Below are positions 1-64,000 of a DNA stretch of 64,000 nt, piece after piece (the first letter of the stretch is position 1; every line of letters begins with the position of its first letter). The notes under the pieces were generated by a model. That model was not told the DNA's origin and did no database searches. It was given only the letters and a program-made list of their open reading frames with translations. The stretch spans positions 3,658,001 through 3,722,000 of the forward strand of contig JBLDXI010000054.1 in NCBI GenBank assembly GCA_047495785.1. The letters are read 5' to 3'. The position numbers and the translations under genes were made by a program. The stretch is from Lepidodermella squamata. Lineage: Eukaryota; Animalia; Gastrotricha.

Positions 1-492
1 AAAAACAATGATGCCTTATAATCGACAGGGTGCTCAAAAATATTTCCAAGGAAAATAAAATCGCGCCACCATGGTTCATCATATGCTATTTATGTCGCTT
101 TTATGAAATCGCAATTTTTCTAAATTTTTAGAGGCGCTTGAGTTTTGATCATACTAAGGAATTTTTACATCCACTTCTAGATAAGCGGCTCCGGTAATGA
201 GCGGTAACTTTTCAAACGCACAAACTTTCAAGGGCAAAAAACATTTTTCAATCAATTCGATGTAGCGCGAAAATGATCAAATGGTTAGAGTCTCAAGCTA
301 TATTTTGATGAAATTACCCCAAATTCACCGAAAATAGCTCGTGCCAAGTTAGGTGAAATATAAAATTTGCGCGCGCACTATTTTCTATTTTCTTTTCTAT
401 TTTTTCTATTTGCTATTTTCTTGAAAGCATTTCGCTGACGCGCAGTCGTCTTTGCTCTCGTCCGTGCGCGCGCGCGCACACGAAGACTGTAA

Positions 493-1864
493 TTATCTTA
501 GTTGTTGCGCAATAAGGCCCAGCCAATAGGAGCGCGCGCGCGGAGGAAACACCGGCGGATGGGGAAATGTGCTATCAGGAACAGTATTCATGAGATAAAA
601 TATCGCAACATCTGCAACGATGCTGACGAAAGCGACCAATGAGAAAAAGACGATGTCAATGAATTCAATGAGGCCTATGTCAAGTTTATCATCGCGTTCC
701 CGAAATAACATCGAGCACAGAGATACGCGCCGATCCTTGATCTTTTCCGTATCGGCAAGTCTGTTCCCGATCAGAGTAAATATAGTACACACAACAGCAG
801 TCGCTGATTTGCCCAACAGGAACAGGAAAATGTAAGGCGTATCGGCATAGACAGGCATCTTATCAGTCAGAGAAGTCTGAAGAACCATCACCGAGAGTAG
901 GACAGTTGTGCAGTAGATCGGACGATCTGGATGGCCGGCGGGCATGATGCCGGCGACTAGGAGAAGAAACGCCAGAAAATAAGCGGGTATGAAGACCGTA
1001 AATATGTAAACTCTATGATTACGCTGATATCTCAAATTGAAAGCTACTCGGTCGTAATATTTTCCATTGCTGCCAATAACCTGTTGGCTACTTGTCCACA
1101 CTCGAATCAGATACCAAAGACCTCCTGGGTCATCGAATTCGGCCCAATTTTTGATACTGAATTTCTCAGCTGTATCCAAGAGTAAGCGCTGAGTCGAATT
1201 AGGATCAGCTGATTGGTAAAGGAAAAAGCATGTTTGCCTGTCGAATGGAAATAATTTCAGCCTAAAAAATGGCAAATATAGTTGGGAATAAACATTGAAA
1301 AAATCATAAAACCTACTCAACAGTGCAATCGGCAGATATGATCGAGTTAATCTCCCACTCGATTTCGTTATTTATTATCTTCACTTCACTATTGTCCGAT
1401 CTATCCAGGAAGAACGATGAGTCTTGAGTAGCATCCAAAGGGTAAAGCTTAGGCAGCCAAAAATTGCTCGCCCTCTCGCGAATTTCTAAATAAGCTGGAA
1501 AGGATTCAGGTTGCACAACTTTCTTCAGACATGGATGGGTCCATCTCAACGTCAAACTTCCTTTTACTGAAAATCCAGTCTCGTCGATACTCCGAAATTG
1601 GGTCAGGTATAAATTGAGGCGGACTTCAAGCGGGTCGGGTGAGCATTTTGTCGCGTTTTGGCAATTTCTGTTCGCTGAAAAAGCGCCAAACGGGATCAGG
1701 GTGATATCATCCAAACTGCAGTCTTTTATTAATTTTGTCTTATACGAAGCGAATTCGGCCGAGTAGCTGTCCCAATTTTCGATCTGTCCCGTTACAAGTC
1801 GCGGCTGCCACGGTCCAATGGCGAAAAACGCTAGAATAATGCATCTACGGTATAACTTACTCAT
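493..1864 (-). CDS. Cys-loop (pentameric) ligand-gated ion channel subunit, non-alpha type
   Basis: Two exons (1864-1317, 1261-493) joined over a 55-nt GT-AG intron (1262-1316) give a canonical C-x13-C loop, CTVELKLFPFDRQTC. Also an N-terminal signal peptide, loop A FWLPKLY, loop D LTLRWTH, four TM helices (M2 DRPIYCTTVLLSVMVLQ) and a short M3-M4 loop. No vicinal CC in loop C. Confidence 0.9.
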
Positions 1865-2165
1865 TTTAAAATTGTCCAATGTCCAAACTTGAAATCACGG
1901 TATAATTTTCCCATATAGCGTTTATACAGCTGAGATGCCTAGATGATTTCTTGTAGCGTTGGTGTGTAAACATTCAATTACTTGAGTTGCGGATATAATT
2001 ATATCCGTATTAAATGGTGTTAGTAAAAAACCATTGAATTATAAACAGCCTCGTGTTTACTCTTTCGTCTCGAAATTTTCGATGACGCAAAACGCTGATG
2101 GTAAAAAAACGAAACTCAATCATCCCACGTTTTATTTAAAAAAATGATCCATCTTCGATCAAAAA

Positions 2166-3226
2166 TCATTCTCTTCCATCGTAATTAACGCCAATGCGTT
2201 GATGACTCCTGCTCAAACGTCCGCCGCAGGGGAAGTCAATAACATTATATATAGTATATATATACTTTGTTTTATACTTGAAGACGAGAGAAGAGGAAGC
2301 ACACGTTTGAATATAATTTTTTGTCAACAATCGTTCACAATTAGCTTTTTGTTTGATCCGCACGAAGTTGAACAGAGAATTAATATAATAGCTAATATCA
2401 TCATTGTTGATTTTGTGTTGAAGTATTTTTTCAGCGATACTAATAAAATAAATGCGCGCGCACGTTGTCATTTTTTACCACCGATGTTAATTAATTAAGG
2501 TGACCTTTTTTACTCGCGAGTTTTTTGAAAATAAAAGCATTGATTAAAGCCAAAGTTGGGATTCGATTTACATAAATTGGCACTCGAGTTGTTTCTTATG
2601 CTATTTTTTTTAATGAAATATTTTAGCGTGAAAACTTGGCACAGTATAATATTAAGATGGAGTAATAATATAATAGTTGCAAGGTGTTCGTTCGGTTCAC
2701 GAAAAAGAGCAACAACGTCGCGTCGTCGTTCAGAATTTCTCATCAGCAGGCAAATCAGATGTGCAGTGCTTTTGCTGGCTGTTATTACATACAATTTTGT
2801 ACACCATATGTAGTAAAATTTCGACTGGAAAGTACAGTCATGGTTTTTCGGCCTGAAGTGACCGGCAAAGTGAACAATGATAAAATTGAAATATCATAGT
2901 AAATTAACATTATTATTTGATAACAATTATCGACTACAGTTTTGTTTTTTTGTCTCATCGAGCTAGCTATTGTTTTTTTAATGCTGAGGTTTCTACCGAT
3001 CGTCCATGTAGCGAGGCAGGGTTGAAAATGGCCGGTGACCAGTTGCTGAGTTGATATTGTAGTCTTGAACATCATCAGGACCGCTTCTGTAATCAGAGAT
3101 AAGACAATAGTCAACATATAAAAAAATATAATTAATATTCAATAAATCCCAATTTTGGTCAAGCCTACAAAATGTTGGTAGGAAATGCTTTGAAGGTTCA
3201 ATCTGATTTAGAGTTCCATTATTCAT
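2166..3226 (-). pseudogene. Probable frameshifted rhodopsin-class GPCR remnant
   Basis: Four successive minus-strand ORF pieces in different frames resemble GPCR parts: N-glycosylated start (MNNGT), TM1-like LTIVLSLITEAVLM, TM3-like CYQIIMLIYYDISILSLFTLPVTSGR, TM5-like ATIILLLHLNIILCQVFTL, TM7-like YYINSLFNF. There is no continuous frame. Confidence 0.4.
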
Positions 3227-3303
3227 TTTGAGGCTCTATCACTAAATGTTTCCAAAAAATGGCTTTACGTCTCCCTTAAAATTTCAATTATTTAACTACA
3301 ATG

Positions 3304-3762
3304 CCTAAACGATAGATCTCACTATTACGAATATTTTGCGCTATCGGAAGTGAGTCTACGATCTATGCTTCAGACTGCCGATATCGATTTTGGGTACGGC
3401 GACAAAACAGCAACTTCGCGAAACAGCGAACGCGACAAAACAGCAGATTTTTTATTTCGCGACAAAACAGCGAAAACTTGCATCGTGTTTCTGCTGTTAT
3501 GTCGCAAAATGAAAAAGTTGCTGTTTTGTCGCGTTTGCTGTTTTGGGTATTTGCTGTTATGACGGTCTGCCCGATAAATTGTTGGTATCGATTTAACAAA
3601 TCAGTGATTTTTTTCATTATATCAGCCAACATTGAAAAATAATTTCCGCAGCCAGGTAGCTGGAATAGGAATCATAGGGTGACAGGATGCATCATATCGA
3701 TGAAAAAAAGGAAAAAATCGAAATCGAAAAATGGGAGAAATTTAATCCTGGAACCTCAAATT
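3304..3762. repeat. Dispersed repeat, copy 1 (interrupted by a foldback MITE)
   Basis: Shares ordered blocks cgatagatctcactatta, gccgatatcgatt, ggtatcgattt.acaaatcagtgattttt, ccaggtagct and ggaacctcaa with 10444-10730. Confidence 0.75.
3392..3572. mobile_element. Small foldback/MITE-like insertion
   Basis: Imperfect terminal inverted repeats (GGGTACGGCGACAAAACAGCAA ... TTGCTGTTATGACGGTCTGCCC) with repeated gcgacaaaacagc / gctgttttgtcgc units. Absent from the homologous repeat copy near 10530. Confidence 0.7.
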
Positions 3763-4109
3763 TGGGATATTTAGAGCAAATTTTCAATCTCTTGAAATAA
3801 CATCTAGGCAATCAGAAAAAAGGGCTCATATGATTTCGAACTCGGATAAGTAGCCCTGAATTATAAAGAAAAGTCTTCTTTAGACTACTCTCAGAAAAAA
3901 TTATCGATTTTTTGCAATCACTTAGGAATCGATATCGGTTCTGCTATCGGTTGAAGCGGAGAAAGCCAAAATTATTTTTACCCAATTATAAGAAATTAGG
4001 TATTTCAGTTTTTTGGGATAATGTATAATAATATTTCCAACATTCGCTATTTTTCCACTTTGCGAAGTTGGTACGTAAATTGAAGTCGAAAATAAATGGA
4101 ATGCTGAAC

Positions 4110-7100
4110 TTACGCATTCATGTTAGCGGCATACGCTCGTTGTTGGGCGAGCATTTGTTCGAACTGCTCCGGCGACATGTCCGCCGCCTCGGCCATCTCG
4201 TGCTGCAGCAGCGTCGGGCTGACGATGCCGCTCAGCCCGTTCGCCTCAATCGCCGTCTGCAGGAACTGCTGCGACTCGGCCGGCTGCTGTTGCATATAAC
4301 TCGCCGATGCGGGCACCATCTGCTGCTGCTGGCCGAGCGCGTCGCCGCTGCCGTAGATGGTCTCGTCGTAGTCGCCCTTGTGGTGCAGCATCGCCTGGAA
4401 CGAGTTGTCGCCACCTAAGGGCGACGGAATGTTGCGCGGCGACATCTCCTGCTGGTAGAAGTGCTGGCCGGGCGGCGCCGTCGGCGACCCGGCGTACTTG
4501 TACAGCGGCGGCGGCGAGTACGACGGCGACGGCGGCCGGTTGAGCCCGAGCGACGAGCCGCCGAACTGCGGCGACTGCGGCCCGGACGACATCGGGTAGT
4601 TGGGGTACACGAACTGCGAGCCGCTCTGGTTGAACGTCGGCGACATGAACGACTGCTGCGACGCGCCCATCGGGTAGCCCTGCTGCTGCGCGTACATCGC
4701 CGCTTGTTCCTCGTTCTGGAAAAAGTTACGCACGAAATTGCCGAACAGCGTGTGGCCGGTTCGCCGGTGCTGCGGCTCGTCCCACGTCTTCCAGATCAGT
4801 TCGTTTTCGTCCTCGAGATTGCCGGAAATCGCGCGCCGCATCTCCGGGCCGAGGTCGTGAACCGCGCGCAGACCAGCCTGCAGCGCCACGGTATGCTCCT
4901 GGCCTGACTGCAGCTTGTCCTTAACCTCGCGGTTCTTCTTGAAGCGCCGGAAGTAGTCCTGAATCAAGAAAGTTGCGTAGAATTTGCCGACTGTTACTTC
5001 GTCGTCATCACCCGGCGGCGGGATGATTTGATCCAGCAATTTCGCGCTCGTTCTCCGCCAGATTTTCTTGATAATCACGCGCAGTTCTTCATTCGCCTGG
5101 TCGATGTTTCCGTCGGTTTTAATTTTCAAACCAGTTCGGATGAGGGCGAACAGCGTTGCGTTGAAATTGACCGTTCCGTCGCTGTTCAGCGGCATGTTCA
5201 TCGATACGAGACGCTTACACGCCATACGATGCGGGCACAGTTTACCGAAACCGAGCGGGGGCGAGATTTTACGCAGCAATGTCACGACGTCCAAGTGTTT
5301 TATACGACCGTTAGCGTCAGGATCGTATTCAGACCATAGACGCACGAATTCGTCGAGATGGTGAGGACCGAGGATGGACCAATCGCGGGTTAGATAATCG
5401 AAATTGTCCATAATAACGGCGACGAACAAGTTAATGATCTAGAAAAATCATCAACAAATCAAAATATTGCAATTTTAAATTTCAAATTTTAAATTGCTAA
5501 AAAAAATTGAAAATTCATTTCTAAAAAAATTTAATTTAATTAACATTTTCTGAAAAATTATGTAACATTTTAAAATTTCGAAAATTTTAAATTTAAAAAA
5601 ATTCAAAAATTTAAAAATTTTTTTTTGAATTTTTTTTGACATTTCAATTAAATAAAAAAATTTAAAAATTACTACCTAATAAAAAAAAATATAATGAAAA
5701 TTCGAATTTTACTAACCAAAAACGAGCAGAGTGAGTAGAAAGAGATGAGGTAGGCATAGGCAACGTAAGTGCCGCATTCGCGCCTGCCGTTTCTGAAGTC
5801 TTCCGAGTCTTCATCGCAGAAGACGTTTGAACGCGGCGTCAGGGCCAACATGATTTCCTGCCACGACTCGCCTGTGGCCGATCTGAATAGGCAGAGCGTG
5901 GCTTGCGGGAACGACTGGAAGTTGTTGTGCCGGTGTATAATGTCGCCCGGGTTGTCGTCGCTGACCTTGCCGAAGACTTGCATGCCGATGACGGCGTACA
6001 CGAAGAACAGCATGACGATGAGTAGGGCTACGTAAGGCAGCGCCTGGAACGATTTAACGAACGTCCACAGCAGTGTTCGAATGCCCTCACCGCGGGCCAG
6101 CAGTTTTATAAGACGCATCACACGGAAAAGACGGAAAAAGTTGACGCTGAAGTTCACCGATTTTTCCGGCTATAAAAAATTCGAAAAAAAATATGAAAAA
6201 TATTTTAGCATTTTTTAACGCTGAACTTACGCTGACTTCCGTATACACGATATCAATAAATGAACCAACGACAATGACAAAATCTAGCACGTTCCATGTG
6301 TCCGCAAAATAATTCTGAAATTTAAAAAAAAATTAAAACAGATAATTAAACAAATATTTTTGTCCACCTTAAATCTGAAGGCCAGCAGTTTGAAAATCAT
6401 TTCAATTGTGAAGACGCCTGTGAAGCAATAATTGATAGACTCCATCGCCTTGGAGTAGGCAGCAGGTTGGCCATGGAACTAGAAAAAAATTGCCAAATTA
6501 TATTGCGTGACCTAGATTCGTTTTTTTCCCGTTTTTTTTACCTTCATGCATAGCGTGAGGGTGTTTAGCATGATGAATACGAAAATAACGTATTCAAACG
6601 GTCGCGATGTCACGAACCACCATATTCGATACTGCCACGGCGCTTTGGGAATATATCGCTTGATAGGCTTCGCCTTCAGTGCAAACTCGATACATTTACG
6701 CTGAAATACAAGAAAAGGTCATTACTTCAGTTTTTTTTAGGGGAAAACACATGACCCAGCCACAACGACGTTCTTTAATCCCGTCCACCGATTCGAAAAT
6801 GAAATTCGGGACTTTTCTCAACTTGAGAAGAGTCACAAAAAATCTACAAAAAGCAATTGCACCACCAGTTGTACCGGTAATTTTCACTAAATTTTCCGAA
6901 AAAATTCGAAAATCCCATTCTAGGAACCCGCCCCTGTTCCCGAGGTAGCGCCAGATGAGCCGAAATTTGTCGCCCCTGAAGAGCCGGTTGAAGTTCCGGT
7001 TGTTGAAAAGGATACAACAGCTTTCGCTAATTTCTCGAAATATCTCATCGAGCAGCCGACTGAAAAGTGTTACGTAGCTTTCTACCACCACGTCCCCAAT

Positions 7101-10100
7101 GTCACGTATCGCGAGGTTGTCGAGGGCATTCAAGCCGCCTTAATCGCAGCCTACCGACCGCCAGATTCAATTGTTAGCGTTGAGCTAGTCCCTTTAATTT
7201 CCCGAGCGCCTGAATACTACACCGAAAATCGCTGGGTGGTAGAAATGGTGGACGAAGAGCTGGCGTCGCTGCTATTTCGAAGTGATGTATACGTTCGAGC
7301 TCGCAAGGTGAATGTTACGAGCCTATCTCAAGCTATGGCGGCGGAGAAATCGCGAGAATTCCGCGACCAGTTGCGATTAAGAATGCAAAAAGCTGGGCAA
7401 AAACCAGCCCCGGTTACGCACGGAGCCGGGCCCGGAATGGGACGGCGAATGTCCCGAGCTACCCGGGTCCTAGACTTCATTGAAGACCCTAAAACTGCGG
7501 TGCAGCTACAATTCCAATGAATTACGGTGATTTTTGACAGAAATCGGTGAAATTTGCAATATTTTTGTGAGACTTTATCCTACGACACGGACACATTTCA
7601 TCCGAAAACCAAAAATTTGACTAAAATGAATCTCGAAGTCTAGTTTGCCTCAAATCTTATACAAAGGATCGATTTCATCATTATCAATTAGATTTCGAAG
7701 CCTTTAATGAGATATGACCTAGTTTTGAATCCGGGTTTTTGTTCAATTTTACAGCAAAAATTAATTGGGTCAACTATTTGAGGGTTTCATCATTCTTATT
7801 GTTTGCAAGAGACACAAAAAAATTGAGGCAATCCCATCCAAGTTTGGAAAAAATTTGTCAAAATTATATTTTTGACCAAAATTAACATCGCATAATTAAC
7901 GTTAAATTAAAGGTTTTCGGATGAAATTTTTTTACCTTTTTAATTTTTTTTAATTTTTTGTAATCACGAAATAAAAATTTGTTATACGCACCTGATTTTT
8001 GTCGAGATCGCATCCTCGGTATTCTTCCTCGCCCTCGTGCTGGAAGGTGACGATGACAAAACCGACGAAGATGTTAAGCATGAAGAAGGCGATGATGATC
8101 AAGAACGAAATGTAGAAAATCGCGATGATGGGCCGGTAATTTTCGATCGGGCCAACGTTAACGTCGACGGAATCGATCGATTTCGCGAGCAGGCCCGGCC
8201 AGCCTTCGAAGGTTGACGTCGCGAACAGCGACAGCATGGCGTTGGCTACATTGTCGTAGTTCCACTCGTTGACTGACCAGACGCGTTCTTCAATCAGCGG
8301 CATTGATATGTTGTTGTCGATGTAGCGGATAAATTTGCCGCGGCAGTCGGCTTCGTACAGCTTCGTCGAGTCTGAGCATGAGAAGAACTTGCCGGCGAAG
8401 AGTTGCACGCCGATGCAGGCGAACATAAACTCGAGCAGTAACATGACGAGCATGATGTTGCTGATGGTTTTGATTGACACGATGACGCACTGAACGACCT
8501 GTTTTAGGCCCTTGGCGCGGTTGATGGCGCGCAGGGGGCGCATGACACGCAACACTCGAAGCACCTTGACTACTGAGACACTGTCGCTACTGAAAAGCGG
8601 AAAAAAGATACACAAAAAATTAGCAAAAGATGGCGAAAAATAGTAGAAAACAAAATCGACTGTAGGGTATCCAGAGGGAAGCTTCCTTTCATATTTCCGA
8701 GCCAAATTCGAGAAGTAAGCTGTCTTGAAATTTCACGATCCACCTTATTTCAAATTTCAATTTTTTCATACAGGTTGTCCCAAGAGTCTAAAAAACGAGA
8801 CAACTTTCGATCTTAATAGACTGAGGGTATTTAAAATGTCATGTGAATTTTAATCAGCAACGAAAATTTTCAAGCGGAATTTAAAAAATCCGAAGAAACG
8901 CAGTTAAGACAGGAAAAATACCGATAATTACCAAACTATTCCCATCGGGTTTTTTCGGGTTTTCCCCGGTTAAATCGAAGAAAACGGATACATAATGAAA
9001 AGGAACCCCTCATAAAATTGATGATTGAACCTACCATCCTGAATTGGGCTACTGAATCCTTTTAACTTAACTTGACATTTTTCGGGGCAATCTCGGGAAC
9101 CTAATATTCGTAACCCAAATGGCCTCAAAGTAAAATTGCAGCCTCAAAAGTAAAAATTCGTTCGTAGTAATTTGAATGGAATGCAAATTGCACAAGTTCA
9201 AAAAGTGAGCGAATCCCACTTGATATCGGCCGATTAATCTATAATAAAAATTCCTCCTTAAAATAAACTCACTCTAGCACGAAGGAAATCCAAGATACAC
9301 AGACGACGACTAAATCGAGAATATTGAAGGAGCTGCGGCAGTAAGAGCCGCGATGCAGGAAGACACCGTAAGCGATAACTTTCAAGCAGATTTCCACCGT
9401 GAAAACAGCCGTGAAGAAGTAGTCGAAATAATTTAAAATCTGAAAGACAAAAAATGGTCGAATTAAAGAGAATCATAGTGGCGAAATGCTTACATCATTG
9501 CGAGCTTTGTCAATGCCCATAGGATCTTCAGCAGCTAACATAGCACTGGAGACGATAATGCAGGCCAAAATGCAGTTGGTGAAGTAGGAATGATTGGATA
9601 AAAAGTGACAGAAAACGCGAACTCTGAAAAAAACAATCGCATCATTAAAATTTCCATCTTCTCAGAAACACGAAATATCAACTTGTTATCAGGCTGAAAG
9701 ATGAAAAACGAGGTGAAGGGAGGGATAGGTTTAGCACGCCGTTTCTGGTTCATCTCCTGAATACGACGCGGCAGAGCTCCGATTTTAAGTTTAGGCGCCT
9801 CGCCCTCCTTGCCGTCCTCAGTCTCGTCATCAACGCCCTCTTCATCGTCGTCGATGACGTAATCATCGTCGTTGATCATATCGTCTTCAAACTGAACGAC
9901 AGCTTCTTGTTGCGGCTGTTCGGGCGGCATTTCGGCCGCTTTCAGAGGAACAGCCGCCTCCTCCGCCTTCTCAGCACCTTCAGCCGGCGTCGTCGACACC
10001 TGTTTTTGCAACTCGCTTTCCTTCTTCGCCTGATCGCGCTTGTCACGCTCATCCGTCAGCGAATCAGCATCGGCCAAGTTGTCGACGGCGATGGCCAAGA

Positions 10101-13100
10101 AAACGTTGAGTAAAATGTCTAAATAACACGGCGATGTCAATTCAAAGTCGAGAAAATCGCAAATCGATTCAACTTACAGTTACCGCAGATGTAAAGAATA
10201 ACGAAGTAAATACTGTACATGATACCCATGGATTTGACCCCACCATGAGCTCGGATTCCGGTGTACATAACTTCATTCCAGTCCTCGCCAGTTAGGATCT
10301 AAAATGAAGAAAAAATTAAATGAAAATTAGACAGGGATGAAATTCAAATTTTCGACCTTAAATTTAGGTTTCATTTAAATTTCCCTAAAATAAAGTTTTT
10401 CGGGTTTTCTATTTTTCCTTGAAACCCAATTTTTATATTCCCAAGCCTAACCGATAGATCTCACTATTATACGCGTATTTTGCGATATCGCCAGTCAATT
10501 TACGAGTCATGGTTCGGCCTTCGGAGCCGATATCGATTCTGGTATCGATTTCACAAATCAGTGATTTTTCTAGATCAGCAATCTAGGAAGCCATCATTGA
10601 TAATTATTTTACACACCCTAGGGTTCCAGGTAGCTAAAATAAAAGATCCTCAAGAATCCCCATTGATCTAAACAAGAAATTTCGAAATTTCAAAAAAATC
10701 GGAAAAAGTTAGTACAGGAACCTCAATTTTCGTGTTATTAATGTAAGACCCTTTTCCTCAGAAGGGTTCATACCTGGAATACGGTAACGAGAGCTACCCA
10801 GAAGGTGTCAAAGTTGGAGCGGGGCTTGCCCTCGTCGAAGTTGAACTTGCCGCCGAAGAGTTGCATGCCCAGCAGGGCGAAGATGACAATGAACAGGAAG
10901 AGCAGCACGAGCAAGCTGACAATCGACTTGAGCGAGTTGAGCAGTGACTGGACAAGGTCGCTCAGCGACTTCCAGTAGCGCGTCACCTTGAAGACGCGCA
11001 ACAGGCGCGCGCATCTCAACACGGAGACGCCGAGCGGTGGCATCAAGTTCGAATGGATTAGGATCATCTCCATAACCGAAAATATCACCACGACACAGTC
11101 GAAGCGGTTGAACATCGATAGGAAGTAACCCTGCGGCCCGAGGCTGTACAGCTTCATGAACATCTCAACGGTGAACAGGACGACGAAAACAACATTTGCG
11201 ATGTCCTGAACTAGGCCAAGCCACTCGGGCTGGTTGTAGTGCTCGCTGGCCAGAATTGCGGTGTTGACGAAGACGAGAACGATAACGGCCCAGTAAAACG
11301 CTTGGGACTTGATGATTTTTCGTAGAACTCGTTTCGCGCGTCGGTCGAATTTTTCGACGCGACGTTTCAGGCGTTCGAGCCCGCTTTCCTCGTGCGGCTC
11401 GCCGCCTTCCTCCTCCATCGCTTCTTCCTCTTCCTCGTCAATCTCTTCGTTTTCGTCGTACTCTTCGTCGTCCATCACGTAGTCAGCATCTTCGCCGGCC
11501 TGGATCCAGTCGACGTATTTCCGAAACTGGTCTTCAATCGCCTGTTTCTCGCGGGTTTTTCTGAACTCGCCGCGGGCTCTCGCGCGCTCTCTCTCCTTGG
11601 TAAACTCACCGCTGAGGACACCAAGTACGAGGTTCAGCACGAAGAACGAGCCGAGGATGATGAGGCTGACGAAGTAGATCCACGGCCACGAATTGCCGAC
11701 GGCGTCGTTCATCCAGTACATAACCGTAGTCCAACCCTCCATTGTCACGCATTGAAAGACAGTGAGCATGCTGAGGCCGAAATTGTCAAAGTTGGTTATG
11801 CCCATGTTAGGGCCTTCCCATTGATCTTTGCACACGTAGTTCTCGGGGCAGTGGTGGCCTGAATCGCCTCGAGGCGCACACGGCGCTGGCGGTTCCAAAA
11901 TGTCACCAGTCACATTATGGTAACACGCCTTGTGTAATTTACTAAACGAAAAATAAATACACAATTATTAACAAACAAAATAAAATAAAAATCCTCCTTA
12001 AAAATGTAGATTTTTCACACATTTACCAATCCCGCTTTTCCATTTCTTGCTTTTCTCTTACGCATGGGAAGTCATTCATTCATTTGCTATCTTATTTATT
12101 TATTACTTTAGAGAGACCTATAATTTGCTGCTATAATGGCATCCGTGTTTTGTGGGTCAATGCGGGCATTTTTCTATCTAATTGCTGACGCTTTCATCAA
12201 AGCATTTATTGCCCTGAAATCTAATTTATAGGTCACACAATACGCTTGGGGAAAAAATAACAAAGTTTTTCTTATGTTTTTCTCGTCAGCGTAAGAAAAA
12301 AAACGAGTTTATGCGATGACCTTAAAAAATTATTTGCTCAATTAAAAATCCCAGCATTTTCCAAAAAATTATTCCGCTTTTGTTCGATAAATCTAAAGAA
12401 AGTTTTTAATTCGGTTCCTGTATTTATGGGTCGAGATTTGGATGATAAATATAAGACTAACCCGCTGAACATTTCGAGGCCAATGATGGCATAAATGACG
12501 ATGACGAAACAGACGAGCATGGCGATATGCAGCAGTGGAATCATGGCTCGAATGATCGAATTGAGAACGACTTGCAGGCTAGGCAGGCCTGAGACAAGTC
12601 GCAGTGGCCGGAGAACTCTGAAAGCTCGAAGCGCTTTGACGTCGAATTTACTCTCCTTCATGAGGCTGAGGATAGTACTAATTGCACCGATAATGACGAT
12701 AACGAAATCGAGAAGATTCCACGCGTTTCGCAGATAGGCGTTCGGGTGCAGTACGAAGCCGTCGGCGATGATTTTCATAACGGCCTCGAGCGTGAAAATG
12801 AACAGGAAAAAGTACTCGATCGTCTCAAGCGTCGAGTTGATCGAGTTCGAATCACCCTCTGGAAACGGCGTGTACACCGCCAAAGCGCAGCAGTTGACGA
12901 AAATAGTAATTAAAATAATATATTCGAATGGCCTAGATAAAATTAAAGGGTGAATCAATCGGATAATTAAATCGCGGGAAAAAACTCACTTCCACTCGCA
13001 AAATCGTATGCAGAACGCGCGAAGTGGATTGTTAAGGTGGAGGCACATGAGGGTGCGCGGCGCCCGCATGCCGGCCTGGGCGATTTGGCGCTGTTTTTTC

Positions 13101-13474
13101 GACAACGGCGCCGTCGGAGTCGACGGGGCTGTCGGATTGGCGGCGGCAACAGGCGGGGCGGCCGCAACGGCTGGCGCAGCGGCGACCGGGACTGTTGCGA
13201 CAACGGCCTGCGGAACGGCGGCGATGCTTTTGCGAGGCGTGTCCGCCATGGTTCTAGCTTGATATAGCGAGGTTTTTTCGGCAACGGCGCCTAAAGTGGA
13301 TTTCCAAGCCCGACTGAGACCTGCTTGAGGAACGCCGGAGTTGTCACGTGGCAATCCACCGCCTCCTGGTATACCACCAGATGGCAAAGCTGGAAACAAA
13401 CACAAAAAATATTAGAAACGGCAAAAAAAATCTGCAATAATTAGTTTATTTTTTGAAAAAATACCTTTCGCCAT
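4110..13474 (-). CDS. L-type voltage-gated calcium channel alpha-1 subunit (Cav1), multi-exon
   Basis: Four repeats with S4 segments and an EEEE filter (TMEGW, TGEDW, TFEGW, TGESW), AID ([18 protein letters not shown]), EF-hand/pre-IQ/IQ ([22 protein letters not shown]) and PCRD ([23 protein letters not shown]). Probable first coding exon 13474-13465 (MAK) splices in frame to 13389. The stop at 4110 overlaps a GTAAGT, so a further 3' exon cannot be excluded. Confidence 0.97.
6751..7520 (+). CDS. Nested antisense gene inside a Cav1 intron; about 240 aa, P/E/V-rich linker plus a possible RRM-like domain
   Basis: ATG 6751; exon 1 6751-6876; 47-nt GT-AG intron 6877-6923; exon 2 6924-7520 open for 199 codons in frame. 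The ORF track shows only fragments. C-terminal region [31 protein letters not shown]. Confidence 0.75.
10444..10730. repeat. Dispersed repeat, copy 2 (in a Cav1 intron; empty site for the 3392-3572 insertion)
   Basis: Collinear similarity to 3304-3391 plus 3580-3762. Confidence 0.75.
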
Positions 13475-15463
13475 TTTTCGCTATATACTAGTGTCTCATA
13501 GCATTCAGGTAAAAAGGGTAGTCTTTTCGACTAAAAATAATACGCGTTAAAGCGTGACGCAAAAACAGTGTTTTTAGGCGAACGAGGTGGGAAGTAGATA
13601 AACGCGGGTTTATTAGTATTTACCAGCAAATAAAACGTGGTTTCCCAAATATAGGACTTGGCAGAAGCTTACTCTGTGTGATATCACTCTTGTTGATCGG
13701 TGGTGGTCTCTGCGGTGCGTTGTGTGGTGATGAGCCTCAACACAACAACAACAACAACAACATCAACAGCACAAAACCGGGCGATGATACACCACCCAGC
13801 AGATTCAGCAGAAACAGCCGATGATGATGATCCAGGCTCGTTATTACGGTAATTGTAATAATATTTGATTATCAACTATATTATAATGATAGCTGAGATT
13901 TGCCTATACGTATAGGTGTAATATCATCAGTTTCGGTCGCTTGACCACGTCGAACCTCGAACAAGGGTTCCAGGGTGCGCGCGCATTATTGCGAACAGTA
14001 TTATATCGCCTATTATAATACGGCATATCACTACAGCAGCCTACAGGGTGAAATGCAGCTGTAAAATTCGGTACTAGGGCCTTTATTATCGCGGTCCAGA
14101 TTCGACTGACTGCACGCTGCTTCTGGTGATAGTAATAATAACGCGAATACTCGCAGATATTTTAAGGCGGCTGTATAGCTAGGTATAGGCTATTAACACT
14201 CGCACGCGCCCGTGCAGCATGAGGCATCATTTGATGCTACTGCTCGATTATAAGGAATTCCTATATATAGCTATGTGTATATCTGTTGTTCGCTCGCACC
14301 GGTCGGTACAAGCCGCGTGTCTGTTCAGCGCTGCTCCTCTGCTGCTGACGTTGAGCAGAAGCGCGCAGAAGCAAATGGCCCCGCATTGTACAACGCGAAG
14401 GCATTTCTAACCGCGGTTATAATAGCTGCTGCTTCGGCTCAGATATGCAGAAATGGCAAAGTTATTAATAATAGCATATATATAATATTATATAATAAAT
14501 CGGGCAACTCGAAAGAACTGAAAAAGAAGCTGATGCATCATCGTAGAGCGCGTGTTTACCCGCCCGAAATGTCGGCGCAAAATAACGTGCTGCAACGCTG
14601 CAGGCAGTTTTTATAACAATACAGCGCGTTAATATCATCAGACTGGGCGGTGGTACGTATAGAGATATAGGCAGTCGGAAGGTATATAACGCGGAAAAAG
14701 CCGGGTGCGCGGCATGCGTTGGGTCGGGTGGGAGATGCCGCTTTGCCTACCTATACCTCTCGTTCTATGTAGTAATTTGAACGAGGCCCGAAAAAATGAG
14801 AAAGGTGGTATTACACGCGCGGCTCTTCGCTTCTTTATTGGCGCTATTTTTTAGCCGGTTTGCGCTGCACAATGCCACTCAGGCCGAAGTAGCGTATGCG
14901 GTGTATGAGATTAATCTACATAGGGCAATATAATTAAAAAACGTTGACCCAATAATATAACCTATGTTGGCTGCAGAGGTATGTTAACAGGCCAGAGTTG
15001 TTGTAGGATTGTTCCCTTCCTCCCTCACTGGGACTGTTTTCATCAGCAGACAGCGAGATACGGGAATACGGGGATTAAACGCTTTTTCATCTGCTATGAG
15101 TCAGTATAATATCCCAACGGTATGCGAAGACAATAAGGGACATTCAGATGATAAAGATGACTGTATGATAAGTAAATAGCACGCTCATCTCACAAAAGAA
15201 TAGGACATTGAAAAATTCGGAAAGCTGTCTTGGAACTTGGAATGAACCTTATAAGGTGAAATTATTTTTGAGGATCCTGAGCCGAGCAAATAATTTGTAA
15301 GCCGGAGCTTTAAACTTGAACTTGAAACCTAGTTCCATCCCAAAATTCCTAATTTCAACCAAAAATGTGTCGTAAAACTCGGTTATCAACATCGTTTCAG
15401 GTTGCAAACTTTTAAAAGAGAAGAAAAAAAGGATTTTTATCCGCTTTAAAACTGACTAAATCG

Positions 15464-15829
15464 TCATTTTTTCAAGTTTTCAACTTCTGCCCAACCTGAA
15501 AATGGAGTTTCAGCCTCGTAGCCGACTCTCAGCGGCCCACTTCGATGCAGCCAGAAACTCAAATCAGGCGTTTCCAAAATCCTGACAGCAGCAGTGAGTT
15601 CGTGAATAACGGTGTTTGGCTCGACGCTGCCAGGCGGCCCAGGCGCTTGATCGTTGGATGAAGACGGAATTCGAGCGACAGTTCCGCGCCGCCGACGTCG
15701 CCGGGGCTTGTTCGCCTTTTCTGCTGGGTCACATGGCACCGAAGCCCGGGTAGCAACGGGCGTTGGAACTACAACGGGCTGCGGCGGCGGCGGCTTCCTC
15801 TTGATCGGAATACGGACCATACGGACCAT
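15464..15829 (-). pseudogene. Histone H4-like relic or derived ORF with a long Pro/Arg-rich N-terminal tail
   Basis: Switching frames gives RRRRGTVARI..PTIKRLGR(R)GSVE..NTVIHELTAAVRILE versus H4 [45 protein letters not shown]. Two compensating frameshifts keep a 121-aa ORF open; the C-terminal half of the histone fold is not recognisable. Confidence 0.5.
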
Positions 15830-18800
15830 TTTCGCGATCTTTTTCTTGCAATCAACTCGAGCTAAAACTATCTCTCAAACGCATCTCTCACGGCGATTAC
15901 GACCGCGGTAAAATCGCCGGAAAAAATCTGGGTGAAAAAGTCTTATTTACTATATGCGTGATAGTAAGAACGTCGCCGGCCGGCGTTGTTTAGAAAATCG
16001 TCGCCGATCAATTTTTGAAGAGGCCAAAGTGGCCAGGTACGCGCGCGAGACAAACAGCCGTATGTATTACGGAAATTATTTGTACTATATATTATTAATA
16101 AAAAGTGATTTTGCGAGCCCTACCAATAATTTCGTCATCGTCTTCGTCGTCCATCTCATCGAAGCGACGAAACACTATAACATCACCGCATCAATCGATT
16201 TCTCCCAGGCATCAACAGTAAAATCGCTTCTCGGCGGCCAAATAACAACATTTTCTCCGTAGGAGGGGGCAGTCGATCGAAAAATAGCAACAAAAAATGG
16301 CAAACAGGCCGAGTATGTTAATGAAAGCGAAAAAACGGTCTTTAGTAGCTTTTAATTAAAAGGAGTCACACCCAGCGTTAAATGGCGACTAAACTCTATT
16401 GACCAGTGCAGTGGTAAAAAAAACGTACCTGATTTTTATTGAGCTTAGTAGGAGAGATGCTTTCTCCGACGTCGTCGCGTCAATTTGAAGGGCGCAAAGG
16501 CGATGTCATCGGCCGCCTTTCACGCTCAACCGGTAAACATTCGCGCATATCATACGCGAAATTTCCAGAATAAAAATGAGGTAAAAGCCTAAAGACTGGA
16601 AGAATTTTTATTGCATCGAATGGCTAGTAATTTCACTTTTGGTGCGAAGGAAGAGATTGTAGGTCAAATGCGGCATTTTATTAATGAGAACATACTAACG
16701 CATGAGCTATGCGGTTATTATTATAGTCATTATTATTACTATCGAAACGGGTTATAAGTGAATGGTGTTTATCGGTTTATCGGAAGGTATGTAACCGAAA
16801 CTTCTACTCTATCATTATTTTTCGTTTTTTTTCGTTGAATGCTGAAGGCTGAAAATAACTAAAGAAAATATTAATGGAATTACGAGAGAAGATGCGCAAT
16901 AAGAAAGATCCCTTTTTTCTTTCCCTGCCGACTGTTACCTTTCATACGATCTAAACTAGCAGGCCTCACTAAACAATTAATTTATTTTTTACGAATAATT
17001 TGGATAGTTCAAGAATTAGCGCATTAGGGTCAATATAAAAAATCCATTTTATCAGACTAGCCAGAGCTAAACCTATAACCAGGTGTCTTAAAGAGCTCCG
17101 AACAGCCATTTTGTTAGCAATTTTATATACTCCGATCCCTTATCAGGGCCTCCGACCCCCGAAAAGTTTCAATTTGTTTCGTCAATAAAGAAAACATGGT
17201 TCTGCTCCGTCCAAAGGTATATCTAGCCTTAACGGGGTGTGGTAGCCGCTGAATGGTGTAAAAATGGACCTTAAAAACAGCCGAATAGCCCGACATTTCG
17301 GGGGTGGGTTGAGGATGGCTAGATAAACTAAACTTTTGGCTCCGTGTAATATCTATAGTGAATGGATAGAGTTTCCTAAATAATGATAACCAGAAAATTG
17401 AAATTAACAGAATGGCGTCGCTGTTTACGTTGGTTTCTTACAAAAAATATGTTTTAATATCGACCGGTAGTTGTTTCTGTTTACGGCGTGATGGAAAGTC
17501 TGGTGTATTTGGATGAAAAGCTTTCGACTGTTTGGAACCAAAAGTTGTATTTTTGTGGTAACAAATGCTAAAAACGGTGTGTTACAAGTGGCGTTTCACG
17601 CTGTTTGCGCTTCGGAAGCATCGAGAATCGAGCCGCGATTTCTGATGAAAAATAGCCAGGCATGGGGCCAATCTTTGATGGTTTATCTGCTACAAGCTCT
17701 GGCCACAACACGCCTGCCAATGATCGGCGGCGGTGAGCTAGTTTAACCGCGAGTAATAACGCCAATTTTGTAACAATTATATACGTTACTCGTTGTTCAT
17801 CTGCGCGGCGTAGAGCGAGTAGCCAGCTCGCTATTTGTTACCAGGCATGTTTTCTAAACAATCACCGCTCATGATCATCGGAGCGGCTGCTGCGGAATGA
17901 GAGAGGCGGAATTTCCCAGCAAGGTACCTGTATGTAGCGTAAAAAGCCACGTAGTATAAACAGCGTGGTCGGAAGCAACTTTTCACGCCGTGCCGATATA
18001 TTTGTTGCAATGCCCGGCGCAAGACCCCGTGTCCAGACTCGAGGCATATCGATGAACCGCCAAGAGGCGGTGATCAATCAGCGGCATCACGGGACGCCCA
18101 CCTGGTCTGGTCAGTTTCGAGGAGGCCAGCAATGGAATTCAACTGCTGACATTCTTTCGCCTTCGTAAATTACTAAAATTAGCTCTATTTTTTTCTTAAT
18201 TTTTTCTTCTCGGTAACGCATTTGTACCGCATAGTGGTGAAAATAGCAAAACCACGCAGATACAGGATATCCCTATCGCACTTGCGGCGCCAAATATAAT
18301 CGACAAAGAATTTGAATAAAATAAATTGAGGCAATTTTGTAATTTTGCAATAAATGCATTCCTAGCAAATGATTGACTGCTCTAAATATTTTCAGCTGTT
18401 AATAAAAATCGATAGTTCGAGGCTTATATGATATCATCTGTATTTGGCTATAGATAGCAAAACAATATGTCATGTTATTCCGGTGTTTTAGCGATCTTCA
18501 TGGTGCTGCCTGATTAGTTTGCCAACAAGTATAGCGATGAGTCACTGTTTTTTTTCTGGTCATTTTTTTGCGTGTTGCGTGACTTCATGATCAGCCAATA
18601 ATCGTTGGAACCGCGGCGCAACGTGGCGCGCTGTTTCACGCCTGATGATGGCTGGCAATCGATTGGAAAGAAAGCGCTGACAATTCACCTGGTGGGATGA
18701 TGCAATTATTACAGAATCAGAATGGCAAATACTTTTAAGCTGTGACGTTTTTTTGGCGCAATTTTTTCAGCTAATATAATATACTTTTTTGTTATAGCTG

Positions 18801-19987
18801 AAACCTGGAAATATTTCCACACAACAGTTTTCAGTTTGTAGTTCGATTTGCTTCATTACCACCCGGTTCTTCCAGCAGAGCTATAAATAATTAATTCTGT
18901 ATTATTTGTGTTGGCATTCTAATTTTTTGCGTTCACCAGGCGAGAAAGAAATTGCGATGAAAAGCCGCGAACCGAAGCGCACCTGTGACATAATAATTAT
19001 CGTGTTTTCTCAAGGCCTTGCGTTTTTTTAATTAATTTTTCGACCGCTCCTTTGCGGCAAAATTTATTAGACTAAAACCTGATCTTGGACATGTCACTCT
19101 ATACCCTGGTTTTAGCGGATTAATTTTCCACGCAGTAATAACAAAAAACGGGCAAAATTCCTTCCGCTTATTTATTATTGCGCATAAGTAGGTGATATTT
19201 ACGAAAATTTTAATAGCCCTGAGCGAGTGTTGTTTTTGCGTCTTGTTGATCGCAGAAATAAATTAGCCGTCTGATTTAAGATTGATCTGATTATTCACAC
19301 GTAGAAAAAACATGTCACGCTTCATTATATATATATCCCTCCGTGACGAACCTCCTGTTTATCCCTTCTTTATTAGGCTGTTATCCGCTAAAAAATAATC
19401 GCATTTTAAGGCTGAGCCCTACGTCAGCTCAAGTCGCGTGAGAATAATTCCGCGCTTTCTATTGCATACGAAGTCTATACTTCAATATAGTTTATATAGT
19501 TTTTTCAATTTTTGGCCGCTCTTTCTTCCTGTTTTCAATGCAGATGTATTTCACACCCCAGCTTGCGTAATTCCGGTCCTGCTTAGCCGCAGTGTATAAA
19601 AACGGGAGAAACCTTTCAATTTCTAGCGCCATTTTTTTTTCCTCTGACTTTTATTGGCTCTCACTTGCGAAACAATAACGAGATAGGCCTCGCGTGAAAT
19701 TTCCCCTGCATTGATCGCTCAGGTGAGACATGAAACTACATGAACCATGAATAGCTTTACCGCCGGCGTCTTTGAATTGAAGCAAGTAAAATACATATAT
19801 AATGTACCACGCTTTTTCACCGTTAAAATGAGTTCGCTTTCCTTTGTGTAATTTTTAGCTAGAAGTTTTTTCTTTTTCCCGTCGAAATTCAACACCGTAA
19901 TTACAGCCGTAGGTTAAAATATTTTAAGTGTCCTCCTAAAACCGCAGAAAATATTTTTATTAATTTTTTTTAGAATTTTAATTTAAA

Positions 19988-20611
19988 ATGCAGCGATCGT
20001 TCTCCGAATCTGAGTTGTCTATACGTCGTCGGGATAACTCGTACCTGATTAATGATGACGAAATCGAGTATCTAACATCAGCTCATCACTACAACAACTT
20101 GCTCTGCGGCTCAAATAACAAAAATCACCATGAAAATCATCCGGCCAACGAAAAATGCAAGGCAACGCGCATGAAATCGCTTTCGAATGGTGCTGAAGTC
20201 ACGCCAAGCATGTCTCGGCTCGTTATGCTTGTTGCTAGTAAACGAGCGTTATTGCTGAATAAGAAATCTTCCGTCGACTCGGCCGTGAAGGCGATGAAGA
20301 TATTGGCGAGTAAAGCGAGACGCATCAGCCAGCAGCAAAAGCAACAGCAGGAGGCGAATAGCAACGACATCTATGCAAGGCATTTCGGCGCCGGATTGCG
20401 GCAAGGATCGGCCATTTCGGGGCGGCGAAATATTGCGCCGAAATTGGCCGCTGAAAATTATTGCGCCATCGATGATGACATTGAAGATGAGCAGTGTACG
20501 CTGAGCCAGGATGAAGAGGAAGAACAAGTTGCGAATCACTTTTTCGAGGCTGAGAAGCACATGAACCAGGCGATAACTCGTATGCGAGTCTCTGAGTGGT
20601 TATGCCACTAA
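19988..20611 (+). CDS. Hypothetical 207-aa single-exon protein, largely disordered
   Basis: ATG in aaaATG context just after a ttttttag acceptor-like site; GC-richer than its flanks; AATAAA at about 20672. No recognised domain. Confidence 0.65.
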   Translation: MQRSFSESELSIRRRDNSYLINDDEIEYLTSAHHYNNLLCGSNNKNHHENHPANEKCKATRMKSLSNGAEVTPSMSRLVMLVASKRALLLNKKSSVDSAVKAMKILASKARRISQQQKQQQEANSNDIYARHFGAGLRQGSAISGRRNIAPKLAAENYCAIDDDIEDEQCTLSQDEEEEQVANHFFEAEKHMNQAITRMRVSEWLCH

Positions 20612-21644
20612 AATCTGTTGTAAAAAAACGGCCCACTACCCTTTCCAAATTATAAATCCATGCGTGTTTTCAATAAATAATCTACCTATAATTTTGTCTT
20701 CAATTTACTATTAGAGAATAGTTGAAAAAATGTGTCGGATATATTTTATGTATATAATTTATTTTAATAATGTTCTTATTATTGACCGAATTCCGATTTC
20801 TGCGACAATTCAATAAAAATGCTCGGTGTTTTGACGCAATGCTTGTTTTTTCCCACGCGTTGCCCGTTGAAATTATATGATATTTCGCCTAAATATTTCA
20901 AACTCTAAATTTTACAAGGTGGCTGAAAAATTCAGCGTTTTATACACGCGTTTTATCCTTTTATTTTCAGTTGGTTTTTTGGGGTTTTATCGAACTGTTA
21001 CGGGGCGATTTATTTACATCCCAGCACTGAGTTTCAGCCGTTTTCAGACCTCACATAAAGATTTTCAGCGCTTAATTTGCTAAAAGAGTTGAAGCGTTCA
21101 AATATTAATAGCATCGTGATGTGGCCGCAAATCGATATCGATTGGAAACAGCGCTTGTGCCACTCAACCGCGCCAGCCGAAGTTGTAATATAAACTACTT
21201 CGGCTAGATTTTTTTCAGGTAAAGAAAGCTCGACTCAAATAAGGTCGCCAAAACATAATCGTATTATCTGAAATTCAAAAAAATTCTGGCTGGTCGTGTT
21301 ATATATATTTCTGCAAATGCACATGTTGTGTAATGAATCGGGCATTGGGCATGCCTATAAATATTCTTCATTTATGCAGTCCATATATGTATACTTGCGC
21401 GCACAACCAGTACTAGGTACTTGGCTAGTGATTTCTTATTTCTATGCTGATTGTAAGAATAAACATGTAACCGGCTACCGAGGAGGCGCGGGGATGTCTT
21501 ACAACAGCGTGCAGCTCGTGGCACGTGATGGTAGAAATCCGCTCATGTGAGACGTCAGCCGACATATTAGACATGTTGGCCTCACATGGTGCTGGTAGCC
21601 GGGTTCACTCTGTGCTGGTTAGTTTCGGAATCAATTAGGAATTA

Positions 21645-23076
21645 AATATTTGTATGATATAACATGAGTAGGAATCTATATTTGAGTGAAGCACGAAATA
21701 TAGATCGAGTAAAACGAATGAAACGAGTGAAATCGAGGCGGAACGAGCCGGTAGGCGAGTGGAGACGAGATTTCACGAGGTGAATGAGTTTTACGAGATC
21801 TATACGAGTGCTTCACGAAAATATAGGTTTCTACGAATGTTGTATCGTAAAATATTACACGGTGTCTATATTTTTCGCAAAATAATAAATAATAAATAAT
21901 AAAAAATCCAACCTAAAATTTCATTGAAAAATGGCTTTCTATTCATTCTCGCTCATTTTACTCATTCGTTCGAATTTCGTCTCGTTTTGAAAGTCGATTT
22001 TCTGTCCGACCGGAATTCTGCTCGAATTTCACGAACAAATGCTCCCAGAATTCTGCTCCGATTGGCAAAGCTGCCGCAATTGAAGCCGAATGGTTCGATA
22101 ACCCATCAACCCTGAAACCTGGTTCCTTCGAAATCAACGTTCGCGAAAACCATGCGCCTTTACAATCCGAAGAAACTGGCTCGATTTGAACGACACGTTT
22201 GGTGGCGATGAAAGAATGTCAAGCAGTCCGTCGGAATTTCATCTCTGGTTGTTGAAAATGGCTCAGTTTCGGACTAGCGCGTCGCACCGGTGTTTGGTAC
22301 GTCGATGTTTTCAACGTGATCGAATCGGAACTGTCGCAGGCAGAGTGCTCCAAGTTCAAGGTGGTGATCAAGTTTCAAGGTGGTGATTTCTGCGAATTGG
22401 GGTCAAAATGCTGTCCGATTTTCTGGATTTTCTGCTCAGTGTTCCCGGCGCGTTCTATCGATCTATGGAGGCGACTTGTTGACCGTACGATGTTCGATGA
22501 TCTTCTGCGCGATCCGACCCACGAATCGCTGCGAATTCATGCACAGCGGGGACGAAATGCTGCCCGATTTTCCGGAGTTTTCTGAGAAATTCTGGTTCCT
22601 ACGGCCAATTTCTGCCAAGCGCTCCCCGTCTAAATTATTCTAAAAATTGAATTTCTCCATTTTATTTCATAATAAATTGCGTTGCGAAAACTATATCCCT
22701 GTGTTTTTCCGTTAGAATTAGCTGTTTCAAGACCTCGGAAGTATTGGGCTTGGAAATGGGCATCTATATTCAAAATATAGATTTCCCAGGTCAAAAATAT
22801 AGATACACCTGAATCTATATTTCAGATATAGATCAGAAATATAGTTCATATTCAAATCTATATTTGAAGTATGAAATAATATAGATTTGTGTTTCAAGGT
22901 TAAAAATATAGACACAGTGTTATATTTGTATGGTATGACATGAGTAAAACGTTTATATCTGTACGGAGCCGCCCGAGATTTACGAGTCGGAACGAGCCGG
23001 AGGCGAGTTGCGATGAGTAAATCGAGTGCGGCGAGTTCAGATATGAACGATTTACGAATGTTATACCGTAAAATAT
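21645..23076 (+). mobile_element. 1.4-kb putative non-autonomous element bounded by two related long hairpins (21645-21856 and 22922-23076)
   Basis: Both hairpins run atatttgtatg.tat.acatgagta ... tacgaatgtt.ta.cgtaaaatat with a central aacgagcc-gg(t)a-ggcgagt. Inner inverted repeat 21857-21875 / 22902-22920 (18/19). Array of aatatagat/atctatatt motifs at 22760-22910. No intact internal ORF. Confidence 0.7.
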
Positions 23077-24648
23077 CGAATTGTCATAGCGACTCGACCT
23101 ATATTTTTGGCGACAATTCTATATTTATTTATATTCTATGTTTTCTATATTAATGCATTTACTGCTGTTTTATGAAATAAATCCCTCAAAGTGGCGCCTT
23201 ATATACCTAGCTGGCCGCGTTTGCTCCCTATTCTGTAACGCAATTATGAAAGCCCATAAGCTTTCCAAATTCAAAAGTATCCCGTAACAAAAATTTCATC
23301 TAGTAAACTAATTGTGTGAAACAGGAAACAAGATTATTACCCATACAGATGCGCAAAATCGTGTTTCGCGCATTCCACACACAAATTTGCATATTTATTT
23401 TACAGGAGATGAAATTAATGCTATCATGGGGCAAATTTACCATACGCCTGCGTTTAAAACTTCGATCATTTCTTTCTGCAAGATATGTCGATACAGGGGT
23501 CGGTCCAGTTTATAATTATACTACTTACTAAACCGGACGTGGCGCAGATTCCACAGATGCGCATTGCGATAGCGTGGCATCTTCTCGTGACGCGCATCTC
23601 ATGATTAATTGCAATTAACCACCCAGTGCTGGCCAATCACCAAAGGCAACAAAGCGGCAGCAAGTGTTCGAATAAGTGTTCACCTATTCAAATGCAAGCA
23701 TTTTACTCAGAAGGGTTGATTAAGTGCGGTGAATTTCGCACCGGTCACGTGCACGTCTCCCCTCTGCAAACTTGGCGCTGCAACATTATGACGCTGCTAA
23801 TTAGTTAGGTCATAAATTTTTAAATTAACGTTTACTTATAAATGGGTATTCATTATTTATTGAATTTTCATAACGCTACTTTCCACCATTCAGCACAATG
23901 CCAACTCTGACCTCTGACAAAGCTGGGAAATTTCAGCCAAAATTCCAAGGGGTTTTGGCTGAGTTATCGCTTGCCTGATCTCAGCTGGCTAAATTGTCGT
24001 AGAGCCAACAAAGCACACGTGTTGATAGCATATTGCAAATGGGGACCGCTTTATGATATATGAAGGCTGGTGTATCATTTTTGGCACACGCGCATTCCTC
24101 TAAAATTATTCTCACCATTTCTCTCTACAGTACTTTTGCGAGCCACCAATCCATCATAATATAACCTTCTTTCATACCCTAAAATCAACTTCCGTTTATT
24201 GACGTAGCCTTGCTTATGTTATATTCATTGGTGTTGTTTCGAAGCTGATTTTTGCGATTTGTCAGACATTTTCCCGGTCTGATGGGGTGCGACGTGATTG
24301 ATTCATCGCCTTCATAATCGTTCGAATACTCATTGGTTTTGATTGAATGAACAGCCCCGTGATTTAATACTTGAGACTAATGTTTAATAGCGATCAACTA
24401 ATCAAATCTTGGCAGCACATATAACATGTATTTATTATTTGTTAGCTCACATACACATCAATTGTGTTGAACTTTGGGCGCTCAGATATTTTGGTCAGAG
24501 CCTTGAAGGAATCGGTTCAGGCGCTCTTCCTTCTGGCTAATTACACCATTGCCCAAATTATTATTACTTAATAACTTAATTATTATAAGCACGATGGCAT
24601 CTAATATGCGGAGCAGGGCTGTTAATCTTCATTGCACCCTTGCGTAAG

Positions 24649-25601
24649 TAGAGATGTTCCGGTTCCATTTTTAATCTGTCCGGTTCGGTTCGGTTCGGTT
24701 CCGAACTTTTTGAGAAGTAACCCGGTTATTTCGGTTTAACCGGCGGTTAACCGCGGGTTCCGCTATGTTTAAGATGGAATCGATAATTCATAATTAATAA
24801 CCGATAATCGATAATCGATACTCGATAATCCGTTGCTCAGACAAAGAAACAAACGGTCCCAGCGTCTTCAGCATGAAATTCTACCCCGGACTACAAATTT
24901 TTAGCATTGTTGGACAATTAGAACTCGAGATATCGTAAAATCAGTGTTACTTCCGATCCCAATTAAGCTAGCGGAAAACTTTCTTTGTTGAAAATTTGTT
25001 CAAAGAAGAACGGCAAAACCGCTTCCTTTCATGTCGAAATCCCCCTTAGTGAATTTGGGACGAGGACTCGGAATCTTTTTTCAGAATTTTTATAGCTATC
25101 ATGGTTATCGAGATAATCAGGGGTCATAAATTAATTTATTGCTTTATTGCCGGGATGCTCTGAATTTTATTTTTGTCTCAAATACCTTTTGTGATACATC
25201 GTCTAGACCAAAATTTCACGAGGAATCGAATGGCACCGTTAGTTTTGCTCTGGCGATCATTGGTAAAAAGGAATTAACGTTTAAATTGATGCAAAAATCC
25301 AATTTTTCAAAAAAATATTCTTACCTTTGTCTGCCCACATGGTCACCTCTATTAACTAAATCTTAGCTTAATAGTGACAGCATTGAATAATGTAGCTGTA
25401 ACACATATAGTGAAACCTTGGAATATCTACGATGAAAAACACAAATCACTGCTGGTCCAGCTGTGTATAGCCAAAACGCGAACCGGCGGTTAACCGGCGG
25501 TTTTTGAAGCTGGAAAAAAGTGGAACCGGGCGGTTTCGGTTCGAAAAAACCGGGTTCAACCCGGTTAGAACCGGCGGTTTTTTGGAACCGGAACATCTCT
25601 A
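24649..25601. mobile_element. hAT-superfamily MITE (953 bp)
   Basis: Perfect 19-bp TIRs tagagatgttccggttcca / tggaaccggaacatctcta; perfect 8-bp TSD tgcgtaag (24641-24648, 25602-25609); dense subterminal aaccgg/cggtt repeats at both ends; no transposase. Confidence 0.92.
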
Positions 25602-26143
25602 TGCGTAAGAAACAACGGCCTCAAGTCAAAACAACGCGAAAAAGTTACATACCGTTACCCCACTTTTTGGGTGACTAAAAATAAAACCGCACTCTGGTCG
25701 CACAATTGGCCCATAATATCACGCGCGCGGACGTTGTTTGAACTTCTCGCTTATAGCTGTAAACGCTTTTTTGCAAAACCACCATGCTTATTATTACTAA
25801 ATATTACCAATTTCGCCATACTGTTTGCCGCAGTTCTACTGCCGCGCGTCTTTCGGTTGTAGCTACTAAATGCGCATCGCGCATAACTTGAAGTTAATAT
25901 TATCTTTGAAGGTTTGAAACAATTGAATTTTCTTTTCAGCCTTGTTTAACGCAAAAATGTACGCTATTAAATGTATCAGCTATTGACGCGTCAGCCATTG
26001 TCTTAATTTTCAATGTTACATTCAATGTTTAGAAAAGTCTTACCTATTTACCAAATATATTTGAAACGGTCGCTAGTTTCAAAGGTTCGATTCGTCATTT
26101 TGCTCGAATTTTTATTAATTAAATCAATTTTTAGCGTTTTTCA

Positions 26144-27226
26144 ATGACATCTAGTCAAGATCATCGCGAGATCTGCGTGTCATGGGAAGATCACTATGCC
26201 ATGATTGCCGCTCTCACCCATAGACACAGCGCCGATTCTTACCCGAACCTGCCACCCGGAGGAGCTTGCTTGGTAGATGATCATAACGTTCTAGTCAGCA
26301 TTGGGTTCAACAAACCAGCAAAAAACTTCAAACTACACGACAATGATTTTGTCCACGCAGCTATCGACGCAATCCTTTCTGCCGACCGATTAGGACGCTG
26401 CACCAAGGGAACTTACCTGTATACCACAGCTTACCCTTGCCCACATTGTGTTCAAGAGCTTATTCCGGCCGGGTTGCTTGGAATCAACGTCATTAATGTG
26501 ACAGATAGTGGCAGCCAGAAATCATGCCTCGACCATCCTAATAAAGCCTGGAATCAGCTGGTTGGACAAAGGACTGACAAGGCCAAATTTCAGTCTCAAA
26601 CGAAAACTGTTGTCGAAAGCATTTGTCATGAGACGAAAAAGATCATCTCGGACAGAATAAGCGTCCAGCTTAACATGAAGGCCAATGAGGCTATTCCGGA
26701 CTTGAAGGGGGACAATTTTTATAAAATCCTCTCCCTTGCTGCCGAAAACCGCAGTAAGGACAAGGCCTGTAATGTTGGCGCCGTGGTCGTTGATGGCAAA
26801 GGCATGGTATTGAGCGTTGGTTACAACGGCATGCCATTGGGCTGTGACAATATCAATATGCCTTGGAAGAAAAACCCGAAGAAGGATGAGTCATCCAACA
26901 TTGCCCATTGCAAGGATGCCTACGTCGTTCATGCCGAGCGCAATGCGTTAGTTTTTGGAAAGGTTTCGAAGTACAGCCAAACAGATCCTGACATTAGGAT
27001 TTTCGCCACCCTTCAGCCTTGCTTATTCTGCCAGAAAGCCATTGACCAAGTGGATATTTCCCGTCGCAATTGCATTTTTGAGCGAAAAGTTTCGCAAAAG
27101 GACAGGCCCGGTGCGGTTCAGGTCATGGAGATTGAGATTTCTGACACTTTATCGGGAATGAAGAGCACCATTCCGATAAATACTTTGAATAGCTCATGGA
27201 ATATCCTTGCAGATTTTTCTGATTAA
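26144..27226 (+). CDS. Tandem two-domain dCMP/cytidine deaminase-like protein, paralog 1
   Basis: N domain with HAA..PCPHC (no catalytic Glu). C domain RSKD..VGAVVV..SVGYNGMPLGC..HAERNA..PCLFC, DCTD-like. Intronless, 360 aa. Confidence 0.9.
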   Translation: MTSSQDHREICVSWEDHYAMIAALTHRHSADSYPNLPPGGACLVDDHNVLVSIGFNKPAKNFKLHDNDFVHAAIDAILSADRLGRCTKGTYLYTTAYPCPHCVQELIPAGLLGINVINVTDSGSQKSCLDHPNKAWNQLVGQRTDKAKFQSQTKTVVESICHETKKIISDRISVQLNMKANEAIPDLKGDNFYKILSLAAENRSKDKACNVGAVVVDGKGMVLSVGYNGMPLGCDNINMPWKKNPKKDESSNIAHCKDAYVVHAERNALVFGKVSKYSQTDPDIRIFATLQPCLFCQKAIDQVDISRRNCIFERKVSQKDRPGAVQVMEIEISDTLSGMKSTIPINTLNSSWNILADFSD

Positions 27227-27262
27227 TGGGCAAAATGTTTAACAATATTGTCAAAAATCTAT

Positions 27263-28848
27263 GGCTCTGTGTGTTGCGCCCGCGGAATTCTTAAAATCGC
27301 CGCGGTGGTGCGCTGCGGAATAATGCGCGAGTGCGCGCGATTGTTTACCTTTCTGCTTAATAGTGTGCAAAGGTGCGGTGTTAAGACTTTTGACGCGGAA
27401 ACCACTATTCGCGCCGCGGAAAAATTTAAAAATAGACGCGGAAAGTAGCGATGAATCCGCGGAATTAAATCCATTAATCAGAATAACTTGGCGGCTGGTT
27501 TTTTTTGCAAAAATCATCCACTGGCCACAGAACCACTTCGTCACGTTAGCTAAACGCGGCTGATAGCAAACCGCTAGCACCTAGCGACTGGTATTAAAGC
27601 TCTATAATGGACTAACTTTTTCGCGCAATGTCGGCCAGATATGCCGTAAAAGGGATGTTCGCTATCGGTGCGCATGAACTGGGTGTTCGGCGGCTGCGTA
27701 CCTATGGGACTCGAAATGAGTTTATACCGGACTGCGCACGAGGGTGGCTATAGTAACACCGAAACAACCGCCCATTGCTAGCTCCTAGCACCTAATCGGG
27801 GTGGTTCGATTACCCATGAGACTGAGCCGAGCCATTTTACGACCCGTGTTACTCAGCTCTTTCCAAACGCTGGACGCTATTCCCCCGCCGACCCATTACA
27901 ACATGTAGCAGTCAATTTCTTGAAAAACCGCGTTCGAATGAACCCTCTCCGTGCGCAGTTGTCACATCTTTATTGCCCTTATTGCAGGTCTGCAAGGCGC
28001 TCGCTCTCAAAAGCGGTGTTAATCCGCTAATCCCTAATCCGCGTCTCAAGAGTTCCGCCCCTCTTCGCCGCCCTAGCCCTCTGTATTGCGCTGTTGACGT
28101 GACTCGCTACCTCAGGACACCTGGCTGTGTAAACAGCTTTGGTCAATTTGCCGATTGTTGTCGATTTCGTTGAAGTTTTTCGAAAGTTTTTCGAAAGTTT
28201 TCACACGGCGCGCAACTTGGCGCAACTTGCAAAAACTTGTCAATATCATCCCACTGGCTGACTTCGCTCATTATTACGGTACCAAGAGCAACGGATATCG
28301 CTAGCGGCGCTTTGGTGGTGAAAATGTTTTACCGCCTTCTTTACCTGCGTATTACCTGACTCAGCGGCAACGGGTCAAGTCGACCCGCCGGTCACCAGTC
28401 ACCTGTTGGGTCAGGTCACCGGTCTGGTACTAGTCGTGAGACCATAAGACGTACCAGGACGCCGAGGCTTGATAAAAGGGGCAAAAAACATCAGCTCGTG
28501 CCTCAAATCAATGCGACGAGCTCATGAATAATCCGTTTCGCTTTACACAGATTTTATTATAGGAGATTCGAAGCCTCGGCGTCCTGGCACGTCTCATGTT
28601 CGCGGCCGGTCAGCCGCTGCCGATTGGCCGGTTTTCAACCGAAATATCTCACAAAACTCAGAAATTTTATAAATCGCGTCTTTTGTTTACTATTAGCGTC
28701 TTTTGACCGCGCGCACTCACCGATTTCAGCGGGAAGCGATTAAATAAGCGCGGCGGATTAACATTTTGACCGCGCCTTCACAAATTCGCGGCGCGCGCAC
28801 AAATTCCGCGTCATTTTACACATTTCAGCGTCGTGTTTACTTTGGGCG
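27263..28848. mobile_element. Probable old MULE-like non-autonomous insertion just 3' of deaminase paralog 1
   Basis: Flanking 9-bp direct repeat aaaatctat (27254-27262, 28849-28857); degenerate CGCGG-rich inverted termini of about 200 bp; GC-rich interior between AT-rich flanks. Confidence 0.5.
28443..28598. mobile_element. Short MITE with CAT(G)AGAC termini, copy 1
   Basis: About 28-bp TIRs cataagacgtaccaggacgccgaggctt / aagcctcggcgtcctggcacgtctcatg; internal ctcgtgc..tcaatgcga shared with copy 2. Confidence 0.75.
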
Positions 28849-29340
28849 AAAATCTATTGAAGCTTTAAACAATAATATTGAGTCACGAATTTTATTATAT
28901 AATCTGTTTTATTGAGAAATAAAAGGCTGGTTGATTTCGATTCGTAAAATTTAATACTAATTTTAGTCTTACAACAATGGCTAGAAAAATCATTGGTTTG
29001 TTTTATCATTATTTTAAACTGATATTGGCCCAGGAGACTGAATTACCTATCGCAATATGAGTGTGTAATAGCAAAATCCACAGCTGGAAGCTGAAAGCTT
29101 TTTTCCAACCTAACTTGTCCCAACTTGATTTTCTCGCACAAGCCAACCCAAACCGGCCGGTGTTAACCGAGAATAACTAGTTTTAGGTTTTTTGAAAAAA
29201 ATGCAAATACACCAAAATAAAAAATAAAGTCTCCTCACGCGAATCATTTTTTTTCAGCAAAACTTACTCCTCTTGCAGCCATGCGTGCAGCTCCCAGCGC
29301 CATCGTCAGTGCAAAAAGCCGCATTTTTTGTTACACATGG

Positions 29341-29516
29341 CATGAGACATATCAAGACGCCGGAGCGTGATTGAAAAGCGTGGTGTTTGTGTTATCCTTT
29401 AATGATCTTATTTTCTTGCTGAACTCGTGCATCGAGTCAATGCGATCAGTCCGTCACGTGACGCAGAAATGTTTGTTAAGGAGGATTCAAGCCCCGGCGT
29501 CCTGATACGTCTCATG
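29341..29516. mobile_element. Short MITE with CATGAGAC termini, copy 2 (P-element-like)
   Basis: TIRs catgagacatatcaagacgccgg / ccggcgtcctgatacgtctcatg; flanks acacatgg / acacaagg match 7/8, consistent with an 8-bp TSD. Confidence 0.75.
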
Positions 29517-30348
29517 ACACAAGGAACTCTATTGCTTTGTGGTATTATTTCACGGTAAACTGGCCATTTTTTGCCCTTTGCTCTCAAATTTGCGCGATAA
29601 CATTTTTAATTACATTAGCCTCAATAGGCATTTTACTCCCAGGATAAGCCAATGTTTGCTTTGGGTATTGCCAAAATGTAGGACATGCTCTTTTCACAAT
29701 TTATGACCATCAATGACTTTCCAGGGTCTGTCACGGCAATCATTTTATTATCATTTTTTATGTGATCCTATTCAAATAATTAATCTCATTAGCATACAAA
29801 GCGCAGGAGGTTGGTCGAAGTAATTAAAATATAGATCGTTTCCCACGAAGCCTTTTCAAGTTGAAGCAGGTCTATTTATGTTTATCCACGAGGACGGCGT
29901 TATTTAAACGTAGGCGGAATTTCTTGAAAAAACGTGCACTTGAAAAAATTGGCAATTCCGGGCGTGGTTTGGATGCGTGTTTAATTATCACATATTTAAC
30001 AACGCGATGAATAGATATTTTTTGCTGAAGGACCGAGTGTATTTGAGGTATTAGTAGCCGCGGCCGCTGCTATTCATCTGATAATTATAAAAAACAAAAT
30101 AGCCCTGGCAAAAAATCAAACTTTTAACGCTTCCTTATGTTATTACCAATTTTTTTAACGCAGCGGACGAGGCGCAATTTTCTTCCCTTTCCCTTCGTAT
30201 TGTTTATATTATCACGCCATTTTTCATGAAGCTGCAAGTTGCAAACATATGTTAATACGAGAAACCGCCGATTTCATCATTTCTCTAAAATATTCGACCT
30301 AATTGTGAGCTCATTTTTTCGTATAGAGGCACTATACACTGTAAAAAA

Positions 30349-31410
30349 ATGCCGAGTATTGGATGTCGAGAGGCGCCGCTATCCTGGCGGGACTACTACC
30401 GCTTGATTGCAGCCTTAACCCATCAGAACTCTGCCGATTCGTATGGAGACCAAGTTCAACCGGGCGGCGCCTGTTTCACCACAGCCGATAATGAATTCAT
30501 CATCACCGGCCACACCAATGTATCCGCTGAGGGTGTGACGGTCCATGCGATTCGCGATGCTATTGGCAGGGCAATGGCTCTTCGGCGGGATTTGAAAAAT
30601 TCAACCCTCTACACTACAACACTGCCATGTCCTCACTGCACCCAATTCCTGTTGAACGCCAAAGTCAAAGAAATCTGTCTGGTTCCATTTAATGGCGGTA
30701 ATTTCACCACGACCTGTGCTAATCTTAAGGATCTATCTGCTTTTGATGAATTATTGGGCCAAAGGGACAATTATTCAGAATTGAAGGATGTCACCGAAAC
30801 TATGTTGAAACAAGCTGGCGTTTGTGTAATGGAGACTTCGCCTATCACCATCAAGTTCAACTTCGATGGCCAAACGTGGAAAAATTTGGCTGGCAGCAAT
30901 TATCCCAGAGCTCTGGGTCTTCTCGCTGAATTGCGTAGTAAAGATGCTTCCTGTACCGTTGGAGCCGTCGTGGTTGACAGTGATTCAAGTATACTAAGCA
31001 TCGGCTATAATGGGATGCCTCTCGGTTGCGATGATAAGCAGATGCCGTGGGACAGAAATGAGGTTAAAACGAAAGACTCAAGTATCGCCCAGTTCAAAGA
31101 TTTGTACGTCGTCCACGCCGAACGCAACGCCTTATTTTTCGGCCGAATTCCTTACCACTCAAAATTGGATAAACAGCTTAAAATGTATGTCACCTTGCAG
31201 CCGTGCAAATTTTGCCAGGAGGAGATTCGAAGCTACGGCATTACCCTTGGAAATTGCTTGTACGAGCGAAACACTGACCAGAAGCAGCGTCGAAGCGGAG
31301 CGTTCGAATTGATGACCATCGAACTTGGCAGTGAAGATACGAATAAGACCACCAAAATTCCTATATACACGCTAGCTGAATCATGGAAATCGGCTGCTTC
31401 TTTGGAATGA
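30349..31410 (+). CDS. Tandem two-domain dCMP/cytidine deaminase-like protein, paralog 2
   Basis: N domain with HAI..PCPHC (no Glu). C domain RSKD..VGAVVV..SIGYNGMPLGC..HAERNA..PCKFC. Intronless, 353 aa, collinear with paralog 1. Confidence 0.9.
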   Translation: MPSIGCREAPLSWRDYYRLIAALTHQNSADSYGDQVQPGGACFTTADNEFIITGHTNVSAEGVTVHAIRDAIGRAMALRRDLKNSTLYTTTLPCPHCTQFLLNAKVKEICLVPFNGGNFTTTCANLKDLSAFDELLGQRDNYSELKDVTETMLKQAGVCVMETSPITIKFNFDGQTWKNLAGSNYPRALGLLAELRSKDASCTVGAVVVDSDSSILSIGYNGMPLGCDDKQMPWDRNEVKTKDSSIAQFKDLYVVHAERNALFFGRIPYHSKLDKQLKMYVTLQPCKFCQEEIRSYGITLGNCLYERNTDQKQRRSGAFELMTIELGSEDTNKTTKIPIYTLAESWKSAASLE

Positions 31411-34400
31411 TCTTGCCAGATCGACTTCGAACTCATGAGAATAATTTATTAACAACAATTTGAACTATTGAACTATTGAATTGAATTATTTTGATATTAT
31501 TTCTATGATTGACGTACATGACGTGCTTACAATATTTGTTTTTACATGTAACCTATTACCTACTTCAAACTTCACTTTTGATTTCAAATCATTATCTATT
31601 TTTCTATGCTCGATTGCCAGCAACTTTTGATCTACTGGAATCTGAAAAATCGAAGATCACCATATTTTTACACATCAACTGGCCCATTTGATTCTCCCTT
31701 AGTCAGCACCTCGAACGAAAATGTCCCGGATGATGGTTCGACCGTTCACTTTCGAAACTCTACCACTGGTCTATAACGTCATACTTAAAGTGCTGCTATT
31801 TGCGACTCGTTTCAAGGAAATGGCGCAATATTATTGTATCATTACGGTTCAAAATCGTTGTGCCAATGAAAATCTTGCCGTTTTCTTGACTGCGAACTAT
31901 ATCGCATTGTGATTTTGGTGCCACAGCTATTGATGCTGAATAATATCTTGATCTCGTAAATATCTTCGATGCCGCTTTCAATGAAAGTTTCTATTTAATC
32001 ATCATGAGCGTCGAAAAACTACACCGACATGTCTTTTAAAGGCTGCCCTGCCCGAAGCCCAGTGATCTTGGTAGCCGATCCTGCTGCCTTGTCAGAACCA
32101 GTCAGCCACGCCATACATTTTATTTTTTACACTGCGAAGAATTCGAATGAACTTGGTATCAATATATAGATTTCGTGAAGCCAAAATTATGTGCTCTAAA
32201 TGTATATCTTGACCTGCCTTCTCCCATTATTTTAGCCTCATCTTCCTCAATAAAAAATTTGTTATTTTCTGTATAGGGGTTTTTTCAAAGTCGTTTATGT
32301 TGCCAGTAAATGGTGTCTTACAGGCTGATATCTGAAACTGAGAGCCAGCTATATATTCCCTGCGAATATCATTCCATTATATTCAGCTTCTAGCTCTAAA
32401 AAATAGCTCTGAGTCGCGTGCCAAAAGAAGCAACGCCATTGATAGCCTTTATAATAACTGATTATTTTTTTGAACACCCGGTGGCGAGGTGAAAAATGCA
32501 GGGAGAGAACCTCAGGCGGGCTTCCATCGGATCCTCTGACGGCTGAAGGCTGAATGATGAAAAAGAAGGCTTGAAAAGTATCCTTTCGACTCGTTAAAAC
32601 CAAATTAGCAAATGATGAAGAAACAATGTGAAACAATAATGCAGATAATCTCGGAAAAGAAGACGTGTTAATGTTTACGAGCGCCTCTCAGTGCGCAGGT
32701 TATTATCGCAACAACTCTCTAGAAGCCGAAAAGGCCAGCAGCAGCGAATCGTTCATGCATTTGATCGCCATGTTGTATATCGCATGCCTATATATATTTC
32801 ACTATGCTGGTGCCTCGCATTCTTCAATGAAAAGCAAACACAACGGAGAAAAATTCGCCGGCCTTCTCTATTAAAAGTGAGATGCGCATTTATAACACAT
32901 TAGTAAGATAATAGCGATTTTCTATCTGATATATACTTGGATTTGGTACTCGGCGAGTCTTGGTATAAATTACCTGAGTTTTTTTCAAGAAAAAATGCGA
33001 ACCTAAAAATTAAGTATTCGTTTTTTTTTCGTTTATTGCGCAGAGTTATTATAGGTGCGATATTAGTGCGCGCACAAAAAAATTGCGTGATTTTGTCGCG
33101 TTTTGCGCTCGGGCAAAAATTACCCACGGGAATGGTCAGTTCATTGATTCCCAGTCCATAATAACTGACCATTTATGTCAAATATAACAACGAACTACAT
33201 TTCATTCCGGCTATGTTTCATATGGTAACATTTTTTTATATTATTTTTAGATACCCTTATAGATTATGCGTCTCGCATCGTTGGGAAATTACCAGACCGA
33301 GTGACATACATAGTTTTTTATAGCCGAGCTCCCTGACGCCAAACGCCGTAAATATCTTATTATAGGCTCGTATCGCTTGATTTCAAGGCCGACAAAATTA
33401 GCATTGCTCGGCGGTGGTCTTATATTTCTATGAATGGTCTATTTTTTATTTTAGAATAATAAGTAGTTGCTATTTTCGTCCTCTGGTCGAGATCAGTTTG
33501 ACGCAAGAAATAAAATATATAAGCACCGTAATCACCGATATTTAGCTAACACCTTTGTTTAGTTAGCATATCCATTATCGCGGCTGCAATAACTATTAAG
33601 GAGGATTTTACCACTTGCTAAGTCGATACTGCAAGTTTTGGCGATTTTTCCCCCTCTCGTCGGTGCAAAAGAGCATGGGATCTAGCGCACGAGGGTGTCT
33701 AATGACAATTGCCCCGAAAAAAAACCCGCCGCTGCAGGTTTCTTATCCCCACTCAGGTGTGTATGCCTTGGCATATAACCTGTCGTTGTCATTATTGATA
33801 ATGACGACGATAATAATGCGAACGTGTCTTCCTTTTGTCACTTGCGCGCTTTGTCGACGCGCCGCCGCCGTGTGTGCGCATCGCAATATATAGCGGCTGC
33901 ATTTTTATTTTACGCGCCCGTCGAGTAGCGCCGATGAGACCGGGGCGTTACACAACAATAATTATACTAACAATAATAAACTAGATGGTGGCCGAGGCAA
34001 ACATAAATATATTAACACGTTCCTTCGTTGCCGCCCGGCCGGGCATGTACCTGGCGGTGAGTAACCGCGCGCGCGCTCTCGGTTCCATACTTATTCTAGA
34101 TTCGAGAGTGGGTCTCATCGCACGCCGGCACCTTTTCGCTGCCGGCAAAATAAAAGATAACGACGGCATGCGGCTGTCATTAAACATGTACAGCAGCAGC
34201 AGCACGCGTAAATGGCGGGTTCCAGCAACTTGTTCTCGCAAATTGAACTACCACTACCACCCTAGCCTGTTAATAAAACATGACCGCGTTCACACCTCAT
34301 CTCGCTTCGAGGGTGCCAAAGTGATAACAATAAGAGCCCTTCAGAACATTTTTTCCTCGATCAACGCTGTAGTAAGACATTATTACGTTATCTATCATCA

Positions 34401-37400
34401 GCGTTGCGAAAAAATATCAACGCTATATGCGTTTTTTCTCTTGTTTCGTTAGTTCAACGTTCACACCTCCGTTACGCTTGATCCAATTAGTACTTGGGTA
34501 CTATATTAAATTGATTTTATTATGCGATTTGCACTCAGATCGCATGAAACCTGCATCTGCGCGCGAATGTTTTATTCGAAAATTTCTATTAAGGCAGATT
34601 TTTTTATTTTAATTTAATTTTATTGACTTTAAATTTATCAACGTTTTTATAGGCCATCAATTTTCGTGTTAATTTCAATAGGAATTTCCAAATATTTAAT
34701 TCCCAACAATTCCGAAAATGCAGTTAGGGTTCCTAAAGTGTCGCCTCAAATGTGATTTCTTTTAACTTCTACCGACCTTGATGCTGTATTCTGCGTTTTA
34801 TAACGCTCTGTTTTCGCGTTGGAATTCAAGTTGAAAAAGGCTCCGAAAGCATCATTTTTCCGCGCGAGTGGCCCTCGCCTGTCGAGTGGGTGGGCTATGT
34901 GATTTTTCAACTTTTAGCCCTGTAAACAGCCATCGCCACCACCACCACCAACAACGGCGCCTTGTTTATCGCCGTGAAAATAGCATATAGTAAACGCGTT
35001 TTGTTTTCAGCTCGCGCTTCACCGGCCGCCGGCTGCCTTTTGCCCCGCTCGCCTTTGAAACCGCGCGCTGCATTAGCGCAAGCCTCGGCGCGTTAAAATG
35101 GGCGTCGCGACGATAGATTGACTCACCCATTATTATCTTGTCAACTATCAACGTTTAATAACCTTCTTTAGTTTAATTTAGCCTCACTGGTAGTCTATGA
35201 AAATATTTTACGTTATCGCTCTCTGGGTCTCATTATTTAAAACTGCGATCGTTAACTGTCGTCTCACATTAAAATTTTTATTGCGTGTCGTGACTCGGGC
35301 GAATTTTTGGCGACGGTTGCGCCAATTATTGGACACACGCGCGGCGTATAATAATGTACGTCTCAGGTGTTATTGAAGCTTGTCAAGCAACGCGCGAGAC
35401 GATTAGACCGGAAATCTGTTCTTCGATATAGCGTATTTAAAAATGCACAGACGGCGGCGGCGGTGCCGGCGAGGTTAATTTTATGCATGGCCTAAAAATT
35501 TTACAACTCATCAGCCGGTGTGTTAATGATTTCGCTCGAATGATCACCTGTCGCCACCATAAATTCACTCGAGGTTCATTTCCGGTATAGCCATTTCAAA
35601 TCCTCAGCGTCACGTTCGTATTTGTTTGTTGTTATTTATATTATATAGGTATAGGTATATAGCTCTTATCATTTTTGCCATAAATAACGATGATGATATT
35701 TCGAGATGACCTATTTTATTATTTACTGCACCAGCGTGTTTATCGGTGAAGCTATCGACGCAGGGTGGCTACAACGATGAACGTATCTATATCGCGCGAT
35801 AATTATTCATCATGATATAGGCGAGGCGGCAACAATTGGTCGTAAACCAAAACAAAACAACACGAAAACAATAACAGAAGAGTCGCGAGGGTGCTGCTGC
35901 TGCCTTATCAAATATTTTTAGCACCTTTGCGCGCGCGCACAGATAGGCGCAACAGGCGCGCACACTTTGCGGCAGCCAACAACTGTTCAACCCGATGCCC
36001 GCTTGCACGGCGGCGTGTTATCGCAACTATATCGGCGAATAATATTATTATTCGATGATTGTTGCATGTTGCGAGCCGTGCTTCAGGCTCTTAAATATTT
36101 ATACCATTTTTCGCCACCACCAGCTTTAATTGAGTGCTCGTAAACGCTCAATCACGTTACAATGCCTATATGAATGTAACACAAATAAGCAGCAAATAGC
36201 CCGTAGCTAGACGCAATAATAAGTTTTAATCGTGACTTTAAACAGGAAGCGCAAGTGCCTCGAACCAGGAAAAGGGGCGGTCGTAGCTATTAAATTTCAC
36301 CATATTTTTACTTATTTTTTTCGCGTTGAAACGCCATTAGGTGCTCTTTCAAATTTTTTCGTCTCGCGTTGATGGCTAAATGACCAAAGACATAGTATAA
36401 ATGGAATCGATTTTGCTTTTACATACTAATATACAATGCACAGTGAATTTTGCGTTGTTTTTAATTTCAATGCAAATTTTTTCGCACTATTATTGCACAT
36501 CCCATGAGATTCGCTAGATGTAACATGAAAAAATATTAACCCTCAAAAATGAAACCGGAATTTTTTTCTCATGAATTGCTTCCTATATATTATCTGTATC
36601 GTTAATTACTGTTATTTTCCGCTATTATTTACCGCGAGTCAACTTTTTTCACGCCGATATTTGCCGGGGGATAACTGCTGCTGTTGCGCGGGGCGAGACA
36701 ACATTAGCGTCATCATAATATTCAAATTTTTATTGTGTCAAGTCGTTGCGCTTTTGTCAGCCGTGTCTTCTTGGGCGCTTCTTGTCAAAAAGCGGCGAGC
36801 AACAGCGTCAACAAAGCGCAACGTCAATGATTCGCGCGCCCGCTCATTATTTTATTGTTGCCGCAAGCAACAACAGCAGCAACAACAAAATCTCATTCAC
36901 TTGTAGTATCGCCGTAGCAAAATAATAACACAATAATCATCAAGCCAATATTTAGCCTTAATAAAGTCAGAAATTTTTCCATCAATTATTTATCCCCCCT
37001 CCTGCACGCGCGGCTAGTTTTCGATTGACAATAATATATTATTATCATCTGTATAGTGGGAAGACCGAGGATGCGCTCATCGCCGACCCCTTAATATGAA
37101 CCGGCGACGATATAAATATATCCAGTATATAGTATATCAAGTGGGGTGAATAAATAAAAATCGGGCGTGGCGATGATTTGTCGTCGCACGTGCTGCCCGT
37201 ACTCGGCGAGTTGAGGATTGCACTTGACAGTGTCGATTACTTTTTGTGCCTGCCCATTTTACTGCGTTATTACACTTGAAGTTTACTGATATAACTTCGT
37301 ACACTTCGCAACCAGCAGCCACAGCGGCGACAAGTGTCAATAATCGCGAGGGTATCATAGCTAAACACGCGCGTTTTTGTTGATGCGCGCGAGGCCAGGC

Positions 37401-38561
37401 GCGTGCAAGCACGCCGCCGCCTTATATTATATACTATACTATATACCGAATCGATGATGATAGAGCTGGTGGTGATGGATGACAAGACACTCGGCAAACA
37501 CGGATGATACACGCGCTTCGTCAACGCAGCTGTCTCGCCACTCCCAGGCCGGACGACATCATCCTTCAGCTATCAGCTATAGTATTTTTCATCGAAATTT
37601 CGAACCGCAAGTGCTTGTTGCTGCTCGAGCTATTACTTATTTTTTTTTACGATATGTCTCTTGTTATTGTTTGTATCCACCCATCGCCTTTTTCTAGGTG
37701 TGATTTATGAATCGCCGGCTACTTACTTATATTATGTGACAATGTTTTACGCCGCCAGATGAATTTTAAAACATCCCGCGGCGATGCGTGCGGCGAAACT
37801 GCCCCACATGCAGTCAATAAATAATCTTGAAACAAAACCCAAAAAACGACGCGGGTCCGAACATATTCACCTTTATGCACGTCGTTCGACTCTGAAGAGG
37901 CGAAACGTGTGGTTTCTGCGTGTGCATTTAGCCACCCTAATAATGCGATTTCTAGTAATATTCGACAATATTTTATAAGGGGGCTGGCCGCCACTTGCCT
38001 TGCGCGGCGCCGTCTTTTGACGCGCCTCACATTAAGCGAGCTCATTATTTTTCTTGGATTTATTTTGATTGTAACTACACCTGCTCGTTAAATTACGTAC
38101 AAAAGTAAACTGATATCAATCGGTTGGTGTGTATATAACGCCCAATCATATTTTTTCCTCGTTCCTATATAATAAATAATATAAAAACCAAGTGGCCGTT
38201 CAAGTGTATTAACGATTATTATTAGAGGATATTTTTTCGCTTATTTATTTTCGCATTTCATTATAAATCTATTATTTTTGGTTATTTATAATAATCGCAT
38301 TTCGTATAATTGGCCATTTCCTTACTCAAATTGCGCCTCATTTTACGGGTCAGTGCGCAGCGATTTAGACGCCCCAAAAATAATGCGAGCGCACTTTTTA
38401 TTACTCGCAAGTCCCAGCGGCGCGTCAACAGTACCGACTTATCCCCTATGGTCAGTTCAGCTCATTTTGTTTTGTCTAGAAATGCGATTAACTAGTTTTG
38501 GTATCGAATCGATCTATAAATCAATTTCGGTTCGATAGGATCGCACGGCAAAATCATAATC

Positions 38562-40680
38562 ATGGGTCAATTTATCAATTTTATCGTCCGGTTGCTGTTG
38601 CTGGCGACTGCAGTTTGTAACGCTTCGTATTTTAAACACCTTGCCTCGTATTGGCGGTCGATCGAAGAGCGGTTTCTCAGCGGTGTTGATATCGATGACA
38701 TATTCGATGGCGATGCGTTGTTCGAGGGGACACCCTGCCGCGGCTTCACGGCGTGCCTGCGGTCGAGCGGTGTCGATTTCGCCGAGTACGGCAATAACCG
38801 GTGTCAAAACTTGACGCGACTATTCAATTGTTACATCAAGGTGAAGACAGACTGCGCGAAGAAGAACCTTGCCGGCTGGCAGCATATTTTCGAAGCCGAC
38901 AGCGATAGGTTCGCCCTACCTCTACCATCTCTGCACCGATTCAGCACCGAATGCGAAGCTGGAGATGCTCTATACCCAATTTTACAAGATTGTAAGTTCA
39001 TTTTTATTGCCTTAATTTACCACAAAAATGACCGAAATTCAGCATCAATTCAAAGCTCAAAAGCTTAAATTAAGGTCGATCCTATAAATCATCGATAATA
39101 GTTCGCCTTAATCCTAGATAATTGCCCTAGGACTGTACCAATATTGATAGGGACGAATTAAGGCTAAAATAGAGTCCGTTTTTCTATTTTTCTATAAAAA
39201 AGGCGATCGAGTGGAATTTTTTATTGAGGATTTTTTGCGCGCATTTGAAAAAATCGGGAAAATAATTTTAATTAATTATAAAAAAACGGCAAAATAAGTA
39301 TAAATCCGAATATTGTTGTATTTTTCGAAAATTAAAATTCGAAAATTTAAAATTTAAAATTAATTTTTTTCAGTAAAACGCAATAACCCAACATTGGACT
39401 CGCAGTGCCAGAGCGAGGATCCGCTTCGGAAATACTTCGCGACGGGCATGGTGAATCGTGAGCTGGTTTACGACGCTCCGGCCCAACTGCCGCCTGATGT
39501 CGATGATACGCCGATGCGGCTGTCGTGCCGGTTCTTCCTATCGGCCATCAACGAGGGCTACTTCGCCTACCGCATCGACAAATCAGGCCCTAACGCCTGC
39601 TACCCCACCCTGCTGCACAGAACCTGCTCCGCCCTGGACATGGCTAGTCCCAACTTCGTAAAACACTGCAAAATACTCCTAGGATCGGCGACCCAGCCAC
39701 CGACGCCCACAGCACCCTCCCCACCCGTCACCCCGTCCTTCTACCCGGAGAGCTGCCATCATTTAATGCAGACAGCTGCCTCGCCAGATCTCGCCACTCT
39801 GCGGTACAGCAACAACCGCAGATTTGCCGGGTTCGTTCGAGAGGACGCCGTTTTCCCCGTCCGGCCTCGCATCGCCTACAGCCCAGCCGATGAGGCCGGC
39901 CTGCCGCCAGAGAAATGCCAGTTGTCCGAACTCGGCTGGATAACCCTACTCGCTAATCAATTCTACAAAATCTCCGGACTCATTAAAAAGAACGGCACCC
40001 AGGGTTACCTTGTCGAGGTCGAGGTTCAACTATTCCGCGAACCAGCGAATGGGACAGTCGTAACAACCCCCAGCTCGCCGTCAACCACCAGTAAGGTGAC
40101 GGTGATCACAGTCCCCCAGGTTCAGCATACCACGCAAGCCGGGGCGCTGCATGATCTAGCCGGGCATGGCACGATGCGGTTGCGGAATGTTAATAACATC
40201 GGGACATTAGCAATGATTCGGCTCTACAACAGCCGGACAAACTGCGCGCTGTTGCGCTACACGGGCCTCGATCGGTACCACCTTCGGTGCCGGCTGCCGT
40301 TCGACCTCGTCTCGCGCTCGTTCGGCCTCCTAGTCGACGGTTGTGAATCGGTTTCGTCCAAGTCACAGGATTCGAAGGTATATAACGCTTTTTCCTCCGA
40401 AATTGTCGTCTATAATTCCGATATTTTTTTCCAGCCCCAGGAGCGAGAAGGCGATATGTTGCTGCAAAAGCTGCTCGAATACGACTTGACCCTCGTAACG
40501 GAGGCTGTATTTGACCTAGAAAAAGACTCTGGCTTCTGGTCACCGAAGCGTATCACTTCACAGGTTGCTAGCCAATCTGCGGCTGCAGCGTCGACAATCT
40601 CCCGGCAACCGATTTTGCCCTCAATTCTTGTGTGTCTCGTCACTTTTCTATTAGGGATGTCATTATTCTCATCGCACTAG
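38562..40680 (+). CDS. Secreted, probably GPI-anchored Cys-rich protein; divergent RGM/VWD-like
   Basis: Signal peptide; exons 38562-38991 and 39374-40680 join in frame over a GT-AG intron. N-terminal CQNLTRLFNCYIKVKTDC; RGM-like segments KCQLSELGWITLLANQF, TTSKVTVI and RCRLPFDLV..GLLVDGC; small-residue omega region followed by a hydrophobic C-terminal tail. Confidence 0.75.
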
Positions 40681-41887
40681 CCCTTACCCGCTACTATACT
40701 ACTCCTTTTAGCAATTTTCAAACTTTTTGCCAAAATCCTGATGTTTTACCGTATATTGTGGGCTCATTTTACCGTTAAACTCAGCACGTTTCCTGCCCTG
40801 AAATTCATCATGGAGCGAATCGGGACTTCATGAGCACCTATAATCAGAATTTCTGTGAACAATGCGATGAAAAACTCCTTTCTTTTCCTGTTTTTTCGCG
40901 AGAAGAAAACACGCTCAAAACAAAAAACTTTGCATTTGGTTCTGCGATGTAATTTTTGATAGTTTGCAAACATAGTATTATTGTAATACCTTCAACTGCA
41001 CGTCCTTGGTTATTTGGTTACAACAGGAAGAAAACGGCTGTCAACTTAACAATTATATCAAAACATTTTGAAAAATACCATGTAAAGAACGTTGTTTTAC
41101 TCTGTTTAAAAATTTCAGCAAAAAATTCTAATTTATTCTCGAAAATTTTCTATTAAAAAATCTGCAAGTCGCCACTATCCTTTGTTGGCTCTTTTTCGTC
41201 GCGGATACGTATTATAGGAAATTCGATGAATTTCCCTGGACCTCTATAATGTTGATAAATCACCTGCGTCTGTTATATGCTTCATGTTTTTAAGACGATC
41301 ATGACACAAAAATCGTACTTGTAAATAATCGGCGTCAACATCATGAATCGAGGAAGTTTTTTGGTCGTGACAAAACCGTATATGATTGATTATATACAAT
41401 ATCGCGAGAGCGTTACCTTGGCAAGAAATTTTTTTTATATAAAAAGAATGAGCGAAAAAATAAAATATTGCAAAAGAAGTACAACTCCGCTGCCGGGCTT
41501 GTTTTTATTTATGAGATAATTATAATTGATTAATTAAACTGGGTGCTTCGGCTCGCAAATATTTGAGCGGTGCGCAAAACACATAGGCGCACGACATCTG
41601 GCTAAATATTTACGACTTTTATACGCACGTGGTGGTGGCAGAAAAATGTCGACGCCGATTTTCAGCGAAATAATTTAATAAGGGCTCTAAGCATAGGTGC
41701 GAATTAGGCGGTGCAAAATTTATTCGAGCCACCTTAAAATGGCGCAAAGTTCACGCTCACACCTTTTACGACGGCTGGTAGGCGTCAGGTATGCGCTCTT
41801 AAATTGTATCAAAAGGATTTGCAGTGACATCGCGGGATAAAATGGGGATAAAAATTGCGAAAAAGTGCGAAAATCAGACGGAAAAAA

Positions 41888-43112
41888 ATGAGAGTAACCT
41901 TGTTGCTTTTCTCAACTTGCATCGGATTATCAGAGCTCCACGTTTTACGAAAATTCAGCGGAGCTAAAGACCAGGATTGTTTCAATCCAAACTCAAAGCG
42001 ATTTGATAGAAGAATAGCCGGCGGTCGCATTTCTACGTTGCAAAAATGGCCATTTTTCGTGAGCATCCTCCGCGCCTCAAAGGACACTGTTGATACTTCA
42101 AGACCGTGTGAAGACTGCGCAAGAATTTGTGGCGGAGCTTTAATCAGTCCTGATATCGTTATAACTGCCGCTCATTGCTTCTCGTAAGAGTTATGATCGA
42201 ATGTGCGATTTTCATTCAATTTTTTACAGAGATTTCGCCAAGCAACTGGTCAAAAAACTCAAGAAATCACGCTCTCTGAAGTCACTTCCAGTAGTCAATG
42301 TTAACAACCACATCGTAATTCAAGGAAATTCATCTTCCAAGATCGAATCGATTGTTATTCATTCTGGATGGCTCAAGACAGGTAACTTAGGAGTTATGTC
42401 CTATATATCAAACTTGCCGGGTTTTTTTTTGTTAAGAAAATGCTCGTCTTGATAAGAATGGCTTCGAATATTGTGCAATATTCGGTGACGATATCGCAAT
42501 TTTAAAGCTGGAAAAGCCTTTGCGACGTGATTTTGACGGCGAAGACGCGCCATGCTTGCCCGACAGCGATCCCGACTTCGACTTGTCCCTTGACCGGTGT
42601 GAATTAGCTGGCAGAGGTGATACCGGACAAGGCCCACTCCAGTTCTCTGATCCGTTGAAGTCCGTAGCGCTTGATGTCCTTCCTTTGAAGAAATGTTTCG
42701 ATGCTTTCAACACAAAATCGACTGTTTTACAACGGAGTATTGATGGTCAAACGTTATGTGTGCAGAATAAAAATGTTGGAAATGGACCCTGTCAGGTAGG
42801 AACTTTGCATATTTTGAATCTATATTGATATTCGGGATTCAGGGCGATTCCGGTGGCCCAATGCTGTGCTACTCAAAGTCTTCTAAAGCCTATCAATTGG
42901 CTGGAATAGTCTCGGTGGGAGATCACTTAGATTCATGCGGTAAAAACTCGAAACCTGATTTAATGACATCGGTATCAGCTTATCGTGATTGGATTGATGA
43001 AGTTCTCAATTTCCTGCGACGAAATCGTAAACTAGAAAGCCTGTTCTATTGGCCGAAAGTTGATTTCGAAGCTACGGCTGAAGAACTAAAAAGCTCCAAT
43101 CATTGCGAATAA
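41888..43112 (+). CDS. S1A (chymotrypsin-fold) serine protease zymogen
   Basis: Signal peptide, RR/IAGG activation site, TAAHC, DDIAILKL, GDSGGP. Introns 42184-42229, 42382-42436 and 42796-42842 restore one frame. Confidence 0.92.
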
Positions 43113-43350
43113 ACAATTTTAAAGAATATGCAGTAAAACTTGACTGAGCAGATTTACTTTATTTGAAAAAAACGAATCGTTTTTAGCTAAAAAAATGCCT
43201 GATGTACAACGTCAGCCAGCGAGGCAATAAAAACTTTAAAATGATTAGAACACAATTTTTTACATTAAATGAACAGCAGGAAGAGGTGAAGTCAAATGAA
43301 AGGTTGAGAAAATGAAGGTATAGTTCTGAGCTATGGTTATTGTGGTAGTG

Positions 43351-43863
43351 CTATTTATACATAAGTTTTAGCTCTTCTGGGCAAGAAAGCAGGGTGATTA
43401 CAACGCGTTCATCCTGTCGCTGGTACAGCATTTCGCCAGGAAATGACACGATACCGTGCTTGCGGGCTCGCAGCAGGATTCCGACCAACTTGTTCGAGAT
43501 TTTGTTGTACAACGAAAATAGCTCGCCAAATGTCATCTTACGGGTGCCGTCGTCCTGCGCGACACCATACGTTTTCAACACGTAGCAGAGCTCCACAACT
43601 TCTGAGCTGATATGCTCGTGAGCCTATACAAAACAATTCGATTGGAAAAATTCTGAAAAATCTTCCTTAAAAAATTATTAATCAAATACCTTGATGCCTC
43701 GCTTTTCTGTTAATGAGCCCTCGGGCGGTTTGCCGTAGCTGGCGTCATTTTTCGAAGGTTTCACCGAGTCGACGCTGTAGACTTCATCGTTGAAGGGGTT
43801 GCGCGACTGGTACTCGCGATGTCGATCAGCGAATTGTTCCCACTTTTGTTTTATTGTAATCAT
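43351..43863 (-). CDS. ABRA: Actin-binding Rho-activating protein (STARS), short invertebrate form with Costars domain
   Basis: YGKPPEGSLTEKRG and FGELFSLYNKISNKLVGILLRARKHGIVSFPGEMLYQRQD; intron 43624-43689 in frame. Confidence 0.9.
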
Positions 43864-44938
43864 CAATCAAAAAATGAGAATTTCTAAAACAAAGCAATTC
43901 AGCGGTTTCATTCAAACATAGTGAGGATGTGGAACATTCTAGACTTGTTCCGGTTTTTTTAATGAGACGGTATGGCTATGATTTATTATTTAACCTGAAA
44001 CGACGATATGTTTTCCTTGGCATAATTTCTAGCGCGTGATTTTCCAGTAGAAAACTTGCTTGAGAGCCTATCAAAACACGCCGGAAAAACGGTACGAAAA
44101 TACAGCAATTATCTGATGATAAATTAATGTTTTAGCTAAAACTACGTCAGCGGGACTGTTATTAGTAGTTTTATTTATGTATAATAGAAGAGAAAAAATT
44201 AGTTGGACCAGTAGGTCGAGTGAAACTGCGAGAAAAGAGTGATGCGCTCACGTGGAGCGAGCGGTGAAAAAATGTGTGTTCATACACAAGCCAAAGAATG
44301 TTCCTTGTTCGGCAGATTCTCCGTTAAGAAGCTCATAAGGTAGTTCCCATGTGTTTTCATTATGCCAGTTGCAGCAGGCTCCGCATTAAAGCGGCCAGTA
44401 TCATTATACTAAGCCGCTAATAGTTACCGCTCATTTTTCGCCAGAGAAAAAAAAGCGGCCTAGAATACAGCTACTCGTAAGGCATTATACTTCGGTAAAT
44501 ATCTTTGTAACGCCAGCTAGTAGTGGTGGTATAATAGTGTATGAATTGGCATTCGGAAGTGTACAAACCGCGTGGCGATAAGTTCGTTTTTTTTCCTGTT
44601 GCGGATAAAAAATTACGCCTATTATAATTGAAAAGAGTGTTTACCCCTTCCAGAAAAAGCCGGGTCATTCAGTGCTCTTTGATCACGTTTATTTTATCAA
44701 ATCCGTGGGTCCTCGGCCACAAAAATTGCGCATAGCAGTAGTATCAGTAGTTCTAAGCAAAAACACGGGTCTCCGGCAATAAAATGTTTGGCAAGTCAAA
44801 CGGAAACGCGAAAAAATCATCACCGAAAAATTGAGCTTAATACAAGTAGTGGAAAAACGAACAATAAGAGAGAGAAGAAAATTCTTACACAATCAAAATT
44901 TCACATAGCGGCAGTAATAAGAGAGAGCACAGAAAAAT

Positions 44939-47164
44939 CTATGGAGATGCAGCACTCTCGTTTTCTGAAAGCATGTCAACATTGGCAGAATTCGATTTAC
45001 TGTTCAGGCGCTGTTCGGACAACAAAGATGCAGCCGGCGAGTAGCTACCGGGGGGTTTTTGCGTTTTCGTAATAAGCGACTCCGATTCGTCGGTCAACAT
45101 AGCAATTTCGTCGTTTTGAGCCTGATGCCACACCTCGCTCTCGTCCTCACTCTCCGCATTCGCAGAGGGCAGCTCCGGTAAATCGATCATTGAGCTATTC
45201 CTCGCTAAACTCCCAGCCATCACAACATCTTCGGCGTTTGGGTTAAGGTGGTTGTTGCGCCTGGAGCGGGTAACAGAGCCACTGTTCAAACAATCACTAG
45301 CGTCCAACGTACCTCGCAACGGGGGCGAGGAGAACTCGCTCAGTTCCATCGCTTCCATAGGCTCGGCTTCTGCCTCTCCGATTAGCACTGGCTGCTGAGG
45401 TTGTTGCCGTGCGCGAGAAACGCCTCGGCGACGATTACGAACAGCTCGTTTCCTAATCCGAGGTTCCGTCGTCGACGGCCCGGCCTCGACCGGGATTTGA
45501 ACGGTCGACTGTTGGGGACTTTGTAATTTCATAGTTCCGCGGCACATTGTTGATCCGCAAAGACAACTTTCCATATCAGTTGAGCTGCCTTGCATCATGT
45601 AGTCAAATGTGAGCTCTTCAAACACTTCAATGTCTCGATTAGCAAAAAATCCGATGCGAGGCAAGTCTGGATGTTGGCAATCCACGTAAACTGCCAGACT
45701 GCTGAGATTCGCATCTCCACAGCGAGAGTTGATAAACCTTGATAGATTGCCCAGGGTCATAGCATCAATTGTGTATTGACCATCGCCCTAAAAAAAAGCA
45801 GACAAATCATCATGATAACCGAATAAGTGCATTAGGAACTAACCTCCGAGTTGAAATCGAGGTCAAACAAGTAGTGATTTCCTTCTCGTTCATCAGCCTG
45901 TGCCGATGTGATGACTTCGCCGACGTATTCAATGACGAACTCGCCGCGTTTAATCGGCCGCAGCGTTTTCAAGCCCCAGCCTCGACCTTTCGTTTTAAAA
46001 AGCTGCATTGGTATTGAGAGGCCTTTTTGCAGAACGCGATTCGAACAAGTTTCAGGCGTGCATTTACATCTGGAGGTGCATTCGTAGATGGCTTGACTTC
46101 TTTGGTGATCGATCAGCGTGTTTGGAACGTCATCGCGGTAGGCGAAAGAGACGCCAGCCTGCTGAGAACAGCACTTTCGCGTACCGGGTACGCACGAACG
46201 GCAGGCACAACCAACAAGAGATTCGAGAACGTCTGGTGAAATGTCTGGAGCAGTGTATCGATTAGTAACAATATATTCAAAACCGGGAGGTAACTGAGGA
46301 ATAGGTTCGTCATCTTCATCGTTAACAATCTGTAATCATATTCAAGTCTTAAAATCATTTCCAAATCCAAGCAAACTAATTTTCGAACCTCGACTCGGAT
46401 GTTCTCCAATTGAGAGAGCTTCCATTCCAGCCGTTTCCGAGCAATCATGCCCCTTGACATCTTCGAAGCGATTTCGCTCAAACCACATGGAACTGTGAGA
46501 TGCTGTGGAAACAAGTCTTTCCGTAAAATTGCTTCGTCTTTCTTGAAGAGGCCAAGATTCATTTCTTTGTCCAACCGCTTCATCATCTCAATAAAAACGG
46601 GCCACGAAAGGTGTTTCGCCAACGAGCGAGACATGTCAGCCATTTCATCCGCGGTTATGTTACGCTTCTTTCCGGCGTTTGTTTCCGCATTTACTGCACT
46701 ACCCTCGTCCGGGGCGTCCGATTCGCTGAATGCATTATCGTTAACTGGGTTCGTATTAGCTGCAACTCTGGCTTTGTAATCCGCCATTAATGCCGGGCTA
46801 AGTTTATAAACATTGGGACGCTCCCAACTCGCGAACGAAGCCGGCCAGTCTTTCCATTTTAATAAATACCATTCCTAATGCCAGGACAATTGTTCAATTT
46901 ATTCGCCAATTTAAATAGTTGTTTAATTACCCCATCGTCGATTACAATGTCGAGCAACTTGTCAACTTCCCATTCTTCGTTAACAAGTTCTGGTTGTTTC
47001 GTCATTTTTTTCAACACTGAATAGCTTTTGGATCCAAGGCGCTGCAAAATGCTAAGGATCATTTCTTCGTGATCCTGCCTCGCGAATCTTCCTTGGCAAG
47101 TTTTGCGCGGAGGAGGAGACGGAGTTGATCGGGATGATATGCTGTTGCTTAGCGACTCATCCAT
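44939..47164 (-). CDS. SUV39H/Su(var)3-9-like chromodomain + pre-SET/SET/post-SET protein, about 684 aa
   Basis: Exons 47164-46931, 46874-46389, 46329-45844 and 45787-44939. Chromodomain WEVDKLLD..YLLKWKDWPASFASWE; pre-SET GCAC..CC..IYECTSRCKC..CSNRVLQKG; SET GRGWG..EYVGE..YLFDLD..RFINSRC..ELTFDY; post-SET CLCGSTMCRG. Confidence 0.92.
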
Positions 47165-48155
47165 TTTCAACAAACGAGATAATATCTATCGATAGCATTA
47201 AATGATAAATGCATTAATTAATCAATACGTATGAGTTCACGAAGACTGCATGAAGATGATTGCAGACACAAGATAGATCCCAAGTTGAATTTCCTTCAAT
47301 TAGCATCGCGTCACCCTTCACCATTCACCATACAAACATAACTAATAGCGCAGAAGGCTAATTTCTGAAAGAGACGCTGACTTTGTAAAATAATTACACA
47401 AGGAAAAAAGGAAACCCGGAAGCTTGCAGCGGTGGGTATAACCGTGACGGGTGACGTACTCCGGACTCCGGAACGTCCCGATGGCTGAAGTCCTCGGCAC
47501 CTGAACAAGAAAGAGGCGTGCGCTTTGCCTTTTCGCGGGGAATTATTTAAATATTACAAAAAATGCATTAATAATCATATTAAAACAAAATAAGTTCTTG
47601 AGAACTCTGCAAATATTTATGTGATGATTTTTAGCGGTATTATGATAAGTCCGCGTCCCAAAAAATGTCTTTTCCGCTGAGGGTGTGTCCGCCGCTCATA
47701 TTTTGGCCCGATATTTGAAGTCTGGCACCTTGGAAAATTACATTTTAGGCAATTACATAATCCCATTGTAGTATGATCGTCTAGATTAACGCGAAACTTT
47801 TGAAATTCTTTCTTAGCAATTTTTTGTGAGCGATTGAACGTTATACTTGAGTTCCTATTAGTCCAACATCCTGGAGAAAATTGACCCACTTACTACTGTT
47901 CGATTTCCCGTAGACGGGCAAAAAAATTTGACCGACTTGATGTTGAATGGCTGATTCCCCAGCAAGTCGGTCATATTTTTCTAACCAGCTCCTTTTAAAC
48001 CGCAACCTGATAGCAGTAGGTCGTAGAACACAACTGTCAACTCTTTTTCTGTTTTGCTATACTTTTGTCACCATGTACATACCATTTTTCCTTTGTTCAT
48101 ATATTGACATTTCACGACTCGTCATTTTTTGTCACCTAGGCTTATATAAAATAAA

Positions 48156-48998
48156 ATGGCTCGTGTTGCAGTTGTAACTGGATCAAACAAAGGCATCGGG
48201 TTTGAAGTCGTCAAGCAGCTTTGCGAAAAGAATCCGTCATGGATCGTATATCTGACATCTCGCGATACTGGGCGCGGTCAAGAAGCCATCAAAGAATTGA
48301 AGTCCAAGGGATTAAACCCGCATTTCCACCAGCTAGATCAAGATTCTGTTGAGAGTATTCACAAATTCGCCGACTTCCTGAAGAAAGAGCATGGTGGACT
48401 AGATGTATTGGTTAACAACGCCGCCATTGCTTACAAAGGAGATTCACCTGCTCCTTTCAACGAGCAAGCCAAGGTCACCAATGCTACAAACTACACCGGG
48501 CTAATCAACGTTTGCAAAGCTTTATTCCCGCTGCTGCGCGATCACGCCCGAGTTGTTAATGTGTCATCTCGAGTTGGCCATATGATTTTCCCGAAATTAT
48601 CGCCCGCACTACAGGACGCTTGGAAAAAATGTGCAACTATTGAAGACGTGGATAAATTGGTCAAGCAATTTGTGGACTTGGCCCAGGAGAACAAGCATGA
48701 AGCGGCTGGTTGGGTCAGTTCAGCATACGGCACGTCAAAAGTCGGAGTAACCGTCGCCACTTACATTCAACAACGCGAATTCGACGCCGATAAATCGCGC
48801 AAGGATATTGTTATCAATGCTTGCTGCCCTGGTTATGTTAAAACTGACATGAGCTCCCACAAGGGGCACAAGGATGTGGCTGATGGTGCCGACACGCTGG
48901 TTTATTTGGCGATGCTGCCTGAAAATATCGAATCACCGCGCGGTCAGTTCGTCAACGAGCGTGTCATCAATAACCTTTTCGACGGTAAAGCATTCTAA
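48156..48998 (+). CDS. Carbonyl reductase (CBR1-like) NADPH-dependent SDR, copy 1
   Basis: TGSNKGIG, DVLVNNAA, VNVSS, YGTSK, CCPGYVKTDM; intronless. Confidence 0.95.
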   Translation: MARVAVVTGSNKGIGFEVVKQLCEKNPSWIVYLTSRDTGRGQEAIKELKSKGLNPHFHQLDQDSVESIHKFADFLKKEHGGLDVLVNNAAIAYKGDSPAPFNEQAKVTNATNYTGLINVCKALFPLLRDHARVVNVSSRVGHMIFPKLSPALQDAWKKCATIEDVDKLVKQFVDLAQENKHEAAGWVSSAYGTSKVGVTVATYIQQREFDADKSRKDIVINACCPGYVKTDMSSHKGHKDVADGADTLVYLAMLPENIESPRGQFVNERVINNLFDGKAF

Positions 48999-49127
48999 CT
49001 TGCAAAATAATGACAATGGCTGTGACATTGAATAATGACAATACCTTGCCTGTGATTATTTTTCGTAATTGTATCTATTCACCATGTCATAATACACTTA
49101 ATTTCACATAGAAATATTTTTTTTGTA

Positions 49128-49227
49128 ATGCAAAGAGTTCAAATCGTGGACTTGGTTTCGCTATCGTCAAATGATTGTGTCAAATTGAGGCGGACTTTGT
49201 GGTTTACTTGACTGCTAGGAATTAATC
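49128..49227 (+). pseudogene. 5' fragment of the third CBR-like gene, left by a tandem duplication
   Basis: Matches 50453-50568 with an internal deletion and a tta>tga change. Confidence 0.85.
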
Positions 49228-49465
49228 GATTTTTCGGAGACGGAGCAAACAATTTGACCGACTTACAGGAGATTCAGCCAGTTAGAATCAAGTCGGTCAA
49301 ATTTTTCTAACCAGATCCTTTTAAACCGCAACCTAAAAGCAGTAGGTAGTAGTAAGCAACTTTAACTATGGTTCCATTTTGCAATATTTTTTCGCCATTC
49401 TTTCGTTCATTTATTGATATTTCACGAGTCGCCATTTTTTGTCACCTAGGCTTATATAGAATAAA

Positions 49466-50308
49466 ATGGCTCGTGTTGCAGTTGTTACTGGATCAAACAA
49501 AGGCATCGGGTTTGAAGTCGTCAAGCAGCTTTGCGAAAAGAATCCTTCGTGGATCGTATACCTTACGTCTCGCGATACTGGGCGCGGTCAAGAAGCCATC
49601 AAAGTATTGAAGTCTAAGGGTTTGAACCCACATTTCCACCAGCTAGATCAAGATTCTGTTGAGAGTATTCACAAATTCGCCGACTTCCTGAAGAAAGAGC
49701 ACGGTGGACTGGATGTATTGGTTAACAACGCCGCCATGTCTTACAAAGCAGATTCGCCGGCTCCGTTCAACGAGCAAGCCATGGTTACCAATGCCACAAA
49801 CTACACTGGGCTAATCAACGTTTGCAAAGCTTTATTTCCGCTGCTACGCGACCACGCCCGAGTTGTTAATGTTTCATCTCGAGCTGGCCATTGGGTTTAC
49901 CAAAAAATATCACCCGCCCTTCAGGATGCTTGGAAAAAATGTGCAACTATCGAAGACGTGGATAAATTGGTCAAGCAATTTGTTGACTTGACCCAGGAGA
50001 ACAAGCATGAAGCGGCAGGTTGGGTCAGTTCGGCGTACGGCACGTCAAAACTCGGCGTAACCATCGCCACTTACATTCAACAACGCGAATTCGACGCTGA
50101 TAAATCGCGCAAGGATATTGTTATCAATGGTTGCTGCCCAGGTCCTGTTAAAACTGACATGAGCTCCCAGAAGGGGGAAAAAGAGGTGGCTGATGGAGCC
50201 GACACGCTGGTTTACCTTGCGATGCTGCCTGAAAATATCGAGTCACCGCGGGGCCAGTTTGTCAACGAGCGTGTCATCAATAATATTTTCGATGGTAAAG
50301 TATTCTAA
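49466..50308 (+). CDS. Carbonyl reductase (CBR1-like) SDR, copy 2 (recent duplicate of copy 1)
   Basis: Near-identical to 48156-48998; YGTSK intact. Confidence 0.95.
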   Translation: MARVAVVTGSNKGIGFEVVKQLCEKNPSWIVYLTSRDTGRGQEAIKVLKSKGLNPHFHQLDQDSVESIHKFADFLKKEHGGLDVLVNNAAMSYKADSPAPFNEQAMVTNATNYTGLINVCKALFPLLRDHARVVNVSSRAGHWVYQKISPALQDAWKKCATIEDVDKLVKQFVDLTQENKHEAAGWVSSAYGTSKLGVTIATYIQQREFDADKSRKDIVINGCCPGPVKTDMSSQKGEKEVADGADTLVYLAMLPENIESPRGQFVNERVINNIFDGKVF

Positions 50309-50452
50309 TTTGCGAAATAATGACAACGGTTGTGACATTTAATGATGACAATACTGTGCCTGTGATTATTTTTTTTTAACTTTTTGTAATTTCGTAATCT
50401 CTCCACCATGTCATAATACACCAAATCTCGCTTAGAATTATATTTTGTTGTA

Positions 50453-51280
50453 ATGCAAAGAGTTGCTGTTGTAACTGGTTCAAATCGTGGACTTGGTTTC
50501 GCTATCGTCAAATTATTGTGTCGAAGTGATGCGGACTTGGTGGTTTATTTGACTGCTAGAAATGAATCACAGGGATTAGATGCAATTGAGAGTTTGAAAA
50601 AACTAGGCCTAACTCCGAGATTTCATCAACTGGATATCACAAATCGGTCAAGTGTTGAAAATTTACGCGATTTCCTCCTCAAGGAGCACGGTGGTTTGGA
50701 TTTGTTAGTCAATAATGCTGGAATAGCTTTCAAAGTTGATTCGCCGGTGCCATTTAGCGAGCAAGCCGAAGTCACGATAGGGACCAATTATTTTGCAACG
50801 CTTGGCGTATGCGACGTTTTATTTCCGATTTTGCGTGATCACGCGCGTGTTGTGACGATTTCGAGCACGGAAGGCCACGATTCATTAGCAAAATGCTCGC
50901 AGGACATTCAAAACGCGTTCAAGTCATGCGAGAGTGTTGCGCAAGTCGATGAGCTGATGCGGAAATTCATCGAACTGACAAAAACTGGACAGCATGTTGC
51001 GAACGGCTGGTGTAACTCGGCGTACGGAGCGGCTCACATCGGCTTAACAACGGCTACTTACATTCTGCAGCGCTTAATCGACGCGGATGAGTCACGTCGT
51101 GATGTAATTGTCAATTCGTGTTGCCCGGGTTACTTGAAAACTGATATGTCTAGCTTCAAGGGCGATAAAACGCCCGAGGAAGGCGCGGATACCCCGGTTT
51201 ATCTTGCTACACTGCCGAAAAATTGTGACAATCCAAAAGGTTGCTTTGTTACTGAGAGAAAAATTTTGCCGTTATTTTGA
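50453..51280 (+). CDS. Carbonyl reductase-like SDR, divergent copy 3 (YxxxK changed to YGAAH)
   Basis: TGSNRGLG, NNAG, CCPGYLKTDM; catalytic Lys replaced by His. Confidence 0.93.
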   Translation: MQRVAVVTGSNRGLGFAIVKLLCRSDADLVVYLTARNESQGLDAIESLKKLGLTPRFHQLDITNRSSVENLRDFLLKEHGGLDLLVNNAGIAFKVDSPVPFSEQAEVTIGTNYFATLGVCDVLFPILRDHARVVTISSTEGHDSLAKCSQDIQNAFKSCESVAQVDELMRKFIELTKTGQHVANGWCNSAYGAAHIGLTTATYILQRLIDADESRRDVIVNSCCPGYLKTDMSSFKGDKTPEEGADTPVYLATLPKNCDNPKGCFVTERKILPLF

Positions 51281-51400
51281 TTATTGTTAAAATATGATAA
51301 ATAAATATTCAATCAAAAATTCTGATTAATTAAAATATTGCAAAATGATTTGATTGTTTTATTAATTTATAGTCATTTTTTACGATAATTGTTTTTTTCA

Positions 51401-51756
51401 ATGGGTTGCTGCTTTGGATCTCAAGCGAACGATGAGCCGGCCCAACCTAGTCCGGTAATTTTTAACTTTTTTTCTGTCGAATATTCTTGTTTGAAATTCG
51501 GCGATTTCAGGAAACACGGCGACGTCTCGTGCTAGAAGCTACTGAAAGGCGGAGACAAGAACAGCAGTCGAAAGGTTTTCAGGATCCTGGAGCGCTAGCG
51601 CGAGCTCAGAAAAAGGCTGATGAAATGGAGAGATTAGAGCGGGAACGCGTATTATCTGGCAATCGCGACGGAGATGGCCTCAAGGTAAGATTTTTTACAT
51701 ATAATTTGATCGTAATTACAAATTTATTTATTTTTTTGCAGTGGACTGTCGGATAA
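51401..51756 (+). CDS. SVIP: Small VCP/p97-interacting protein
   Basis: Exons 51401-51454, 51511-51684 and 51742-51756. MGCC acylation start, VIM-like RRRLVLEATERR, C-terminal GLKWTVG. Confidence 0.88.
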
Positions 51757-52363
51757 ATTTGGATGCTATAGATTGATTTTTTAACGATTTTTGGCGTCTT
51801 TCGATAATCATATGAGCCGCCACAAGTAAAAACCGTGGGTTAGGACATTTTTTCCGATTTCGAGTTGACATCGGTTTCTAGCTCGGTTTTTCGCGCTCTT
51901 TTCAAATCTGAAAACCGTTTCTCAATATCTGCTACCATTGTCAAGATAATGAAGATTGAGTGCGCGCGCATCAAAATTCCTAATTTTTCAGGAGAAGCAA
52001 AAAACAAAAAACACAAATCGCGCATCAAATCGCAGAAAAAGTCGGCATCTCGCGCACAATACTTGCTTATTCGTAGCTTCACCTGAACCTTTCAATTATT
52101 AGTAACTAATGTAACTTGAGCTGTAGATTCCGAATTTTAATGTAAAATTGGCGTAAGAACCACGTATCATCTTCAAACTAGCCATTTTTTGCGTCGCACC
52201 GACTGTTACATTTACCTCGTTTTTCTAGCTGTAATTTGATTGGACTTGAGCTTTACTAGTTCTGCCGACCAACGTGCAGCGTTCGAATCTCAACCAACGC
52301 CAAAAGACACGCATAAAAATGTAGTGATAGCTATAGAAACACACTGCGAACTGCAAATGCAGT

Positions 52364-52407
52364 TTGAGATTTTGAGGACCTCTAATGCAAGGTCCTCAAA
52401 ATCTCAA
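52364..52407. repeat. Perfect 18-bp inverted repeat with 8-nt loop
   Basis: ttgagattttgaggacct-ctaatgca-aggtcctcaaaatctcaa. Confidence 0.9.
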
Positions 52408-54301
52408 CGCCCATTCGAACGTGTCTTTTCTTGGCAATTAAAGCATAGTTCTACTCAATATTAATGGCCGAAGAAGACGATCGGCTGTGATTCAATTGAG
52501 ATTTCTGCGCACTTCGACAGCGTCGTCTCAATGCCTAATTATTTCCAGCCTGGTAAAGGCTTTGATAGCGACTTTTGACATTTTCGTCACCGCTCATTAC
52601 AATGTTGCGCCCTCACTTCACCCCTGTATGGAAACCGAACTCGTATATTCAAAGAGTAGTCAGAATAATCGAATAAGGGAATGAAACCAGAGATCACATA
52701 CCTCAATCGCAAGCAAATTTTGCGCGATAATTTTGTCCTCGGCGAAAATTCAAGTTTCGGCATTTCAGCATAGACATACCTTACATAATTTGCACTTAAC
52801 CTGACGCTGCAAGAATCTGTGCTTCGATATTTTTCACAGTACGATTGAATCCTATTGCCATTAGGCCTTAGGTGCCTTTCAGAATAGGGGTGAAATGTCT
52901 GCGTTTCTGCTGCCTATCAAGTCCCATTTAATTCTAGCACACCAAGCGTTTTTTCTCCTAGTTCGAGGGACATCTATTTAGTAATTAAGATGCTTTACGA
53001 TAAAAGGTTGAGGAATAAGCTTCAAGATACATGATCGGTGGGAAAGAGTGATGAAAACAAGTAAAAACGCCCATTTAATAGCGAGAATTTTTGATCGCAC
53101 GCATTCGACGCAATGACGTCAAAGGTCAAGTTAGGAATTTATGGGCGGTTTTTGTGTCTAAAAATGCTACAAGCAACAAGCTTCAAAATGAATATGGGGT
53201 TCTCGCGCGAAAAATGCAATGGGAAAAAATTTTAGGCGCACCTCGCAAAAGTGCGCACAAGGTGACAAGTGTGTTAATTTTACATTTTTGATGCCTCCAC
53301 AATAATGGCTTATAGCATGAAAAGTACGCATCGGGGATAAAAACGGATTGCACCATGAGATTCCCCATGAAAAACTGCATTAGAAAATGGCGAAAAGTCA
53401 TTTTCGATAAATCAAACCTATCCAACCTTCTTTGCACTCTGGCGAACATTTTACAGAAGTGCGTAACCCACGGTTTTCACTTGTGGCGGCTCATATGTCT
53501 ATTTGAAATAATACACGCTGGCACAATACTTCATTGATTAGATAGCCGCTGTTTTTTCGTCCCAATCATGTATTTTTGCAATTTATCTGTGCCTTTTTGC
53601 TGGGAAATTCGCTTTTCTCGACACCTTGCTCCACGCCTCTGCTGTTATCTTACTTAACATAATATGACGAGCTGTTTAATAAATATTCCAGTATTTGTTT
53701 TTATCTGTTGAATATTTTTAATAAAAATACCTATGATTCATTATCGAGGGTTTAACTTCCCGACCCTGGATCGTGTTTTTATCAATTTCCCAGGTTGCGG
53801 ACGTTCAGATGTAAGATGAATTATAAGCAAACAGCGAGTGTGAGGACAAGTTTTTGCCAACTTGAGTCACTTGAGTTCGGTATCAGTCGAAAACATCGGT
53901 CAGAAACTTGTCACTGTTTGCGCAGGTGCCACATTGCTCATGCTAAACTCGGTTTGATACGCACCGAAAATAAGCGGCGAAGCCACGGTGTAATGAATCA
54001 CCGGTTATCACAACATTGACGTGGCACAAGAGCGGCAAGTGTACATCGTCAAAAGCGCGAGCGGTGAATCACACGCGCTTCCTTTCATATTGCGGCTTCG
54101 CGCTATCGGTTCGCTACGCCATGGTTGCATCATCTTTCGGGAAATTTCCAGAACCTGCGCACACGATATTGCACGGCTTTAAAGCATCGGCATTTATCGC
54201 CCGGCGGCTTTTCATTTATTCATTCGCAACATCTGGTAATTTCGATAACTATCGACATTACCTTAACTGCTCATCATCTCGGCGAGAAATTCGATATATT
54301 T

Positions 54302-54733
54302 ATGCAGCAGGTCAATAGTTCAAGCAAAAAGTCGGTCTCATTCGCTCGCCTTGTCCACGTTCGATACGTCATGTCGAACCCGCGTCATTATCGCAGCAGG
54401 GTGATTGAAGTTGAGAACGATGAGAACGCAAACGTTGAAATTGGCTGTCGACATGACAAATTCGACGAGATAGCAGCAACGAACAAGCCGGTGATCAAAT
54501 ACTCGCGTGACCAGCTGTTGGCGATACGCGACTCTGTGACAAACCTTGAACGTGCTAATCTGGCGACAAGTGCAGCCATTCCACCGGCGATAATTCGATC
54601 GACCGGTGACGCAACGCCGCCACCGGCAAACATCCGATATTCGAGCCGAGAGCTGTTGGCCATCCGGAACAGCAGCTCAAGCAATGGCTGCCTTATCAAC
54701 ATAGCTAGTCTTCCAGCGGCGATACGCAAGTAA
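54302..54733 (+). CDS. Small protein A: RVxF-like PP1 motif plus two eIF4E-binding (YxxxxL-phi) modules, 143 aa
   Basis: KKSVSFARLVHV; KYSRDQLLAIR..IPPAIIR; RYSSRELLAIR..LPAAIRK; AATAAA at about 54944. Confidence 0.8.
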   Translation: MQQVNSSSKKSVSFARLVHVRYVMSNPRHYRSRVIEVENDENANVEIGCRHDKFDEIAATNKPVIKYSRDQLLAIRDSVTNLERANLATSAAIPPAIIRSTGDATPPPANIRYSSRELLAIRNSSSSNGCLINIASLPAAIRK

Positions 54734-55898
54734 ATAATTGCGTGCGTCTCTGTTTACCTCGAGGCCGAAATCGGCTTAACGCCTGGATGAGAAACTTGAA
54801 AAACTTAGCAACGCTGTGATGATCATATCCAGGCGGAACTGATGTAAATAATCGTGCTTTCGCTTATTGTTCTTCTTATACGTGATGACATATTTTTACT
54901 TGCGATCGTGTAAATACGAAAATGAAATGCGAATATGAAAAAAAATAAAGCGGAAAAACCGCAACAGTTTTAAGGTGGTGTTTTTTATTTCAATCCTCTC
55001 ATTAATTTTCGTCGCTTGTCTCCAAATTTAATGCCCAACTGGACGTATAAAAACGATATAACCAGGGTCATACGACGTAATAGCGCGACGCGGCAATTCA
55101 TCAGAGACCAACGTCCTTTCGGCCTTAGAAGTGTTCGGCTATCAAAGTTTTACTGGGCAATGAATAAAGCGGCAGCAGTCGGAACGTGATGTTGGCACGT
55201 ACGCAGGTTTTAGGATCCGCAGGAGTCACGCACGAGTTTTGTCGATCGTTAATTTTTTTTCACATCTCATTATCGTCTTCTTCGTCAATTACCACACGCT
55301 CGACCAGGTCGCTAATTTTTTCGCTAATGGGTGGCGACATATGGGCGGGTTTATTAGTGCCAATTTTTGTTGCAACCGAAGCGAAAGTAAATTTAACGCA
55401 AACAGCTGACGTGAAACGGGTAGGGAGCGGGGAAGATAATAGCTATACTTACTCTAACAACAACAAACAGGCCACACCATCTCGTTAGATAGGCTAAACA
55501 CGCCCAGGTAAGTATATCATATGCAATGGTAGGCGGCTCTTAAATAATGTTATTGACGTTTTCGTGTTTGGCTAACAAAACAACAAATAATGCGCACAGA
55601 AGGTAGAAAACCCATGGCCTAGCCAAGCTTTGGCATCATCATCTAAACACAGCGTGGGCTCAGCAGCGCCACCAACAAGATACCTCTACACAACACAACC
55701 ACGGCGGCACGAATTTCCTATAGCAAACTGTATACTGCGATAGACGCAGGCATGAATAATACGTAGCTGTATATGCAATCAGGCGTAATTTAAAAAGTCT
55801 GACGCACATGAATAATATCGTATAATATGGTGCGAGTACTAACGGCCGGCTGCGTAAACTTATCTGCGACGTATGCAGCAAAACAAAGCTGCACGCTG

Positions 55899-55980
55899 AT
55901 TGGCTGGCGCACTGCCTAGTACTCTAGAATATTCGCCTGCCGCGTATAAAAGCGTGCCAAATGCGCGTACAGTCTCATTC
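55899..55980 (+). promoter_or_regulatory. Pol II core promoter of small protein B
   Basis: Reverse CCAAT (attgg 55899-55903), TATAAAA 55945-55951 and Inr-like TCATTC 55975-55980 at canonical spacing (about -76 and -32). Confidence 0.65.
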
Positions 55981-56166
55981 ACTCTCAAATGCGCTACTAA
56001 ATAATATAACAAAGCGAGCCAAGTTTACGAAACCGTTGTCGTTTCTGCTGAATATTACGTGCTATATATTTCATCGCTTCCTCGGCACCTGTGAAATTTT
56101 TATTTCGACAAACGTGTGATTCATTTCTATTTTTCGTACCTTCAAATACCGTCTAACTCAATCGCC

Positions 56167-56565
56167 ATGGCTTGTTACACGAGGCAGCAACTTGTCGATC
56201 TTCGCAACAAATCGTCGCCCGCCGCCGATTTCGACACCACAGTCATTCCTCAGCAACTTCGCAAAACTCAGCTTCAACCGGTGATTAGTTACTCTCGCCA
56301 GCAGCTGCTGGCAATTCGCGACGCGACACCCGTGGTCGAAGAGCCGTCAACAATTCCCGATGACCTGCGCCGGCCGTCTTCACGCTTCCGATGCGATTCG
56401 AATTGTATGAACGAACAGCAGCACGAGACCAAGAAGATACTCAAGTACACGCGAAACGAGCTTCTCCGATACAAAGCCGCCGCTATGCAGTCGTGTGCCG
56501 CCCAGACTCGCGCTCTCGAAGCGACGGCGCCTGAAGAAATCTACCTCCGCTCGCTCGGTCGTTGA
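56167..56565 (+). CDS. Small protein B: three eIF4E-binding modules, 132 aa
   Basis: gccATGG start; CYTRQQLVDLR..IPQQLRK; SYSRQQLLAIR..IPDDLRR; KYTRNELLRYK..APEEIYLR; AATAAA at about 56723. Confidence 0.82.
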   Translation: MACYTRQQLVDLRNKSSPAADFDTTVIPQQLRKTQLQPVISYSRQQLLAIRDATPVVEEPSTIPDDLRRPSSRFRCDSNCMNEQQHETKKILKYTRNELLRYKAAAMQSCAAQTRALEATAPEEIYLRSLGR

Positions 56566-58793
56566 TTCGTGTTAATTCGCCTCAATGCAATGCAATTCTG
56601 CGAGTTCAGATGCTTCAAGTCATCATTGTCATTACTATTCGTGTTTTTTTCTCGGTCCAAAACTGAAAAATCGCTTCTCTTCGTTGATAACAATATTATT
56701 ATCATAAACACTGCCTCGTTTTAATAAAAACAGAAATCTGATGAGCGGAAAATTCGGTTCTTTTTTAGTTCTCGGTTATAACTGGAAAAAGTGACATGAG
56801 ACCAGACGATTATACCTCTTTCTATCATCTTGTCTTCGAATTTCGAAAATTCGACATGAAGATCTATAATTTTTATCTGCCATTTTGTATGTCTAGTACA
56901 TGTGCAAATTGGCTTATTGTTATATTGAGTTGTTGAGAAGCAATAAAAATTGACGATCAGTTTGATGAATCATTTGTTCTTTTTTCTTCACGTTTCGTTG
57001 ATTAATAGTTTCATTAGTGGCGCGTGTGTTTGACACTAGTGATTCGGCGGCGGCCCAGTGACATAAGCGCGATGATGAAAGGCCGGTGTCGATATATTAC
57101 GCCAGCCGTCCATCTGTTGCTGCTGCCTTTATTAGCAGCGCGCACAGCAAAACGTCCAACGGTCGGCGAGGAAAACATTTAGCGCAGGCCGGGTCAACGG
57201 CGGGTCGGCGAGCGGCGCGCCACGTAAGACGTTGCGTCAAAATATTATAAAAAGGCGCAAATCACGTATTGGGTGACTGCCGCTTTTATTGCCCACGGCT
57301 GCTGAGCTGATGATGAATTGATGTGTCAGGCAGGCAGGCAGGCAGGCGATTAAAGCCGCCCCGTAATAACGCGCAATATAATTACATTATTATTTATTCG
57401 ATTCATTTTGCATCGCCTAATCTGCTCTGTTCAAGTGTAGGCTGTGACACACGCCAGCCGCGAGCTAGTCCGATAATAGCGGCTAATAATAGGTAATAAT
57501 TATCATCAACCGCAAAACACACCTGGCACTTGCCTGCGCTTGACCGATCAAATTAATTAAAAGTGAGTTCGGGAAAACATCGCATTCGCGGAATTTTACA
57601 ATTAAGTTGGAGCATCTCGTAATTAAATAAAGAAATTCCCACCTGTCCTACCACCACCTTCCATCTCGGTGCAAGACAACAAAAATATTGCGGCGTAGTA
57701 GTATACACATAAACGCAGACGTCACGGGACTTGGCTAAGGTTTTTTGGATTGTTTTCACTCTATAAAAAATGCCACGCCAGGATCGCTAACCACGTGGTA
57801 TGAATCACGAGACCTCGTTTCGCACTACTCGATTTTTTATAGATTATTCTATTTTTTTTGCGCTGCGAAAGTATGTCTCTGTAGTGCGAATACAATACCA
57901 TTAAGATAATACCGAGGCGCGGCACATTTATTTCCCATCGCGCTGGCTGCTGGTCTGGATGCCGCAGTTTTTTATTATCGGGCCAATGAGCGCGTAATGT
58001 ATTGCTATTAATATTATCATTGCGTGCTTTGATGCATAAAAAACCACACAAAAACATCACTCGTTTTTTTCTCTCACGTATATGATATATACTGCTGTGG
58101 AACTTTTGCTACCCAAGTACTGACGTAATTTATAATTCCCGTTGATAGTTCTTGCCGTGGAGTGCATTTATTTTGCCATCACCACCATGAAATATGCTAA
58201 AAAAATGAGCACAAACAACTCACGTTATCGCGTTAGTTTTTTTCACCTCTACTGAAATAAACCACCGTTGCCAAAAGTGCCTTGTTGTTTTCCTGCTTTC
58301 ATGCAGCAGGGTGGGGTGCAAAAGGTTATAGAGGGCATCCACGCGGCGTAATAGGCAACAGAACATAGCCATAATTTACCGATTCACTTATTTCACATTG
58401 AAGTGTATAGAGTATATAACTCAGTTTTTTCTCGCTGTGTATAATTTTTTCTCGCTTTTCATCACCGCAAAAAGGGAAATTGTGCGGGGTCTAATATATT
58501 ATATGACGCAGGGGCGCTAGAGGAGAGTTGATCCTGGATTGAATGAAAAAATCGAAGCTGTTCATTCACGCGTAATTACTACTTGTGTGGCTTTCTCTCT
58601 TTCTCTCGCTTCATCATCATAATCATCATCGTCGCAAACAAATCCATTTTGAATTTCTTATGATTTCTCTTTTTTTATAAATAGATGAAATAAAGCCTCG
58701 TTTTTTGTACAATACTACGTACAGCCAGTCAGTCAGCAATTCTTCGTGATATTTTTTTAAATTTTGGTACTACTTTCTATATTCAAACAAACA

Positions 58794-59309
58794 ATGGCTG
58801 AATCGCGAGGCAATCGAGCTAATACTGATAATATGGCGGTAAAAACCAGCGCCACGCCTGCAATCTCGATCCAGTGTCGACCGCGGCGTTATTCTCGCGG
58901 TCAGCTGGTGGACATTCGCAACTCGACATCGTCGACCATCAGCTGTGCTAGTTCTTTCGACGATAGCGATTGCGCCATCGCTAACAACGTGTCTTCCTCA
59001 TCCGCAATGGTTCTCAAAATTCCGCTGGCCCTTCGCCGGACCAACTTGCTGTCGTCGTCGTCGAGCGCCGGAGCTGACGATAGTTGTTTCTCGTCGGGTG
59101 CTAGCAGTCCGAGGCGCCAGTATTCACGCGATGAATTGGTCACCCTGCGCAAGGGCGAAAGCTTGAGCGCTGCGAGCAGTCCGAAAAACGACCGCCAATT
59201 CCTGCGTTCGAACAGCAACAACAACAACAACTGCATCGATGACGATGGCAGCGAGCAACAGCGCCGCCTGTTGGCTGTCATTCCACCTGAAATTCGCCGC
59301 GCTCTGTGA
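58794..59309 (+). CDS. Small protein C: two eIF4E-binding modules with Ser-rich linkers, 171 aa
   Basis: acaATGG start; RYSRGQLVDIR..IPLALRR; QYSRDELVTLR..IPPEIRR. Confidence 0.8.
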   Translation: MAESRGNRANTDNMAVKTSATPAISIQCRPRRYSRGQLVDIRNSTSSTISCASSFDDSDCAIANNVSSSSAMVLKIPLALRRTNLLSSSSSAGADDSCFSSGASSPRRQYSRDELVTLRKGESLSAASSPKNDRQFLRSNSNNNNNCIDDDGSEQQRRLLAVIPPEIRRAL

Positions 59310-61308
59310 TAAATAAGCGGCGATAAATATAATAACTGAAAAACATGACTTTTTCTATAAAAAAACTACAATTCGTCCCGAGTTTTCCAAGAAAACCGCT
59401 GGCGTGCCCTTTTTCATACTATCCGTTCTTTCTGAATTACACTTGACCCGTTTCTTTTTTTTCGCGCGACAATGACTGGAGTGAAGACTAATCGTAGATC
59501 GGGAAAATCAAACCTTAGTTCATTGAGAAAAAAATCTCACCATACTGGAGTTTTAAGATGGATTTTTTTCTCATTTTTCCCAGGGACTCCCTGAAGTAAT
59601 TCTAAGCCCCAAGGGCTCAAATTCGAGGTTAATAGAAAATGAACTTTATTTTTATTGAATTAGAGAACGTTTCCCGCTTCGTCTCTTACTCTTTCTGCAC
59701 CACTGACCGCAAAACACCGCAGGCGTATCTCTAAAACTTGTTTTGTCTATAAAGAAAACTGCTTTTCATTCTTTAATTTCTTTATATTTACGGGATTCAT
59801 CTTTGGAACTTTTGTATTTCTGTTGCATTCCCATTGCCATCAGATGAAGTCTCGAGTAATATTCGAAATCAGCAGGTTTTTTTTATTAAATGCTACTACC
59901 TATCTGTATGTCATTCAAACTTTAAAATTTTACGAATGGTGGGTGTGTATTACAAATGGGATAATTGACGTTGACGATCGATTTTCGCGACTTGTTTTTC
60001 GGCAAATCGTGTGCTTTTCGTAATGCGATACCTACCTACCATGAATATGGAGGAGGAAATTCTATACCATGCTTTATATTGTTATTACGACTCTTCTCTT
60101 TCTCGCGATAACGTAAAATGAAAGTGTGTCATCTATCACCAGAAGTCATCATCGGCGAGAAGTATGCTCTATCGTACGATAAAATTTAATGAATTGCAAT
60201 TTTTGTATTTTTTTGTAATAAAAACTTTTCAACGTGCAACGACGCGTCGGCTTTTTTCCGCTCCCGCATCAAATCAAGTCTGGAAAATTCCTACGTGAAT
60301 TATTGAGTCTACATCCTGTCTCTAGAGTGCATCAGGTGGATGAGCCGATTATGCGGCGCAGAGGATTTCCATAATCCCATGAGAGTTCGTTTGAGTCATG
60401 TGATCCGGATGTTATCAAATGATTGAAACGAATTAGCCTGAAGGGCTTCGTGCTGCAGCAAAAAAATACCAGGAAAATGAAAATAGGTAAAAACAGGTAG
60501 CTTTAGCTAAGTTGGAAGCTTACCCGGAGTATGAAGTAATTATGGAGTGATGAAGTAAACAATAATAAGCACGGACTCAAGTTCGTATTGGCGCCAAGTT
60601 TTTGCGCCAGATCAAAAATTCGATGTCCCCAGCGCAATAACAGTAGGTCAGTTGTATGGTCAGTGGTTGAGGTCAAATTTCAAAATGTGATCTCTGCAAC
60701 AATTTACAGGAAATGTGGCCTAGTGCCTGTTGCATATGGTGAAGCACATGGCCTTTTCTAATGCGTATTGAAATAAATGACCCAATTTTTCCAAGGTGGA
60801 GTATCTAAGTCACAGACTTTGACAGAAGTCCGGTTGGCCTACATAGCTTGCACTAACGATGTTCGATGTCAAAGAGGCACGTGCCGATCATTTATCTAGC
60901 TTTTTTTTATTTTTAGCATGTAGGCCTATGTAAGTCGTCACATTGTTACTACGCTACGAAAAGGCAACTCGTGACCCAATTTTATTCTTCACTGAGCTCT
61001 TTGTTGTCATAAACATTCAACCAGTAATTATTACTTAGAGAGGTTATTATTTTACCCAACTGACCCACATTATCAAGATGAAAATTTTTATGCTAGTTGC
61101 CAACAATGACGGAAATGGCTGACCAAGCTCGGCAGTTTTAATGTAAATCCATTTGCTAAGGAATTTGCTTATCACTACGCGATATTAAATCTTTGTTAAT
61201 AGCGCGCTCTTATTATATTTCCAGAATATTTTCAACTAATTGATTCCCTCGGAAATTTTAGTTTCATTTTTAACCCTATTTACTGTCCAGTTTTAACTTT
61301 CAATTGCA

Positions 61309-62579
61309 ATGAACAACCAAATGACAAACGGTAACAACACCAACGGCGTGGCCTGTGACGGTTTCACGATAAAACTCGAAGGCAAAACGAGTGCAACGAT
61401 GACACCGAGGCAGCATCTACTTTCGATAATGCAATCTCGAACGTTATCGGAATGTCTGTACATCTGCGCGGAACGGGGCATTGCCAACCATGTCAGAAAA
61501 ACCGAGTCGGTCAGCGCCGCGGAACTGGCGAAGCGTCTCGGCTACAACGAAGGCAATCTGCGAAGGTTCATGTCTTATTTAGCCAGCCATGGCATTTTCC
61601 GCGAGCTTCAAAACGGCGTTTTCATTGGCACCGATTTGTCGGACGCGATGCGAGACGACGCCCCGGACAGTTGTGCAAAAGGCCTGCGATGGGCCGGCTG
61701 TGAGCCAATGACGAAAGCTCTGTACCAAATGGAACACTCGCTTCGAACCGGCCAAGAAGCGTTCAGCGTTGCAAATGGCGCGCCAATGTATGACTTTCTA
61801 TCGGCTAACCCTGGCTACGAGACCTTGTTCGACCAAGCTATGCCAGCTTATCACGAATTGATGGTAAAACACTTGACTACCCGTTACGATTTCAACGGCC
61901 ATCCTAGAATTGTCGAGCTCGCTGGCGGCCGTGGGCAGTTGGCGAAACACATTTTGCAACGATTTCCCAGCGTCGCTAGCCTGACAATGATCGAGCGTGA
62001 ATCTGTTGTTAGAAACATCTTGCCTGAATTAATCACCGATCCTGCTTTCAACGCTCGATTCAAAGCTGTTTCCGGCGATATTTTCCAGCCTATTAGTGTA
62101 ATTTTATTATTATTTTTTTGTAAAAAATGACGAAACAAATTAAGGCGGAATTTTTTAATTTTCGGAAATTTGAAAAATTTGAATTTGAATTTTTTAAATT
62201 TTCTGTTGAATTTTGTTTTTTTTAGGCGGACGGTGATTTGTACGTTGTTCTCAATACGATGCACAATTTCAGCGACGAACAAGTTGCGCAAATTCTCGCC
62301 AATTTGCGAGTCGCGTTGCAGCGCAATACAAACGGCCGGCAGTGTAAATTGCTCATCGTCGAGTTCGACACTTATTGCTATGAAGCAAACGAGCCGGCGA
62401 ACCTGGCTCGATGCATCGATCTGCTGATGATGTACGGCTTTGGCGGCAAACAACGCAACGAAGACGCGTGGCGCACACTCCTCGCCGCTGCTGGCTTGCA
62501 GCTGGTCGACGCCACTAATGGCATAATTCGTCTGCCGCCCATGTTCACCGCCTATGAGTGCAAGCTACTCGCGAATTGA
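61309..62579 (+). CDS. Class II SAM-dependent O-methyltransferase (ASMT / Methyltransf_2 type with winged-helix dimerisation domain)
   Basis: SAAELAKRLG..LRRFMSYLASHGIF; VELAGGRG; SGDIFQPI; MHNFSDE; GGKQRN. One phase-0 intron 62098-62225. Confidence 0.92.
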
Positions 62580-62757
62580 GTGAATACTTAATTGAACCGC
62601 TCTCCAATTATCATTTAAAGTTCACCTATCTGTCCTAGATAAGTCGAGGTTCGAAATTTTCCACGCATAATTCAACTGTTTATTCGAAATTATTAGTGAA
62701 TAGTTTATAACACGCTTGACTTTGCTCAGTTGCGAAATAAAAATATTTTCTAGATAA

Positions 62758-63171
62758 TTATCCTAAAATATCGCTTGCGACAGTAGCAGCGAATTCGCTA
62801 TATCGGCGAATTTTTTCGAGATTCAGCATATCGCAGGTGTCTTTGCCGTCGTCGCATGATGCCCAGTGAGTCCACCTGCAGCGGTTAACGCATGAAATAT
62901 TGCAGTCTTCGATGCATACTGATTTGCAGATTTTCCAACACGGTGAAGTGATCAGTAGGATGACGAAGGTGAACGAGGCTATTAGGGCGACGGTCAGTGT
63001 GACCAGAAACAGGCATTTGAGAAAGGAGCAGCAGTTTTCGAGCCGGTTGTGCCGTGTTGGCGACATGAAAACGGCCGAGTAGTAGGCTGGTGGCAAGTCG
63101 TCGCCGCTCTCCACCACATCACCAACCGGTTCGAGAGTCAAATAGCTGTTACTTCCACTAGTTTTAGACAT
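62758..63171 (-). CDS. Small single-pass membrane protein with cytosolic PPxY and Cys-rich C-terminus
   Basis: LPPAY; TM CLFLVTLTVALIASFTFVILLI; CWKICKSVCIEDCNISCVNRC..C..C; GC-richer than flanks. Confidence 0.7.
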   Translation of the reverse strand: MSKTSGSNSYLTLEPVGDVVESGDDLPPAYYSAVFMSPTRHNRLENCCSFLKCLFLVTLTVALIASFTFVILLITSPCWKICKSVCIEDCNISCVNRCRWTHWASCDDGKDTCDMLNLEKIRRYSEFAATVASDILG

Positions 63172-64000
63172 CGTCTATTTGCTGATTGCTCGGGGTGAAA
63201 AAGGGCGTTATATCGCTGCTACTGCGGGTGCATGCCTGTTTGTTTACCCCCAACTGTCAGCGCTTAAATACGAGGTCCAGTCACCGATTAGGCATTGCTG
63301 GGAAAGGAACAAAAGCCTGTATGTGTAGTGGTTAGCCTCATGGTGACGTAGTTTTTTCTGTTCTTATTCACCACAGCCCACCTACGCATACCACGTAACG
63401 CTATAAGGTTATCATTGAATCATACCACAGCTGAGATGGAAAAAAATCCCACACTCGCTCTTTACGCTACTTCGATTCATTATAGGAAGTCTTGCTTAAA
63501 CAATTAAGCAAATAAAAAGCATTATTTCGAACTCAAAGGTCCGAGGAGAACAATCATTTTAGGGACCACAGGGCTTCTGGCTTTGATTGGCACAGGTAAC
63601 TGGAAACAATAAATTCAAGGATTTTCGGCTTAATTGTGCAAAGAAAATACTGTTGTCACACTTGTTCTCGCTTCATTGACATATTCGTAGAAAATTATCC
63701 GTAAAAATCGACACATTCTAATTCTGGGTGAATCTAATTCTAATTCTGTCTCGAGAATTGAACCTAAAATGTGACTTGAAACACAGACAGTAATTGTTAC
63801 TCGAAACCAAGTTTCACCGAATTTTAGCAAATTGAGAAACTTCATGAGGGACTCATGGTGCGGCCGTAGATATCAATTAATTCCGAATTCGATATTGATT
63901 CGGCCAAGGGTCATACGGTCTGGCATTATTTTTGAGCCGGAAAAAAACTGTTCAAAGTCAGGCTTTCGAACAGGACTCGATCCATATATACTTCAACCAC

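Follow-up and report, generated by a model that had tools for sequence, protein, structure and literature searches.

Cryptons are defined mainly by what they lack, and to our knowledge their movement has never been shown by experiment. By definition they carry terminal direct repeats of 4-6 bp, without terminal inverted repeats (TIRs) or long direct repeats, and the short repeats are taken as the recombination substrate or crossover site, in a mechanism that has been proposed only (PMC3212892). The Crypton descriptions consulted, PMC3212892 included, make no mention of a hairpin, a palindrome or a stem-loop. Searches of the wider literature gave no report connecting Cryptons, or any other transposon, with hairpins that have phased G.A mismatches.

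Tyrosine recombination of a single strand is, as far as we know, confined so far to bacterial integrons and a few phages. The integron site attC, on which the integrase IntI acts, is a folded single strand: an imperfect hairpin of 57-141 nt that holds the crossover, in which extrahelical bases and other strand-specific flaws select the strand. Integron cassettes stack head to tail with a short common core, on a fixed platform (attI plus intI). Among the elements moved by HUH enzymes, those of the IS200/IS605 type insert 3' of a short fixed word without duplicating it and carry subterminal hairpins of one strand, and their cleavage sites are read via bases beside the hairpin foot. Helitrons start with TC, end with CTRR, insert between A and T, and have a hairpin of 16-20 nt about 11 bp from the 3' end. 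HINE/DINE-1 elements are non-coding, with T-rich boundaries and no clear target duplication; their terminal sequence is inverted just before a palindrome at one end, which is 5-10 bp long and lies 8-35 bp from the end, and their partners encode Rep/helicase.

Here we describe two elements, A and B, which lie side by side in a stretch of 64,000 nucleotides (the window) from the gastrotrich Lepidodermella squamata. Like Cryptons, they have no TIRs or target duplication and a 6-bp terminal direct repeat, and a CryptonA element (DUF3504-type) of the same genome, L083, has the same hairpin-headed ends. They differ from Cryptons in encoding nothing, and no cognate recombinase was found among the loci searched. 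Integron attC recombination may serve as the closest working model: by sequence alone, the A/B design is alike, with a bulged base at the presumed crossover and an asymmetry between the strands, and A/B arrays likewise run head to tail. Unlike the A/B hairpins, attC sites are without G.A phasing and fall in another size range, and A and B also enter dispersed YTATATTT words in an animal genome. The mode of insertion, the one-strand hairpins and the arrangement at the hairpin foot are also as in IS200/IS605, but the A/B hairpins are longer by a factor of 5-10, both ends rely on a single complementary segment, the host is a eukaryote and no HUH gene was found. A and B resemble HINE/DINE-1 in being non-coding, in their T-rich boundaries, in the inverted terminal sequence before a palindrome at one end and in the lack of a clear target duplication; they differ in that the HINE palindromes are far shorter and set back from the end, and that no Rep locus lies near the A/B copies listed. 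Finally, Helitron ends differ from those of A and B, which read GTATG... and ...YTATATTT at the target YTATATTT/N (the slash marks the junction), and the genome has a canonical Helitron of its own with the expected ends.

Results

Each hairpin heads its own mobile element

The preliminary description took the two hairpins as the bounds of one element of 1.4 kb. Searches of the whole L. squamata assembly (121 Mb in 151 contigs) led to a different picture, in which each hairpin is the 5' head of an element of its own, B followed by A (Table 1). The single 1.4-kb element with hairpin ends was rejected since its copies are permuted between loci and A is found alone at many sites; the arrangements present across the genome are B alone, A alone, B-A, A-B, A-B-B-A and A-A-A.

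Table 1. Positions of elements B and A and of their parts in the window
Feature	Position	Strand	Description
Element B	21652..22927	+	1276 bp, non-coding, mobile
Element A	22928..23126	+	199 bp, non-coding, mobile; inserted exactly after the terminal ATATTT of B
Hairpin 1	palindrome 21645-21858; element-head part 21652..21855	+	75 Watson-Crick, 4 G.T and 21 G.A positions, 3 other mismatches
Hairpin 2	palindrome 22921-23078; element-head part 22928..23076	+	56 Watson-Crick, 4 G.T and 10 G.A positions, 5 other mismatches
Host target ATATTT	21646..21651	+	left copy of the 6-bp terminal direct repeat of B (target logo, fold); pairs with 21850-21855
Hairpin 1 foot AAATAT	21850-21855	+	base-pairs, at the left junction, with the host ATATTT
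Post-hairpin segment of B	21850..21875	+	complementary (92%) to the last 26 nt of B (22902-22927)
3' subterminal region of B	22750..22927	+	rich in CTATATTT, the word of terminus and target, which occurs in either orientation; several copies form short inverted pairs
Post-hairpin segment of A	23071..23085	+	AAATAT-C-GAATTGTC, complementary to the last 15 nt of A
3' end of A	23112..23126	+	GACAATTC-T-ATATTT; its last six bases, ATATTT, form the right-hand repeat copy and are part of the element

Used as separate genome queries, hairpin 1, the interior and hairpin 2 with its tail each returned dozens of copies. At least 45 copies of B are present, 83-96% identical to the window copy and 86-99% identical to their consensus, and 29 distinct young copies of A have a mean identity of 98.7% to their consensus, with 261 candidate places in the genome search. 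The hairpin-foot motif occurs 198 times genome-wide (two mismatches or fewer), further head variants add more, and the wider A/B family has at least 200 copies. That these sequences form a multi-copy mobile family, as first proposed, is thus supported both by the dozens of copies and by the filled and empty sites described below. A metagenome scan for the hairpin foot gave 0 matches.

Element A is a hairpin plus a 50-nt tail and nothing else. Element B has no open reading frame longer than 89 aa and no similarity to the Crypton recombinase. Both elements have sharp boundaries. The host flanks at the window locus are single-copy, on the left (20700-21645) as on the right (23127-24100). Note that a third head variant (L081), considered as a possible long element, turned out to be a decayed 115-bp derivative.

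At the window locus, element A shows zero changes from its consensus and the terminal branch of B measures 1.7%; A probably entered there after B. An A subvariant with four diagnostic changes in the tail travels with B at other loci, so some B-A pairs seem to have moved as units.

The hairpins carry phased G.A pairs and fold better on one strand

To count pairs, the 5' arm of each hairpin was aligned against its 3' arm. The flaws in the stems had been said to be mostly G.T wobbles or tandem G.A mismatches in a Y-GA-R context, and the counts agree: G.A makes up 75% of the non-Watson-Crick positions in hairpin 1 and 53% in hairpin 2, compared with about 17% expected if mismatch types were uniform. 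Tandem 5'-GA/3'-AG steps number 10 in hairpin 1 by eye, 8 of them clean by automatic count, and 5 in hairpin 2, matching the approximately 8 and 5 reported before; in the 13 clean steps of the two hairpins, 25 of 26 arms have the Y-GA-R context. Successive steps are spaced by 18, 23, 9, 4, 5, 10 and 10 bp in hairpin 1 and by 24, 9, 9 and 10 bp in hairpin 2. The spacing is therefore 9-10 bp in the outer halves and 18-24 bp near the foot, which would put the steps roughly on one face of the helix. This G.A pattern is far from chance.

The loops are those previously noted, capped by gcc and ggc and closed by C.G: GCC-GGTA-GGC in hairpin 1, with GGTA at 21750-21753, and GCC-GGA-GGC in hairpin 2, with GGA at 22999-23001. 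Many other copies have GGCA in place of GGTA. In each hairpin the first base of the element is bulged (G21652 in hairpin 1, G22928 in hairpin 2).

Both strands were folded as single-stranded DNA and compared with shuffled sequence. Hairpin 1 (21645-21860) folded at -43.3 kcal/mol on the + strand (z -10.4; shuffles -16.5 ± 2.6) versus -33.5 on the - strand, and hairpin 2 (22920-23080) at -38.4 kcal/mol on the + strand (z -8.9; shuffles -15.8 ± 2.5) versus -29.5 on the - strand. Both palindromes are therefore where they had been placed and fold far better than shuffles, and the + strand has an advantage of 8-10 kcal/mol by DNA parameters. With RNA parameters the values for the + and - strands were -96.4 and -63.4 for hairpin 1 and -79.1 and -52.8 for hairpin 2, a gap of 26-33 kcal/mol. 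The strand asymmetry that had been predicted is thus present in both hairpins with either set of parameters; since RNA parameters favour the + strand too, folding energies alone cannot separate a DNA structure from an RNA one. A search of Rfam gave no match.

The structure is conserved

Among 17 copies of B, the hairpin has a mean pairwise identity of 95.9%, compared to 88.8% for the interior. The change per site is 0.007 at Watson-Crick and 0.013 at G.A positions of the B hairpin and 0.036 outside it (3-5 times less in the hairpin); in A the values are 0.018 for Watson-Crick positions, 0.012 for G.A positions and 0.049 for the tail, so that the A hairpin changes about 3-4 times less than its tail. 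G.A positions are as well conserved as Watson-Crick ones. These rates are consistent with the earlier proposal that the structure is under selection.

In support of this, 95% of the cells pair when 14 A-like hairpins are aligned, compared with 29-49% in slid controls. Double-sided changes were found at 5 pairs in this alignment, a number reached by 3 of 500 shuffles, and the covariation that had been suspected between the arms is therefore present. In variant lineages, new tandem G.A steps have been made from Watson-Crick pairs. Elements A and B have the foot and the apex in common and differ in mid-stem sequence, and both are paired throughout; the view that the two hairpins differ internally but keep one design is upheld by this comparison.

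The ends are complementary to the hairpin foot and match the target word

Both elements start with G-TATG... at the hairpin foot and finish in YTATATTT; the 3' end of B reads TTATATTT (22920-22927). This word is concentrated in the elements, with 13 occurrences in 21646-23126 (1.48 kb, both orientations) versus 17 in the other 62.5 kb. Since the bases that follow each hairpin are complementary both to the element end (AAATAT plus 8 nt in A, 26 nt in B) and, through AAATAT, to the target word, the crossover point ATATTT/G would lie within the stem, at the left junction as well as at a joined (circle) junction, with the bulged G marking it. Joining the ends lengthens the hairpin by 15 bp in A and 26 bp in B. 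The joined-end junction of B folds at -61.2 kcal/mol versus -49.3 for the opposite strand, and the top strand of an A circle is computed to form an almost fully paired rod (-40.6 kcal/mol versus -32.8 for the bottom strand). Note that the palindrome is fragile: several copies of B have different deletions in the 3' arm, all of them beginning near 21791-21796.

Host insertions, 24 for A and 12 for B, have YTATATTT as their 5' flank, with positions -6 to -1 fixed at 92-100%, and the 3' flank is unconstrained. ATATTT is found at both the left flank and the right end in 34 copies of A and 17 copies of B. The 3' end of A is constant in 34/34 copies, even at the variant targets ACATTT, GTATTT, CTATTT and ATACTT. 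Since the 3' end is invariant though the target varies, the right ATATTT belongs to the element and the target is not duplicated. The comparison of a filled with an empty site leads to the same result: the locus L059, where an internal CTATATTT of a B copy is followed by A, differs from the empty site in the window (22830-22900) by exactly 199 nt, that is by element A, without duplication.

Sixteen of the 34 distinct A insertions abut an end of a resident copy of A or B, all of them head to tail: 8 lie exactly after the 3' end of B, 4 exactly before the 5' end of B and 4 at other A ends. In the window outside the element, the density of YTATATTT is about 0.27 per kb, which corresponds to tens of thousands of sites genome-wide. 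The word being so common, resident element ends appear to be favoured by roughly two orders of magnitude.

No enzyme gene adjoins the hairpin copies listed

The preliminary description envisaged longer copies that would encode a tyrosine recombinase or an HUH protein. Among the copies listed (the best 40 candidates scored per search, and 100 pattern matches), none such adjoins an A/B hairpin. The matches listed for Phage_integrase, DUF3504, the L083 protein and a profile made from three sequences are all far from A/B-type hairpins, and ATATTT/GTATG ends are absent at the three recombinase loci L083, L084 (contig C17) and L085 (contig C30).

The genome has 41 matches to the Helitron-like Rep (Helitron_like_N), and 0 of the 41 adjoin the hairpin copies listed. 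A Helitron on contig C30 (L082), considered as a partner, was rejected because it is canonical, 7.25 kb long, with a short hairpin and the ends TC...CTAG; the copy of A near it is a 5'-truncated fragment, with other repeats in between. Y1_Tnp (PF01797) had no match in the genome while its controls matched; Viral_Rep (PF02407) had no match in the genome, its controls being without a match as well.

A CryptonA element of this genome shares the end design

The search of the genome with Phage_integrase led to L083, one copy of a young multi-copy family. It is an intact element of 2.12 kb with 12 copies that are 98-100% identical. Its protein is encoded by two exons, which when searched separately gave DUF3504 and Phage_integrase matches; HSAR and GHAS...Y motifs are visible, and the homologues are named KIAA1958-like or ZMYM4-like, which we take to be names of Crypton-derived genes.

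The 5' hairpin of L083 includes Y-GA-R steps and has 75 Watson-Crick, 4 G.T and 12 G.A positions and 3 other mismatches. It lies on the sense strand, upstream of the ATG, and folds at -52.4 kcal/mol on the + strand versus -43.5 on the - strand. The 3' end of the element pairs with the segment after the hairpin, and joining the ends would thus yield a single long hairpin; AGGAA is common to the flank and the 3' end, and the word GGGCAGAA is repeated near the 3' end. Short relatives of L083, which are deletion derivatives, retain the hairpin and the last ~100 nt only.

The end architecture of L083 is thus that of A and B, in a sequence unrelated to either. Because its sequence is unrelated and its core word is another one (AGGAA), the L083 recombinase is, judging from these sequences, probably not the cognate enzyme of A and B. 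The first suggestion of a possibly Crypton-like element stands in part: the end design in common with L083, the 6-bp repeats and the lack of TIRs and target duplication speak for it, and against it no recombinase gene adjoins the A/B copies listed.

Discussion

On balance we lean slightly towards the view that A and B are non-autonomous Crypton-type elements in which the folded top strand carries the recombination site; both the enzyme and the single-strand step are what we infer here. As no recombinase lies within reach of the A/B-type hairpins listed, the enzyme is proposed by analogy only, and a Crypton would be the best-supported guess of its class. By the same analogy, a Crypton-type tyrosine recombinase may be supplied in trans and would excise the element by recombination between the two ATATTT direct repeats. 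The joined-end junctions would read ...CTATATTT/GTATG... and ...AATTCTATATTT/GTATGGTATGAC..., and reinsertion would take place at YTATATTT words, with a strong preference for resident family ends that would give rise to the head-to-tail arrays.

The design of the hairpins suggests that the substrate could be the folded top strand, as it is for the integron integrase with folded attC, because the stem flaws are of types stable within one DNA strand. It is established nucleic-acid chemistry that sheared tandem G.A pairs follow the Y-GA-R rule and that C-closed GNA mini-hairpins are stable. Phased Y-GA-R G.A pairs combined with C-closed GNA/GNNA loops would allow only the top strand to fold well and would at the same time keep the duplex from cruciform extrusion.

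The growth in copy number is unexplained by conservative tyrosine recombination alone. A single-strand route would make transposition replicative, as the copy numbers call for. A broader and more tentative proposal, which we regard as possible but on the doubtful side, is that a group of animal transposons moves as a folded single strand, the hairpin being known to the enzyme by its shape and not by its sequence, with exchange of one strand. The phased sheared G.A pairs, the bulged base at the crossover and the mini-hairpin loops would then be the shape cues.

Three other explanations have to be weighed against the Crypton-type reading. The usual site of a tyrosine recombinase is a duplex whose binding arms are inverted, and the palindromes might simply be symmetric arrays of words for the recombinase or an accessory protein (CTATATTT, CGAG-type), with G.A as a by-product and no folded strand. 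The 13 occurrences of the terminal word CTATATTT, in both orientations, fit such arrays, as do the YGAR words that recur on one strand. Yet the arms between the G.A steps are kept complementary by compensatory and wobble-compatible changes, A and B stay paired despite their different mid-stem sequence, and Y-GA-R mismatches with GNA/GNNA loops are types stable in one strand, which binding words alone would not need. We consider a purely duplex site improbable. The idea that the + transcript, and not the DNA, folds into a long imperfect hairpin, to act as a 5' leader, a source or decoy of small RNA or a guide of the recombinase, draws on the RNA parameters, which favour the + strand by 26-33 kcal/mol, on L083, in which the better-folding hairpin precedes the ATG on the sense strand, and on the G.U and tandem G.A pairs, which are common in RNA. 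It appears very unlikely to us: the hairpins have no Rfam match, and the spread of A, which is merely a hairpin and a 50-nt tail, points to a hairpin needed in cis for DNA mobility. Moreover, the nearly exclusive Y-GA-R context of the G.A steps and the loops closed by C (GGA, GGTA/GGCA) fit the stability rules of DNA, with sheared G.A pairs and GNA mini-hairpins, and not the GNRA loops of RNA.

Much of the insertion pattern would also be produced by an HUH or rolling-circle enzyme, of the IS200/IS605, Replitron or Helentron type, that cuts the top strand after ATATTT at both ends under the guidance of the hairpin. Such an enzyme would suit hairpins specific to one strand, duplication-free insertion 3' of a short constant word, a 3' end identical to the target with a complementary 'guide' at the hairpin foot, and tandem arrays with a high copy number. 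Read on the - strand, the order of a 5' repeat, its inverted copy and a 3' palindrome resembles the Helentron/HINE layout, and Helitron-like Rep matches are present in the genome. None of these matches, however, is near a hairpin copy listed, the single Helitron examined is canonical at its ends and in its short hairpin, and neither Y1_Tnp nor Viral_Rep has a match in the genome (for Viral_Rep, with the same result in its controls). HINE palindromes are small, at 5-10 bp, compared with the 75-100 bp of the A/B type. In L083, ends built like those of A and B enclose a tyrosine-recombinase gene, and a preference for resident ends is the expectation for a site-specific recombinase. An HUH mechanism is therefore, in our judgement, quite unlikely, somewhat more so than the duplex arrays. 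Note that a MITE or foldback element of a DDE transposon was rejected as well, the palindrome being wholly at one end, the termini not being inverted copies of each other and the target not being duplicated.

Under the Crypton-type reading, element A is a compact, young substrate of 199 bp with a defined crossover (ATATTT/G), a strand-specific structure and a clear target word, and it naturally favours its own ends as sites. Its design rules, namely Y-GA-R steps at intervals of about a helical turn and GNA/GNNA loops closed by C, are open to testing with oligonucleotides, so that the A/B family turns an untested Crypton mechanism into direct experiments. If the folded strand is the substrate, single-strand tyrosine recombination would be extended to animals, and it would be explained how a 'conservative' recombinase family reaches hundreds of copies. 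If the more tentative proposal of shape recognition is also true, replicative transposition, cassette-like arrays and the use of one enzyme by hairpin elements of unrelated sequence would follow, and one enzyme might serve both the A family and the L083 family, each of them very young.

A Crypton element and other recombinase genes in the genome

An intact CryptonA element, unrelated in sequence to the non-coding mobile elements A (199 bp) and B (1276 bp) and sharing their hairpin-headed end design, is present at locus L083. It encodes a DUF3504 plus integrase protein, with a single short intron, and occurs in 12 copies of 98–100% identity, together with many derivatives carrying internal deletions. 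Moreover, a non-coding relative of about 1.08 kb, present in at least 10 copies, retains only the 5' hairpin and the final ~100 nt.

The tyrosine-recombinase exon of L084 is 42% identical to the L083 protein and lacks hairpin ends. This exon, which is adjoined by an ankyrin-like reading frame on the opposite strand, could belong to a Crypton gene that has been domesticated or has decayed. The DUF3504 frame of L085 ends at a 39-nt perfect palindrome with an 18-nt arm on each side of ACG, possibly marking where another inserted element stops. A second copy is present on contig C36.

A canonical Helitron was also identified at L082, in three copies of 99–100% identity. It starts at A|TC and ends with a GC-rich 3' hairpin and a terminal CTAG|T. 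This locus also contains repeats of about 250 bp and of about 420 bp, which form two further families that are unrelated.

Coordinates of the features (G000, Lepidodermella squamata assembly; C, contig; L, locus)
Feature	Locus	Position	Strand
46-nt direct repeat of B interior, two units, 76% identity	window	22386-22431 and 22535-22580	
19-nt direct repeat of B interior, three units	window	22010-22063	
CryptonA, intact, 2.12 kb	L083 (G000:C74:137300-140300)	about 231-2353	
Tyrosine-recombinase exon, single-copy	L084 (G000:C17:2243300-2246300)		
DUF3504 reading frame, 337 aa	L085 (G000:C30:480100-482900)		
39-nt palindrome	L085	about 780-830 (locus coordinates); 1975-2020 on - strand	
Helitron, 7.25 kb	L082 (G000:C30:1359500-1369499)	about 144-7399	-
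Five tRNA genes (Glu, Pro, Pro, Gly, Lys)	L079 (G000:C7:1568423-1571622)	411-1318	

Variation within the A/B family

Additional head variants were found within the A/B family (L024:1267-1456, and genome pattern matches), and a subfamily with the foot GTCTGATATAGCACGAGTA has about 15 exact copies. In one head variant a GA-rich simple repeat takes the place of the hairpin apex. The tRNA cluster of L079 is flanked by one A copy and one 5'-truncated B copy. The B interior has direct repeats of its own, as tabulated here, and partial copies of the B interior occur without hairpins on other contigs (e.g. C1:3178753-3179311).

Finally, hairpin 1, the 5' head of B, has lost differing parts of its 3' arm in at least four of the copies read (L028, L029, L030 and L043), and in about eight as judged from the ends of genome-search matches. 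Since these different deletions share nearly one start point (window 21791-21796), they suggest recurrent palindrome breakage or slippage in hairpin 1 of B.

Follow-up and report, generated by a model that had tools for sequence, protein, structure and literature searches.

Three genes, A, B and C, lying in tandem in the 64-kb stretch of DNA analyzed here (the window), make up a small, lineage-restricted family with relatives in other species, and their products, of 130–190 aa, are predicted to be intrinsically disordered. We consider it probable that family members are chains of tandem bipartite eIF4E-binding modules that would compete with eIF4G, and that A and B are driven by heat-shock promoters. 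As judged from sequence comparison, the two-part module appears to be the only conserved content, or nearly so, of these proteins.

Seven bipartite modules in three co-oriented genes

Across the six frames of the translated window (127,996 residues), the strict pattern Y[ST][RS].[QE]L[LV]..[RK] matches seven times, against a chance expectation of 0.011 from residue composition; shuffled A, B and C proteins give approximately none. All seven are on the + strand and inside the co-oriented ORFs A, B and C, with none elsewhere in the window. They start at 54500 and 54638 in A, at 56176, 56290 and 56446 in B, and at 58890 and 59121 in C. An earlier note on this DNA had described seven module copies in three co-oriented ORFs, distributed 2, 3 and 2, each a helix motif followed by an [ILA]-P element. 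The pattern search bears out the copies and their distribution, and the second element was found behind all seven motifs, 21–53 residues from the Tyr.

Gene A (CDS 54302–54733, + strand, 143 aa) has two intact modules, A1 (54500–54598; YSRDQLLAIR ... IPPAIIR) and A2 (54638–54730; YSSRELLAIR ... LPAAIRK), the latter with Ser and not Arg at +2, and residues ~29–60 of its product are possibly a decayed third. Gene B (CDS 56167–56565, + strand, 132 aa) has three modules together with a conserved RFRCDSNC..H block and an SLGR end: B1 (56176–56265; YTRQQLVDLR ... IPQQLRK), B2 (56290–56373; YSRQQLLAIR ... IPDDLRR), in which 21 residues separate the Tyr from the second element, as in Thor, and B3 (56446–56550; YTRNELLRYK ... 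APEEIYLR), whose second element has one extra residue and reads APEIF.R in orthologues. Gene C (CDS 58794–59309, + strand, 171 aa) has two, C1 (58890–59039; YSRGQLVDIR ... IPLALRR) and C2 (59121–59300; YSRDELVTLR ... IPPEIRR). The intergenic gaps, A–B and B–C, measure 1434 and 2229 bases, in line with the 1.4–2.2 kb given earlier, and BLASTP confines similarity among A, B and C to the modules, again as described. The start of ORF B is corrected to the ATG at 56167 (MACYTR...), in agreement with its orthologues, whose products begin MPYSR....

Expression and conservation of the cluster

A, B and C are real, expressed genes, on the evidence of cDNA contigs, the spliced leader of C, the dN/dS of B, and a conserved gene order in another species. 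The cDNA contigs, which show SMART adaptors and a poly(A) tail, map to these genes only and are colinear with the genome across all three, which agrees with the intronless ORFs proposed earlier and disposes of the concern that they are not transcribed. The gene A transcript (54192–54890, + strand) is represented by X3 contigs at 54192–54779 and 54750–54890 and an X2 contig at 54323–54871; cDNA depth in its flanks is ~0, and there is no upstream ATG in the transcript before 54302. For gene B, which has very high cDNA depth, an X3 contig spans 56052–56752 (+ strand), and the true 5′ end is probably further upstream, near 55975. Its AATAAA is at 56723–56728, with poly(A) added after 56752; loose poly(A) ends are found behind this position in both X2 and X3 cDNA, and the SMART oligo is present. 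Gene C is SL trans-spliced: an X2 contig carries TGCGAATTTGATTTGTGTCTA ahead of 58683, where the acceptor AG (58683–58684, + strand) follows a pyrimidine tract, and the same leader is found at the head of L007 and L008, which are transcripts from a family member in another species.

The neighboring genes (48156–51756, + strand; Pfam matches) are three short-chain dehydrogenase (SDR) genes and a two-exon SVIP gene at 51389–51756, and the order SDR-SVIP-A-B-C is repeated on scaffold L004 of another species. Comparison of gene B with three orthologues gives dN/dS values of 0.22–0.33, indicating purifying selection, and the gene C protein aligns over its full length with its orthologue P0006 (E 7e-17). 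Within the species, gene A has four synonymous and two non-synonymous variants, none in motif residues; gene C has five synonymous and two non-synonymous point variants, and its indels, of 15 and 3 bases, are in frame. Two features stand apart from the modules. B-type proteins share an invariant RFRC(D/E)S(N/D)C...H block, which the eIF4E-binding model leaves unexplained. In protein A, residues 10–14 (KSVSF) fit the RVxF pattern for PP1 docking, [RK]-x(0,1)-[VI]-x-[FW]; the N-terminal part of P0007, the sole A-like relative, is without this motif in a single comparison of uncertain alignment.

Heat-shock-type promoters of genes A and B

Putative heat-shock elements (HSEs), conserved in the promoters of A and B, are newly recognized here. 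Gene A has a perfect four-unit HSE, TTCggGAAatTTCcaGAA (54136–54153, + strand), approximately 40 bases ahead of the first position reached by cDNA contigs (54192) and the sole perfect four-unit HSE in the window. On L004 a perfect three-unit HSE occupies the corresponding place in front of the A-like gene, and the 20.5 kb of this scaffold contain exactly two such elements, this one and another that precedes the B-like gene. In the gene B promoter (55895–55952, + strand), an inverted CCAAT block, GCTGATTGGCTGG (55895–55907), is followed by an HSE-like element with one mismatch, CTCtaGAAtaTTC (55922–55934), and by TATAAAAG (55945–55952). The B-like gene on L004 is preceded by these elements in the same order, there with a perfect HSE; over ~100 bases the two promoters share 78% identity, whereas dS between the coding sequences has reached saturation. 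When an HSF target is defined by three or more contiguous inverted nGAAn units near the core promoter, gene A qualifies, the gene B element does so with one mismatch, and gene C, whose promoter has no HSE, does not. Transcriptional control of the family, a guess in the earlier note, is better supported because these elements are conserved upstream of A and B.

The module across the family and its predicted structure

A profile search run exhaustively over 1.84 billion proteins recovered only eight relatives, all small (144–192 aa) and none with a name. This is consistent with the lineage-specific family proposed earlier, and the search turned up no described multi-motif family to which these genes might already belong. 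The comparison covers 32 modules in 12 proteins, with 2–4 copies, perhaps 5, per protein. Tyr, Q/E at +4, L/M at +5 and R/K at +9 are present in 32/32, R/K at +2 in 31/32, and S or T at +1 in 29/32. The strict extended consensus Y-x-R/K-x-x-L-hydrophobic-x-x-R/K/Q fits 30/32, the exceptions being YSSRELLAIR (A2) and YSRQQMLAIK (P0007). Behind all 32 lies [ILA]-P-x-x-[ILVF]-x-[RK], 20–53 residues from the Tyr (median ~26), and each canonical motif gets its second element ahead of the next canonical motif. A test pattern derived from the literature, in which the extended canonical consensus is combined with P-x-x-hydrophobic-x-R/K at a distance of 8–46 residues, has five matches in the window and six on L004, all inside family genes. 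Some modules are separated by only 3–8 residues, which may hinder simultaneous occupancy.

AlphaFold2 models of the gene B and C proteins have pTM values of 0.17 and 0.13. In the former, helices at residues 6–15, 44–53 and 96–106 coincide with all three canonical motifs, and in the latter a helix is placed at one of the two. About 70% of residues in these proteins are disorder-promoting and no fold is predicted; the free proteins would be disordered and, on these models, helical at the canonical motifs. Such composition, with heat-shock promoters and high expression, would also suit generic stress-protective proteins of the hydrophilin/LEA type, which have no specific partner and whose repeats would be short amphipathic helices. 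We think this very improbable: conservation is position-specific and motif-like, with invariant Y, R, L, R and P and with linkers of freely varying length and sequence, a combination that is the signature of a docking motif and not of compositional selection.

Likeness to eIF4E-binding peptides

The core of module A1, YSRDQLLA, is identical to the phage-display peptide KKRYSRDQLLAL, which has a Kd of ~37 nM for human eIF4E (PMC3477164). In the same study KKRYSRDQLVAL and KKRYSRDQLLAL bound human eIF4E at 77 and 37 nM, compared with 580 nM for binding by the eIF4G1 peptide, and Ser/Thr at +1 strengthened binding through helix capping (PMC3477164). R/K at +2 and +9 is part of the extended 4E-binding consensus and is required for eIF4G displacement, and non-canonical motifs are hydrophobic and lie ~15–30 residues downstream of the canonical motif (PMC4573856). 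In Thor the non-canonical motif is P76–P84, with L79 as the key contact and R81 contacting through its main chain (PMC4164784; PMC8558276; PDB 4ue8_B). The family second element keeps this register, P(+0), hydrophobic(+3) and R(+5), equivalent to P76/L79/R81, and a hydrophobic residue with R/K two positions on is also found in CUP (I373/R375) and 4E-T (F41/K43) (PMC8558276).

Homology to 4E-BPs was not detected. These proteins have no Pfam match, to eIF_4EBP (PF05456) or any other family, even at E 10; the module HMM scores −1.5 bits on Thor, a value equaled or exceeded by 12,321 of 20,000 shuffles; the module profile gives human 4E-BP1 no score above shuffled controls; and hhalign of the family against 4E-BP returns a probability of 0.6%. 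By sequence, then, the family does not belong to PF05456, and it is a short linear motif that ties it to eIF4E. RAIP and TOS motifs are absent from all 12 family members compared, as the earlier note had seen in the window, and S/T-P sites number 0–3 per protein and are unconserved between orthologues, so that the mTORC1 control signature of 4E-BPs (RAIP, TOS and ordered Ser/Thr-Pro phosphosites) is lacking. The label "4E-BP-like" thus survives for mechanism, given the bipartite motif fit, and fails for family membership. The eIF4E-binding interpretation itself is favored by the motif consensus, the spacing and register of the downstream motif, the near-identical selected peptide, and the standing of the module as the sole conserved content of disordered proteins.

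The negative homology results (Pfam, module HMM and hhalign) would also accord with docking to another partner, the likeness to 4E motifs being coincidental: the modules could be a string of APC/C D-boxes, in a substrate or pseudosubstrate, or could contact some other helix-binding protein. Most modules fit R-x-x-L-x-x-[ILVM], and 18/32 have N or D at +10, but the overlap is generic, since human 4E-BP1 also fits R-x-x-L-x-x-x-x-N. A D-box leaves the invariant Tyr, S/T at +1, Q/E at +4 and the second P-x-x-hydrophobic-x-R element unexplained; the Arg that a D-box requires is replaced by Lys or Ser in two modules; and D-boxes bind in extended form, whereas these segments are predicted by AlphaFold2 to be helical. 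With a module core identical to a peptide selected on eIF4E, we give this explanation a slim chance.

The same motif evidence would serve equally for binding to an eIF4E-family protein without general repression. The partner might be 4EHP or a specialized eIF4E paralogue, or the proteins might be holdases that store and shield eIF4E or capped mRNPs during stress for later release. P0008 contains YTYHREQLL, of the Y-x-Y-x4-L-hydrophobic type by which GIGYF binds 4EHP, but in one module only; heat-shock promoters fit a protective holdase, and the very high cDNA depth of B is in keeping with a non-repressor. Nevertheless, R/K at +2/+9 and the lateral motif are what make known 4E-BPs good eIF4G competitors (PMC4573856), and the proteins are without another domain to recruit effectors. 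We regard this possibility as unlikely.

A model for stress-induced eIF4E capture

In the competitor model that we favor, the helix Y-S/T-R-x-Q/E-L-V/L-x-L/I-R would dock on the dorsal eIF4E surface that eIF4G uses, and I/L-P-x-x-L/I-x-R/K, ~20–50 residues on, would occupy the lateral hydrophobic pocket, as does P-S-C-L-L-R of Thor. With both surfaces occupied, eIF4G would be outcompeted and cap-dependent translation repressed, and a chain with several modules could either keep a number of eIF4E molecules bound or recapture a single one with high avidity. The promoters of A and B are of heat-shock type (HSE, and in B also CCAAT and TATA); transcripts of C receive the spliced leader, and this gene lacks an HSE. 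More tentatively, these may be HSF-target genes whose products are multivalent eIF4E traps: under stress, HSF would turn on proteins that each capture several eIF4E molecules or crosslink cap-bound mRNPs into granules. Without recourse to mTOR or to phosphorylation of 4E-BPs, the heat-shock response at the level of transcription would then be coupled straight to shutdown of cap-dependent translation.

To our knowledge no well-studied 4E-BP has more than one eIF4E-binding region, and the small ones are mostly controlled by phosphorylation. If the model is right, proteins that string together two to four complete bipartite sites and are made from heat-shock promoters would represent a different design of initiation control, acting through dosage and valency and not phosphorylation. 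The promoters of A and B suggest a previously undescribed throttle on protein synthesis under stress. The family would also offer a natural test case for whether adjacent eIF4E sites can fill simultaneously, whether multivalency cross-links eIF4E-mRNA particles, and how stress transcription talks to translational shutdown. Because a natural helix is nearly identical to a tight eIF4E binder selected by phage display, evolution and selection in vitro seem to have converged on the same optimum, and the modules could accordingly serve as compact, genetically encodable eIF4E inhibitors.

Comparison with known systems

Thor and 4E-BP1–3 resemble this family in being small and disordered and in combining a canonical helix (R at +2 and +9) with an elbow region beginning R-N/D/G-S and a lateral-surface motif; that of Thor, V-P-S-C-L-L-R, lies 21 residues past the Tyr, the spacing and register of module B2. 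They differ in having one site per protein against 2–4 here, in showing no significant similarity to the family by HMM, hhalign or Pfam, and in possessing RAIP, TOS and conserved Ser/Thr-Pro sites. Thor induction runs through FOXO, whereas A and B have HSF-type promoters. CUP, 4E-T, Mextli, yeast p20 and Eap1 bind eIF4E dorsally and laterally, as modeled for this family, but each through a single region, whereas here the whole protein would be a string of them; CUP, 4E-T, Mextli and Eap1 are also large, with further domains or partners. The CCAAT-HSE-TATA layout is that of hsp70-type heat-shock genes, which the promoters of A (four-unit HSE) and B (CCAAT, HSE, TATA) resemble, and it is kept in a second species; hsp70-type genes encode chaperones, whereas the A and B products are not chaperones and their heat induction is predicted from promoters. 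Finally, the consensus nearly reproduces PHAGESOL and VL-PHAGESOL (Y-S-R-D-Q-L-V/L-A-L; PMC3477164), with a Ser N-cap, Gln at +4 and Val or Leu at +6 in common; these are synthetic 12-mers selected on human eIF4E and have no second motif, whereas the family modules are natural and predicted binders.

Three adjacent genes carry seven copies of a bipartite module

Genes A (54302–54733, 143 aa), B (56167–56565, 132 aa) and C (58794–59309, 171 aa) lie on the + strand, and their ORFs are given here with corrected start codons. Across all six reading frames of the 64-kb window, the strict pattern Y[ST][RS].[QE]L[LV]..[RK], which describes the first half of the module, had seven matches, all inside A, B and C, as compared with 0.011 expected from residue frequencies; it was essentially absent from shuffled A, B and C proteins. 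The second element, [ILA]-P-x-x-[IL]-(x)-R, follows all seven copies at 21–53 residues from the Tyr. These results bear out the earlier note, which had described three ORFs with seven motif copies, divided 2, 3 and 2 among A, B and C, and a second element downstream of each. The intergenic distances (1434 and 2229 bases) are also as claimed, as is the lack of long similarity among the three proteins, since BLASTP similarity is confined to the modules.

Residues 29–60 of A (54386–54480; HYRSRVIEVEND ... NVEIGCR) resemble a decayed third module, and they match the position of the first module in P0007, a three-module relative. KKSVSF, a putative PP1 docking motif of the RVxF type, is present at A residues 9–14 (54326–54343) and is unrecognisable in P0007, the single A-like relative compared. 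The P0007 N-terminus and A have in common a loose S/A-R-L-V/F-H.

Transcription and coding sequence

Contigs from two public cDNA runs (X2 and X3), which carry SMART oligo and poly(A) tails, span 54192–54890, 56052–56752 and 58683 to beyond 59600, with almost nothing between; coverage in the DNA run X1 is even over the same stretch. All three genes are thus transcribed, a point on which the earlier note had left room for doubt, and they lack introns as it had claimed, the contigs being colinear with the genome over each ORF. The 3′ end of B is marked by AATAAA at 56723–56728 (+ strand) and by poly(A) after 56752. In one X2 contig each, poly-T runs precede 54842 and 56623, which would mean either antisense RNA that is polyadenylated or an artefact of cDNA library priming.

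In one cDNA contig of C, TGCGAATTTGATTTGTGTCTA precedes 58683, and the same sequence is found at the start of transcript contigs L007 and L008 (family member, another organism). Based on these observations, C is spliced-leader trans-spliced at the AG at 58683–58684. The leader, ending ...AACCATCTGCGAATTTGATTTGTGTCTAAG, is seen at window 58683–58684, L007 1–38 and L008 1–23; in L007 the SMART template-switch bases precede it, and the leader may therefore be complete at its 5′ end. A TATA box upstream of C (58672–58684) was considered and rejected, as this stretch fits the pyrimidine tract of the trans-splice acceptor better.

Within-species variants in A and C comprise 9 synonymous and 4 non-synonymous changes that leave the motif residues untouched, and C has two indels, of 15 and 3 bases, both in frame. 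Three B orthologues show 44–56% identity to B by BLASTP, or 48–64% in a MAFFT alignment, with dS of 1.3–2.3 (saturated) and dN/dS of 0.22–0.33. The view that these are not real genes is ruled out by cDNA, poly(A), the spliced leader, dN/dS and synteny. Conservation in the 5′UTRs of B orthologues is weak overall; a CCTGTGA(A/T)TT block, itself weak, recurs in several of them (window 56080–56125; L001, L002, L008).

A small family with conserved gene order

When 1.84 billion representative proteins were scanned exhaustively with a 16-module profile, only eight small proteins (144–192 aa, P0001–P0008) and two giant low-complexity proteins came back, a yield that agrees with the proposal of a lineage-specific family. 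None of the eight has a Pfam domain, and their only name is 'hypothetical protein'. A word-indexed homologue search recovered B orthologues and no relatives of A or C, which came from the exhaustive profile search alone. The source run of P0004 is one that we take to be a marine plankton metatranscriptome.

On the metagenome scaffold L004, P0007 (A-like, three modules), P0005 (B-like, four modules) and P0006 (C-like, two modules) are adjacent on one strand, with genes for a short-chain dehydrogenase and SVIP ahead of them. The order in the window is matching: three dehydrogenase genes, SVIP (51389–51756), A, B and C. The alignment of C with P0006 runs over their full lengths (E 7e-17), and that of A with P0007 is confined to the modules. 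Because gene order and A-, B- and C-like genes are found on L004, the three-gene cluster is old and maintained. The window's dehydrogenase genes form a tandem array of three intronless genes (48156–51280) upstream of A-B-C, and a plant-type O-methyltransferase gene (Methyltransf_2 plus dimerisation domain) lies downstream at 61309–62130. Rfam gave no matches over the window.

Heat-shock elements precede A and B

A perfect four-unit heat-shock element (HSE), the sole such element in the window, is located at 54136–54153, upstream of A and ~40 bases before the first cDNA base. L004 has exactly two perfect three-unit HSEs in 20.5 kb: the A-like gene has one ~120 bases before its start codon, and the B-like gene has the other ~255 bases before its own. 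The B promoter contains an inverted CCAAT block, GCTGATTGGCTGG (55895–55907), an HSE-like element with one mismatch (55922–55934), and TATAAAAG (55945–55952). Upstream of the B-like gene, a CCAAT block, an HSE and a TATAAAAG-type element occur in the same order, and there the HSE is perfect. Over ~100 bases the two promoters share 78% identity, despite saturation at synonymous sites of the coding regions. On the strength of these promoter sequences we regard A and B as putative HSF targets. C is trans-spliced and has no HSE upstream in either the window or L004. The window's only other HSE-like site, at 16553–16570, has three perfect units, or four with one mismatch; by ORF listing, no recognisable gene lies within ~1 kb of it.

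Conservation and predicted structure of the module

Conservation was counted over 32 modules in 12 family proteins, with the Tyr as position 0. The Tyr, Q or E at +4, L or M at +5, V, L or I at +6 and R or K at +9 are present in 32/32. R or K occupies +2 in 31, S or T occupies +1 and L or I occupies +8 in 29 each, and N or D is found at +10 in 18. In the same proteins, [ILA]-P-x-x-[ILVF]-x-[RK] lies between each canonical motif and the next Tyr motif, and linkers between the module parts are free to differ in both length and sequence. Family proteins consist of ~70% disorder-promoting residues and have no Trp. AlphaFold2 predicted no fold (pTM 0.17 for B, 0.13 for C). It gave helices at each of the three canonical motifs in B (residues 6–15, 44–53 and 96–106) and at the second one in C, and it rendered the second elements as short turns. 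This pattern of conservation and disorder is characteristic of docking motifs strung along a disordered chain. That such chains are generic protective disordered proteins is very improbable, as the position-specific conservation speaks against it. Docking on some other protein, such as APC/C via the D-box-like R-x-x-L-x-x-I/L, is an unlikely reading: it is weakened by the invariant Tyr, by the second element, by the predicted helices and by the match of 4E-BP1 itself to the loose D-box pattern.

After module 2 and before module 3, nearly all B-type proteins share the invariant block RFRC(D/E)S(N/D)CxNE..HExK (B residues 73–90, 56383–56436), which is missing from the fragment P0008; their C-terminus is fixed as APEIFxRSLGR. 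The block is unaccounted for by an eIF4E model; its two Cys and one His could form a metal site or a second-partner site. When B and the module profile were searched against PDB sequences, only chance matches came up, and an ESM Atlas feature search with B gave nothing usable.

Comparison with eIF4E-binding proteins

In the extended canonical 4E-binding consensus, R/K at positions 2 and 9 are required for eIF4G displacement, and non-canonical motifs are hydrophobic and lie ~15–30 residues downstream (PMC4573856). The non-canonical motif of Thor, the Drosophila 4E-BP, is P76–P84, including C78, L79 and L80 (PMC4164784); L79 is a key lateral-surface contact and R81 a main-chain contact, with similar contacts made by CUP (I373, R375) and 4E-T (F41, K43) (PMC8558276). 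In the Thor chain co-crystallised with eIF4E (4ue8_B; YERAFMKNLRGSPLSQTPPSNVPSCLLRGT), P-x-x-L-x-R begins 22 residues after the Tyr. The family I-P-x-x-L-x-R is in the same register, and the spacing from Tyr to second motif in module B2, the second of B, equals that of Thor. A combined pattern derived from the literature (Y-x-[RK]-x-x-L-hydrophobic-x-x-[RKQ], then P-x-x-hydrophobic-x-[RK] within 8–46 residues) had five matches in the window and six on L004 in six-frame translations, all within family genes.

A heptapeptide literature search located YSRDQLL in a study that selected eIF4E binders by phage display, where KKRYSRDQLVAL and KKRYSRDQLLAL bound human eIF4E at 77 nM and 37 nM, respectively, versus 580 nM for an eIF4G1 peptide; the gain was credited to a Ser/Thr +1 helix cap, a non-glycine +7, and Gln +4 cooperating with Val +6 (PMC3477164). 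The 37 nM peptide has an eight-residue core in common with module A1 (KYSRDQLLAIR), the first of A, and all of the affinity-gain features are found in the family consensus.

Taken together, motif and promoter sequences suggest that A, B, C and their relatives are probably stress-inducible proteins that use multiple sites to inhibit eIF4E-eIF4G binding by competition. Recognition of 4EHP or of a specialised paralogue by the same motif, or a role of the proteins as a protective eIF4E store, seems unlikely; one relative points towards 4EHP: P0008 has a GIGYF-like YTYHREQLL at residues 51–62, and Y-x-Y-x4-L-hydrophobic is the form by which GIGYF proteins bind 4EHP. If the proteins inhibit eIF4E-eIF4G binding, their sites may be filled at once, as in a sponge or cross-linker, or may serve avidity; gaps of only 3–8 residues between some modules may cause steric exclusion.

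Kinship with 4E-BPs was not detectable. Pfam on A, B and C gave noise only (End3, RXLR) at E up to 10, Thor and human 4E-BP1 scored lower against the module HMM than most shuffled controls did, and hhalign of the module family against 4E-BPs gave 0.6% probability. An internally duplicated 4E-BP, though still conceivable, was dropped as a provable origin because the HMM and hhalign results leave module homology to Thor and 4E-BP1 unsupported. On the same grounds the family is filed outside PF05456 (eIF_4EBP). The earlier label of '4E-BP-like' therefore stands for proteins that appear to work like a bipartite 4E-BP, with putative binding, and fails as a statement of sequence relationship. RAIP and TOS motifs are absent from the family proteins, as the note had claimed, and Ser/Thr-Pro sites are few and unconserved; the marks of mTORC1 control are thus missing, and the proteins may be independent of it. 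Literature searches found no described proteins of tandem bipartite eIF4E-binding regions (multi-site 4E-BPs) and no HSF-driven 4E-BP-like genes. Bipartite eIF4E-binding proteins are an already known kind; what would be new here is the multiplication of predicted bipartite eIF4E-binding regions in one small chain, under heat-shock promoters.

Follow-up and report, generated by a model that had tools for sequence, protein, structure and literature searches.

The locus analyzed here raises the question of whether a small protein of the gastrotrich Lepidodermella squamata, protein A, uses a short string near its N-terminus to bring the phosphatase PP1 to eIF4E. PP1 draws its specificity from docking subunits, and in translation the best-known case is that of GADD34 and CReP, which combine an RVxF string with an eIF2-alpha-binding motif. 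An initial annotation of the window (the whole 64,000-nucleotide stretch of DNA under analysis) had proposed that protein A fuses a PP1-docking motif to eIF4E-binding modules and might recruit PP1 to eIF4E or the cap complex. The gene coding for this protein is the first of three small neighboring genes, A, B and C, whose features are as follows:

54302-54733 (+): open reading frame of gene A, intronless, coding for 143 amino acids, with the stop codon at 54731-54733
54192-54301 (+): 5' UTR of gene A, to the extent reached by transcript contigs (an X3 contig, see below)
54488-54601 (+): eIF4E-binding-like module 1 of protein A, with the canonical Y67-S-R-D-Q-L-L (in full Y-S-R-D-Q-L-L-A-I-R-D-S) and then IPPAIIR
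54626-54730 (+): eIF4E-binding-like module 2 of protein A, with Y-S-S-R-E-L-L (in full Y-S-S-R-E-L-L-A-I-R-N-S) and then LPAAIRK
56167-56565 (+): paralogue B, 132 amino acids, three modules and no RVxF motif, with the orthologues P0002 and P0003
58794-59309 (+): paralogue C, 171 amino acids, two modules and no RVxF motif

We mapped the contigs of three public runs (X1, X2 and X3) onto positions 53700-59500. Those of X2 cover this region evenly throughout, and X2 is therefore a genomic run. The contigs of X1 and X3 are instead confined to three islands, over A (54192-54890), B (about 56052-56752) and C (58683 onwards), and they bear SMART adapter sequences and poly(A) tails; accordingly, X1 and X3 are cDNA, and genes A, B and C lie on real mRNA. 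No splice joints are seen in the X1 and X3 contigs over the three islands, and all three genes are preceded by TATA-plus-initiator-like promoters and A-rich start contexts. Gene A itself is covered by an X3 contig (54192-54779) and an X1 contig (54323-54871), and since the leader from 54192 to 54302 is free of ATG in all frames, the first AUG of its mRNA is the one at 54302. Gene B is by far the deepest-covered of the three in the cDNA runs, with gene A far below it, contig depth being a poor measure of expression. The leader of gene A carries insertions in other runs, namely TTC after 54218 and C plus C at 54295-54296, the latter six bases before the start codon and with the -3 base unchanged. 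Single X1 contigs also display poly(T) directly before 54842 and 56623 on the + strand, which would be explained either by antisense transcripts that run over the 3' UTRs of A and B and have their 3' ends here, or by chimeras in the library.

The eIF4E half of the question depends on the repeated modules of these proteins. Two copies of the canonical Y-x-x-x-x-L-phi motif occur in protein A, and module 1 of A shares 13 of 16 residues with module 2 of B, by which measure A is a true paralogue. The two orthologues of B, derived from transcripts of two other samples (P0002 and P0003; L023:235-690 and L024:224-658) and respectively 56% and 49% identical to it, keep all three Y(S/T)RxxL(L/V/I) motifs along with the IPxxL(R/K)(R/K) motifs. 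Across the 13 modules of A, B, C and the two orthologues the tyrosine and the leucine are invariant and the arginine is nearly so. From this form, and from its conservation in the orthologues of B, we infer that the Y(S/T)RxxL(L/V) modules of A bind eIF4E. Other stretches conserved in the B orthologues are RFRCDSNC and a C-terminal (L/F)RSLGR.

A profile of the 13 canonical modules (19 columns), run against the animal's own genome, picked out no modules beyond the seven in A, B and C; its next hits were discarded as chance matches, for example one inside a membrane protein. As far as this first-look search could see, then, the module family comprises three genes in this genome. In addition, the genome has three or four loci for eIF4E and a single, separate canonical 4E-BP gene (G000:C1:613982-614476, C32:1803101-1803623 and C24:4106048-4106329; C7:557055-557328), the motif of the latter being YDRQFLLRCKDSP, with which the modules of A share their form. 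Given that the genome possesses its own canonical 4E-BP gene, the A/B/C cluster is additional to the standard 4E-BP.

The docking half of the question depends on the N-terminal part of protein A, where we distinguish the following features:

54326-54370 (+): the peptide KKSVSFARLVHVRYV, residues 9-23 of protein A
54329-54343 (+): RVxF-type motif K10-S11-V12-S13-F14, which matches three RVxF patterns and has predicted PP1 pocket contacts
54350-54370 (+): hydrophobic, beta-prone stretch L17-V23 (LVHVRYV), a candidate phi-phi strand, with residues 18-20 on beta14 in the model
54380-54385 (+): P27-R28, a candidate Arg-motif contact, both residues being in the predicted interface with PP1 Arg-pocket residues

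The initial annotation had given this peptide correctly with a span of 54326-54372, whose last two bases already belong to the codon that follows; the true end is 54370. An RVxF motif is defined as [K/R]-x(0,1)-[V/I/L]-x-[F/W], where x is not Pro (PMC10731240). We used a loose pattern, [RK]-x(0,1)-[VI]-{P}-[FW], and the stricter Meiselbach and Hendrickx patterns, and KSVSF matches all three, so that the N-terminus of A does fit RVxF as had been claimed for it. In 20,000 shuffles of protein A the loose pattern was matched by 7.8%, the Meiselbach pattern by 0.7% and the Hendrickx pattern by 3.1%, the corresponding values for pooled shuffles of A, B and C being 17.9, 1.5 and 7.5%. A strict match is uncommon for one protein, but a match of such strength would be met fairly often when many motif classes are scanned (a look-elsewhere effect). 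Neither B nor C matches any of the three patterns, in line with the earlier observation that both lack the motif, and the loose pattern likewise finds no match in the B orthologues P0002 and P0003. Because it is missing from B, C and the B orthologues, the RVxF motif is not a family feature of A/B/C and may be recent and unconstrained.

Structure prediction of the N-terminus with PP1c had been suggested as a check of the motif. The animal's own genome contains two spliced PP1c genes (L006 and L007). As partner we took a full-length, arthropod-like PP1-beta from the database (P0025), found with the largest exon of L007, in place of joining the exons; P0025 is 96% identical to that exon over its length and has a similar C-terminal tail. 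For the complex of P0025(1-303) with protein A(1-60) we obtained ipSAE values of 0.90, 0.88 and 0.90, whereas the best of three controls scored 0.20; at least 70% of the contacts agreed between runs, and the partner pLDDT was at least 54. In calibration, 51 of 78 solved complexes passed the mark for this score, as did 2 of 108 mismatched pairs; the calibration set excludes peptides and disordered or predicted chains, and the score can reward motif likeness.

In the predicted complex V12 contacts PP1 residues 168-169, 242-243 and 288-291, and F14 contacts 261 and 290-292; V18-H19-V20 is paired with the PP1 strand beta14 (293-295), and the interface takes in the whole of residues 17-23. On the PP1 side the interface comprises 169, 242-243, 255-261 and 288-300, and also 70-71, 73-74, 78 and 270. 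It coincides with the published RVxF pocket (I169, L243, F257, R261, C291 and F293), the phi-phi site on beta14 and the Arg pocket (D71, R74, P270, L296 and P298) (PMC10731240). VHV, the phi-phi pair of the initial annotation, thus falls on beta14 as a phi-phi element would, and degenerate pairs of this type are documented, including HV in a VKHV strand (PMC10731240). Y22-V23 was at first considered the better phi-phi candidate; the model places V18-V20 on beta14, and both are kept as candidates. At the Arg pocket, residues 27-28 of A are in the interface, as are PP1 residues 70-71, 73-74, 270 and 296-298, and R28 is without a reported low-error pair; P27-R28 is accordingly a candidate Arg-motif contact, read from the interface lists and not pair by pair.

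Given that the predicted pose contacts the RVxF pocket, beta14 and the Arg pocket, the PP1-docking motif is structurally credible beyond a pattern match. Of the PP1 recruitment that had been proposed for protein A, it is this docking half that gains independent in-silico support. A PDB sequence search (E up to 10) recovered no solved chain resembling A(1-60), so that the high complex score does not come from a memorized homologous complex; what the model has learned of the motif class may nevertheless contribute to it. When protein A is modeled alone, 142 of its 143 residues have a pLDDT below 50, a result consistent with disorder, which is usual in PP1-docking regions, but weak inasmuch as AlphaFold2 was run as a single-sequence model with no alignment.

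These observations suggest, with a probability that we place at about 0.4, that the N-terminal string of protein A docks PP1c while its two modules bind eIF4E, such that PP1 would be brought to eIF4E-containing complexes; we regard it as possible to the same degree that the PP1 dock by itself is functional. Protein A, small and probably disordered, is in this sense a candidate for a new PP1-interacting protein, plausible though unproven. Residues 10-28 would constitute an RVxF/phi-phi(/Arg) string docking the PP1 catalytic subunit, in which V12 and F14 plug the RVxF pocket, V18-H19-V20 adds a strand to beta14, and R28 possibly reaches the Arg pocket. The two bipartite eIF4E-binding-like modules would in turn bind eIF4E, and A would bridge PP1 to eIF4E complexes. 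There PP1 might keep dephosphorylated either A itself, which has Ser-rich stretches after each module, or neighboring cap-complex proteins; the Ser-rich stretches are proposed as substrates purely because 4E-BPs have phosphosites through which they are released. We further conjecture that phosphorylation at Ser13 (of the RV[S]F type, with two Lys upstream) and at Ser11 might switch the docking off. The fullest version of this scheme, in which A serves specifically as the subunit that targets PP1 to eIF4E, a cap-complex counterpart of GADD34 that holds PP1 there via its two modules, keeps itself or its neighbors dephosphorylated and is turned off by RV[S]F phosphorylation, we consider unlikely.

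Several known systems offer partial parallels. PPP1R15A/B (GADD34/CReP), along with HSV-1 gamma34.5 and ASFV DP71L, bridge PP1 by combining an RVxF-phi-phi(-R) string with an initiation-factor-binding motif (PMC12185105; PMC10807198), and the use of RVxF-phi-phi strings by GADD34/CReP, to which the initial annotation had appealed, is thereby confirmed (PMC12185105). Protein A is predicted to resemble PPP1R15A/B and the viral mimics in placing a disordered string and a short factor-binding motif on one small polypeptide. It differs from PPP1R15A/B in showing no homology to them (Pfam and PDB sequence searches, E up to 10), in that the W element of an RVxF-phi-phi-Arg-type string is absent, protein A having no tryptophan, and in that its partner motif is of the eIF4E and not of the eIF2-alpha type. 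By these features A is not a member of the PPP1R15 family. It does resemble V-x-F-x3-V-x-V-[RH], which we take to be the pattern of the R15 and gamma34.5 proteins, a likeness not used here as evidence.

Closer to the 4E branch, Neurabin-PP1 dephosphorylates 4E-BP1, and Neurabin and Spinophilin resemble A as proposed here in that an RVxF-phi-phi string directs PP1 to the 4E-BP/eIF4E branch (PMC12185105). However, Neurabin and Spinophilin recruit 4E-BP1 via a PDZ domain, whereas A would carry the dock on the 4E-BP-like protein itself, with neither a PDZ nor any other domain. With canonical 4E-BPs (Thor; PF05456) A has in common Y-x-R-x-x-L-L-x-x-[RK]-[DN]-S, followed 10-45 residues on by a Pro-containing hydrophobic motif; it departs from them in having two modules rather than one and an N-terminal PP1-type string, and in giving no match to PF05456 (eIF_4EBP), a family that was not recovered in B or C either in the Pfam scan. 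In KNL1, phosphorylation of RVSF by Aurora B disrupts PP1 binding (PMC2845083). Protein A has a comparable RV[S]F-type site with basic residues just upstream, but KNL1 is an unrelated protein in an unrelated process, and a phospho-switch in A would be an analogy with it. A full-text search of 8.4 million texts found no paper on a 4E-binding protein that itself carries a PP1 dock.

If true, the bridging of PP1 to eIF4E by protein A would connect PP1 to translation initiation in a second and independent way, here through the cap, and would offer a model for how a 4E-BP-like repressor could escape kinase inactivation by having its own phosphatase. Since gene A seems to be confined to a single lineage, it would also represent a docking motif that arose on a recent gene duplicate. 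A PP1-docking protein A is a prediction and not an established system, and because everything about A beyond its sequence and transcription is prediction, the interest of the case is moderate.

The strongest alternative is that KSVSF is a chance short linear motif, located in an N-terminal extension that is young and under weak constraint in a duplicate specific to the lineage, and with no role in the animal, though it may stick to PP1 in the model or even in vitro; we hold this to be a real possibility, if on balance a doubtful one. It is favored by the occurrence of the loose pattern in 8-18% of shuffles, by the fact that the eIF4E-like module and not the RVxF motif is the family feature, and by the isolation of A. 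No relatives of A were found by a word-index protein search, and a full HMMER search of 1.84 billion representative proteins gave no true match; P0001 was rejected as a spurious repeat protein that matches only through YSGSRELMVV repeats. An ESM Atlas feature search with A yielded no usable match, Pfam contains no relevant family for A, B or C (and none for A at E up to 10), and searches of the animal's own 121-Mb genome with whole A, B and C found each time only the query itself. For the first 60 residues of A, alignment gives no counterpart in B or C (P = 0.18). A derivation of this extension from the 5' UTR of B, as suggested by MAFFT, was also rejected, in that the best local 5' alignment is like that of shuffles (P = 0.18) and lies elsewhere. 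Against a chance origin stand the matches to the strict patterns as well (0.7% and 3.1% of shuffles), the placement of the following strand on beta14, a complex score far above the controls, and the variation within the species. The second haplotype of A, seen in X1 and X2, has four synonymous changes (codons 17, 23, 29 and 143) and two replacements, R33K and E83K, which are conservative or in the linker. Among these within-species haplotypes (X1/X2) residues 9-23 have two synonymous variants and no amino-acid variant; the synonymous excess over A is marginal (P = 0.03-0.10), the sample of polymorphism being tiny.

A further reading, to which we assign little weight, is that the N-terminus of A serves some other end, as a kinase or 14-3-3 phosphosite (KKSVSF) or as a targeting or RNA-binding tail, for example a mitochondrial presequence. 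The composition of residues 1-35, basic, Ser-rich and acid-free (7 K/R, 2 H, 7 S/T and no D/E), is consistent with such roles, and K-S-V-S-F-A resembles what we take to be the R-S-x-pS-x-P and R-x-x-S consensus sites. The helical hydrophobic moment of residues 10-17 is however low (0.05-0.25), unlike that of typical presequences, and a mitochondrial presequence, which fits by composition only, was rejected. Moreover, the rest of A, with its eIF4E-type motifs, looks cytosolic, and these roles leave the high-confidence PP1 pose unexplained. A phosphosite within an RVxF motif is in any case compatible with PP1 docking, as in the RVSF of KNL1 (PMC2845083).

The last alternative concerns the start codon, and depends on one more feature:

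54371-54373 (+): second in-frame AUG of gene A (M24, codon 24), in the context tacgtcATGt, with G at -3

At the first AUG the context is weak (atatttATGc, T at -3) and that of M24 is better, with no out-of-frame ATG between the two, and leaky scanning to M24 could produce an isoform of A that lacks the RVxF motif. That translation proceeds mostly from M24, so that the main product is without the motif and the upstream 23 codons are mainly leader, is improbable in our view. It is favored by the weaker context of the first AUG and by the start of one cDNA contig (X1) at 54323, downstream of it. Against it stand the X3 transcript contig (54192-54779) that includes the first AUG, the tendency of scanning ribosomes to use a first AUG at least partly, the synonymous nature of the variants at codons 17 and 23, and the 54323 end itself, where the neighboring adapter is not oriented as it would be at a true 5' end. 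Since this orientation is that of a library junction, 54323 was not taken as a transcription start.

Some further observations concern the PP1 genes and the surroundings of the locus. The PP1-beta gene L007 (G000:C45:26003-29572, minus strand) contains an in-frame, stop-free intron of 54 bases after ...KICG, through which a naive open reading frame call would add 18 extra residues to the catalytic domain. A divergent PP1-like paralogue (L008, G000:C103:32954-36520), with GDLHGQF..., consists mostly of one long exon and has an unusual C-terminal extension. Gene C displays an in-frame deletion of 15 bases in X2 after 58836 (58836-58850) and, in X1, X2 and X3, a CAA insertion at 59215 in a run of Asn codons; it therefore varies by whole codons, as expected for a coding low-complexity gene. 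In the window, three tandem intronless open reading frames of 275-280 amino acids (48156-51280), the first of which was scanned and is a short-chain dehydrogenase, and an O-methyltransferase-like open reading frame (61309-62130) provide useful synteny anchors for the A/B/C locus in other species.
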